The notes beneath the pieces are model-generated. The model saw only the letters and a program-made list of their open reading frames with translations, did not search any database and was not told where the DNA came from. Shown in pieces: positions 1 to 64,000 of a stretch of 64,000 nucleotides of DNA. This DNA comes from Octopus vulgaris (Eukaryota), in contig OX597835.1 of NCBI GenBank assembly GCA_951406725.2, positions 8,804,001 through 8,868,000 of the forward strand, in the 5' to 3' direction. Positions within the stretch are counted from its first letter, which is position 1; each line of letters opens with the position of its first letter. A program made the translations under genes and the position numbers.

Positions 1-1132
1 GAGAAAAAGGTGTACTTGTAGGAAGATACAAAATTTAATATTCCCCTATATCGTTATCTTCTTAAACAGCTGCAGATGGCACATAATTAAGTGATGGTAA
101 CTATACCTGCACATTAGTGGTGCCTGCACACTAGTAGAACCTAGTAATGTTCCAAATTCAGAAAATGCAATTGATACGGCAAAGTGTAGCTCTAATCAAG
201 ACAGACTAAGAAAAAAATTGTCCAATTTATATTAATTAAATATAGATTCTACAACCAGAAGACAGTTTACAGCTTCGGCAGGAAACAGGAAACGAAACAA
301 CGAATGAAATACAATATTTGGGTTTATTACTGACCTTAACATTGTTACAAGGTGTCCAATAAAAATATGCATGAATTTATTCCTACAAAATATATGCATA
401 GGATTACGTATATTTGTATATATACATGCAGATATTTATGTATCGGTCCATCTGCCTGTCTATTTGTCTATGTATGTATATGTGTATATATGTATGGATC
501 TATCTAATATATATATATACAAATATATTAGACGACTTTACTGTATATGATAATGCCCACACATCTATCGCCTTGTGGGTATATACATATGCGTGAATGG
601 GTATGCATATGTGTCCATTTATATATATATATGCACGGCTTGATGTTTACTTATAACTCGTTGCAATTCTGAACAGTTATTGACTGTGCAGTGCCACAAC
701 TTACCAATTAATGTCTAATTTGAAAAATCTTCAGATATTCTGTAATAAGATTTTTATTAATATCATTAAGTGATCTGTCTTGTAGCAATTAACTGGTCTT
801 TATTAATTAATGCTCGCTAATAATGTGTTTTCTGTTGTTATTTATTCATTTCATACATTTAAGTTTTATATTCATAAAGTCATCTCAATTTTCCAGGAAA
901 ATTTGTGCTCTTCAAATTCAAGTGTACTCTTTATTTTTCAATTTTCTTTTCCTTATTCATTATAGAAGACGTTTTGCGTTTCTGAATCATGTCTGTCTGA
1001 ATTTGGGATTGAAATCTCCCTCACACCGGCTCAAATTAACCTTTTCATTCATTTTAATTTTTTTTGTTTTTAATATCATAAATACTTAATGTGCCGATAT
1101 CAATTCATTCTGTACGTCTGTGTAAAGCTATC

Positions 1133-1292
1133 GTACAGAGTGACTGTGTGGTAAGTAGCTTGCTAAACAACTACATGGTTCCGGGTTCAGTCCCACTGCG
1201 TGGCATCTTGGGCAAGTGTCTTCTGCTATAGCCCCGGGCCGACCAATGCCTTGTGAGTGGATTTGGTAGAGGGAAACTGAAAGAAGCTTGTC

Positions 1293-1356
<64 letters not shown>

Positions 1357-1593
1357 ATATATATATATGTATGTGTGTGTGTTTGTGTGTCTGTATTTGT
1401 CCCCCTAGCATTGCTTGACAACCGATGCTGGTGTGTTTACGTCCCCGTCACCTAGCGGTTCGGCAAAAGAGACTGATAGAATAAGTACTAGGCTTACAAA
1501 GAATAAGTCCCGGGGTCGATTTGCTCGACTAAAGGCGGTGCTCCAGCATGGCCGCAGTCAAATGACTGAAACAAGTAAAAGAGTAAAAGAGTA
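1133..1593 (+). mobile_element. tRNA-derived SINE family A, full length, with internal (TA)n(TG)n
   Basis: A-box/B-box-like head (TGACTGTGTGGTAAG...GGTTCAGTCCC), internal microsatellite, tail GGCGGTGCTCCAGCATGGCCGCAGTCAAATGACTGAAACAAGTAAAAGAG; many related copies in the window. Confidence 0.9.
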
Positions 1594-1619
1594 TCTAAAA
1601 ATGATAATTGTTTTCAACT

Positions 1620-1890
1620 TCATTATGATCGACATCATCGCTGTCACCATCTTTACCACCGACATCGTCCAACCTCCATCACCGTCGTCGACAACGACGT
1701 CGTCATCATTATAAACCTCGCTGTCATCGTCGTAATCAGCAACATCATCATTGACGACATCATCATCGTTGTAGTCGACATGGTCAAGATCATTAAGCTC
1801 CTCATCATGATGATGATCATCATCATCCTCAGTATCATCGTTGCTAACATCGTACTCTTTATCATCATCGGTGTCGTCGCTGTCGGATGC
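1620..1890. repeat. degenerate (CAT/CGT)n trinucleotide low-complexity tract
   Basis: runs of catcatcat/cgtcgt. Confidence 0.8.
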
Positions 1891-2000
1891 ATATTTATTC
1901 CTGTCTACAGGACTAATTAATGGAATCTAATTGGTCTCGTGTAATTGAAGCAGCCTTGGGATGCTATGCTATGCTCTCTCTCTCTCTCTATATATATATA

Positions 2001-2036
<36 letters not shown>

Positions 2037-2129
2037 GTCATCTCGTTCGTAATGTCCGTACTTTTATATTTTCAATTCATAAACGCTTCAAGAGTATTTC
2101 AGAATGTCTACTGACTTCAAGTAAAATTT

Positions 2130-2880
2130 ATATGTATTTGGACATATTTAAACTACTTGGATTTCATTTCACAGGATAACCTGGTTGAAATTTCACTAAT
2201 CATAGCTCTTCAAACATGAAAGTGTCGAAGGAACATTTGAAGCAAGCACATACGGTTTTATGAGTTACAAAAAAAGGGGAACTCTGCAGCTGAACCGATT
2301 CAAAATATTCAATCAGCTTATGGAGAGGTGTGTCGTGTAAAAGAGAACTTGCAAAAGATGATTTGTAAAATTCGAAGTGCAGATTTCGGCCTTCAAGTTT
2401 ATCGCATTAGTTAGTAGCAACTCACAGTGGATGACTCCTGTGCAATCCCACGAAACAGAGAGAAGAACCTTCTTTGCATGGAGTTCCCTTTTCGGTTGTG
2501 GTTGGGACTTTTCCCCCTTCACCGAGCGCCAATGTATACGATGCTGAACATGTTGATGAGGGACACATTTTTCGCCAACGATCACCAATTTGTCCCAAAA
2601 CATCGAGATGAATTTACGAGTGGAAGAGAAAAGCACTTTGAGTTGCTACCAACTAATGCAATAATCAATGCTCAAATCTGCTGACAGCAATTAGCATCTG
2701 AACGCTGCTTAAAAAAATAGCCTGCTTTAGTGAAATGAAAGTGAGTGGTGTTTCATCAGGACAATGCTAGACCCCACATTGTAACCATGGAAACTATATT
2801 GACAATTAAGTTTCATTAAAATGTAAAATTTGATCACATGTTTTCCTTATTTAAAATCCGGACATTACTTATGGGATGAC

Positions 2881-2886
<6 letters not shown>
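2130..2886 (+). mobile_element. degenerate mariner transposon with internal inversion
   Basis: + strand HTH-like N-terminus (KGNSAAE..NI.SAYGE); inverted block 2395-2622 encoding DKLVIVGEK and LHAKKVLLSVSWDCTGVIHCELL; + strand VFHQDNARPH; TIR-like end CATTACTTATGGGATGACCTGATA running into (TA)n. Confidence 0.85.
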
Positions 2887-2939
<53 letters not shown>

Positions 2940-2946
<7 letters not shown>

Positions 2947-3145
2947 CAATATGTGCCAATTAGTTGGTCGTCACGATAAAACTTAGAGTTCCGGATACCG
3001 GGGCTGAAGTCTGCTCCGGGATCTTCTCAGTTATTAAGACAAGAATTTTTCTGTATAACTGAGGAGATACCGGAGCAGACTTCAGCCCAGGTATCCGACA
3101 ACCAACATATGTATAGATAAATTCCTCTATTTTACATAATTGTTG
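2940..3145. mobile_element. short HHR-bearing PLE-type element as an inverted pair
   Basis: 43-bp inverted arms 2992-3034/3055-3097; arm consensus ATAA-CTGAGGA-GATACCGG..CCGGTATC-CG(A)AAC; flanks homologous to the 38340-38575 element; adjacent to (TA)n. Confidence 0.65.
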
Positions 3146-3148
3146 TCA

Positions 3149-3179
<31 letters not shown>

Positions 3180-3187
3180 ATACGTGC

Positions 3188-3250
<63 letters not shown>

Positions 3251-4696
3251 ATTGAAAACCAAGAGCGGAATAGAGATGTGTTGAGTTCCAAAATATTTTA
3301 ATTAAAACTTTTTGTACAGCATATATAACAATGACCAACATATGTTTCTACAACACCGACTGAACATTGCTTTTTATGCAATTATACCCCTTAATTGCTA
3401 CAAATCCACCTTAAAATAATCACTGACTACGTTTTCAAACCGAAATTTTTTAAAACAGGCTTCCTGCGTTGATATTCACTCGAAGGTGAAAGCATTACCT
3501 TTTAGAAGTTCAGTAAACCGTCATTGGTTTTACGCAAAGCGTTTCGGCGAAGCTGAACGATATGCAATTAAAAACGTATTTAGTCTGTTTAGAGCAAAGC
3601 AAAAATGTTCACCGTTGTCCCAATTATGAGTTTACAGGTGATACTGAAAGTCGTGAGTAGTAAGTTTCGTTTGTCAGTAATCGGAATACAATCCAACACA
3701 ATACATTTATGCGACTTCTCTTCTCACAGATATAAGAAACTGGACATTGAGAGAAGAATCATTTAATATTTTATTCAACAGAATACAATTATGCGCAATA
3801 CTGTCTTGAACAAATTCTCTCTTGATAGAATACTATTGAATATATCTCTATCGGATTATGCATGAGATAATCCCACTGAAATTTCCCAGAATCCATTAAT
3901 ATTTTATTCGAAGAAATGATTGCAGTCAATCAATTCTCTGCTATTTTCCCGATGTTTATATATTTTAGATGCGATTGTCGTTTTCTGATGACTGTATTGT
4001 CGTATTGTGAGAAACAGAAGGATTTGTTATGAAATATTTAACACACACACACATACACACACACACGCCAAGACACACATATGCGCACACACACACATAT
4101 ATATGGGCGTGTGTGTGTGTGCATGCGAGAACGTCGGTATAACCAGATATTTTTTCCTCTTGAGAAACATTTAAGATATCTTAACATTGTGATGTTAAAT
4201 ACTCAAAATGGTGGATTGTCTTTTGTGCCCAAACAATATTTTTTATTGGATCTCTGAAAGGCTTGTCGTTTTATTCCTCCTCTAAACCGCAATTTTCTTC
4301 CTCCTTCTTCAACTACATCTTCTTTCCTTTCGCTCTTACCATTCCTTCTATCGCATTGTTCCTGTCTTGTAATATCATTCAAATTCATCATTATTTTGCG
4401 ATGGTTAAATGGAAAAAAACTTTCAATCACTACATTTACATTGATTCTAAGTTGATGTATACAATTTGAAATTCAGCATATTTCCATTTTTAGGGCAATT
4501 TTACAGTTTTTACATTTCATTATCTTTTAATTCATATAAATGTACATTGTGCATGGGGAGTGACATTTGTCTTGTGACAGTGGTGGCTCATGATGCCTGT
4601 CTGTCTATCTGCCTGGCCATCTCATCTCTTTTTTTATATATGTATGTGTTTGTCTGTCTGTCTGACTGTCTGCATGTGAAGATAGATAGAAAGGTG

Positions 4697-4744
<48 letters not shown>

Positions 4745-4779
4745 GAGAGAATTATCATCCCCATAAACGTCTTTGGGCC

Positions 4780-4945
4780 AAACTTGGTTTTAAATGCCTG
4801 GTCATGCTCTGCCACCCATTTTTGGTACCAAAGCTATGGTATACTTCATCACTTTGTCACCTTGTGTCATTTCTGCATTCAATGGCATATCAGTGATTTG
4901 ATGTTCCTTACTCTTCCAGCAATGTCCAGCCAAACAAACTACTCA
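4780..4945 (-). mobile_element. possible RTE LINE ORF2 C-terminal relic
   Basis: minus strand reads AGHCWKSKEHQITDM, resembling the RTE C-terminal (F)AGHC.R motif; short and degenerate. Confidence 0.4.
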
Positions 4946-4999
4946 TTTTCTAAAACGAGACACAATGATGTCGAAAGAAACAGTATATATATATTAAAC

Positions 5000-5219
5000 T
5001 TATAATTTAGGGTATCCAAGAGATACCGCCACGCTGGAAATAGCAGACAAAACCTGACTCTAAAACTACATTAAATGTTCATACGGAACCAGGCGAGAAA
5101 CCAAAAAGGCAAAATAAACTAGCAAAAAATGACTGGATAATTCCAGATCCTGGTTTGAGAGTCAGCTTTTGGCTGCTATTTTCAGCGTGGTGGTATCTCT
5201 TAGATACCTTAAATTATAA
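5000..5219. repeat. inverted repeat, MITE-like or fold-back
   Basis: 69-bp arms 5000-5068 and 5151-5219 with about 8 mismatches; 82-bp spacer. Confidence 0.85.
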
Positions 5220-5332
5220 CTTTTATGATAATCATTACATTTGAAGGTTTTTATTCCCATGCTGTCCACTTGATAAGATCGATATTTAAATTAACGATCT
5301 TATCCTTATATACATATATATATATCTCTCTC

Positions 5333-5712
5333 TCTATATATAAACGGCAGTTTGTCTGTGCGTGTTTCTGTGTGTCTGTTTGCTTGTACCCTCACCCTGA
5401 CCACGGCTTTCAACCGATTCTGATGAAACTTGACACACACATAGCCCAATGTCATAATTCAAAACTAACGCTGTGAAAATTTTGAAAAGTTCCTCCAGTC
5501 CTGAAAAAAATTGATAAATTCGACATGGGGTCGAGAATCAGAAACACGAACCACAAACTGTCTAGGGGACGCAACTCCACCTTTTTTAAATCTCAAAAAA
5601 AATTTACCATCATTTTTTTCCATTTTTTTGCTATTTTTTGGCTATAACTCTCTAAAAATGCTTTATAGTTATTTCCCTTACAAACCTGAGCAACGCCGGG
5701 CGATACTGCTAG
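5333..5712 (+). mobile_element. non-autonomous Helitron
   Basis: 5' TCTATATATAAA, subterminal hairpin CCTGAGCAACGCCGGG, 3' CTAG followed by T. Confidence 0.8.
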
Positions 5713-6419
5713 TTATATATATATAAAAGAACAAATTGTTTAAAATACAAATTCAGTGGATGCGTATTACTTAACATCGAACTAAATATTCGTTGAAAAA
5801 CATAGTAAGATATTTCTAGAAAAATCTCGAAGGATGTCGACTAATTAGTATTGAGTATTCTCTACATTTACAATTATTTTCTGCTTGTTAAGCATTTTAT
5901 TATTTCTTACATTAACTTTTAATAAGATATTGTATTATCATCGTGTAACTTTTAGCCTTAAACACATCATCACAACAAAAATATTTAAATGTTTTCTTTT
6001 CTTTATTGGTTATAGAAATATTTATTACGTTCCCGCAAGAATATTTATTTACAGTCACTTCGAAGTTCCAGCCGGCTTAGCTGTCGCCGACTGCAATGCA
6101 TTGCAGTTAATCTTGACTTCATATAGGCTCTGTTCAGTTAAAATCTTCCTTGAGTTCGTGGATTTAAGTGGAATGGTAATTAATGGGTTAGGTAAATTTT
6201 TGTAATGGATCTTTTAAGAGTTCACAAAAGGATAGAAGCCTTAGTTGGTCAGATTCTTTACCTGTGATTCTTGTTATTTAGGTTATTCCCTGTTAGTAAT
6301 TGGAAGGTGGAGGTTAGTACCCTGGAATGTCAGGGTGCTGTATGTATAGGCATTTGTTTATTTTCTCCTTTGATGTTCACAAGAAGATGTGGGTGAGTGT
6401 AAACATTTTTGGTTATTAT

Positions 6420-6614
6420 TTTCATCTAATTAATGAGTAATTTTCATCTAATTAATGAGTAATTGTTCTATAAAAAATTGGAATAATAAGTAAAAATTTT
6501 AATATTTGTGTTTTATGGTTGAAGAGTAATTTTCATCTAATTAATGAGTAATTGTTCTAAAAAAATTGGAATAATAAATAAAACTTTTTAGCTTTGTGTT
6601 TTATGGTTGAAGAG
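6420..6614. repeat. local tandem duplications (about 22 bp and about 89 bp)
   Basis: TTTCATCTAATTAATGAGTAAT three times; AATTGTTCTA..TTTTATGGTTGAAGAG twice. Confidence 0.8.
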
Positions 6615-6822
6615 TTTTGGGGCTAAATACTTACAAGAATGTCTTCAATCCTGTTTCGGAACTGAGGGATGTATGCGGAAGTGGGTTAATATGAATAGTG
6701 CGTATAAACTCAGGTGTAACATAGGTAAAAACTAAAGTTAATTTAAAGATTGACTGAAAAATTTCAAATTTCACAAACAGAGAATTAAACAGAAATGGTT
6801 CTTACAACTTATTGTTTCATTG

Positions 6823-7256
6823 TTTTCTTTTACTTGTTTCTGTCATTTGACTGTGGCCGTGTATTAGCACCACCTTGAGGGATTTTACTTCAACAAAACG
6901 ACCCCAGGATTATTTAAAGCCTAGTACTTACTCTATCATTTCTTTTGCTGAACCGCTAACTTACGGGGACTTACGCACAACACCAGTTGTCAAAGCGGTG
7001 ATGGGGTACAAGCACAAACACACACACACACACAAACGCGCGCGCACACACACGCACACACACATACACACAAAAATATGTACATATAGATACGAGGGGG
7101 TTTCTTTCAGTTTCTGTCTACCAAATCCACTTACGAGTCTTTGGTTGGTCCGCTGCTATAGTTGAAGACACTTGCCAAAGGTGCGACGCAGTGGGACTGA
7201 ACCCAGAACCATGTGGTTGGGAAGCAAGCTTCTTACCATGCAACCATGCCGTATGC
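6823..7256 (-). mobile_element. SINE family A, diverged
   Basis: reverse complement of the 1133-1593 element with internal (CA)n. Confidence 0.85.
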
Positions 7257-8084
7257 AAATATATATTTATGTGCGTGCATCCAGGTTTATGGAGTTGCTT
7301 AAGAAAATATTTTGTGCAGTGTTTGATTGGATATAGCGAACGGAGGCTCTCTCACACACACACACAGGCACACATACACAAATACATACACACACATACA
7401 CGCGCATGCAACAACACACACACACACACGCACATACACACATCTGTACGTAGAACAGAAACCATTTGGTCTTCGCAATAATGCGACAGGTAGTTATTTG
7501 TTCGCTCATGAAAGGTGACTCTGGATGTCATACGGCGGTATTAGTTTGCAGAAGCTGAAGCTACGTATAAATTCAAGCTAGGGAATCAGTTTCAGATTCT
7601 AGTTATGTGTCTAGAATTATATTTAAGAAGTTAGCAATTCCTAAACGTGTCCAGAAGCTATCTTTACATGCGCTAAATTTATTTATTCTTCAAGGATAGA
7701 ATTAGGCAATTTTTGGTTAGCACGCACCGCAGTATATGTTCCGTGATGCATTTGCATAACTCTTCTATAATTACATAAACTGCAGGGCTGAGAATGGATT
7801 ATTGAAATGAGGTACGATTGCATATTTACTTGAATATTAATTCGAACATTGATGATGTGGAGGATGTCAAAGAACTCGTAAATTGTCGAAATGACCAAAA
7901 TTTATCTTCCACAAAAATAATACATTGTTGTCTAAATAGAATATATAACGATTATGATATCGAATATGGAATTCTTCATTTTATTAAGAAATATATTTTA
8001 CAATAAAAGCATTTTTATTTGAGTAGATTTATATATCATGGTTAATAGAATTTTATAATTATAGGAATTCCAGATGCAGGAAGG

Positions 8085-8290
8085 AATTTTTGTCAGTGAA
8101 TAGGTCGCGGTCTTATAGCGACGAAAGTATTTCGACAGACTAAACTAAAATGTTGAAGTGAATCGAACGGCTTTTCTGTGTTTCTTAAATGGCTTACAAA
8201 CACCTTCCACGCAGCAATTGTTTTCGTTCCAGCTCACGATCTCAGCTCAAATCACTTGCTATGCAAGTACATCTCCGTCATTTCAGATAT
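8085..8290 (+). mobile_element. short repeat beginning with a variant minimal HHR-like motif
   Basis: TGTCA-GTGAATA-G-GTCGC..GCGAC-GAAA-GTATTT-CGACA; second copy inverted at 49505-49641. Confidence 0.55.
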
Positions 8291-8589
8291 GAATTTAAGA
8301 AAATCAGCAATAAATGTAATCTTATGTCTAATTTAAATCTCTGATGTCTATTTCAAAATGCTTTTCTTGGCAAGAAGTGTATACAGATGCAGGTGTACCC
8401 CATCGCATAACTGATATGGTAACGCTTTTCTCTGTGATAATAGCTCGTACACAAGGAAAACTATAAGATTCCTGCCTTTCCTCCAGGCATTAACGGGCTA
8501 ACGAAAACTGAAATGTTTAAAACAGAGATTGAACAAACTTCACCTTTTAAACTTAAATGAAAATCTCTTCATATCGTACGCCTCTTATA

Positions 8590-8986
8590 TCTTTATATAT
8601 AAAAGCGAAGTTGTGTGTCTGTCTCCTACGATTTAGATTCCTAACTACTCCCACATTTTGCGGTGCAGTTTAACCAAAATCGGGTATCTTACAGTCGTGA
8701 TTCATATCGAGCCCTTCTGGGTATTAGCGCACGTCTACGATGAGTCTACGATCTAAAAAAAAAAAACCATCATTTTTTCCATTTTAATGCATTTTCCTCG
8801 CTATTATATAAGGGAAGTAACTCTCTAAAAATGTCTACGATGAGTCAACGATTTAAAAAAAAAATTGCCATCATTATTTTTCCATTTCTAATGCATTTTT
8901 TTGCCAGTTTTTGGCTATAACTCTCTAAAAATGCTTATATAGTTATTTCCCTTACAAACCCGAGCAACGCCGGGCGATACTGCTAG
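8590..8986 (+). mobile_element. non-autonomous Helitron
   Basis: A|TC start, hairpin CCCGAGCAACGCCGGG, CTAG|T end, no TSD; 3' part shared with 5333-5712; internal ~100-bp tandem duplication. Confidence 0.85.
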
Positions 8987-9627
8987 TCTCCGATAAAGAT
9001 GGATATTACAAAGGCAAAGCTCCTAGTAACAGGTCTGAAAATTGACACGTATCCAAGTATTCAAACTTTGTTGATCTAAAGAAGGGTGGACCTTATCAGA
9101 AAATTTGTCAAATCAGATAAATCAATTGTGAAACTTCAGATCAGCAATTTTATATCTTATTTCTGTTATACAACAATGCTTGATGTCTCATGTTTATCTA
9201 GAAATATATCATGTCTGAGAAAATATCCTATCAGAGAAATTGAAATAAAAGTGATTATACTCTTGATACAAAACAAAATGAAAGAAATAATTTGCTATGT
9301 GATAATAGATTATTATTAGGTAACTAGATATCAATGGGATATAACTATAAAATCTATCAACTAAGGTGTTATCACAAGACGTGGGTTTATTTCGTTTGTG
9401 TCAGTTGTATGAATTCAATAGAAAGAGGGCGGCGACAAAATAAATAGCTTCGATGGTGTATTGATTGAATAAAAGCGCTGGAAGATAAGAACATTTATCT
9501 ATCGTTTGCGCTTATCTCTCAACACACCGACTATATGTCGAAAGCCCAACACTAAAGAACGTCTGTCCGAACATATAATTTATACGCCAATGTAAATATA
9601 AGATATAAGTACGTATGGATGTTCTAT

Positions 9628-10200
<573 letters not shown>

Positions 10201-10206
<6 letters not shown>

Positions 10207-11460
10207 AGGATAATTGAGGAGAATTCGTTATAGGTATGAGAATATATACTAAAGAATTATAAAAAATTGAAGATGTTGAAACAAATATATTTATTAAAAA
10301 ACTGGACTCAACTTGGGTTGTAAATAACCCGATTTCCCTTATTGCCCCATCTGTGTTCTCTAATTGTATCTTATTTTATTTTTATTTGTATTCTTACTTT
10401 TATTTTCTATCTTCAATTATAATCATTTTCACTATGATTTAAATTTGTTCTTACATTTTTTGCATTGTTTTTCGAAACGTATGTATGCATTGAATCAAAT
10501 TTTATAATAAATATATTCCAATTTCAACATCTTTTCCCCATTTTTTTAATACTGCTTTATGTTATATAGTTATACCTATAACGAATCTCCTCAAATATTT
10601 TTTTCATATTCTTTTTACCTGTTTTGGCTTATTTTCATTAATATGATGAATCCATATAAGAAATCTCCTTTTCTCTCGTTTTAGATTCCCCCCAAAGTTT
10701 GAATAGTTTTTTTTTAACTTACCTTTTCTCACATACGCATCTGCTTATTATTATACATCATTATGATAAGTAAGAAGCCGATTTCTAGTAAAATATAAAA
10801 AAAGAGACGATAAATTTGGAAGCATCTCTCAAAGACATCCCTTACCCACACGTAAGGAATATATTAAAGATATTATGGATAAATTCCACGATATCTCTAA
10901 AAGAATCAGATGGAAATCTTTCTTCTTTGAAAAACGCTATGGCACAGACGAAATAAATACGGATACCAGCAATGAACTTTCAGATATTAGAAAGAGTTTT
11001 AAATCTAGACGTACCCCTCATGCTAATAGGATAATAGAATATTTTGAAGGCAATTTTGGAGATTACTACACAATATTATGTTTAAGAAAAATATCCCAAA
11101 GAACAATCACCTACGATTCTTGTGTAATATGGTCAACCAGCTTCGACTAGCAGAAGATATTATTGTCCAGTCAGATAAAACAGGAAATCTGTATAATTTT
11201 GATATTGACTAATACAAGAAACTTCTACATAGAGCGATAACTAGCAAATATAAAGTCATCAGCGAAGTTGTTCTTAACAACGACTTAATAGCTAAGAAGA
11301 TAGTGAGTGATTACAAAATCGATGACGTCACTGAAATATGCTAACCTTCTAGACCCAGGATTACCCTGAAGGAGCATAAACTAAATGTTCATTCAGATAC
11401 GAAAGTGCGAAACGATGGGAAACTTAGTAAACTTTTGGATAAATACCTTAATAAGTACTT
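10201..11460 (+). mobile_element. Penelope-like element 5' part with upstream inverted repeat
   Basis: frameshifted SLKDIPLPTRKEYIK..KRIRWKSFFF, IVQSDKTGNLY (DKT/DKG motif), ITLKEHK; degenerate inverted repeat about 10201-10311 vs 10490-10597 upstream. Confidence 0.75.
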
Positions 11461-11550
11461 TAAATTCAGGATAAATACCATAATGTCCTTAAATCAAGTT
11501 ATATTCCACACTCTCAAACACACTGGAAACTATAAGATGGTTGCATTGCT

Positions 11551-11597
<47 letters not shown>

Positions 11598-11912
11598 TCT
11601 ACGCACACACACACATATATACATATATATATTAAAAGAATGAACGTAGTAAAATTAGAGCAACATTTCTTTTCTAGATTGAAGATTCCTTGATATAATA
11701 ATTGCTCAAAGTGGGGAACTCACCTACCTACCCATCAGGCATGGGATACATTTTTTATATGAAAATCATATTTTATGAGGGATTCCTTAACGACGGAGTA
11801 AACTAATATATAAAGTTAATCCAAACATGAAAACACAAAGAGAAAACACAACGCGAGGACGTGGAACAAGTAGAGTATTATAGGACGCTCAGGAAGGAAG
11901 GGAAGAAGGAGG

Positions 11913-11947
11913 GTTTAACATTTCGAGCGGAGCTCTTCGTCAGAAAC
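11913..11947 (-). ncRNA. minimal type I hammerhead ribozyme motif within a short repeat (about 11810-12010)
   Basis: minus strand GTTT-CTGACGA-A-GAGC-TCC-GCTC-GAAA-TG-TT-AAAC: core plus stems I and II. Confidence 0.7.
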
Positions 11948-12637
11948 ATAAGAAAAAAAAAGATCCAGATATGGGAAGAAGGAGGGAAAAAATCGCCAAC
12001 GGTACACACCAATATAAACTAATATAATATATAATATAATATAATATACATTAATATATACTTTGATTATCTTTGCGATGATATTTGAAGTGTTACCAAT
12101 AAAATATTGGAGATATTAGATATCGAAACAAAATATAAAACCGAAATGTATTAGGGGTGTTAGCATATTTTTCGAAAACAGGATATATAAACAATGAGAA
12201 CTAGCAAGGGCTATTCTTTAAAGAATTATATGGTAGTAGGAAACATAAAGGAGAATATCCAAATAAGGAATTGCGATTTAAGTAATTGATTATTTCGGCA
12301 AATATGGCTAATGTAATTTTGATGTATGGACGGTTTTCTATGATTCTGAAAATTTGAAATGTGAAGCCTCTGGATATCGGAGTGTTGGACGCGTCAAAGG
12401 TTAAAATATCTGACGCAATAATGTAATGTAATAGATGCGTTGTGATTCAAGGGGTTATGTTCCCTAGATGATGCTAGGCATGTGTGTGTGTAAGGGGGGG
12501 TACCGAAAGTATTTTATCATACAGTGAAAGTGAAAAATGTTTGTACGTTCGTGGAAGCTTGACAGAGTTTATATATATAAATAAATAAATATATATATTT
12601 TAATTATAGAATAAACTAAATTCAGCAAGTAATTTCT

Positions 12638-12668
<31 letters not shown>

Positions 12669-12714
12669 TATACGTGCATATATACACAGAATTTCGAAAC
12701 ACACATACACTCAC

Positions 12715-13060
12715 AAGCTTTCTTGCAAATAGCAGGCAGCCCAGCAAGCTGAAGGAGGGAATTATTTGACCAATCCACAATGGGAGAAGCGGAAGAGATT
12801 CCAAAAACCATAGGCCTATTTCTGTGACTTCACACATTAGCAAAGTCAGGTAAGGGATATTCAGAGGAAACCTAATCGCATTCCTTGAAGAAAGTAACTT
12901 GCTGAGTGATACCCATCGTGGCTTTCGACCACATACTCGCTGCCTCACTCATCTCTTACAGCATAATGACTGGGTGTTGAGGCAACAACTGTGGACGTAA
13001 TATTCCTTGATTGTGCAAAAGCATTTGACAAAGTGGATCGTGGTATGATACACCACAACT
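12715..13060 (+). mobile_element. CR1/L2-group LINE reverse transcriptase fragment
   Basis: NHRPISVTSHISKV, LLSDTHRGFRP, VDVIFLDCAKAFDKVD, with stops and frameshifts. Confidence 0.85.
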
Positions 13061-14362
13061 ATTTCTAACTATTTCTGTTAAATGCATTGTGCTTATATGA
13101 ATCCCTGGAAATTAATTAGATATATATTGATAGTCCAAGCCCTAAAGAATTTAGTTATGCAACAGCTACCTCTTGGTGTCTATATTTGCAAATATTTCCA
13201 CTTCTCACAGCTTCCGATAAAATATAGCGGTCAGCGTCAGTTGCCTCCCTTTGACTTAACATAGTTTCCAAAATATACTACTGAACGCAAAAAGCCTGTC
13301 GCTGAACATGAAGAGTGCTTAGGGCACCAGATTTCCTTATTGGATGCCAATACTACTCATCCGTGATAAAAGAAGATGATAGCTTAATGTTACAAACAGG
13401 CGACCATGATTTGTATAAATGCGACATTGAAAAAATTATATCCTCTTTCTGTTCTTTTCTCCTTTTTCTGTGTTGATTTGCTTGAAATATCTTTAAAATT
13501 TGTATTTATTGTAACATATATGTAACTTGTGATAATTTACACATTTAAATTGTGTTTATTATAAGCAACACGCCGAAAACATTTTCACTTTATTCATTTT
13601 AAGCATTAGATGTTACCATCTTACGCATATGCATGCTTTTGAACTGATGTATTCACATCCATTCATGTTCACAGACAAACGTGTACATGTGGGCGTGTGT
13701 TTGAGAAAGCGAGAGACACACATATAGACGAGCACACAGGGAGAGGCGAAATTACAGAAAGAGACGTCAGGGATAGTAACAATTTGAAAGAGAGAGTCAA
13801 AGCTACTGAAAAAGATTTCCATTCATAAATATTTGATTTGTAAATAAACTTTTGAGGACTGTGTTTGCATATGCGGACACACATACGTGTGTACCAACCT
13901 TTATCAATTTTATTTCAGTATAGGCAAGAAAGCAATGTAGATGTAGCATTTGACGATTTGTGCTCGGTGGGATAACTGTGGACGTACGTGCCTTCGTGTC
14001 CTTCAAACAACACAAAATAATAAAAAGAGGAAAAACTCCTTACAAATCAGCATTTTCGATGTTATACACACCCAACACCCACTTGTCGCATATTTAGGCG
14101 TGAAAGAAATTAAAATTATTCTTTGCAGAAAAAAGTTCAAAGAATAAAGAAAAAAACAAATAATATTTTAGAGTTAGTGTGTTAAGAGTCACAGGGCACA
14201 AACACGTATCGGAAAACTTAGCAGTGCGGTAATCACGCCGCATGTGGACAGTAGAACTGGCGGTGATAAAGTTAGTGTCCAACCGACCAAGAATAACCCG
14301 CTCCTAATAGTGACAAACAATCCGCTTGGTACCGGAAGAGGAAAAGCAGACTTCTGAAAGGA

Positions 14363-14811
<449 letters not shown>

Positions 14812-15599
14812 AATGTATATATATATATATGCTTGCAAGAAGAAAATATTCTGTGAAGGTGACACGGTTTTTGTTCTAGAAATAGAAAAAGCACTGCCTT
14901 TACTTGCCCACTTTATTCTATCCAAATAGAAGCTGACTCCAATAATTCATGATTTTGGGATGAGTAGACTGGGTTTTATATACTCGATGATGGCATAAAT
15001 ACATTTTTAATCGACACCGAATTGCGATGTTGAACTTCACAGTGAGAGAAACCAGGATATGCAATTAAATAATGCTAGACATTTTATTGAATATTTGAAA
15101 GAAATCTTCCAACACTGTCGAGGATGTCGATGGCGAGCAGGAGAATAAGAAATATAGCAACAAATATATATGAACAGGGGTGGATGGAAATGCGGATTTC
15201 ATAGTTATTATATTGGAGACACGTACTACCGTCCATTTTATTCGGAAAGTAAAATTGCATTTGACGTAAGGTTGAGGTAATTTCATTCTAATAAACATCT
15301 TACAGACTCTGTCACTCTTAGCTTTCATCACAGACTAAGTCCATAAAACTAAATCTTGTTATTATGCAACCTATATATCGATGGAAATAAACGATCACCT
15401 ATATTCGCAAACATGAATTCATATGAGGATATTCACGCACACACATTATATATGTGTGTGTCTGTGTGTGTGGGAGTGCGCATGTGTGTGTGTGTTTTGG
15501 TGTGCGTTTACGTCTGTGTTTACAGTAAAATTTTCAAATATATATATAATGCATGTATGAATGTGGTTACATACATACAAACGTAAAAACGTATGTGTC

Positions 15600-15621
15600 T
15601 ATATAAATATAAATATATATT

Positions 15622-15690
<69 letters not shown>

Positions 15691-15696
15691 TTATAT

Positions 15697-15779
<83 letters not shown>

Positions 15780-15790
15780 TGTATATATAC
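15600..15790. repeat. (TA)n microsatellite
   Basis: direct reading. Confidence 0.95.
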
Positions 15791-16013
15791 GTATTTATAT
15801 CTCAATATATTTCTCCCTTTATATATCTATCTATCTCATTATATGAATATACAACTACATCATACCGCCATTAATATTACAGTGACTGTCACCGCCATTA
15901 CTAAAATTCTACTTTTCTCTACAATTTTCCGAGATTTTTCTCTCGCGTTCAACCATTAGTTTGGTCACCCTTTTACCTATATTATGCATCCTTATAAGTG
16001 AATATCAATCCAC

Positions 16014-16053
<40 letters not shown>

Positions 16054-16234
16054 GCATCTGGTTTACATATATATGCATACAGACATACATACACTAACAC
16101 TGATACCCACATACAAGCACATACATACATATGTATGTAGCTAACTATATATGTATGTACACACACACACACAAAAACACACACATACACACACATATAC
16201 ATACATACAACACACAGACACCCACACACACTCA

Positions 16235-16296
<62 letters not shown>

Positions 16297-16349
16297 TAGC
16301 TACTACACATTCTCTATTTTCTCACCTTATTTCTTTCTGTGTTATACTA

Positions 16350-16416
16350 TATTAGTATAACACTCGGGAAGTGAAAAAGTCTTTAACGTTTCGACCCTAC
16401 GCCCTTCCACAGAAAT
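16350..16416 (-). mobile_element. fragment of short HHR-like repeat (CTGTGGA core variant)
   Basis: minus strand TTT-CTGTGGA-A-GGGC-GTAG-GGTC-GAAACG-TT-AAAG; homologous to 61790-61980. Confidence 0.5.
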
Positions 16417-16794
16417 CTGTTTGTTAAGTGCACCACCTATCTCCGTCTTTTTTTTTCTGTGAATTCTCTCTGTCCCTCTCTCTCTATATATATACGTACA
16501 TTGTGTAACATTGAATAGTTTATATTTTCGAACAAGACCTAATGCCGCCATCTCTAGCCTAGCGATTATTTTGCTGATGAAAAGAAATAATTGAGAAACC
16601 ATTGGTACACAGTTACTGCAACGATAGCCAGCTGGAGAATATATTTGCCTGGGGCAACATAGCAGCAACATTCGTTCTAACCACGATTGCCACGTTACCT
16701 TGGTAAAGTGAGTTTAGTCTCACTCACTCACCCCCTCACTCCCTCACTGTTTCTCCCTCTCTCTACATATATATATATATATATATATATGTGA

Positions 16795-17212
16795 GTGTTA
16801 GACGGAGAGCTGATTCAGGAAGTGGATGAGTCTGTGTCCTTGGGATCCACAATCAGCGCCAGTGGATCAAGTACACCAGTGACACGGAGAAGGCTCGCGA
16901 TAGCGAGGCAAGCGGTACAAGATATGGAGAATATCTGGAAGAGTCGTGGCGTGTCAAAGCTGCTGAAGATAAGGCTACTTCGGGTTGCCGCTTTCTCTAT
17001 TGTGACGTACGGCTGCGAGTCGTGGACAATGTTGAAGGCAGACGAGAAAAGATTGAGCGCTTTTGAAATGTGGTGTCACCGCAGAATCCTTAGAGTGTCG
17101 TGGACAGAGAGAAGGACGAACAACTGGGGACTAGAAAAGCACGGTTTCGAGATGACGCTTCGGCGAAACATCATGAAGCGGAAGCTACGGCTCTTTGGCC
17201 GTGTCATGCGTA
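16795..17212 (+). mobile_element. RTE-clade LINE ORF2 C-terminal fragment, open frame
   Basis: LGSTIS..RRRLAIA..YGCESWT..RLSAFEMWCHRRILRVSWTERRTN..KRKLRLFGRVMR is the typical RTE post-RT region. Confidence 0.9.
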
Positions 17213-17662
17213 CGTGTGTAGCAGTTGATGTGTACTTTTTCAGGCGTGTATATGTGTGTGTATGTTACCAAATAGTGTGCATGTGTATAGTTTACGCTTC
17301 GGAGCGAAAGTCATCTTTGCGTGTTGTGCGTGTCTATGCCTGTTGCATGTTTGTATATATATATATATATAGTCTGTGTTCAGGTATTATGTGTTAGTGT
17401 GGGTGTGGGAGTGTGAATGACGGTGTGTGGTATATGTACTGCGTTGAAGAGTGTGTGTGGCTGCGCGAATAGTGGTATGTGTGGTGATGTTATTGAAGAT
17501 TGTGTGTGCGTGGGTGCTGAGAATTGGTCGTTGTTAGTATGTGTGGAGATGGTAGGTGTTCTAGCTGTGTGTGTAATTGTGTATGAAGGGAGTGATGAGT
17601 TGAACAGAGGGTGTGGGTGTGCGTATAGTGGTGCGTGCATGGTGAGGGTACCGAGGTAGGCA

Positions 17663-17790
17663 CATCCTTTCGGGGTTCGATAAATTAAGTACCAGTTAAG
17701 CACTGGGGTCGATCTAATCGACTTAATTCCTTTGTCTGTCTTTGGTTGTCCCCTCTATATTTAGCCCCTTGTGGACAATAAAGAAATAAG
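17663..17790 (+). mobile_element. SINE family B, 3' half
   Basis: CATCCTTTCGGGG..TAAATTAAGTACCAG..TTAGCCCCTTGTGG..AATAAAGAAATA. Confidence 0.85.
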
Positions 17791-20783
17791 TATGTAAGTG
17801 TGTTGGTGGAGGGGACATTGAATGTGGGAGGTGTGTGGGAATCCGGGTGGGGCCCTTGTGCACCGAAAGTCTGAACACAGACAGAGGTAGCGAATGACTG
17901 GCAGGGTGGAAGTTGCGAGAGACTGGGGTGGCATTGTCATATACATATATACATACACACACATGAACACACACACACACATACATACTTGCATACATAG
18001 ATGTATACATACATTCATGCATACGTACATACATACATTCATATGTGCATACGTACGCCCATGATATATAGCCTAGAACTAGAGTGTCCTTCTCATATGT
18101 TTAGTACTGTTATGTAACCGAGGTCAATTTTGATATCCACTACTTTCTCACTTTCCAGCAATGCAAACCCCAATTACGTGATTTTCTATCCTATAAACCA
18201 GCTTTTATTAACATTAACATAGTCTTGTTTTTTTTTCTTTATTGTTTCTTCAGATATCAGTAGATCAATAGAGAAGACATTTGCTGTTTATTTAATATTG
18301 TCTTTATGTACTGCATTCTCCTGGGGAGGACCGATGAAATAACAATGACGAATGAAAGAATAATAAATGAAATTAAAAAATAACAAAACGAAGTTGAAGA
18401 AAATGATTTCTGCGAGGAAGAATTTACTGCAAACAAGCAGAGACAACTTCAAATATAGAGTGATACGTCCATTCACGTTTGGAGACACATGCCTAGATTC
18501 TGTCCAACATACAAACAAATATAGAGATACACAGACAGGACTACACACGCATATACACACACATATACACACGCTCACATCTGTTATTGTACTGGAACGT
18601 CAAAATAAGAACTGAAATAAACTGAACTCTTATAAGGCCTCACTGCGTGTTAACTAAGAATGTGAACAGATTATAGCTTTGCAAATCGTGGGCACACGAT
18701 GGAAAGATGGAATTTGCGGGTGAAGCGTTTCATGGCTTCGTGACCGTTTCTCAAAGATAAACAACAAATATCCAGCTACCAATATCCAGTCTCTAATTCT
18801 ATACTACAAGTCAAACGCTTGGTAAGTACCCATAAAATAAAGTACCGTCATATTTGAGGCTCGAATGAAGCTACAAGGTATTAAACAGGCGCTCAACTAT
18901 GAGTCCATTGGATTTTATAGGAGAAAAAATTGTAAGCTAATGGAGGTCATAGCATAAGCTCTTATCCCTTTGTCATCTAATTTTCTCATAACCACTTTGT
19001 ACTCGACTAACGCTTCGTTCTGAAACATACGTATATTGAATTCTACAACCGGTTATTGTTATCGCAATGCCTATAGGAGACGGTGCTGAAGCGCTCCTGG
19101 GTTTGTGTAAAATAAAATACAGGAGGATCAGTTAATTATGGTATTACTCAACATATCCTCTTCTCAGATTGAGACACTAATTGCAGCTGTTGTTTAACTT
19201 TTCTAAGTCCTCTAAAAGAACTGGGAATTTTGGGCCATACCCTTACAGCCAGGAAATTATATATATAGTATTTATATAATATGTATAGTATTAATTATAT
19301 GTTATACATACATACGTGTGTGTGTGTGTGTTTGTGTTTGTAGTTGTGTGTGTGTGTATCTGTGTGTTTGTAATTGTGTGTGTGTGTTCGATCAAGGCAA
19401 ATACAAAGAGAAGGGAGATAGAGAATAACGATATGGAAAAGTCAGAGACACTCTTTGTGCCATACGACGTAATAATTTGGAATTTAAAGTCACATCTTCC
19501 AAGAAAGAACCAATATTACAAACGACATTGACGCGGGAAATTACGCCACACGCACCTTGCAAAGACATATGAAATACCACGTCTCTGACCCTGGTTTGTT
19601 GATGAATTTGTGGACCCAAATTCAACGCTACACTGTCATGCGTAATTCTTCTCCAGACACTTGAAGTAAAAGGACAATTTTCACAGAATTATCAGTGATT
19701 ACCATCGTTCCTATTAACGTATAAACGTTGCTACGTATCGCATTAATATATCATTAATATATCCATCAACTAATATCGATTTTTATGTAGAAATGTGTGT
19801 GGCGATAATTCGAGAGATTGATAAATTGTTTCAGGTGCTCTCATGAAATTTAGATTTTCTACTAGATCCTAAAATATACACAGTCTCAAAATTATTTCGC
19901 TCTACAAAACCAGGACGAGGTAAAAATGATAATCCATGTGTTTAGTGTTCAGCACCAAATATTTGACATTTACCTATATTATTAGATATGTCGTGCAATG
20001 TTCACATGATCGAATTAGTGACTTCATCAATACTGCAAACATACCTGTAGCAATATGCTCCAAATGTCGACAAACAAGGCATTAAATCAGCAGCTGAAGA
20101 TGATCCGAAGAAATTCAAAATGAAAAACACAGAACACATCCAGAAAAGAAATAATTCAATCTCAGCAAGAAATTTATGGTCATTAATAACCAGAAGGTCT
20201 GAATGAAAGACTAGCGGTTCTAGTGTTGAACAATTGGCAGAAATTACAAATTGCCTGAAACAAATGCTCTAATTATACGACAGGTGAGGCAAAATTTCAA
20301 CTGGAATTGTTGAAATTATATCATTCCTGCATTTTCACATGCGCCAGCTTAACGGCAGATTACATAGGTGAAGATTTTGAGAGCTCCTATATTCATGAAT
20401 GACTCGACACACAGCAGACCAACATCAGTTAACCAACACTAAGGCAATACTGTTGTTACCAACACATAGAAATGGTTATATTTTGATAAAAGCAAAAAGA
20501 AAATAGATAAATAATCTAATGCATGAATATAGAAATAAAAAAATAAACTAAAGCATCAGCAAGACCAAAGTATAAACGTTTGCCTTTTTATAGAGAAAAT
20601 AAGTAGCAGAATTAACAAATATCGAAGTCATAGAAAAGTGTATACATAAAATCGCATAAATAAAATCAGATCATGACAAAAACATGTAGTAGTTTATCGC
20701 CTTTGATGCGACAATGTAAGAGATAGTATTAGTTTCAACGAACGGGTATACCTCGTAATTCAGTATATAAATATGTGTGCGTG

Positions 20784-20808
<25 letters not shown>

Positions 20809-20814
<6 letters not shown>

Positions 20815-21003
20815 TATATAGAAGGAGCTTCTACAGGACTAGTACTGTTTCATTCAAGAGAAATCTTCAGGACGCCTGAAGATTTCTCTTGAATGAAACA
20901 GTACTAGTCCTGTAGAAGCTCCTTCTATATAATAAATTAATTTTACTCTGCTATGTATTGAGTACCTTACTTACTGTGGTTAACCCCGAATCAACCCGGG
21001 ACC

Positions 21004-21007
<4 letters not shown>
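20809..21007 (+). mobile_element. HHR-bearing short element with perfect 63-bp fold-back, inside (TA)n
   Basis: arms 20809-20871/20875-20937 are exact reverse complements around a 3-nt loop; right arm CTGAAGA-TTTC-TCTT-GAAT-GAA-ACAG-TACTAGTC-CTGT-A-GAAGCT; tail shared with 38111-38214. Confidence 0.8.
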
Positions 21008-21068
<61 letters not shown>

Positions 21069-21086
21069 TATAATATTATATTATAT

Positions 21087-21146
<60 letters not shown>

Positions 21147-21149
21147 TAA

Positions 21150-21297
21150 GTCACACTTCTTTCAGTTTCTCTCTACTAGATTCACTCACAAGGCTTTGGT
21201 CGGCCCGGACTGCAGTAGCAAGCTCTTGCCCAATGTGCAGTGTATCGGTGCTGACTCCTGAGCCCTGCCTACTGCTATGTAGCCACGCCCTGCGCCC
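21150..21297 (-). mobile_element. SINE family A, degenerate 5' half
   Basis: CTTCTTTCAGTTTC..CTCACAAGGCTTTGGTCGGCCC..CTTGCCCAA. Confidence 0.7.
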
Positions 21298-21526
21298 ATA
21301 TTAAAATAAGAATCATTTTTCAATATAACATTAAACAAACGCGTAGCAAGCTTTCGGTGCTGAAGGATTTGTAATAGGAAGGATAAAACCTCACTTATAA
21401 TTAGAGTTTGTAACAGATGTAGAGGCGGACTTTCATCAGTTAAGCACGCCTGTAATTGTCTATTGTGGTTGGACTTACTGATTCTATGAATATGTACACA
21501 CACAAACGCACACAAATGCACAAACA

Positions 21527-21576
<50 letters not shown>

Positions 21577-22211
21577 CACACACATAAATATATATATATA
21601 TATTTATATGTGGATGTGTGTGGATGTAAATATTTATATATGTAAATACGTCTACGTATATATATATATATATATACACATATAGAGGGGAACACATGGA
21701 TGTGTGTGTGTGTGTACAATATATATATATATATATATATATGTTCATTGATTTTGGCACTCTTTTCTTGCAAATTGAAATGGAATAGCAGAGTTAGGGT
21801 ATTTTAAACATTGAAATCCAATTAATTATATCCATCTTCTTTGTTGCTTGACAGCGGTAACACTAACCATTCAGACAGCCTTCAGCATCTTTAATCCTTT
21901 ATTGAAGTAATTACATCTATTCTTTGAAAACCCATCCTTTTTCCATACAGTATTTCCACCTACAGACCATATATTAATCACATTTTCGCCTGCAATAATA
22001 AAAACGAGCACAAACTTAATAATAAAGGTGGTCGGATATAGAAATAAACAAGGAACAAAACAGAAACAAAATTATATTTTCGGAAAAATTCTTAAATATC
22101 GAATAAATCGTCGTACTTGAATCTACAATCATCTTCAAACAACCTTCGTTCGGTTTTGGTACATACGTACACACACACATACACACACACACATATGTAT
22201 GTATATGTGTT

Positions 22212-22253
<42 letters not shown>

Positions 22254-22291
22254 CTATTTATGTACTCGTACGTACATATGCATATATATGT

Positions 22292-22322
<31 letters not shown>

Positions 22323-24575
22323 GATTGATATATAGATAGACAGATAGATATATCGATATAGATATAGATATGTATATATGTATATATATCTACATATATA
22401 TATATAATTATCATTATTATTATTTCTTCTGTTTTTGCTTTAGTGATGTCAATAACGTAGGTTTAAACATTCTTATATTAAACTCTCCAAACAAATTGAA
22501 GTTTTTTCACAGACTTTTATAATATTTGATATTTTTATTAGGAATGTGTTATACATGTGTAGTGGTTGCCTAGCACCTACTCGATTTTCATGTGATGGTG
22601 GTTGAAATTTCGTCTATGATCATCCAGCACTTTTTTTGTATTCAGATAATATTGCATTGCATTTCGAACTAAATTTTTTAAAACGTTCGCTTCTTTCTCG
22701 CTAAGTACGCCAGATATTATTGCCGCACCTATCCCTGTATTTATATGACTTCTGCGGGATTCTCTGATAGATGGTCACTTTACATTATAAGATTTTTTCT
22801 ATAACTATAATTATAAGCTAACGGACCAATGCATAAAGCCAAGGTAGTCTGACAATGAAACTCTGAACGAGTCATGTAATTAATCAACCTATGTAATTAA
22901 AATTTCTTACCTATGCAAAACTATTTTGAAATATTATGGAATGTTGTAAATGATTTTATGGGATCTTTTAAAACTACTTCTTCTCAAAGGAGATATACCC
23001 CCACTGAACTCATCACATATGTGAAAAACATGCTGCAAGCTGTGTCCTGTAATCGCCAAATTGTATGTCATAGTAGGTACTTAATTAATGTTGTCTGTTT
23101 AATAATTATAATTAGTAGCTGAGTAAATCATGCTTGTTAAGAATACTGTAACTATTATGAATGTGGACATGTGATTTGATTAACATAATTAAAATACTGA
23201 GCCAAGAAAATGTATAATGTATCGAATAATCCAAATGCTGAGAGGAAATACGGTTAAAATTTCCTGGGATACTTGTAAAGAAATGTAAGTGGACATACCC
23301 CAAATATGCCGAGTGCGGGGAGTTTGGCATGAATTGGTTCGTAAAGTTGCTTTAGAAATTATAAATCAAAATATCGCATTTTCCTTTATGTTTATGACAA
23401 ACTTGTAATGAAATATTTCGTATCAGTATGGGAGATATCATATTTATTGCATATTTATAAAGTCGTGAATTAATGCCCCCGATATTGGCACTTTCTATGT
23501 ATAAATTCTCTCAGGAAATGGATTTTCCCTTATTAAATTGTGAAATTTACTGATTATATTGTTGGTAATGAATAAGAGTGAGCGTAGCCGTGCGGCATTG
23601 TGGCCACAGTTTAATGACCGAAACAGATAAATGGTAAAAGATACGGTAAAAGCCAGTGAGTCAGTCGATGAGATGGTGCGCCCTCACTGTGATGTTCGTG
23701 AAATGGAAAAACTGTTTTATAGCAATGCGATGATGACTGACGTATGAGATGGATGTCGTGCAGCAAAAATTAATAAATGTTTCTGCAATTCTCTGGTTTT
23801 AGAATAAATTGAAGTCGAACAATTGAACAAAAACATTCTGAACGGTCGAAAATGGAGAACAGATTTTTTTGAAAAGTTTTCATTGGATTGCGTAGGAAAA
23901 ACAGAGATAGAAAGAAAGCGAATTGCTGTTAAATGGTTCAGATAAGTTTGTATTTTAACGCAGAAAATGCATAAAAATATAGTTTTTATATATTTTAAAG
24001 AAATCAATAATTCTGTTCGCACTTGCAATTCTCTGCCAAACTGAAGATAATATCAGTGGTATTCATAACATCATTATAGTTAGATGCCTTTTGGATAGTG
24101 AATTTGCAGAATCAGCGTTGCGCCCGAAGAAATCGCTTCGCAGTATTCGTTCCTGCTATTAATACAAATACATTTCAAGCACTGCCGGAGGCAATTATGT
24201 TACCCATTCTTTCGGGTAGATAAGAAAAGAAAAGCTTTTGAGCCCGAGCAATTCATTAATCCTACTGTTCTGAAAATTGCTGGTTTTGTCCAAAAATGAT
24301 AAATAATCAGATATAAAATTTTTATATCCTTCTATGTTGGATACATAATGTAAGGAAGCAGGGGGGAAAGAAAGTATTTACACGACAATCTACTATTGCT
24401 ATTACTCGGCTCCTCAACGCTCTCTATCAACGGCTCACAGTGAACTGCTTACCAACCCGAACTGCCATTCGCTCACAATTCATTACTTTATATGAATTAC
24501 ACAGTATAGCTTCAGTCACTTGGTGGTGGGAAGGTCAGACCCCGGCCATAACAAAAACACTGAAGCAGTATAACA

Positions 24576-24786
24576 TACTCTTTACTCTTTTACTTGTTTC
24601 AGTCATTTGACTGCGGCCATGCTGGAGCACCGCCTTTAATCGAGCAACTCGACCCCGGGACTTATTCTTTTGTAAGCCCAGTACTTATTCTATCGGTCTT
24701 TTTTGCCGAACCGCTAAGTGACGGGGATATAAACACACCAGCATCGGTTGTCAAGCAATGCTAGGAGGACAAACACAGACACACAA

Positions 24787-24831
<45 letters not shown>

Positions 24832-25007
24832 CATACATATATACTATGGGCTTCTTTCAGTTTCCTTCAACCAAATCCACTCACAAGGCTTTGGTCGGCC
24901 CGAAGCTATAGTAGAAGACACTTGCCCAAGGTGACACGCAGTGGGCCTGAACCCGGAACCATGTGGTTGGTTAGCAAGCTACTTACCACACTGCCACCCC
25001 TGCGCCT
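24576..25007 (-). mobile_element. SINE family A, full length
   Basis: reverse-complement match to family A. Confidence 0.9.
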
Positions 25008-25029
25008 ATGTTCTTTAATACTAGGTATA

Positions 25030-25122
25030 TGTCCTCTGCTACCTTAAATCTTCTCCCTTTGAGTCTTTTTCTTTTAGCTTTGGGAATAGCCAAATGTCAC
25101 ACGGAGCCAAGTCTGGTGGGTA
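25030..25122 (-). mobile_element. mariner transposase fragment
   Basis: minus strand YPPDLAPCDIWLFPKLKE..KGRRF matches the mariner YSPDLAP.D motif. Confidence 0.75.
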
Positions 25123-26201
25123 GGAAAAATTCAAGATCGGATACTTTTGTGCAAAAAATTCAAGATCGGATACTTTTGACCACACCTCGTCCATGAAGGG
25201 AAGAATAAATTCTTTCAGTCACAGGTATGTAACTGAAGTATTATAAACAAATATTTGAAGTTCAAAGTTATCAATTTTTTGTCGATATACCCTATGAAAA
25301 ATCACAAGGTGAAATGCTTTTAAAGGTCAAAATAAAAGCTATAAAAACATTAAACGGTATCCTCCAGATCGTCTTTATATATCTTTTTCCCGGTTAGAAA
25401 ATTCGTTACAACAAAAAGTGGGAACGAAAAAGAATATTATTGCAAAACATAATACGTTTATAGAAATCCATTGAAGGCATATGAAATCTTAATTCAACTA
25501 GATCACCAGATGGATGTCAATTCCGTTTCCTTCGAAGCAAATATTACCTACAGGCAACAGGTTCGTAAACAGTGTTTTCCTTTAAATTAAATTTGAAATT
25601 TTAGATTTGAATAAACAAATCTTTTATAACTCCAATATATGACTTCTTATATTGAACTCACAGGTAATATCTTCATCTCTACTTGCGCCATTACCTTCCT
25701 TGAATGTAAAAACCTCATATGAAAATTCAAATTCTTTAATTGAATAAATACTTTAAAATAATTCTAAAGACGATGCAAATATTTAGTTGTAGAAGAGATT
25801 GATTGCAACTGCAAGTTTGGAATCCAATGGAGAACAATCGAACATTTATCACATTATGTCCCTCTTCCACTTCTTTGCTGTATAATGCGAGTCTCTAGAG
25901 TTTGAAATCTCAACTGAATTTCGTCGATGAAGATAATCGAAAACATTTAATTTGCAATTCCGTTTATCTGTGAGAGATTTATTTAACGTACACAGTGATA
26001 TCTCAGAACCTTTTCAAAGTTTATTCGGTTTAATTACAAAATACGGATACCAGAACTTTATTTATGTTATGGTCAGTTGTAAAAGACACCTTAGAAACAC
26101 TGTCAGGTTAATCTATAAAAGGGAAAAGTTCATTTGTCACGCGAAACCTTTTTCATTCTGTATTAGTAAAACCGTGTCTGAAACTTAATGGTATGTTATA
26201 T

Positions 26202-26285
26202 ATTTCTTTATTACCCACAAGGGGCTAAACATAGAGAGGATAAACAAGGACAGACAAACGAATTAAGTCGATTACATCGACCCCT
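26202..26285 (-). mobile_element. SINE family B, 3' fragment
   Basis: TTTCTTTATTACCCACAAGGGGCTAAAC..TTAAGTCGATTACATCGACCCC. Confidence 0.8.
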
Positions 26286-27342
26286 GCTTGAAAATGCTTA
26301 ATTTGAGGTGTGTTTGCAAAATACAGTTTTGTTTTTCTGGGCTGAAAGTTCATTTAGCTTATAGAAGAAATACACATATCATCTGTCATTTATTTCAAAT
26401 GGATGGAATGTATCTGATTCCACCAAACAGGATTTTGAAAGAAAACATTATATTGTCACGGAAAATTTAAATTCACCCTTTTTTGAATGAACGAAGGATA
26501 TTTTGCCTCGATGACATCAGCTAAGATTAATTTATTCCATGTTGCTTGAGATACAGAGACAGTTAGGCCACAAATGTTTCGAAAATGAAATGGAATTTAA
26601 ATGGAAGCCATTCGTATTTCGTTATTTCAATCTACTGTTCAGAATAATATTCGTATTCCGTCGTGGATTGCGTGACCACAAGAATTACAATATATACTTG
26701 TATCAGAGGAAAGCGCAGATAATAATGGAAAACGTTTTAATCATCATAGATTTCCACATGGAATCTTTATAATTATATGGTCCTAGCTCCAAGCCATTCC
26801 AGGACTTAAACAACAGGATAAATGCCAGCTCAAAAGGAATGTCAAAACAGCTACCGCTAGAATTACACTAACAACGTTAGAAATAATTGTTTTATTGTTT
26901 TTCGGATTAGTTATACACACACAACTATGCATATTTATAGAGAGATAGACAGACATACAGATACATACATAGGCACAGGTGTGTGTGTGTGTATGTGCGT
27001 GTGTGCACAGATTTGTGTATATGTCTGTGTGTTTGTATGTATGCACGTTTACGATATATGGACGTATACATGTGTAGAAAGAGAGAGAGATTGTTTAATA
27101 TTGAATCGATAATAATACGAATATAAACACCTTTGCATTAAATTGAAGGATTAAATACTAACTTTTGTTGAATACATGTTAATTATAATTTATGAGTTGA
27201 GTAGGTATAGTGACCTCGAAAGTTCGATATGCTAAATTTCGTAGCCCAGTTTGATGATGGCTAGCAGTCAAAACTTTCAAGTATCTATAACCATTCTTCT
27301 TTCAGATATATAATTTACATACGCGATCCCGTACACACACAT

Positions 27343-27376
<34 letters not shown>

Positions 27377-27713
27377 ACTCATAAATAAATGATGCTCTTC
27401 TCTCCACTTCTGTTGTCATTTTCCATTTCTCTATCTTCCCTATAGATGGCGGACGAAGACCAATGTCAGATCGTCGTATATATTCTCTGACGTATGCTTA
27501 TATAAATAGAATTTAGCCCAAACAAATATTAGCCGCAGTCAGCCTCTTTTTAATCTGTATTTTTTTTAATGTATATCGGTCGTTACCGATGTATTCTTTT
27601 ATTCTTTCGAATGTTCCTGTCATTTTAATGCGGCTACGCTGAAGCATCACCTTTAGTCGAACTAATCCTAAAACCAAGAACCTTTCGGCACCCTTTTGTA
27701 TATATATATATTC

Positions 27714-27744
<31 letters not shown>

Positions 27745-27758
27745 TGTATGTATGTATG

Positions 27759-27822
<64 letters not shown>

Positions 27823-28061
27823 TACATTAAAAGGCCCCTAAATAAAGAAGCAAGTACTAGATACACAAAAAGGGGATAAATTCATGAAATGGAATGAAAA
27901 TTAAAAACGTTTACCAACTCAGCTAAACTTCTACTGCCGTTTCGTCTATTTTTTTTTAGCAAATGAATATAATTTATCTGCCAAGCAGCCTTTGTAATCC
28001 GAGAAGTACATATCATTAGAAGCACGTGCAAATCTACCCTATTTACTATGTTTTTTTATAT

Positions 28062-28121
<60 letters not shown>

Positions 28122-29029
28122 TATATACATATATATATACATATATATACATATGGATTTTTTTTAATGCAATCATTTACAAAACTGCTACAGATATTGT
28201 TCATTGTGAAGCTATCAGAACTTGCTTTCCAATAAATTTTTCGCAACAAAACATGTAATGAGTGTCATTATACATTCGTCTTGACAACTTCCTTTGTATT
28301 AATTTGCAATATAATCGTAATTTGCTACATTTTTGCTAGAAAGTTGTAAAAGTTTTCACTGAAAAATTCGTGTTATTCAGAACGTTATCAGGAAACAAAA
28401 TCTCACGTAAAGCGTTTGAATCTCCTCCCTCCGTCCACCCAAAAACAAATCTTCCTTCATAGGAAACTAATATAATATGAACCTACGCCTTCTGAAGCAT
28501 ATTTGTAGAAAACCTCATTAAAAATAAGCATTTATCTGATAATTACGAAGAAAACATTCCTTGGGACATATTTGCGTGTGCATGTGGACAGATTATGGAA
28601 TCGATCCTAAGATTACTTTGCTTTTATAAATCTACATATCACTTTGCTTCGCTTCACTTCCATTTTGTATGTAACAATAATTAATTAATTTTTCGTTCAC
28701 ATCAAAAGTGTGAAAATGCAGTGAATGAGATGGGTTCAATTTTTCACTAAATATTAATGTAAATATGATGATACTAGTCACGTTGATATTATTGAATAAC
28801 AAATACTAACTATATTAAAACTGTATCACACACACACATATATATAGATACAAACATGCATACATATATACATTTGTATATATAGAAACATACACACATA
28901 TATACAGACATATATATTATTTCATGTTATATATATATATATATGTGTGTGTATGTGTTTGTGTATACACAATCATACCTACATACATTCATGCAGACAT
29001 ACATACATGCATTTATGCATACATAAATA

Positions 29030-29437
29030 CATAAATACATGCATACATACATATATACATACATACATACATACATACATACATACACACATACATACAT
29101 ACATGCATGCATACATACATACATACATACATGCATACATACATACATACATACATACATACATACATACATACATACATACATACATACATACATACAT
29201 ACATACATACATACATACATACATACATACATACATACATGCATACATACATACATACATACATACATACATGCATACATACATACATACATGCATACAT
29301 ACATACATACATACATGCATACATACATACATACATACATACATACCATACATACATACATACATACATACATACATACATACATACATACATGCATGCA
29401 TGCATACATAGATACATACATACATACATACACATAC
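29030..29437. repeat. (CATA)n tetranucleotide microsatellite with CATG variants
   Basis: direct reading. Confidence 0.95.
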
Positions 29438-29592
29438 GTAGGAAGTGAAATATTCTTGAAATAATGATTTCGAAAAATATTTTTTAAATTTTAAAAAGTT
29501 GATATCACGAATAAAATTTTGCGACACAATTTCTAAATTATTGACATATTTAAAACAACGGAATACACAACCATTTGAATAAATATACATAC

Positions 29593-29755
29593 AGGCGCAG
29601 GAGTGGCTGTGTGGTAAGTAGCTTGCTAACCAACCACATGGTTCCGGGTTCAGTCCCACTGCGTGGCATCTTGGGCAAGTGTCTTCTGCTATAGCCCCGG
29701 GCCGACCAATGCCTTGTGAGTGGATTTGGTAGACGGAAACTGAAAGAAGCCTGTC

Positions 29756-29803
<48 letters not shown>

Positions 29804-30022
29804 GTGTGTATGTGTGTGTGTTTGTCCCCTAGCATTGCTTGACAACCGATGCTGGTGTGTTTACGTCCCCGTCACTTAGCGGTTCGGCGAAAGAGGCCGA
29901 TAGAATAAGTACTGGGCTTACAATGAATAAGTGCCGGGGTCGATTTGCTCGACTAAAGGTGGTGCTCCAGCATGGCCGCAGTCAAATGACTGAAACAAGT
30001 AAAAGAGAGTAAAGAGAGAGTA
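29593..30022 (+). mobile_element. SINE family A, full length
   Basis: AGGCGCAGGAGTGGCTGTGTGGTAAG head through GAAACAAGTAAAAGAG tail. Confidence 0.92.
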
Positions 30023-30371
30023 TACACCATACAATGTATTAGGCGCTTCCTTGGGTGTATATTCATAACACACATAAGAGTGTGTGTGTGTGGGTGTGTG
30101 TGCGTGTACGTGCGTGTGCGTATGTGGGCATCCTTTCTCTCCAAATCGATGTGTGAGTATCCACTTTTGTAGACTTCTCTCTATAACCTGTTATAGAGAA
30201 CCTAATGTCTTGTATGTTACGGTAGTATGTGTGCTTGTACAGTATATTCGATAATGAATTTACTGAAGGAAGATTATATCAGGTCTACCGTTATAATTCA
30301 CATTTTATATTTTATACTTGCAAATCTTTGTTTATAGATTAAAAATAAGCATCACTAAAATAAGATCAATG

Positions 30372-30412
<41 letters not shown>

Positions 30413-31477
30413 GTACTTGCTAATGATTCCCATGTTGCTCTTAATGTTTGGCTAAATTGTGCTATGACTCATAGTTTGGTGCGATTAATACATTTAAAAT
30501 ATATTCAATATAATTCGCATAGATATGTATATATATATATAACGAGAGAGAGACAGAGAGAGAGAAATATATGTATATATATATATGCATGTGTGCGTGT
30601 ATGTTTGTATGTGTGTGTGTGTATGTGTAAGGGAAAGCTGAGTGTGACAGAGACATACAGACAGTTGAGTGGAAGGTTCTGAGAGAATAAACCTTAAATA
30701 GAGAAAAAGGAGGAAAGAGAAAGAAAGGAAGAAAGAAAGAAAGAAAGAAAGGAAGAAAGAAAGAGTTTCAAACATTGTGTTCTGCATATTAACGTTTGAA
30801 AGTAACTTAATAGATTATTATCCATTACACAAGAGGGCATTTTTGTTGAATAATATCCTATATTTATGAAGGAAACAGCGGTTCAGTGTAACAGCAAATT
30901 TTTATTTCATTGTCTGTGAAGTTTAGTATGGATTCATTGGCATCAAAGGAAGATAATCTGAAAGATCAAAGCAGAAAATCACGATAATGATCGATAAATT
31001 TCATTTTTATCGTTTGAGTGCTTCTAGACTTTCTTCAGGGAAACGCATTCTTGGATAAGTTCACAAAGCTGTTGTTATCATAAAGTTGGAATCAAAACCT
31101 TGTTGGTTGGTTTGTTGGTGAGTTACTCTACTTGTGTGTGTGTCGGTGTGTATGGTTGTGTGTGCGTGCGTGTCTCTGTGTTTGTACGTGTGTGTGTTTT
31201 GAAAATGGCGAATATGTATCTATTCATTTTGTATGTGCGTGTTATCATTACAAACTATAAATATATATTACTCCTCTAGAATAACGTTCGATATAAATAT
31301 ACTTCAGCAGAAGAGACAGTGCTAACCATTGGATTACGAAAAGTCCTACATTCTTAAACATTCAACTCCGTTAGTCGCAAAAATCATTTTGCCTAATCAA
31401 ATTGTATAAAGCCGCTGCTTCACTGAATATCTTATGATACTTTGTGCTGTTTGATTAACAAAGTAATACAGAAACGA

Positions 31478-31862
31478 GTGGAGGCGCAATGGCCCAGTGG
31501 TTAGGGCAGCGGACTCGTGGTCATAGGATAGCGGTTTCGATTCCCAGACCGGGCGTTGTGAGTGTTTATTGAGCGAAAACACTTAAAGCTCCACGATGCT
31601 CCGGCAGGGGATGGTGGTGATCCCTGCTGTACTCTTTCACCACAACTTTCTCTCACTCTTACTTCCTGTTTCTGTTGTACCTTGTATTTCAAAGGGCCGG
31701 CCTTGTCACTCTCTGTGTCACGCTGAATATCCCCGAGAACTACGTGAAGGGTGCACGTGTCTGTGGAGTGCTCAGCCACTTACACGTTAATTTCACGAGC
31801 AGGCTGTTCCGTTGATCGGATCAACCGGAATCCTCGTCGTCGTAACCGACGGAGTGCTTCCA
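31478..31862 (+). mobile_element. tRNA-derived SINE family C, full length
   Basis: A box TGGCCCAGTGG, B-box-like GGTTTCGATTCC; 12-bp TSD TAATACAGAAAC (31464-31475/31863-31874); near-identical copy at 56358. Confidence 0.92.
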
Positions 31863-32086
31863 TAATACAGAAACAAATTAACGACACATCTAAATGAATA
31901 TTGAATTCCAGCATTATGATTTTGTTGTGGATTGGATTAGTTTTATAGTCTTACTAGTGTACTCTTTGTAGACATTAAAAGGTTGCGATGATGTGGTTTA
32001 CGCAATCATATCGACCCCTGGATTCATTAGAATTCCGTACACTTTATCGATACTCTCCATAGACCTAAATTGATGTATATATATAT

Positions 32087-32170
<84 letters not shown>

Positions 32171-32173
<3 letters not shown>

Positions 32174-32590
32174 TGCAGGAGTGGCTGTGTGGTAAGTAGC
32201 TTGTTTACCAGCCACATGGCTCCAGGTTCAGTCCCACTGCGTGGCACGTTGGGCAAGTGTCTTCTACTATAGCCTCGGGTCAACCAAAGCCTTGTAAATG
32301 GATTTGGTAGACGGAAACTGAAAAGTAGCCGGTTGTATATATGTATATTTATACATATATGTGTTTATGTGTGTGTGTTTGTTTGGATGTCTGTGTTTGT
32401 CCCCCTAGCATTGCTTGACAACCGATGCTGGTGTGTTTACGTCCCCGTCACTTAGCAGTTCGGCAAAAGATACCGATAAAATAAGTACTGGGCTTACAAA
32501 GAATAAGTCCAGGGGTCGAGTTGCTTGATTAAAGGCGGTGCTCCAGCATGGCCGCAGTCAAATGACTGAAACAAGTAAAAGAGTAAAAGA

Positions 32591-32593
<3 letters not shown>
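32171..32593 (+). mobile_element. SINE family A inserted in (TA)n
   Basis: full head-to-tail match; (TA)n on both sides. Confidence 0.92.
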
Positions 32594-32650
<57 letters not shown>

Positions 32651-32802
32651 AACTTATAAGTAAGGGCTAAAGAAAATTATTTCAATACCAATATGCTGAT
32701 AACAGACTATTAAATCGTCAATTTCCACATATAATTTACTTCTAAGTTGTTTATAATTTTTTTCTCTAGAGAAAATAAACTTCATCCTACATTAGTAGTA
32801 GA

Positions 32803-32845
<43 letters not shown>

Positions 32846-33180
32846 TACATTGTAATATTCCTGTTCTGGGAGGGATTTTTCTCCCACCTCAAACTCCTGG
32901 ATTCATTTCCCATATTCTTTCATGCACCTGTGTTAATAATGCACTCTTGCGTTTGTATATAAATGTAAATCTTTCCCAAATAAGATTGTAATTCACGTTT
33001 GAAGCTCCGATGATGCTTTTGGGTGATAGGCAAGCTTTGAACTATGAGTGCATTGAATGTTATAGCAGAAATAGCTGTAACCCAATGACGTTCCTGACAT
33101 AACTTTTCTGTTCTTTTGTCATCGCAAATTTCTTATCAACGCCCTGTACTTCACTGACGTTTCGTTCTAAATACATATAC

Positions 33181-33395
33181 ATAACAAATACATAATACAT
33201 AACTAAAACACCAGGGCTTACATACACATATAACATACAGAAAATTGCACTACTGGGCACTGCACACATCCTACGCAGAACACTTTCCATACAATAACCA
33301 TCAGAGCATCACAACAAATCACAGCACATACCTAAGGCACACAGAGCTGCGCTCGGTAGTGAAGTGAAAGCACGCTATAAAAAATAAAACTACTG

Positions 33396-33396
<1 letters not shown>
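33181..33396 (+). mobile_element. 3' end of an R4/Dong-like (restriction-like endonuclease) LINE
   Basis: YITKTPGLTYTYNIQKIALLGTAHILRRTLSIQ*, then 3'UTR running into (TAA)n. Confidence 0.75.
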
Positions 33397-33484
<88 letters not shown>

Positions 33485-33570
33485 CAATAATAATGATGAT
33501 GATGGTGGTGGTGGTGGTGATGATGATGATAATGATGATGATGATGATGATAACAACAACAATAACAACA
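33397..33570. repeat. compound (TAA)n/(TGA)n/(TGG)n/(CAA)n microsatellite
   Basis: direct reading. Confidence 0.95.
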
Positions 33571-34394
33571 ACAAAAATAAAAATAACGATAATTATAACA
33601 TATGGAGAGAGAGATAGGGGCAAGATATAGATAGAGGTACGGATATGAATTAGGCAAGAATAACATTATTATCATGAAAAGGGGACATTATTTTCAGCGT
33701 TAGTGTCATCAACATCATCCATCTTCATCACCATCCTCCTTTCCATCATCATCATTGTCATCGGTTGATGCATGGTTGATGCATGTTTGCAGTGAGTGAG
33801 GCTATAGTGCAGTAAAAACAGTTCGGCATGATATATGCTGCCGTAAATTCTGTTGTATCTAAATAGCCAAGCTCCGAATATTAAAAGCTACGACATGTGC
33901 ATATGGATATTAATACGTCAGAAAGATGTTGCTCAAGTTGCTCTTTGCCGTTTCCTGCCTTAAATTCCGTTAGAAATTTCTATGGAGCTGCTCTGAGCAA
34001 GCAATTATTTGCTTACTTCATTTATTATCTTTTTGGCCTAGAGTATCAAACCCCAGCAGCAAGCATTTTCGATGATGTATAACGTTTAGATATCACTGCG
34101 TATCAAACATTCAGTGTATCTCTGTGTGGGTGTATGTGTATGTGAACATGTTTATATAGATGGATGGTTGAATGCATGTGCATGATTGTGCATTTCTCTA
34201 TATAGACCCAGCTGTCGTTAATGGAATAATTCTTTCTGTCAATATGATATATAAACAGATAAAAAACACAGTGATAAAACACAAGTAAACACATATTACT
34301 TTATTAATGATATTTAAAGACAGCATATTTCTGGATAGCCGCCACCCACATATATGAGTTTAAATATACATCTACGAGCGAATGTGTATATATA

Positions 34395-34607
34395 CAGGGT
34401 GTCCCAAAAAAATGCATACATACTTTAGCAGCTGATAACTCATTTGATATTTTTTTCTTTCCAGATGAAAACTATATTATTTAATGATGGCAGTCAGATT
34501 AAGCGTTGAACAAAGAAAATCCATTCTAAAATGATACTGGAAGTGTGAAAATGCAGTTGAGGTGCAAAAACAGTTAAAGTATGCATACATTTTTTTGGAA
34601 CACCCTG
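34395..34607. mobile_element. Tc1/mariner-type MITE
   Basis: about 33-bp TIRs CAGGGTGTCCCAAAAAAATGCATACATACTTTA / TAAAGTATGCATACATTTTTTTGGAACACCCTG; TA on the left flank. Confidence 0.85.
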
Positions 34608-36104
34608 TTTATATATATATAAATTGCTTGACGACACAAGGCACGTTATATAATGAATTACCATGTTTCCACGATATGGCACTAATATTAACTCTGTGCA
34701 GGGGTGTTTGTACCTGATATTCCAGCCGTGTGTGCAAAAAACCGCAACCCAGCTAAGTGAAGATACTAGCCCTTGTACTTTTTATACAGGGACTCTCTAT
34801 AGCATTTCCGAAGTGCAAATTCCAAATCAGGTGAAAAGAATATAAATAAGTAACAAAGATGTATAGACAAATTCCTCTCAGTGAACATATAGAAAAATGT
34901 GCAGGTAACACCGAACCGAATTTCACAGTCCTCCCTTTCTACCAGTGCGAAGACACAGTCTCTCAACTAGAACGTTTAAATAAAGAATTTTTTTTCATTG
35001 AAAGATACAGAACACGTCTTAATATGCACGCATAACCAACTTTTATTTTTTTTACATATTTCAATTCACGATTACATCACTATACATAAATCCCCTCACT
35101 AAACAAGACTCTTCTGTCTGACTGGAATTGTATATATCGCTTTCGAAGTTATAAACATGAGAGTAGGGTTTAAATTTAATACTTATTGGAAAGTAATCAA
35201 ACATAACAAATTATTTTTACATTAGTGTTACATTATTTTCTAGAATTGTATTTAGACAGGAGATAATATTTTGACTGTTATCAGATACTTGAGTGACGGC
35301 GGTTTCGGTAGTTTGTAGACATCTTATTTTTTTGATGTCAGAATGATTCAGATTAATTAAAAATTATTAGACATGATCGCAATATATTGTAGTTAATGTT
35401 AGTGTTTTAATATAGCGATATGTGCAACGTTCTCTGAATTGCTAAAAGCTCGTCCAGCATAACGGCTGTCAAGGACAGCTGTCAGTTTTCCTGTATGATA
35501 TAAGAATAGGTTCTTCCACCAAATGTTATCTTTTGTTTATTGTCTTTACCTTCATTAATACTATGTCATATCCGTCGCTTTGCTGCCAGTAAAAACTATT
35601 TGCTCATCATGCATGTACATTCTTTTAATAATAGTGAAATTCTCAAAATTATTTAATGACAAAACATCAGTATATCTATCTATCGATCGATCGATCTATC
35701 TATCTGTCTTTCTATATATATGTATGTATGTAAATATACATACATTCATTCATTCATATATATATATATATATACACAAAATATACATGGTAAAAAAATT
35801 AGAGAAATTTTCTGCTAGTGGCTAGCATGCATAAAAGAGTCAACAGACAACATATTTTTTATATAAAATCAGTGTACATTTATACACCAAAACAGGTGAG
35901 ATTATCAGGCCACTTTACGTGCTAAAAAGAGCAGTCAAATCCCAAACCATGGTTAAGAGTAATTTCGAAGGAAATGAAAAATAAAAAACATTTTCTATAG
36001 CTACCACATGTACCTATGTCTCGAGCATTGTCAGACATGCACTGATAATTCCTGCGATTTTATTCAAAACTGTTAGGTACTATGTTGTCAGCAGTACCTA
36101 TTTA

Positions 36105-36280
36105 TGATCCCTATTGATCAACTCACCCCTTTTTTTATCCTCCCCTTTTTTTCTCCTCTTTCTTTCCTTTTACGATCCCTTTTGATCGAAAACCAACCCC
36201 CTTTTTTACCCCCAAAAGAAAAGCTCTACCTTGTAATTTGTTCTGTCTGTGTGCAGCCCTGTGTGGCTAATAAAGAAACA
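36105..36280 (+). mobile_element. probable LINE 3'UTR end resembling the SINE-B tail
   Basis: ends CTGTGTGCAGCCCTGTGTGGCTAATAAAGAAA then (TATC)n; SINE-B ends CTGTGTTTAGCCCCTTGTGGGTAATAAAGAAA. Confidence 0.5.
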
Positions 36281-36357
<77 letters not shown>

Positions 36358-36358
36358 C
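36281..36358. repeat. (TATC)n microsatellite
   Basis: direct reading. Confidence 0.95.
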
Positions 36359-38110
36359 TATACATATATATATATATTTCCCACACGCACACATCCTCTC
36401 TCAATATTATTTCTCGCTCAAAACAACCTTTCTCGTCCCTTTTTAAAAATACATTGTGACATATATTTTGATTCTTCTCTTTTCTTCCCTCCCTGAAAAC
36501 AGATGTTATGACCTGATCCGCTTCTCAATGTAGCCTATCAAAATCTTAGTACGGTAGAGGGTCGTTCCGAATGATTTTTTCCCTTAACATTACATAACAG
36601 ATAGGCTCTTGACGGTTCGTCTTCTGTAGAAATAATTTCTACCAACCGAGACCATTCAGCGTGCGGAATATATTTTTAATGCTGCAATAATTTCAAGGGG
36701 GAGGGGGGTCTTGGTAGAATCGCCTCCACCATTAACGCACTTGACTTAAGGTCTTTTACTATTATATTTCTTTCATCTACATTCTTCATTCGACTTGGTC
36801 TGAGATTGGACTAACATTAATGAAATGAAATATATTCTAATTATTATTCAGAAATTAATAACGCTGAAATGGCGGATATGGTGGTTTTCTATCTTTAAAA
36901 AATGTCTGTATTTATTTAAAGCAGGCAGCAATGTGTTGAGAATTCCCTGGATTCAACTTTATCACTCTTTCTTCAACTTTTAATTTTATATCATATTTGA
37001 ATTCTAACGGGAAACTATATAACACAGCGAACACTTTGAAATGGCACGGTGATGGAACACAACACGTTCCCATTTACCGAAATGGTTCCTTCTATCATAC
37101 GGAGAGAATACGCTTTTATAACGAAAAATGGATATTATATATGAGAGTTCTCGAAATTATGAGCAAAACCTATAAGTGATGCTTCATAAAAGATAAAGGA
37201 GCTATTTTGGAAATACGTTGTAGAGAGACTCTGATGTGTTATGCAATAATTCACTTGACATATTATAACGTGTGACATATGAAGATTGAAAAATGACAGG
37301 GTGGTGCTTAACTTTTTATATTATGCAGCTTTGAACACAATATTTTAAAGAGAAAAACATCAATGTTTACTTAATTATAAAAAAACGTTGACATTTTCAA
37401 CATAAATATTTACATATCAGCTTTGTAATCCCAACGAATCCTTTTCCATGGAATTATTACCAGCAATTGCGCGATTTAAAAGAAAAATCCTTATACGTAT
37501 ATATCTGATAAATTTTATATTTTTACTCTCTTTTTTTCTGACAGCCTGTTATTCCATACAAACAGGTATTTGTTTATTCAATTCTTTCCTTTAACCCCGA
37601 TAGTTATTTGAATGTGTGACATTTTCCTTTTCCGTATAAGTCAAAAACAAAGAGCAGGTAATAAAAGTAATAACATTCATGATGTTACAAATAGTGTAAT
37701 AGCTACTTTCATTACACTATATCACCATAAACCTGAAACAAATCAAGCGAAACTATAGAATACATCATCAGCCAATGACCAAACATAGTATGAAACACGA
37801 ATGAGAAAACAACTTAAAACATGGCTGTATGAAAAACCCGAAACTGGTGTCAGGTAAATCACTTCTAAGGAAGCCATGTCTCTCTAAGATAAATGAAGAA
37901 CGTCGCAGTTTCTCCCATGCAACACCACATTCAGCCATACTAACACTCGTTTCAGCATATATATATATATGTGTGACTGTAATGTGTATGTACGGAGAGA
38001 AATACATACATACACACACACACACATAACACTGACTTGACAAGTATGATACTATGCCTACCCCCACACACACACCCCTTTAAACTAAATGTATAAACAC
38101 ACTTGTTAAC

Positions 38111-38214
38111 TAGCTTCCTGAAGATTTCTCTTGAATGAAACATATAGAAGCTCCTTCTATATATAAATATATATGTATTGAGTACCTTATTTACTGTGGT
38201 TAACCCCGAATCAA
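38111..38214 (+). mobile_element. second copy of the 20875-21007 HHR element (stem I intact, stem III deleted)
   Basis: AGCTTC-CTGAAGA-TTTCTCTTGAAT-GAAAC-ATATA-GAAGCT; shared tail TATGTATTGAGTACCTTA.TTACTGTGGTTAACCCCGAATCAA. Confidence 0.75.
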
Positions 38215-38280
38215 AATATATATATATATATAAATATATATATTTATATATATATATAAAAGAATAAAAGATTAAAAGAA

Positions 38281-38339
<59 letters not shown>

Positions 38340-38575
38340 TAAAACGGTAAGATAACAAAAGAAAGAAAGAGACCTCAATATTATGTAAATAGAGGAAATT
38401 TATCTATACAATTATATGCTACGTTACTCGATAGTCAAGATAAAACTCTGAGTTTCAGATGCCGAAGTGGGAATCCACGACATCTCTTCGGAGAGATGTC
38501 GTGGATTCCCACTTCGGCATCTGAAACTCAGAGTTTTATCTTGACTATCGAGTAATGTAACATATAATTGTATAT
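38340..38575. mobile_element. HHR-bearing short element with perfect 64-bp fold-back, flanked by (TA)n
   Basis: arms 38424-38487/38492-38555 exact, extending with 2 mismatches to about 38405/38574; arm reads AGA-GATGTCG..CGGCATC-T-GAAACTCAGAGTT-TTATC. Confidence 0.75.
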
Positions 38576-39186
38576 ATATATATATACTCATATATAAGTG
38601 TATGTTTCTGTATGTGTTTTTGCGCATGCATCCATCTATGAAGGAAGGTCAGAAAAGTAGAGGAAAATATATTGGTATATATAGGTCTTTATACATCAAT
38701 GTAAAAGTCGATATTTGTGTGTACATTTCCAGACTTAGATGTCTCCATCTAAATGCAGAGAACACATAACTTTTTACCGAATAACAATATTTGTTGAAAA
38801 ATGGTTATATGTTTTAACATGTCTTAGTAAATACAAATAAAAATTCTAAATTGTTAATATTGTTTCAAAGTAGTTTCTGCCATTCATTTTCTTTCCTGTT
38901 ACTGTGTATGAAAAAATAAACACAGAATTTTTGTGTTCAGTTGTCTTTGCAACATAGAAGCCCAATATGTTATAAATATAGACGACATGGTGTGCATAGA
39001 AAAAAATGAATTACAATTCATGCAAAAAGGAATAAGCAAACGTTTATTCTTCTGTATTTTTAAAGCATTTCGCAGACGATAATAATAGGAATAGGCGGTC
39101 TTATATTTTTTAATGTTTTTACATTTCTAGAATTGTAGACAATTCTCTAATGAATATTCCGGAAACAACAAACGATTTTTCGTGCA

Positions 39187-39250
39187 AATAATAATAATGA
39201 TTATAATAATAATAGTAATAATAATAATAATGATTATAGTAATAATACTA

Positions 39251-39287
<37 letters not shown>

Positions 39288-39288
39288 C

Positions 39289-39373
<85 letters not shown>

Positions 39374-39654
39374 ACAACAACAACAACAACAATAATAATA
39401 ACAATAATAATAACAACAATAATAATAACAACAACAACAGTAATAATAATAATAACAACAATAATAATAATAACAACAACAACAACAACAACAACAATAA
39501 TAATAATAATAATAATGATAATAACAACAATAATAATAATAATAACAACAATAATAATAATAATAATTATAGTAATAATTATAGTAATAATAATAATAAT
39601 AACAATAATAACAATAATAACAACAACCACAACAATAATAATAATAATTATTAT

Positions 39655-39690
<36 letters not shown>
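39187..39690. repeat. about 500-bp (TAA)n/(CAA)n microsatellite
   Basis: direct reading. Confidence 0.97.
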
Positions 39691-39691
<1 letters not shown>

Positions 39692-40106
39692 GGAAGGCAA
39701 GCAAAAGTAACATGAACCACGACAACTGCGAAATTTATGAAAATACTAATAATTGTTAGTTATTAAATTATGAACGTTAGAATAATTTACTGTATAGTAT
39801 AAACAACAACTAACCATGTACACGTCTATAGGAGATTTTATGAAACGACACGGATGTGGAATTCAGTAGAATGAGCTAAATCGAGTAATATATGCAGTAG
39901 GTAGTTGGCGACGTAGTACATGCCAGATTCCATCTACGCATTAAATTATCTTCGATGAAACGTAGCACTTACTGCAAAAAGGGACGAAAAGCTGAGTAAA
40001 CGTTTATAGTGAGTCTCAAATAAAAGAGACAGCACGGCACCTACAGTAAGGAAACTGGTTGCAAAATTAGATCTACTTATATAGGATTATCCAAACTATA
40101 TTCTGT

Positions 40107-40515
40107 TACTCTTTTATTCTTTTATTTGTTTCAGTCATTTGACTGCGGCCATGCTGGAGCACCGCCTTTAATCGAGCAACTCGACCCCGGAACGTATTCT
40201 TTCGTAAACCCAGTTCTATCGGTCTCTTTTTGCCGAACCGCTAAGTGACGGGGACGTAAACACACCAGCATCGGTTGTCAAGCAATGCTAGGGGGGGGGG
40301 GGGCAAACACAGACACACAGACACACACGCATATATATATATGCATATATACGACGGGCTTCTTTCAGTTTCCGTCTACCAAATCCACTCACAAGGCTTT
40401 GGTCGGCCCGAGGCTATAGTAGAACCCACTTACCTAAGGTGCCACGCATTGGGACTGAACCCGGAACCATGTAGTTGGTAGACAAGTTACTTACCACACA
40501 GCCACTCCTGCGCCT
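40107..40515 (-). mobile_element. SINE family A with long flanking direct repeat
   Basis: family match; exact 32-bp direct repeat at 40067-40098 and 40530-40561. Confidence 0.9.
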
Positions 40516-41106
40516 ATATATATACAAACTTAGATCTACTTATATAGGATTATCCAAACTAGCCTCATAGGAAATACTGGCAAAGGTTATTAATAAGGAA
40601 AAATATCAATCCGCAATAAAGCAAATAAGAACAAAATTTGTATGAAAGTTATGTGACATTATTACATCAGGTTTTATTATATAAAAACCAAGAGTCAGCG
40701 GAAATATCAAAGTAAACCGGAAGCACGATACTCCTAAATAGTTATCCTTCATTATGAAGGGAAAATGTAATACGATTTCATATAGAACGAATTTAAAACA
40801 CAAAGGAAGTTAATTCAGTGCTAGTACGGAGATATTCAACAGAATATTTGTTAGGTATGGAACGTGAAAATATGGGAATAGAAAATGTAAGAGATTGTTC
40901 GTCGGTGAATATGGCTGACGAGGGCGAGCGTACAATTTTTTCAAGAAGCACTTTAGTTTTTTATGCACTAAACGCATTTGATAGACGTAGAACTGTCGAA
41001 AATGTCTGGTTCTGCAGACATCTTGAGAACCAAGGGAAACAACATTTCTTGTCAGAGGTGTGTATTTATCCATCTCGCAATACCTTTGTAGCAACCATTT
41101 GTGTGT

Positions 41107-41151
<45 letters not shown>

Positions 41152-41539
41152 TGTGTGTGTGTGTGTGAGTGAGTGTGTGTGTGTGTGTGAAATAAGGTTT
41201 ACAGCTTCATGCAATATAAAACCAAAAAGGAAAATTCCAATTGTCACTAATTGTGATTTAGTGTTGTGGGTAGCACCTATATTGCTAGAAAGAAGAACTA
41301 AAACCTATAATATTGCAAGGAAGCACATTTTCATATATTGACATGGGAGATAACCTCTCCAAATATTTAGGGTTGTCCATGTATCTAATGTTCACCCTAG
41401 AGTTAAGAGGAATTTTTATCTTATGTTTGTTGCCCTCACACTCTTCACCAGTATATACACAGTGAAGTTTTACTATAGCGACGTAAATGTATCGACTGCT
41501 ATTTCCAGTAAACATAGGTGTCTTTTGTACAACTACTCC

Positions 41540-41606
<67 letters not shown>

Positions 41607-42685
41607 TGTATGTATGTATGTATGTATGTATGTATATATGTATGTACGTATGAATGTACGAGTGTATGTACGTACGTCTGTATATATAGTTCCATAAAAT
41701 CTTACGTTCTTTAGTTCCCTGACAGCTATATTTTAATACCAAAATCTGAATAATTTTCGGACCTTTTTTTTTTCCGCAAACGTATTTTCCCTCGTAAACA
41801 TTGTTGCTAATGGTGACCTAGTTTTACAAGTATGGACTGTTGATAACACAGCCATTAAAAAAGGTCATGGTATTGATTTCTAAATTAGGCATTAGGCTGG
41901 ATAGAGTTTTGTGGAATAGTATACTTGATTGAATAGACACCAGTATTTGATTAGTAATTCGATGAAAAATTCAATCAAATAGAAACTCGCTTTGCTGTTA
42001 CCAGAATTCTGTATTACTCTTGAAAATAATATATTGGCGAATATCGTAGCTGAAATTATTCCCTTCGGTAGCGTTTATATGTTTAAGGGTTCTTCACTTC
42101 GTACCAATCTGTGTTAATAGACGCTATTACCAGTATATAATGAAATATAACGAAGCACAACATAATGAAAACCCAGCTGAACTAGCCATTCCAAACACTA
42201 TCCTACTTGGTTGCCTACTCACAATATAACCTTCAGGGTTAAACAGAAGAGATCAAAGACTCCAACTTAGAATGGACATTTGGAAGCGAAGATTAAAATA
42301 CAGAACTGATATTCTGCGCAGTGATGCAAGTAAAATGGAACAAAACACAGAATTATTTGCGATGATTATATCCAAGGTAAACAATGAACTAAATCGCCAA
42401 CAAACAATCGTACACTAAAACAACAAATCTATTTTAAAGAACAGCTTCTATATGTACAGATTAAAAGTGACTGATACTCACAAATCGTGTCGTTGAGAAG
42501 ACAATGAAGCAGTTCTATGGCAAAATATACAGTAACAATTTAAAAGTTAATGTGATATTAACATATTAGAAACATTTACGAAATCTATTTTTGCAAGTAA
42601 ATCTAAACATGAGAAAAATTGCTAGCACCAGTTTTAATTAGTAATGTAGATATTAAAAATAATTCAAACTTATGAATAAAGGTTA

Positions 42686-42860
42686 ACATAACGTTTCGGT
42701 TGTTATACCCTCCAGCCTTCACCAGCCTACGCCATATGCCCGTGTGCAATTATGGGGTGAAGTTTAGGACTTATAAATCTAATATATTCCTATCCTTCCT
42801 TAATACCGGTTGTCATATCTGCACTCGGTCTGCTTAGGAGATTGTTGTATCCTAACATAT
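42686..42860 (-). mobile_element. deleted copy of the PLE terminal repeat seen at 47176-48344
   Basis: shares ATATCTGCACTCGGTCTGCTTAGGAG, CCTATCCTTCCTTAAT, CTACGCCATATGCCCGTG and HHR remnant CTGGTGAAGGCTGGAGGGTAT..CCGAAACGTT (minus strand). Confidence 0.8.
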
Positions 42861-45219
42861 TTTCTTGTTATATATATCAAGTGATATGCGATGAAGACAA
42901 ACTCATATACGTTAAGCGTTTCTCAAATATGGTTAGAAAGATCATATGTCACAATAAACTAAATTGCAGAGTAATAAAGTAACATAAACAAAATGAATTG
43001 TATCGATTAGCACCATAATGTTTTAATCATTAGATACAATTTCAGTGGCATACTTATCTACGTCTCAGATGTGATGCCAATTTAGCAATCAGATCCGAGT
43101 TATAACTTTTTGATTATTTCGTGCAACGTCTAGAAGTTATTTTAAATAATTAACTTAATTATTTTTGACATGTAGAAATCGTGGGTCAGCTAAATCGAAG
43201 ATTTATTTCACCGTAGAAAACAATTTACAAAGCGGTATCTCTTTGCGGAAAGTGAGTTTGCTTCAGTCAATTGAATAAATGTGATAATGCCTTCGAAATT
43301 ATTCACATCCTGTAATATTTGTCTCTTCCTTCAACGAGGCTGACAAGGGAGAAATTATGATTATGGTAATTTGGAATTTACGACACAAGCTCCAATCATT
43401 CATTAATCATACTATTTTTATTCATATTTCATTCTTATTTATATTTAGTGAGATTATTCATAAGATTCAAGGGTTAGGTGTCGTTATGTAGAGTTGGTCT
43501 TAGAAATGTATGTTTCAACTTTTTTTTTTCTATTTTTTAAGTTTTCGAAGAAACAATTATTCAGTTAAATAATATTCACTTATTATAAGATAAATCTTCG
43601 TCTATTACTGATATCCATATGTATATTAGGATAGTTTCGACTTGTATGACTTGTGATGGCGGTACTACTTGAACTGTAGTCCTCGAGATTAGCATAGTGA
43701 GTTTATTTTCAGCAGCACACACTGATTAGAAGACGATCTATGAATTGCTATAGTTCCCATTGCTAAAATCTAATAAATTCGGGTATTTCGTCATGTTGGG
43801 CACCATAATGTATAATCAATATAAAGTTATCTGGTTTCACGTTGGCTTAAAGCAATATTAATACGTAATTAATGAGTTTACAAGTATCAGCTTTACAACC
43901 ATTGTCACGGATTGAGTAAATTCATTTTAATAATTTCCCATATATGTCTATGGAAGTGTCTCTTTAAAAGATCAGATAGCTTTATTTCCCTAGAACTTCC
44001 ATTCCTAATCTGTAATGATGGAAAGAGTGTTAAAACGTGGGTAATTGAATTATGCAGTTTTTATAATGTACGGCAAACTCCCTTCCTCCACGGAAAGTAT
44101 GATGATACATCGATTGCAAAATAAAATTTACGTTACCGAATTACATTAGCCATAGTTTAAAAAAATTGTTGTCTCTTTATCGGAGGTCAAGGAAAGAGGT
44201 TTCCAGTTTATATTGAAGTCTACACAAAACAATATTAGGTTTAAGACAAATTTATTTTGTTTGACCCGTTTATGTAATATAAAGAAGTTTCTTTGAGAGC
44301 TAAATGCTGAGGCAGCATGTACAGGGGTTATAGTCAAGAAATGAATTTAAGAAAAAATATGCCATTCACGTTTATTCGATGTCTACGATGTTGTAATTAT
44401 TATGGTTTCCTTATTTGACAATCAATTGGCCGCAGAAATGTATCCGATTACAATAATATGTACAGCACAGGAGTATATCCCTCCATTTTCCGTTTACACA
44501 CACACACACAGCCACACACACACACACACACACATATATATAATAAAATATTAGGGAATAAATCCAAACTTACAGGGAAAAATCAGATTTAGGATTAAAT
44601 CCAATTTTATAGTAAAATATTATATTATATTACATTAGAGATAAAACCACTATTAGGCAAATCAAAGAATGAAAAATATAAGCCAATACATAAAATTAAT
44701 TAATTTATATTATTTTAAATATATATCAAAAGTATTAAAAGTTTAATAAAGGATATATATATATATATATATATACATATAATTTATATATATATATATA
44801 TGTGGATGTGTGTTTGTCTGTGTGTGTGTGTGTATGCTCCCATACATACACACACACACACAAGAAGGACAGCCATATGATGTCTCTTAACCGAATCCCA
44901 ATACTACAGCATTCACCAATTTGAGACAATGCTACAGGATATTGAATACGACACGGAACAAGGTCGTTATGGAGCAAAGTCTGCTTGATACGTAGTGTTC
45001 GAAGAACGTTTATACTGATATCGTTACACCATTAACAAAGAAACAAAAATGAATGTGAAATATCTTCATGAGAAAGGCTTCAGATTAAGGAATATTCAAA
45101 GGAAGTGTGGTTAATAAATCTATTCTTGTTGTTTGAAGTTAAGAAAATGAATTAGAGACGTTGTTAATGTAGGGTTTGGATAGAGAAAAATCATTTAAAC
45201 TCATAAACTTCAATATTTA

Positions 45220-45439
45220 TTTTTTTATTACCCACAGAGGGATTAAACATAGAGGGGGCAAACAAAGAGATTAAGTCTATTACATCGACCCCAGTCAATA
45301 ATTGGCACTTATTTAGTCGACCCTGAAAGGATGAAAGGAATAGTCGACCTTGGCGAAATTTCAACACAGAACGCAGGAACGGACAAAATACGGTAAGCAT
45401 TTCGCCTGGCGTGCTAACAATTCTGCCAGCCCGCCGCCC
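45220..45439 (-). mobile_element. SINE family B, diverged full length
   Basis: reverse-complement match to family B. Confidence 0.85.
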
Positions 45440-45959
45440 TCCGAAACCTCAATTTTGCACTCTGCAAAAATTGCTTGCTGCCCTATTTTCTTTAATTATT
45501 GAAAAGCTCGAAAATAACCTTCGTCAATGTTTTATTACTCTGCTTAGCAGAAATAGTGCCATTATTTTCCTCTGCAATAAAATAAAAATAGATTATTCCA
45601 TGGAGTCATTCTGCATGTCTATCAATTTATTTGGAAGCTAAATCGACCCTCATTCCGCTTAGTGAGGGATATTTTTGTAGTTACTTTCCCAAAAAAAAGT
45701 GGTATACCGTCTTAAAGTAATGAAATGGTTAAAAGATTCAAGCGAAATGAGGCCAACATGGTGTTGAATTGAAATAATTTGCCATGCTCGCTGGTGCATA
45801 TATCTTATTATGTAAAATTACTAGAGCCTTCTCTGATACTCGGTATTGCAGTGCCAGCAACAAGACATATTTTTATTTACATTATTATCGTGTTACCATT
45901 TATAATAACAGTGAACATGAAAATAAGAAAATAATTTGTAAATAAAGAAATAAAACTCT

Positions 45960-46004
45960 CTATATATACATACATACATATATATATATATATGTATATT
46001 TATG

Positions 46005-46079
<75 letters not shown>

Positions 46080-46098
46080 GTATATATATATATTTATA

Positions 46099-46158
<60 letters not shown>

Positions 46159-46163
46159 CATGT

Positions 46164-46249
<86 letters not shown>

Positions 46250-46310
46250 GTATATATATATGTATATATGTATATATATATATATACATATATATGTATG
46301 TATATACATA
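45960..46310. repeat. (TA)n/(TATG) microsatellite
   Basis: direct reading. Confidence 0.95.
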
Positions 46311-48132
46311 TTCCTCAGGAATGTCGAACTGTGATTAGTCATTCGGTTTATATAAAATTACAGCAATTACAGCGCGATAGAAGCGAAGCAGGAAACAGAA
46401 CGCGAAGGAAGTAATGTTAGATGTGTGTACAATATACAACTATTGTATTTGTGGACGTAAAAAGATTTGTTTAGAACACTTAAATACCACAAACTGTAAT
46501 AACAGTATTTTGTTATGTGAGACAGCACAGATTCTGCCGGTGGTGTATGCACCGACTTATATCCTGTTCATGACGTTAATTTAAAACTAGAAATAGAATG
46601 TTTCGTAGACTAATGACTTGTAGACACTTATGATGGACATATTTTAACTCTATTTCGACTGATGAGCCACTGTTTTAAAAGGTGGTGAGACAATATATGA
46701 AGTCGTACTAAAGTGTAGCTGATTTATCATTAGCCACCCACTTAAACTAATTTTAATTAACTAATGGGTGTACCTCTAAATGAACATTCAAATGGTAGAA
46801 AGAAGAAATGCGAATTGCTGTCTAGTCAAACCTTGCTAGCATGGGTAAGGACATCTTATCTTCTTAGTAATAAAGACAAACTTTCTGTTCAATTCTGATC
46901 CGATTGATTATGTTTCTATTGCACGAAATATTAAAGCTAATAAAATAATACAGTATTGAACACTTGATTCAATAGTTTGTAATAAGTGTTTATGAAATAA
47001 GCGACAACTTGAATTTGTTTCTTTGTGAAGCAGTACTCGATAAATCATCTTCAGTATTTGATTGGTACTCTATTTCTTTCAGTCCGGAAAAAAGCTAAGC
47101 AATGTTGACCTCGGTCCAAATTGAATTCAGAATATAAAGAGATGGAAGAAATAAGGCAAAATATGCAGTTCTATATTTAAGAGATGAGGAATTATGTAAA
47201 TTATTTACATTTGACGGATATTCGTCCTCATCTTGTTTGTTGTTAACACAACACTTCTGCTTAGTTACCCTCCAGACTTCATTAGGTGTCTTGGGAAATT
47301 TCGAACCTCGGTTCTCCTCCCTAAGGTATTCTTCGATGTTATTATTATTATTTTTTTATTATTATTATTCAGGTCACTGCTCGGAATCTTATGGTTAGTA
47401 GCTCGCGCTCTTAACCACTACGCCATATATCCGTGGACAATTATGGAGTGAAGTTTACGGCTTATAAATCTTATATTTTCCTATCCTTCCTTAATGCAGG
47501 TTCTCGTATGCTATTCATATCTGCACTCGGTCTGCTTAGGAGGTTGTTGTGTCCTAGCATATGTGCTGCTTCATTTAGTTTTCGTATTTTCCAGAGGTGG
47601 TCTCCATTTTTCCATACATGATCAGCTGTGCCCGATTTATCAATACCTCCTCGTGTCGCAGCTTTGCGATGTTTGTCTAACGTTATTTTGAAGGGGTGGC
47701 ATGTTTCGACTTTGTGTAACCTACGACAGCTGCATGAGATGGATTACATGCAGTTTTTGTAATATTCTCTTCTATTGGTGGTTTTACTCGAAGGAGATAT
47801 TTGCGAAGTGTTGTATTACTCTTGAATATTGTCCTGATATCATATGGGCCGCATATTTTTTGTATATTTACGGAGAGGCCTTTCACATAGGGTAGACAGA
47901 CTGGAGACAGTTTATTAGTTTCATCCTCTCTTTTCTTCATAATTGGAGTGGATAGAAGGTTTTGTGGGTAGTTGTTACTTAAAAGATTTTTATTGAGCTT
48001 GATCATTTCTTCGTGGTATGTATCACGATCGCTACTTATTTTCTTTGATCGATGTTTTAGGCACTGAACATTACGGAAGAATAGGAAAATATTAGATTTA
48101 TAAGCCCTGAAATTCACTCCATAATTGCCCAC

Positions 48133-48205
48133 GGGCATATAGCGTACAGATTAAGAGCGCCTGCTACTAACCCCGAGATTCCGAGTTCGATTCCAAGGAG
48201 TGACC
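48133..48205 (+). promoter_or_regulatory. tRNA-like Pol III A/B-box module inside the PLE terminal repeat
   Basis: about 73 nt; B box GAGTTCGATTCC in this copy; partner copy 47372-47432 (-) has A box TGGCGTAGTGG; anticodon-loop-like CTACTAA. Confidence 0.6.
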
Positions 48206-48255
48206 TGAATAATAATGATATCGAATGAGAACCCAGGTTCAAAATTTCCCCAAGG

Positions 48256-48297
48256 CACCTGATGAAGGCTGGATGGTATATCGGCCGAAACGTTGTG
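48256..48297 (+). ncRNA. minimal type I hammerhead ribozyme
   Basis: CAC-CTGATGA-A-GGCTGG..TCGGCC-GAAA-CG-TT-GTG; canonical core, stems I and II, palindromic AACGTT in place of stem III. Confidence 0.8.
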
Positions 48298-49504
48298 ATA
48301 ACAACAATGAAAATGAGGACAAATATCCGTCAAATGTAAATAATCTAAAGCAAAATATGTTGACCGGCGTTCATCCAAATTTTGACAATCTTTTATTTTG
48401 TCATTTATATGGAAATAATTTAGGAAAAACTATGAAAGGGACATTGCAATTGAGAGCCTATGATGAAGTGGAGATTGCCAGAGAGAAATAAAGTGAAAAT
48501 AAAATAGAGAGATCATTATAGTGAGGCAACTTCTTACATGTCGTTGCTCTTTTGAAATTAAATGCCGAATAAACAGAGCTAATGATTTTCTTTGATATCA
48601 TATTCATTTAGCCACAACTACGGCTAATAATTACAGTATCGGACAAGGAAGTAGAAATTTGGTTGACGCTGTTTCAAGAACGTTTGTACCCAACCGGCAA
48701 ATGTAGTTCAGCATTTTAGAATAGGATTTTAACTAGAAAAAAGAAATCTGCCTCTCCCATTAATGCTAATTAAACAAACTCTTTCAATTTTATATTTAAA
48801 CTCTCTCTCGCTTTCTCTTTCTCTTTCTCCTTCTCTCTCTCTGTTTGTTACACCATCAACCATTATTTAAGTTGACGAAGGAATCGAAAACGAACCATCT
48901 TTCATTTACATACTTATGGTATCGAAGTAGTACCTTCTCACACAAATGGGCGGATAAATCAGATCATCTAGGAAACTAGATGTAAATCACTTTGATTCTG
49001 AATTACACTTGAACGATTCTGAAGATCGGCGTAGGAATGTACACAGATTCAAAATGAAACAAAAATGTTTTTTGAAGTAATTGAATCCTAGTTCCCATCA
49101 AACGTTCAGATGAGAAAACGAACCAAGAATTAGAGTCATTAAAACCGATGATATATACAACAGGAGTGTTTCAGACAAATTATAGAAGTTAGGGAAGATT
49201 AAGAAGAATTCGAATTCAAACGGAAGGATTTGTTGGCATCGATTCTTTGATAAATGAAATTTCTTCCACGCTGAAAGCACAATTAAGATATCGAGGATTC
49301 TCAATCGAAACCAGTGTAAGATATAGTTGTCAATGAACGTTACCCGTAGAAAAGTATACGATAAATAAGAATTTTTCATGTTCCATCTATGAGGAAATGG
49401 GAAATTTAACAGTATAAAATGTTTCTAGTAATATCAAATTTATGAAAGCACACCTGCAATGAAACTCCTCAACAACAATTCATGATAAATAAACTACGTA
49501 TACA

Positions 49505-49641
49505 CAATTGCAACGTGGAAGGTGTTTGTAAGCCATTTAAGAAACACACAAAAGCTGTTCGATTCACTTCAACATTTAAGTTTAATTCGTCAAAATATTT
49601 TCGTCGCTGTGAGACCGCGGATTTTTGTCAGTGAATAGATC
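49505..49641 (-). mobile_element. copy of the 8085-8290 repeat with its 5' ~20 nt inverted
   Basis: reverse-complement match to 8105-8220, then ATTTTTGTCAGTGAATAG in the opposite orientation. Confidence 0.7.
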
Positions 49642-49689
49642 TGAAAATAAAATTGGGAAGAAAAATCAATTGATAATAGTAATGATAAA

Positions 49690-50546
49690 AAGGCTGTTGA
49701 TCGGAATATATAAACTACGGAAATATGTCTCCTATCAATAACTAAGGAGATCTTTGCTCGCATTCTACAGAACAGACTAAGTATATCTGTCCAAAAATCT
49801 CTCCTATTTCTTTACTACCCACAAGGGGCTAAACACAGAGAGAACCAGCAAGGACAGACAAACAGATTAAGTCGGTTATATCGACCCCAGTGCGTAACTG
49901 GTACTTATTTAATCGACCCCGAAAGTATGAAAGGGAAAGTCGACATCGGCGGAAATTGAACGCAGAACGTAGCGGCAGACGAAATACCACAAAGCATTTC
50001 GCCCGCCGTGCTAACGATTCTGCCAGCTCGCCGCCTTACTAAATATCTTTCCTGAAACAGTGTAGCTATCGTTGTGGTAAAAGTAATGAGGACATCACCT
50101 TCTTCCTTCACCAAATTCAGGAAATATGCATTGAGCAGAACATGCCAAGGCATGATGAGTTCATGAACTTCACAAAGGCTTTTGACATATTATCTCGTGA
50201 TGAAATTTAACTGGTTCTCAAGGAACATGGACGTCCTCCAAGTTTCATCAATGAGGGAATGCAGGTATTTGTAGTACAAGATAGCGATAGGTCAGGCGAG
50301 TTGATATTGACAAACAGGGTGCGTACTCGCTCCAGCACTATTTTCCGTCTATCACGCTGCAGTGTTGGAAGTCCCCTTTGAAGATGTTAGGTGAAAGTAT
50401 TTACATCCAGACGCAGCATGATGCTGACCTGTTCAATGCTGCATAGTATAAAGCCAAGATGCACAATACGAAGTTCCTCGTGAGAGTGATGCTGTTCGCT
50501 GATAATACTACGCTGGTTGCCCTCTGCTGTGAAGATACGTGGAAAC

Positions 50547-50550
<4 letters not shown>
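49690..50550 (+). mobile_element. RTE LINE reverse transcriptase relic interrupted by SINE-B
   Basis: CLLSITKEIFARILQNRL / FMNFTKAFDILSR / QGCVLAPALF-like / VMLFADNTTLVA, with stops and frameshifts. Confidence 0.85.
49805..50036 (-). mobile_element. SINE family B, full length
   Basis: family match; flanking near-duplication ATCTCTCCT/ATCTTTCCT. Confidence 0.9.
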
Positions 50551-50748
<198 letters not shown>

Positions 50749-51329
50749 TATGTGTATGGTCGTGTGGGCAGGTGTGCTTTTTATCCGTATACACAGATAA
50801 CGACACATTTTTTAATATTCTTGCTCTCAACATGACCCCCAGCAGACGGTTTCCATATATCGTGATTTCCTCTATTATAAAATCATGTTTCTGATTTCAA
50901 TGTCTGAGCTCTCTATTTCCTAATTGCTATTTTCTAGTAATGATCGTTCCATTCTATTAAGAGGACAGTAGTTGTCACTTTAATTAAAAACTGATTAATA
51001 TTAACACGTTACTATTCGCTTCGAAAAGTGAATATTTTTGCATTTCTAATTACTCTCAGGAAAATATATTTAATTAACTCTCATAATATTTTAGTGTGGA
51101 ATGCTGAAGAATTCAAATCTAGATGTTTTCAGTAACATTAGATTTAGCCAAGAAATGTCGAATCCCCGGTAAAAAATAAGAATAAAAATAGGATGATAAA
51201 ATATTAAATTTTAAGTATTAGCATTGTACCACAAATGTATTAAGATTATTAACCGACACTTCATCAGTTAGGATGACGTGAGTTCCATTTGAAACGGTCT
51301 ATGGAAATACCTGTTCGTAAAATTAGCTA

Positions 51330-51555
51330 AGCATTCCACAGACACGCGTATACTTAACGTACCTTTTAGCGAGATTCAACGTCACACAGAATGTGCCGTC
51401 GTTAGCCCTTCTGATTGCATTTGGAACTCATATTACCTACTGAATGAACTGGAGCAACCTGAAGGAAAGTGTCTGCTCAACGACACAGCGCAACTCCGTG
51501 ATTTGAACTCCCGACCTAATGATCCTGATTCGATTACTTCAAGCCACGCGCCTTC
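51330..51555 (-). mobile_element. old degenerate SINE sharing a segment with family C
   Basis: CATTCCACAGACACG..CTTAACGT..GAGATTCAACGTCACACAGA matches the family C 3' body; B-box remnant TTTGAACTC. Confidence 0.55.
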
Positions 51556-51706
51556 CCTCGGATTATTTAAGATTATTTAATAATTTTAAAATAAAACAGA
51601 GGATATAGTATGAGGTTGCTGGATCTGCTTGGGGCAGAAATAACCTCTTTTAGAAAATACATTAGTTTCAAACAGGCGAGTTTATAGAATGGAGCTTATA
51701 ATTAAG

Positions 51707-51860
51707 TTATTTCTTTACTACCCACAAGGGGCTGAACGCAGAGGGGACAAACAAGGATATACAAAGGGATTAAGTCGATTATCTCGACCCCAGTGCGTAC
51801 TGGCACTTAATTTATTAACCCTAAAAGGATGAAACACACAGTCGACCACGGCTAAATTTT
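51707..51860 (-). mobile_element. SINE family B, 3' part
   Basis: reverse-complement match to family B. Confidence 0.8.
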
Positions 51861-53959
51861 CATCGTTATCATCTTTCGCTGTACTAATATGTTAGGTTGA
51901 CTATACAGAACTATAGGCAAAGGCAATGGTCTTGGTTGAAACAGTCGTTGCCATTAGCTTGCTATTTCATAGCCGCCATGAGTTGAACCACAATCGGTAT
52001 TTTTAAAAAATATATTATTGTGGAATATGTAATAAATCATCCTAACGAAATATATTTATTTAAAGAAACAAATGCAGAGCATAATAGCGGAAAGAAAATT
52101 TAATAATATGTAGAATGTTTCCTTATAATATTGTAAACATAGTTGATATTCTGTATATGAAGATGTAGTAGGTTGACGATATGACAAAATTGATTAGAAA
52201 CTGAAGCGAATATATTAGAATAAACAGGAAAGCAAAACTAAATAAAATCGATTAAATGTTGACAGGAATTGAACGAGATTTTGCTCCTCTGACATATTAT
52301 ATATCATATTTAATTAATTTTATAACTTGTCATTTATCTCTTCGATTCAACTCAGAACATCGACCTAAGCCCATAAGCGAATCTGTTTGCCAAATAGTAG
52401 ATTCAATCGCATTTTATGAGTGCAGACACATCGCTATGTCGTATCTTTTTAAAGTTCATTTTAACAAAAAATATTCATCAATATTCTGGACATCGAGAGG
52501 CTGTCACGCATAATGAAAGTAGGTAATATATATATATATATTGGTGGGGGGATGTCTGTGTGTGTATATGTGTGTTTATGTGTGTGCAGGCATGCACGCA
52601 ATATATATGGGCGTGCACACAAACATTATACAAAGCAGGAGAAAGAATAGAATGAAATCGGTGTGGAGAGTTTCAGTGCAAAGTTGTCAGGAGGGAAAAG
52701 AAAGACACTGCAGTTTAACTTCATCTGTTGTACTATGATTCGAAACCACACCGCCCTTTTTTAAACATAAATACCGTAAACCTCTACTGTGTTTCTTTTG
52801 TTACCAGTTTTTTTTAAACTGTTTCCTGCAAAACGACTGTCGGAAACGTAAGATATGCTACCGCCGAAAGCAATTTCACTGAATTCTGTCTGCCACACTT
52901 TCTAAATTATACAACTCATGCCGACGCAGACACAAACGAACAAATTGGATTCGGATATATGCGGATGTTTATGTGCGTGTTAGTGTGTGTATGAGTGTAG
53001 GTATGTGTGTGTCTAATTGTATGGTGGTTTGTAATTGTATATGTATGTATATGTACATACGTATAAGTACCTGTATGTTTATATTTGATGAATGAGAGTA
53101 TGTATCATGACTATGATACTAAAAACATGCAAAGAAAATATTTGTTTCATATTATGTTTCGTATTACATCTATGCATTACATATGACGATCTGTTAGAAC
53201 TTCGGGCAAAATATATATTGCAATACAAATATTGCAGCAGATATGAATGGAACAAAGTACTTTCAAATAGTTGATCTATTAAAAGTTGTTGCTTATAATT
53301 GAAATGCACACCTCCTCGAAATATCAATGGTTTGGTGTCTAGCCAAAATTTGTTTTAAATTCAATAAATTCTCAGCCATGTAAACAAATCAATAGCGATC
53401 ATGTTAAGCTATGAATAATATTAACAGCTCTAATGTGAATTGCATGCAGCACACATGTGTGCCAGTAATATGCACCATTATTAATACCTGATATACAAGA
53501 GATAAAAAGAGATGAATAGATAGAAAAAAACGACTTATTAGAATTCCTCAAAGGATCAATGAAATTATATAATAGCTTTTGTGATTATTCTGAAATAATA
53601 ACTGGTTAATGTAGTCAATATCAATAGAAACGATAGCATTAGCATTTTTACGTATGGAATGCAGACATACACATAGTCCTGTGCATTGATATTAAGCTAT
53701 TATAAGACACAGGATGGCGAATATCTAATCAAGAAGCGATAGGAAAAACAAGAGCATTATCAGGGGTAAAAATGTGTCAGACACACACGCGCGCACATAA
53801 ACAGCAACACACAAAAAAAAACACGCATAAACCTTATATACATGGTCAAAGTATACAAATGAGTGTATACATACATTCATATATGTGGTGTGTGTGTGTG
53901 TGTGTTAGTGTTGCTCGTATATATGTACACACATATATATAAGCATGTATATATGCATG

Positions 53960-53998
<39 letters not shown>

Positions 53999-54300
53999 AT
54001 GTATGTATATATATACATATATATATATGTGTGTGTGTGTGTGTGAGCGTGAGTGGATCGAGAAAGAGATAGAGAGAGAGAGAGACTAATTTTATTTGCA
54101 CATCTTGCATTTATCGAGGTGTGTATTGAAGATATGTATGCGATATGCTTCTAGAATATGCAAATGTACACATGCATACATAGACATGCATATATAACTA
54201 ATATATATATATATATACATACATTTGCATATATGCAGACATACACGTAGGTTTATATATATGTACATATATGTAAACACATACACAGACACACACGCAC

Positions 54301-54352
<52 letters not shown>

Positions 54353-54972
54353 ATAGCTAGCCGGATTGATAGATGATAGATACGTACAACTATGTATGTG
54401 TGTGTGTGTGTATTTATAGTATTCAGACATAATAAATGCTGAAGGCAAAACACTCTCAGTGATCTCACCTGAGGCGCAATAATACGAAAAGTATGAGAAA
54501 TAGCAATAAGTCGAGACATTTCTCTGCATATACGTGGGAGATACCAAATAATTCTGAAACGATATTGAGAATATAAACAGCCGCCTAATATATATTTAAT
54601 ACTGAACCAAGTTCTGTATTGAGTGTAAGCAGGTGAAAGTACGCTGATCGTACACTGGGGAAGACTAATAAAATTCAAGATCTTTCAGGTATTAGCATAA
54701 AAGGCATCAATAACGGAGTTAAGTCTGCAGGAAAAAAAAAACAAACTAAAACACTCTGCCTGAAGAGTGATGATTGATGGGGTCAGGAACGTGCTACTAG
54801 GTAACTATCCTACGGTTAATCAATTTAGTCAGGTTCAATAGCCTAGGGATGTCTGTAGTGAAACTGGACACAGAATTGATGTTTTGTCCAAGTTTCGTCT
54901 AAGTTTTGTCTAAGTTTAATTGGCATTCTTCTTCAAATTATGGACCCAACGAGTAATGTTTTACATATACAG

Positions 54973-55250
<278 letters not shown>

Positions 55251-55408
55251 AATATGTGTGTGCGTGTGTATGTAAGTGTGTGTAGGTAGGCTAAAATATT
55301 TCCGTATTTCCGTTAATGTTATTTTAATGCAATGAACATCCATGTACTTTGTATGCGTTTGTTTTCTTCAATTATAATGACATCACAGGGTGTTTCTGGA
55401 AATATGTA

Positions 55409-55442
<34 letters not shown>

Positions 55443-56357
55443 GGGGGTGGGATTGTACTGGAGTGTTTTTGTGTGTAAATGTGCGAATTCATATATTTGT
55501 GTTTGCTGGTACGGATGTGTATGTATATCTTTATGTGAAAAGCAATATAGAGAGACATATGAATCAATTGAAGGAGAAATAGATTGAAAGGCAGTCTGAG
55601 AGAGTGAGGGAGAGAAAGAGAGGAGAGTGAGAGAGACACACAGGCACACACACACACATACACACACACAGGCACACAGATCAGGGGTAGGTGAACGAGT
55701 ATATTGATCGCTCTCAACTGTTCAATAATGTTGAAAGAGCTAATACCGGGAATTCACTACATCACAGAACTGATTGCCAAACTAGAAAGTATGAGGAAAC
55801 TCATAAAATTGATAGTTGATTTTGCTACAAAGTAAACGATAGTATAACCAATAACATATAACACCCAGGGTATTAGTCACGGAACTGGCTTCTAAATTCG
55901 ATACGACAGAGATTTATACGTTTTAAGACATGACATACTCAAATCATTGTATATATAGATTCTGCAATGGAACCAACTTATTCAAATATAACCTACATTT
56001 AAATAGAAATGCAATAGAATAACGTCTCAGAAATCATGTCGTTTTTCGCTCTGGACTTAAATTAATTACATGGAGAAATACCTTGCACGTAAACAACCAG
56101 TTTTAATTATAGCGATAAGGGCAATTTACAAATTTCCGTACAGCAACGGACTAAATAACAGTAATTGATTTGAAACGTCAACAGCAAATGTTGATGTGCA
56201 ACTGTGACACTAAAAGAAACGTTTGCACTCTCGTAAGTAAAGTCGGCCACAGAACCCAAACTGGTTTCATTTGGACATTAAATGCCGAATTCGTTCAAAT
56301 CAGTGAATGGTCAACGATGGGTAGAGAAAGTATATTCTGATACATACAGTGGTTAGA

Positions 56358-56741
56358 GTGGAGGCGCAATGACCTAGTGGTTAAGGCAGCGGACTCACGG
56401 ATATAGGATCGCGGTTTCGATTCCCAGACCGGGCGTTGTGAGTGTTTATTGAGCGAAAACACCTGAAGCTCCACGAGGCTCCGGCAGGGGATGGTGGTGT
56501 CCCCTGCTGTACTCCTTCACCACAACCTTCTCTCACTCTTACTTCCTGTTTCTGTTGTACCTTGTATTTCAAAGGGCCGGCCTTGTCACTCTCTGTGTCA
56601 CGCTGAATATCCCCGAGAACTACGTTAAGGGTACACGTGTCTGTGGAGTGCTCAGCCACTTACACGTTAATTTCACGAGCAGGCTGTTCCGTTGATTCGG
56701 GTCAACCGGAACCCTCGTCGTCGTAACCAACGGAGTGCTTC
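56358..56741 (+). mobile_element. SINE family C, full length
   Basis: near-identical to 31478-31862; TSD TACAGTGG(T/C)TAGA at 56345-56357/56742-56754. Confidence 0.92.
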
Positions 56742-56906
56742 TACAGTGGCTAGATATAAAATACTGGGTCATCCAATAAATAATGCAAATGCGCAAATGT
56801 GATTATAATATCAGCATTTAAACTTATATGAAATATATACGCAGTATAGATATTTTCAAGTGCGCGTACGAAACATTTATATAGAGCATTCTTACAAAAG
56901 TAATAA

Positions 56907-58946
56907 GACGTCAAGCTGGCAGAACCGTTAGCACGCCGGGCGAAATGCTTAGCGGTATTTCGTCTACCGTTACGTTCTGAGTTCAAATTCCGCCGAGGTC
57001 GACTATGCTTTTCATCCTTTCGGGGTCGATAAATTAATTACCAGTTACGCACCGGGGTCGATATAATCGACTTAATCCGTTTGTCTGTCCTTGTTTGTCC
57101 CCTCTGTGTTTAGCCCCTTGTGGGCAGTAAAGAAATAGGTATTTCGTCTGCCGTTACGTTCTGAGTTCAAATTCCGCCGAGGTCGACTTTGCTTTTCATC
57201 CTTTCGGGGTCGATAAATTAATTACCAGTTACGCACCGGGGTCGATATAATCGACTTAATCCCTTTGTCTGTCCTTGTTTGTCCCCTCTGTGTTTAGCCC
57301 CTTGTGGGCAGTAAAGAAATAGGTATTTCGTCTGCCGTTACGTTCTGAGTTCAAATTCCGCCGAGGTCGACTTTGCTTTTCATCCTTTCGGGGTCTATAA
57401 ATTAATTACCAGTTACGAACTGGGGTCGATATAATCGACTTAATCCGTTTGTCTGTCCTTGTTTGTCCCCTCTGTGTTTAGTCCCTTGTGGGTAATAAAG
57501 AAATAGGTATTTCGTCTGCCGTTACGTTCTGAGTTCAAATTCCGCCGAGGTCGACTTTGCTTTTCATCCTTTCGGGGTCGATAAATTAATTACCAGTTAC
57601 GAACTGGGGTCGATATAATCGACTTAATCCGTTTGTCTGTCCTTGTTTGTTCCCTCTGTGTTTAGCCCCTTGTGGGCAGTAAAGAAATAGGTATTTCGTC
57701 TGCCGTTACGTTCTGAGTTCAAATTCCGCCGAGGTAGACTTTGCCTTTCATCCTTTCGGGGTCGATAAATTAAGTACCAGTTACGCACTGGGGTCGATGT
57801 AATCGACTTAATCCCTTTGTCTGTCCTTGTTTGTCCCCTCTGTGCTTAACCCCTTGTGGGCAGTAAAGAAATAGGTATTTCGTCTGCCGTTACGTTCAGA
57901 GTTCAAATTCCGCCGAGGTCGACTTTGCTTTTCATCCTTTCGGGGTCTATAAATTAATTACCAGTTACGAACTGGGGTCGATATAATCGACTTAATCCGT
58001 TTGTCTGTCCTTGTTTGTTCCCTCTGTGTTTAGCCCCTTGTGGGCAGTAAAGAAATAGATATTTCGTCTGCCGTTACGTTCTGAGTTGTAATTCCGCCGA
58101 GGTCGACTTTGCTTTTCATCCTTTCGGGGTCGATAAATTAATTACCAGTTACGAACTGGGGTCGATATAATCGACTTAATCCCTTTGTCTGTCCTTGTTT
58201 GTCCCCTCTGTGTTTAGCCCCTTGTGGGCAGTAAAGAAATAGGTATTTCGTCTGCCGTTACGTTCTGAGTTCAAATTCCGCCGAGGTCGACTTTGCTTTT
58301 CATCCTTTCGGGGTCTATAAATTAATTACCAATTACGCACCGGGGTCGATATAATCGACTTAATCTGTTTGTCTGTCCTTGTTTGTCCCCTCTGTGTTTA
58401 GCCCCTTGTGGGCAGTAAAGAAATAGGTATTTCGTCTGCCGTTACGTTCTGAGTTCAAATTCCGCCGAGGACGACGTTGCTTTTCATCCTTTCGGGGTCG
58501 ATAAATTAATTACCAGTTACGCACCGGGGTCGATATAATCGACTTAATCCGTTTGTCTGTCCTTGTTTGTCCCCTCTGTGTTTAGCCCCTTGTGGGCAGT
58601 AAAGAAATAGGTATTTCGTCTGCCGTTACGTTCTGAGTTCAAATTCCGCCGAGGACGACGTTGCTTTTCATCCTTTCGGGGTCGATAAATTAATTACCAG
58701 TTACGCACCGGGGTCGATATAATCGGCTTAATCCGTTTGTCTGTCCTTGTTTGTCCCTTCTATGTTTAGTCCCTTGTGGGTAGTAAAGAAATAGGCATTT
58801 TTGTCTGTCTTTATGTTCTGAGTTCAAATTCCATCATGGTTGTCTTTGCTTTTTTATCCTTTTGGTGTCGATAAACTAAGCAACAGTCGATCGTATTGTC
58901 TGGCCCCCTCTCCCAAAATTTGGACCCTGTACCTAGAGTAGAAAAG
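56907..58946 (+). repeat. SINE-B-derived tandem array: one head, 10 x 184-bp units, one diverged terminal unit
   Basis: unit starts at 56954, 57138, 57322, 57506, 57690, 57874, 58058, 58242, 58426, 58610; diverged unit from 58794; flanked by ATTCTTA(C/T)AAAAG. Confidence 0.95.
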
Positions 58947-59821
58947 ATTCTTATAAAAGCTGAATCCATCTACTTATAGAAGTATAGAATTATAGAACTG
59001 CAGAATATTTTGCTCGATCGGATGGCTTAAGTTTGCAGTTAAACATTGTACCAAGTTGTATTCGATCATGCTGATTATTAGATTTCAATAGATTTGTGTT
59101 ATTATTTACATTGTTGATTCTAGGTGGTGTACGAATGTATGTTTGTGTGCGTGTGTGTATGTGTGTTTGTATAAAGCCACAAACGTGTTTGCTCTTATAC
59201 GCAGTCATATCTACACTTGCATATTAACACAAATACATATTTATACCATTATGTACTTACATATATATGTGCTACGTAACTTATTTCGTTTTCCCCTTTT
59301 TGGTACGAGAATGAAAATAGAATTTCTCTTGACATATTTTGATGCGCGGAACACGAATCAGTTATGCATATATTAGGCACGAATGAATTATGCACGAATC
59401 AATAATGCAGGTAGGAGTCGAAATGTTATTTCAGTGACTAAATAATTCAGACGCACACTGAAAATGGAGGACTTTAACTAATTCAGTTCAATATCGATGT
59501 ACGGAATATAACGGCCATGTAAGAGTTAATTGTATGTAATTATATATTGTGAATAAATAATGTTATTGAATACTTAATACTTGTCCCATCATTAATTCAT
59601 TGTGATGCATTAGCCAGTCTTGTATTCGATGGGAAAGATTATTTGTTGCTGATCAGTACAATACAACATTGAAAAATGTCTGAATTTATCTCCTGAGTTA
59701 AGCAGACATATAATGTGAATAGAATGTTATTTGTATGAGAATATCAATTCCTATCAACTGAATTTTATTCTTTTAGATAATACATTTAATGGTCTTTTTA
59801 TTAATCAAATGCACAGCAATG

Positions 59822-59941
59822 GCTTACGGCCATATCACGTTGAAAGCACCGGTTCTCGTCTGATCACCGAAGTTAAGCAGCATCGAGCCTAGTTAGTACT
59901 TAGATGGGTGACCGCTTGGGAAACCTAGGTGCTGTAAGCAT
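59822..59941 (+). rRNA. full-length 5S rRNA sequence, probably the head of a retroposon rather than a gene
   Basis: GCTTACGGCCATATCAC..GATCACCGAAGTTAAGC..TTAGTACTTAGATGGGTGACCGCTTGGGAA..GTGCTGTAAGC; terminal stem GCTTACGGC/GCTGTAAGC; boxes A and C present; solitary, no T4 terminator directly after. Confidence 0.85.
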
Positions 59942-60011
59942 TCCATTCCCCTTTAAATGGCGGTGCCCCAGCATGGCCACAGCTCATGAGCTGAAACTAG
60001 AATCAATCAAT
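59822..60011 (+). mobile_element. 5S rRNA-derived SINE (SINE3-like)
   Basis: 5S followed by GGCGGTGCCCCAGCATGGCCACAGCTCATGAGCTGAAAC, homologous to the SINE-A tail, then (AATC)n. Confidence 0.7.
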
Positions 60012-60355
60012 GCCCTTGTATGCTTGCATACCTCTGTCATTCAAACAAAATAATTCTTAGAAAGAACGTCATATGACTGGTTCGTTGCCAGTCATCTTCA
60101 TATCGAATTCTGTGCACCAGGAAAGTATACGAGAGGAGCAAGACGTATAAGCTCAGTGACTACCATATCAATAAAACAAATATAAATCTTGTTGCATACG
60201 TAATGTTGTGAATAATATGCGAAAGATGTGGGAATCGCTACATCGGTAACACATTCCGGAAACTTCACATCAGGCTTATTCGAGTAAGAAATCATACAAT
60301 GATTGCTGTTGCCGTGGAGTAGGTATATCCTTTCAATATACATGCCTATTTCGAA

Positions 60356-60587
60356 GGCGGTGGGCTGGCAGAAACGTTAGCACGCCGGGCGAAATGCTTA
60401 GCAGTATTACGTCTGCGTTACGTTGTGAGTTCAAATTCCGCCGAGGTCGACTTTGCCTTTCATCCTTTCGGGGTCGATAAATTAAGTACCAGCTACGCAC
60501 TGGGGTTGATGTAATCGACTTAATACCTATGTATGTCCTTGTTTGTCCCCTCTGTGTTTAGCCCCTTGTGGGTAATAAAGAAATAGG
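60356..60587 (+). mobile_element. SINE family B, full-length monomer
   Basis: head GGCGGTGGGCTGGCAGAAACG, B box GAGTTCAAATTCC; TSD GTATATCCTTTCAA at 60323-60336/60589-60602. Confidence 0.92.
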
Positions 60588-61789
60588 TGTATATCCTTTC
60601 AACTGAGATAATGGCAGGTTCAGAATGTAGACTATTCTTATTAATCAAGAGAAATTGGAAATGAAGACGGGACCGAACTGAATACCACAGATCTGCATTT
60701 CTAACTTCTTCGATTTACTTATCATTCAGCTCTTAACATTCCTATTTATTTCTCACAAAGATTTACCACACAGCTACTACATATTTTTACGAAATATCAT
60801 ATCTGTTGACGAATATTATTTTAAAATTCTACTATTGTTCAGCGACACTTCTAGTCACCTCTTTCGCAACAGTATTAAGGTATCATGTCACGTTGTGTAA
60901 TAATTCTCCTGTTTACATACCGTACTACCTGCTGCTTCTGATAGCATCTAACGCAACCAATTACAATTCCTAAAATGGAAATATAAGCAATGATGTAGTC
61001 ACAGCACACCAGAATGATCTGCCGATAAAATTTCTGATTTTTCTGTCTCCAATTACAAATAAGGGAATATTTTTCTAGATGTTTATAGTCATTTCACTCA
61101 TTGACATTAATTTTCGCATGTTTAATAAAACTTAACGTGTATTGCACAAAGATCGTTGCAAATATTTGTCATAAAAAAAAATCAACGCTTCAACGAATTT
61201 ATAATATACTTCTAAATATTCATATATTGTAGAAATACCTATAAAACAATTTCTTAACATTCAATAGCACTTTGCATAATCAGAATGTAAGAAAGTTCAT
61301 TACATTGCTCTCAATGCCACCGTTATAGTAAATGAATTATGGAAGTATTATGAATGTGTCACAAATGCCCCGTCGGCGAGCTGCCAACGTTTGCTAATTT
61401 TAAATATATGCTGTTTAACCTTTATCATATAAATGTGTTTCTAAATTTAATATCAATTGATTAATATGAATTTAAATCCAGAGGTCTTGCATATTTAAAA
61501 ATCTGAAGTTTCAAAAAATATATATATTACATACATATAAAAAGGATGACCTGTAAGTGGTCATCCATTATGCTAGAAGAAGATCCGCTATGGATCTTTA
61601 CCCAGTACATTTATATATGTATATTGTACACAGTATAAAGATGTGATCTACTAGACACGGCTCTCCAAAAGTGAACATTTACTGATATCCATCTCTCACT
61701 GGATGGAGTATTTCTTTTCTCTATCTTACCTTGAAGGAACAGTAAACAACGAATACATATATATGTGTGTGTGTGTATGTGTGTACTGG

Positions 61790-61980
61790 GGCGGAAATAT
61801 AAAAAGAAAACAAAAGACGAAGACAGGTCGTGTAGACAACAAACAGATGTATTAGAATAACGCTCTGGAAGTGAAAAAGTCTTTAACATTCCGAGTCTAC
61901 GCTCTTCCACAGAAAGGAACACAGAAAGAAGCAGGGCGAGAAAATGAAGAACGTGTAGTGTCTAGCGATCTATCATGGCG
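61790..61980 (-). mobile_element. short HHR-like repeat (CTGTGGA core variant)
   Basis: minus strand CTTT-CTGTGGA-A-GAGC-GTAG-ACTC-GGAATG-TT-AAAG; layout parallels the 11810-12010 repeat. Confidence 0.55.
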
Positions 61981-62053
61981 AATGTTATATATATATATAT
62001 ATGTAAATGTATGTATGTATGTATATGTGTGTGTTTGCGTGCACATGCGTGTT

Positions 62054-62099
<46 letters not shown>

Positions 62100-62442
62100 T
62101 TTCAATTAGAAAGTGAGAGATGGAGCAATGGCAATATGAAAAACAAAATTAAAACGTATTCGAAGTATAAACAATGAAATTAATCGTGCTGTTTTGAACT
62201 CAATATTTCATTCTGATTACGTATCCATGCTTAATGAAATTTTTTAATGACAGCAGTTATATATTCGTTTGTCGGGGCCAGTATATTAACAATAATAGTA
62301 GTAATGATGTGAAAAATATCGTTAACGACGATGGTAAAGCCGAATCAAAAATAAAACGCAAATATAATTCGATGTGTATAAATAAATATAACTCGGGTAT
62401 ATGGCTGTGTATACACGCACACACACACATACACACATACAA

Positions 62443-62473
<31 letters not shown>

Positions 62474-63319
62474 CGTACAAACAAAATATAATATTGGAGA
62501 TAAATTTGGAATTAATATATTTGTTTAGATCATAACTATTACACCCAAAAACTCGTCTAGACATATTCGATTAACATTTAGTCATAATTGATGTGAGGTT
62601 CTTTGTAACAAACTCTGTTAGGCTATGATACGGAATATCATAAATAGCAGAAGGATATATTGAGTGAAAATTTTATAATAATTCTTACAGTACTACTGCT
62701 TCTGGGATATATGTTCAGTCACGGTGGAGATATATCATTTACGGTGCTGTAACTGAACATAAATACTGCTTATTGGGCTATCAGATCAGCAGGCGTAGCC
62801 CTATTGATAGCATCTACTCAAAGCGTTAACCACAAAAATTTGGTGGGCAGATGTCTTTTTTTTAATGGTTCGGCTGGCTTAGTGTTGGTTCAAGAATTTG
62901 GTTGTCTGAAGCTGTTGGCTTCTAACCGATCAAAGTAACCGGCCAGTTTTCAATCTCCCATCAGAGAGCTCTCTATTCAGAACTTAGATGGTTATCAGTA
63001 TGTATTGAAAGTTTTAAGATTATTTGAAAAGATTTATATCCCAAAATTATTCCAATAATCGAAGGATTTGAGTTAGTGAATTTTTCCCTCATTTAACTAA
63101 GGTAACCTAATGTAAATAAACGACTACTGGTTTGATAGTACTGCACATTTCCGGAGCTGTTAGCTTGCTTTAGAACCACTTTGATACCGGTAATACAGAG
63201 GGAGACAGCTTCCAAGTTTGAAGTAGTAGTTTTCCACTATGATATACCTCCAAATATTAACTTCGCGTAAATCAAAATAATTTAAATATTTATTCATTGC
63301 CACCATCATAAATATTATC

Positions 63320-63748
63320 AATATTATCATTGCTTTTGCACAAGTTCTAGCGCTTGGAGATGTAGTACAGTGTCAGCTGTTCACTACCAGTGAACTAGGG
63401 TAACGCCTCTTATTTTTCGAGCACCTTCTGGAGTATTCGAGCGGTTCCAAGCAGTACTGTTTTCTGTAAGTACTCCACCCTTATTGCAGGCCCTATTTGT
63501 ACCAAGTATCTCTCGAGATTTTTGCTCACTGTTGCCAGGGCTCCAACAATTATTGGTACTACTACTACCTTTTCATCGACCACAACTGCTTAATTTCCCA
63601 AGCTAACCTATCATAACTTTTTTTTATTCCTTATCGCATACCTTGCTGTTAGCTGGGCATGTTATATCTATGATCCAGCATAGTTTGTTTTCTTTCTCAA
63701 TGAAGACTATGTATGGCTTTTTATTCTCTATCTGATTGTCGCACTGGA
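63320..63748 (-). mobile_element. R4/Dong-like LINE 3' end (restriction-like endonuclease domain)
   Basis: QCDNQIENKKPYIVFIEKENKLCWIIDITCP..RLAWEIKQLWS..VVVVPIIVGALATVSK..LQKTVLLGTARILQKVLEK*. Confidence 0.82.
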
Positions 63749-64000
63749 GATAATGGCAGACTCTAAAATCTCGATGGCCCTAGAATACAAATAAAAACTG
63801 TGTAATACACTAGAAATATATTCTATAAATAATTGCAATTCAAAGGAACGGCGTCATATTGCATTCGTAGAAAGGCAGGCGTACTCTTTATATCTGGTCA
63901 TTTATCGGGAACCATTTCTAGCATTTTGACAGAAATAATAGCATAAAAAATCAATGGTAACGAACAGGGCAATTTTAGAGAGTAGATCAGTCAACAACTG

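Follow-up and report, generated by a model that had tools for sequence, protein, structure and literature searches.

How a dispersed SINE comes to form tandem DNA is the question raised by a locus of Octopus vulgaris, at which ten 184-bp SINE units, all devoid of a tRNA-like head, follow one single head and precede a more diverged body inside one target-site duplication. The locus lies in a window of 64,000 nucleotides (assembly GCA_951406725.2, contig OX597835.1, positions 8,804,001 to 8,868,000 of the forward strand), to which all positions given below refer. A preliminary description, made from the sequence alone, proposed that an old SINE had been targeted repeatedly at one internal site by RNAs of young SINEs joined by homology or, alternatively, that a 184-nt circle had been copied by rolling-circle reverse transcription. 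We hold a composite account to be rather probable: the array was seeded by the insertion of a young SINE of the family here called A into the head/body boundary of an old SINE of its sister family B, and nine of its units were then multiplied in place.

Anatomy of the array and its counterparts in the genome

Each 184-bp A unit consists of a 119-nt core and a 65-nt tail ending in AAAGAAATA. The terminal unit has the core in common with the A units and a different tail, and it stands in register at the same site. A single array was found by TRF, at 56954-58879 (period 184, 10.5 copies, 95% matches), which together with direct reading confirms the layout first described, namely a head, ten headless units, a diverged eleventh and one pair of ATTCTTA(C/T)AAAAG repeats (Table 1).

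Table 1. Components of the SINE array, in window positions
Feature	Positions	Strand	Remarks
Left outer target-site duplication ATTCTTACAAAAG	56888..56900	+	Read directly; 12/13 identical to 58947-58959; abuts head
tRNA-like SINE head, 53 nt, end GCTTAGC	56901..56953	+	Read directly
Units 1-4, 184-bp headless A	56954..57689	+	Starts 56954, 57138, 57322, 57506
Unit 5, apparently foreign A unit	57690..57873	+	Outside clade of the other nine
Units 6-10, A	57874..58793	+	Starts 57874, 58058, 58242, 58426, 58610
Unit 11, old headless body of sister family B	58794..58946	+	Start GGCATTTTTGTC, tail CCCTCTCCCAAAATT..AGTAGAAAAG
Right outer target-site duplication ATTCTTATAAAAG	58947..58959	+	Read directly; 12/13 identical to left copy

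The joint between units, AAAGAAATAGGTATTTCGTC, is present in eight exact copies and one with a single mismatch (GATATTT, unit 7), spaced by 184-bp steps; all nine matches in the window fall inside the array, and none of 100 shuffled sequences yielded any match. The array head shows four differences from the consensus of the sampled heads within its first ~15 nt and a single one, at a polymorphic place, over the remaining 38 nt. RNA folding predicts an anticodon-like hairpin in which GGGCGAAAUGCU of the head forms a stem with GGUAUUUCGUCU of the body; this stem closes the loop UAGC, at whose 3' edge the joint is situated. The body also contains GAGTTCAAATTCC, which resembles the B-box consensus. 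ARAGORN predicted no tRNA in the window and the Rfam scan returned no match with E up to 1. The folds of two monomers had the same stability as those of shuffled sequences (z -0.12 and +0.29), so that a panhandle between the tail and the unit start is without statistical support. The window also contains monomers, at 60357-60588 and 49805-50035, each bracketed by its own duplication of 13-16 bp.

The joint is far from unique to this locus, as the preliminary description expected of a recurrent mechanism: the 20-mer made of AAAGAAATA followed directly by GGTATTTCGTC is matched exactly at 39,269 places of the 2.8-Gb genome and its backwards control at none. Family A is dispersed and of high copy number, with 113,523 exact 22-nt tails in the genome, 25,999 of which (at least 23%) are followed by GGTATTTCGTC; the 20-mer spanning head and unit has 27,735 matches, fewer than the joint. 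We sampled composites in the window and in 72 non-overlapping loci from the first 100 listed joints (344 kb), and counted 64 clean ones, composites with partial pieces being left out. They comprise AA (22), AAA (11), AAAA (5) and AAAAA (2) on the one hand, and AB (18), AAB (3), AAAB (2) and A10B (1, the present array) on the other, the layout head-(A)n-old headless B thus representing 24 of the 64. The array studied here is an ordinary member of a genome-wide population and no exception.

Insertion at the head/body boundary and age of the B units

The point at which full-length A copies enter older SINEs is exactly the boundary GCTTAGC/GGTATTTCG (context ..GAAATGCTTAGC/GGTATTTCGTCTGCCG, that is GCTTAGC/GGTATTTCGTCTGCCG), and the insertion duplicates 15-16 bp, which are the first body bases of the older copy itself. 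The pattern of an old head followed within 0-30 nt by the start of a new head has 40 matches; reading by eye revealed 15-17 nt of body kept ahead of the new head in 19 of them, and 12 of the 16 loci fetched for this pattern display the order head, head, unit, tail, unit. Two loci are particularly explicit. At L066, an old diverged head ending in ..GCTTGGC leads into a new 5'-truncated head with two A units, after which comes the old body starting with GGTATTTCATCC. At L192, where the old B is bracketed by an outer duplication, a private variant of the old copy, TTTCATCTGCC, is found in both copies of the inner duplication, whereas the inserted A has TTTCGTCTGCG. Heads stacked with a period of 64-65 bp, such as three heads followed by four units at L179, show that the site has been used more than once at individual loci, with the reservation that such runs can also grow unaided. 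Ordinary A insertions favour xRTAT at the start of their target: this motif was counted manually in 17 of 42 flanks following terminal A tails, against a window background of 4%. RTAT occurs once in the head plus A consensus, at unit position 2, as GGTAT at the joint. The part of the initial proposal according to which young copies enter an internal site of older ones is thereby upheld.

The age of the B units is in line with their role as targets. The divergence of unit 11 from the consensus of its family amounts to 13% at non-CpG and 37% at CpG positions, compared with 2-6% and 0-8% for units 1-10. Its best non-self match in the genome is 83% identical (40 scored of 1,759 candidates), and with no closer relative among those scored it appears to have aged in place, in agreement with the foreign, old terminal unit of the preliminary description. 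The same contrast is found over the 24 A..B composites, in which B is more diverged than the adjacent A at non-CpG (8.4% vs 5.8%) and CpG positions (16.6% vs 7.5%; paired Wilcoxon p=0.0002). Restricting the comparison to the cores gives an agreeing result (non-CpG/CpG, B 7.9/15.6 vs A 5.8/7.3; solo B 8.2/21.4), and the cores of composite and solo B have an identical consensus. In pure A arrays, the age of the last unit did not differ significantly from that of the first (5.7 vs 5.0, p=0.11).

These ages bear on an origin in one event, whereby a whole head-(A)n-B structure would result from a single retrotransposition, either of a multi-unit transcript or through template jumping by the reverse transcriptase, which on reaching the 5' end of one headless RNA would resume at the 3' end of another, the variants being redistributed by later unequal exchange. 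A single head and a single outer duplication are what this origin would leave, the copy numbers of pure A composites drop roughly geometrically (22, 11, 5, 2), and arrays 5'-truncated inside the head or a unit do occur (L043, L055, L058, L074, L020, L050). TTTT is absent from the A consensus, so polymerase III would read through internal tails and arrays can also spread as multi-unit transcripts; consequently, some of the 39,269 joints may not stem from an insertion of their own. The structure is, however, not of a single age as a one-event concatemer would be: unit 11 is older, unit 5 is foreign, and B units are older than the neighbouring A units in the 24 composites. The absence of any relative of unit 11 above 83% identity (40 scored of 1,759) also argues against recent copying from another locus, the B cores of composites have no separate consensus, and no B tail directly preceding a headless unit was found in the 344 kb, a sample chosen on the A-tail joint. 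Moreover, template jumps are not needed to account for the precision of the joint, for which the duplication footprints suffice. We therefore regard an origin in one event as unlikely.

Under the preferred account of seeding by insertion, the fate of the old head has to be explained, given that seamless joints outnumber duplicated-head footprints by about 100:1 after a rough correction. The seamless joint is the commonest outcome, and its mechanism is an inferred one. In divergence, the heads of 20 A..B composites are on a par with the young heads of A (6.0/9.4 vs 5.8/11.9; solo B heads 7.8/31.2, n=8), and in most composites checked the first bases of unit 1 are the A-type GTCTGCCG, as opposed to GTCTGTCT in the B unit. 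In seamless composites, young sequence makes up the head as well as the 16 nt that open unit 1, and the old head appears to have been replaced. Under the simplest homology model, both stretches should have been retained in their old form. If the extra head were lost through unequal exchange, hybrid heads with an old 5' part and a new 3' part would be expected. The first 12 nt of the head are slightly more diverged in arrays than in monomers (22.5% vs 15.9%, p=0.03), those of monomers being elevated too, and the next 12 nt are not more diverged in arrays than in monomers.

A tentative sequence of events can be drawn. The endonuclease of a LINE would make two nicks, one in the bottom strand right at the boundary and one in the top strand, 15-16 nt further downstream, and in the seamless outcome the new head would replace the old one, except perhaps its first ~12 nt, either while the far end of the cDNA joins or at a later time. 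No pre-insertion allele was seen at the locus, at which contigs of two related organisms hold the head and unit 11. Contigs of four runs, compared with 56500-59400, were swamped by SINE copies, with no piece spanning the array, and in three more distant organisms the head-side flank was without contig cover.

Probable multiplication of the units in place

A table of variant positions bears out the mosaic distribution noticed at first: GGGTCTATAA (T at position 75) is found in units 3, 6 and 8, GGACGACGTT (A at position 46, G at position 51) in units 9 and 10, and unit 5 is monomer-like. Positions 56, 85 and 110 set this unit apart, as it alone among the ten A units retains the common state there and the nine others carry derived states. 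T at position 56 is present in 9 of the 10 array units and 11 of 167 other units, and T at position 85 in 9 of 10 and 3 of 167, respectively; further rare states are common to subsets of the array units. A 35-mer covering positions 56 and 85 occurs 21 times in the genome, nine times in the array and twelve times elsewhere as singletons. A tree built from 177 A units groups these nine to the exclusion of all others, unit 5 included (support 0.94), and resolves them into two nested subclades, X (units 1, 2, 8, 9 and 10) and Y (units 3, 4, 6 and 7), which follow one another along the array as X X Y Y (5) Y Y X X X. On the basis of this exclusive clade and of a haplotype nearly private to the array, the nine units were probably multiplied in place by unequal exchange, and unit 5 looks like a foreign unit that arrived separately. 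Local relatedness is also seen across arrays, with a distance of 7.4% within arrays vs 10.4% between them, and with the nearest neighbour lying in the same array for 45 of the 122 array units outside the window. The growth may have proceeded by unequal crossover or replication slippage, and unit 5 may stem from another insertion, at a joint inside the array, or from conversion with a copy located elsewhere as donor.

The tree also weighs on the possibility that all ten units were built up by repeated insertion of young SINE RNAs with no amplification at the DNA level. Insertion at the site is real and frequent, the site is recreated at the start of each unit, unit 5 is of the dispersed type, and stacked heads as at L179 would fit, although such runs can grow by themselves. 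Independent RNAs of a dispersed family would nevertheless not be expected to produce an exclusive clade with nested subclades, nor a haplotype that nine units have in common and that has just 12 further occurrences in a genome with over 100,000 tails, and the nearest relatives found within the same array for 45 of the 122 units outside the window speak against it too. This build-up seems to us quite improbable, and of the ten hits by dispersed RNAs initially suggested, a separate one is retained for unit 5 alone. The preliminary description had regarded a joint unique to the locus, together with a locus-specific clade explained by unequal crossover, as evidence against repeated targeting; the clade was found and the joint, with its 39,269 matches, is widespread. 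Re-insertion into the array of RNAs made by the array itself would produce such a pattern as well, and the available data do not separate this from exchange.

In favour of rolling-circle copying from a circular RNA of 184 nt, made of body and tail and closed between A184 and G1, one may cite the position of the joint at the anticodon-like hairpin loop and the complementarity of tail GAAATA to TATTTC (unit positions 3-8) and of GGCAG to CTGCC, pairings that bring the unit ends together. This mechanism is nevertheless scarcely credible: the folds are no more stable than shuffles, arrays begin with a head in the proper register and finish at an older element or a natural tail rather than in any arbitrary phase, the array has a foreign middle unit and nested subclades, and the duplication footprints, which a circle would not leave, already account for the joint.

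Candidate partner LINE, related systems and significance

The last ~43 nt of the A tail match the 3' ends of resident LINEs, putatively of L1/Tx1 type by their domain content. At 19 of 30 loci with a zf-RVT match, a stretch 77-86% identical to A-tail positions ~23-65 lies on the same strand, ~0.55 kb downstream, and ends in ..GGGTAATAAAGAAAT. One full LINE copy encodes an ORF1 with a zinc knuckle and an ORF2 of 1132 aa with Exo_endo_phos, RVT_1 and zf-RVT domains. L1-Tx1 elements are listed among the recently active LINEs of O. vulgaris (PMC13282606). The best RVT_1 matches, considered as partners, belonged to other LINE families without an A-type tail. A LINE inserted at the boundary was not encountered: one variant of the LINE-type tail followed by GGTA had no match in the genome, and none of the 19 LINE 3' ends abuts GGTATTTCG. 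Candidates for such an insertion were discarded, as heads with no body next to them (646 matches) were SINE subfamily variants, e.g. AGCATTTCG, at 28 of 30 loci read and SINE variants or small deletions at all of ten further loci, tails without a preceding CTT (385 matches) were nearly all a 14-bp deletion variant, and heads broken after GCTGGC (97 matches) were SINE variants.

Three systems share some of these traits. SINEU-3 of crocodilians (Kojima 2015, PMC4494074) likewise inserts at a fixed site of an abundant repeat with a duplication of constant size (16 bp, against 15-17 nt here), produces tandem copies by sequential hits, and is attributed to a Tx1-group LINE on shared features. Its target is however a Mariner DNA transposon and not a member of its own family, its tandem copies sandwich the duplication and keep their heads where the octopus joints are mostly seamless and headless, the octopus arrays, unlike those of SINEU-3, reach ten or more units, and a LINE was seen at the same target, where none was found in octopus. 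In the TSD1-(SINE)n-TSD1 arrays of the blood clam Scapharca broughtonii (Martelossi et al. 2024, PMC11481361), which count 4-15 units, the first unit also has a complete tRNA head and the inner units are cut at one head position within one duplication pair. The first and inner units nonetheless lack the 3' tail that octopus units keep in full, and about 3% of high-scoring SINEs are involved, compared with at least 23% of exact tails preceding a unit in octopus. Unequal recombination is favoured by the authors, whereas the octopus cut is a demonstrated insertion site. Squamate SINE satellites (Vassetzky et al. 2023, PMC10702118) are also tandem repeats made from SINE parts. They are proposed to go back to an initial duplication, ascribed to unequal recombination or to an insertion that hit the same locus by chance, with later amplification and incomplete homogenisation; in octopus, the first joint would be seeded, at tens of thousands of loci, by the site preference of the SINE. 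A full-text search of the literature, limited to main texts, retrieved no SINE targeting its own head and no 184-bp arrays in octopods, and neither is mentioned in the portion consulted of a 2026 repeat annotation of O. vulgaris.

Taken at the scale of the genome, the data outline a SINE family that would be its own preferred landing pad, a reading whose chances we judge to be even. A borrowed endonuclease would cut at the loop of an anticodon-like hairpin, each hit would overwrite the head and add one 184-bp headless unit, and local exchange would turn the product into satellite-like arrays at tens of thousands of loci. If this is true, a dispersed element makes tandem DNA through its own insertion rule. 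The usual account of the passage from SINE to satellite invokes a first duplication by chance, whereas the first joint is here likely to result from the target choice of the element. With the site carried within the element itself and ~39,000 such joints, this is a likely route from SINE to satellite DNA, and the step from SINE to array would become directly testable. For annotation, it implies that to class these arrays either as mere tandem repeats or as mere SINE copies would be inaccurate, and that counts or ages of SINE insertions based on them will be off.

Organization of the array and recurrence of its joint

The layout of the preliminary description (repeat, head, ten 184-bp units, diverged eleventh body, repeat) was matched by a direct read and a tandem-repeat scan of the window (G000:C22:8804001-8868000), and nothing in the array region was recognized by ARAGORN or Rfam.

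Components of the array and adjacent repeat (window coordinates)
Feature	Position	Description
Left repeat	opens the span 56888-58959	13 bp, ATTCTTACAAAAG
Head		tRNA-like, 53 nt, directly after the left repeat
Units 1-10		exactly 184 bp, GGTATTTCGTC to AAAGAAATA; unit 7 begins GATATTT
Unit 11		in-register start, different tail, body far more diverged than units 1-10
Right-hand repeat		ATTCTTATAAAAG, closes the array
Upstream repeat	56549-56740	just upstream of the array; another highly abundant repeat (very deep contig coverage)

The annotated sample (the window and 72 non-overlapping loci, 344 kb) contains two SINE families, A and B, that share both the head and the opening 119 nt of the body. 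The family A tail, 65 nt ending in AAAGAAATA, gives the 184-bp unit, and that of family B, of about 45 nt and unlike A, resembles the tail of unit 11. Shorter A units of about 170-174 bp, which carry a deletion within the opening third of the tail (TCC/GTTTGTCCCC; 385 exact genome matches), are intermixed with 184-bp units in arrays and occur genome-wide (e.g. L072, L073, L013, L021, L023, L007 and L052).

The preliminary description had proposed a genome-wide search for the junction between units, which proved recurrent and not unique: in 2.8 Gb (227 contigs), a 20-mer spanning the joint had 39,269 exact matches (backwards control, 0), GGTATTTCGTC directly followed 25,999 of 113,523 exact 22-nt A tails, and the corresponding head/body 20-mer had 27,735 matches, these three counts being lower bounds. 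The same kind of joint (57137 to 56954) is present in contigs of other organisms. The initial 4.7 Mb of contig 1 contains three places with arrays of at least six consecutive joints. Among 64 clean composites, a count leaving out those with partial pieces and, owing to sampling by exact joint, uninformative on monomers, pure A arrays comprised two (22), three (11), four (5) or five units (2), and A units were followed by one headless B as AB (18), AAB (3), AAAB (2) and A10B (1, the window). The “foreign old terminal unit” remarked on previously is thus a recurrent layout, since A-then-headless-B composites recur in the sample. At L036 (G000:C1:1773100-1777500), about 70 nt of the flank upstream of a four-unit array, together with a unit start, occur again after the array, which suggests a larger tandem duplication taking in the flank.

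A copies insert at the head/body boundary of older SINEs

Insertion of A copies at the boundary of older SINEs is seen directly, as an ordinary staggered-cut insertion at one position. At locus L066, an old diverged head ends exactly at the boundary and is followed by a 5'-truncated new head, two A units and the old body from GGTATTTCATCC. At L192, the private TTTCATCTGCC of the old copy is found in both copies of an inner 15-16-nt duplication, the inserted A copy carries TTTCGTCTGCG, and the old B element is bracketed by an outer duplication. The pattern of an old head with a new head starting at most 30 nt further on has 40 genome matches, 19 of which (counted by eye) keep 15-17 nt of body ahead of the new head, and 12 of 16 fetched loci show the order head, head, unit, tail, unit. 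In 24 A..B composites the B unit is more diverged than the adjacent A unit (non-CpG/CpG, 8.4/16.6% vs 5.8/7.5%; p=0.0002), B remains the older when only the shared core is compared, and the B-core consensus is identical in composites and solo copies. The two loci, the duplication footprints and the greater age of B support the targeted seeding proposed earlier.

Head-only runs with a period of 64-65 bp (head and first ~16 nt of body) occur at L185, L183, L179 and L182, with up to eight heads at L185 (G000:C10:17994800-17997800); a head duplicated by full-length insertion appears to expand as its own tandem repeat.

In seamless composites, which lack a duplicated head, both the head and the opening 16 nt of unit 1 belong to the young type, so the resident head would have been replaced; loss of the duplicated head by unequal exchange predicts hybrid heads. 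A weak excess of change is limited to the first 12 nt of array heads (22.5% vs 15.9% in monomers, p=0.03), and the window head differs from the consensus at 4 of its first 15 bases and 1 of the next 38. Replacement could possibly occur while the cDNA end is joined.

Probable growth of the array in place

T at unit positions 56 and 85 occurs in 9/10 array units vs 11/167 and 3/167 other units, and the 35-mer over both positions has 21 genome copies, nine in the array and 12 singletons. The phylogeny of units and dispersed copies, advocated in the preliminary description, placed these nine units among 177 A units as an exclusive clade (support 0.94), divided into subclades X (units 1, 2, 8, 9, 10) and Y (units 3, 4, 6, 7), and unit 5 apart, amid dispersed units without a supported sister. 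The order X X Y Y (5) Y Y X X X fits local spread of variants and one unit of separate origin, and an array grown mostly in place suits these data. In other arrays, units differ by 7.4% from array mates vs 10.4% from other units, and 45/122 have an array mate as their nearest neighbour. No significant age gradient was found along pure A arrays.

Unit 11 argues against an origin of the whole head-A10-B structure in one event: its best other genome match, among 40 scored of 1,759 candidates, is 83% identical, so that it appears to have aged in place with no recent copying from elsewhere. The head and unit 11 are already at the array locus in contigs of two related organisms; the flank adjoining the head was not covered by contigs from more distant organisms. 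From the earlier interpretation, targeted seeding is retained; ten-fold iterative insertion is not borne out, nine units being an exclusive clade with a nearly private T56/T85 haplotype, and a rolling-circle origin of the ten units is not supported.

Multi-unit transcripts may also spread arrays, because the A consensus is without TTTT. In units 1-4 and 6-10, a shared C>T at position 56 makes such a run, which might end polymerase III transcripts within each unit.

Target preference, partner LINE and known systems

Flanks after terminal A tails begin with xRTAT in 17/42 cases (hand count) vs 4% of window positions, and the sole RTAT of the head+A and head+B consensus sequences is the GGTAT at the joint. 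In the predicted fold, head and body pair in a 12-bp hairpin, and this site falls at the 3' edge of its loop. A second recurrent joint, at odds with the xRTAT preference, links the A tail to a head starting at AGAAACGTTAGC, within the A-box-like part; it represents 6/42 non-unit flanks (L004, L013, L032, L039, L057 and L008, on G000:C1) and is frequent in contigs of other organisms (57137 to 56926/56927).

Around zf-RVT matches, 19/30 loci carry, on the same strand and about 0.55 kb downstream, a segment with 77-86% identity to the final ~43 nt of the A tail; it terminates in GGGTAATAAAGAAAT and a few variable bases. In one full LINE copy, ORF1 carries a zinc knuckle and the 1132-aa ORF2 has endonuclease, RT and zf-RVT domains. 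The A tail is thus LINE-derived, and the LINE is probably of L1/Tx1 kind. Pattern searches for interrupted heads or tails, RVT_1 matches and one LINE-type tail followed by GGTA did not find the partner LINE at the boundary. Five zf-RVT matches on one strand in steps of about 5.4 kb (G000:C2:73046133-73068136) look like head-to-tail stacked LINE copies. Short elements with an A-tail-like 3' end (..GTGTGGCTAATAAAGAAAC) lie within (TATC)n microsatellites (window 36060-36360; L034 2950-3260; L056, minus strand) and resemble a sister tail family that uses a different target.

SINEU-3 is described as a site-specific SINE riding Tx1 LINEs, forming tandem copies by sequential hits on a Mariner element (PMC4494074). 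The account of blood clam arrays reports a single full head, inner units cut within the head and a single duplication pair, ascribed to recombination, with tails that are cut, unlike those of the present array (PMC11481361), and satellites derived from SINEs are known from squamates (PMC10702118). A full-text literature search found no paper on a SINE targeting its own family, nor on these octopod arrays. Within the large and interesting population of such arrays, the one in the window is unexceptional.
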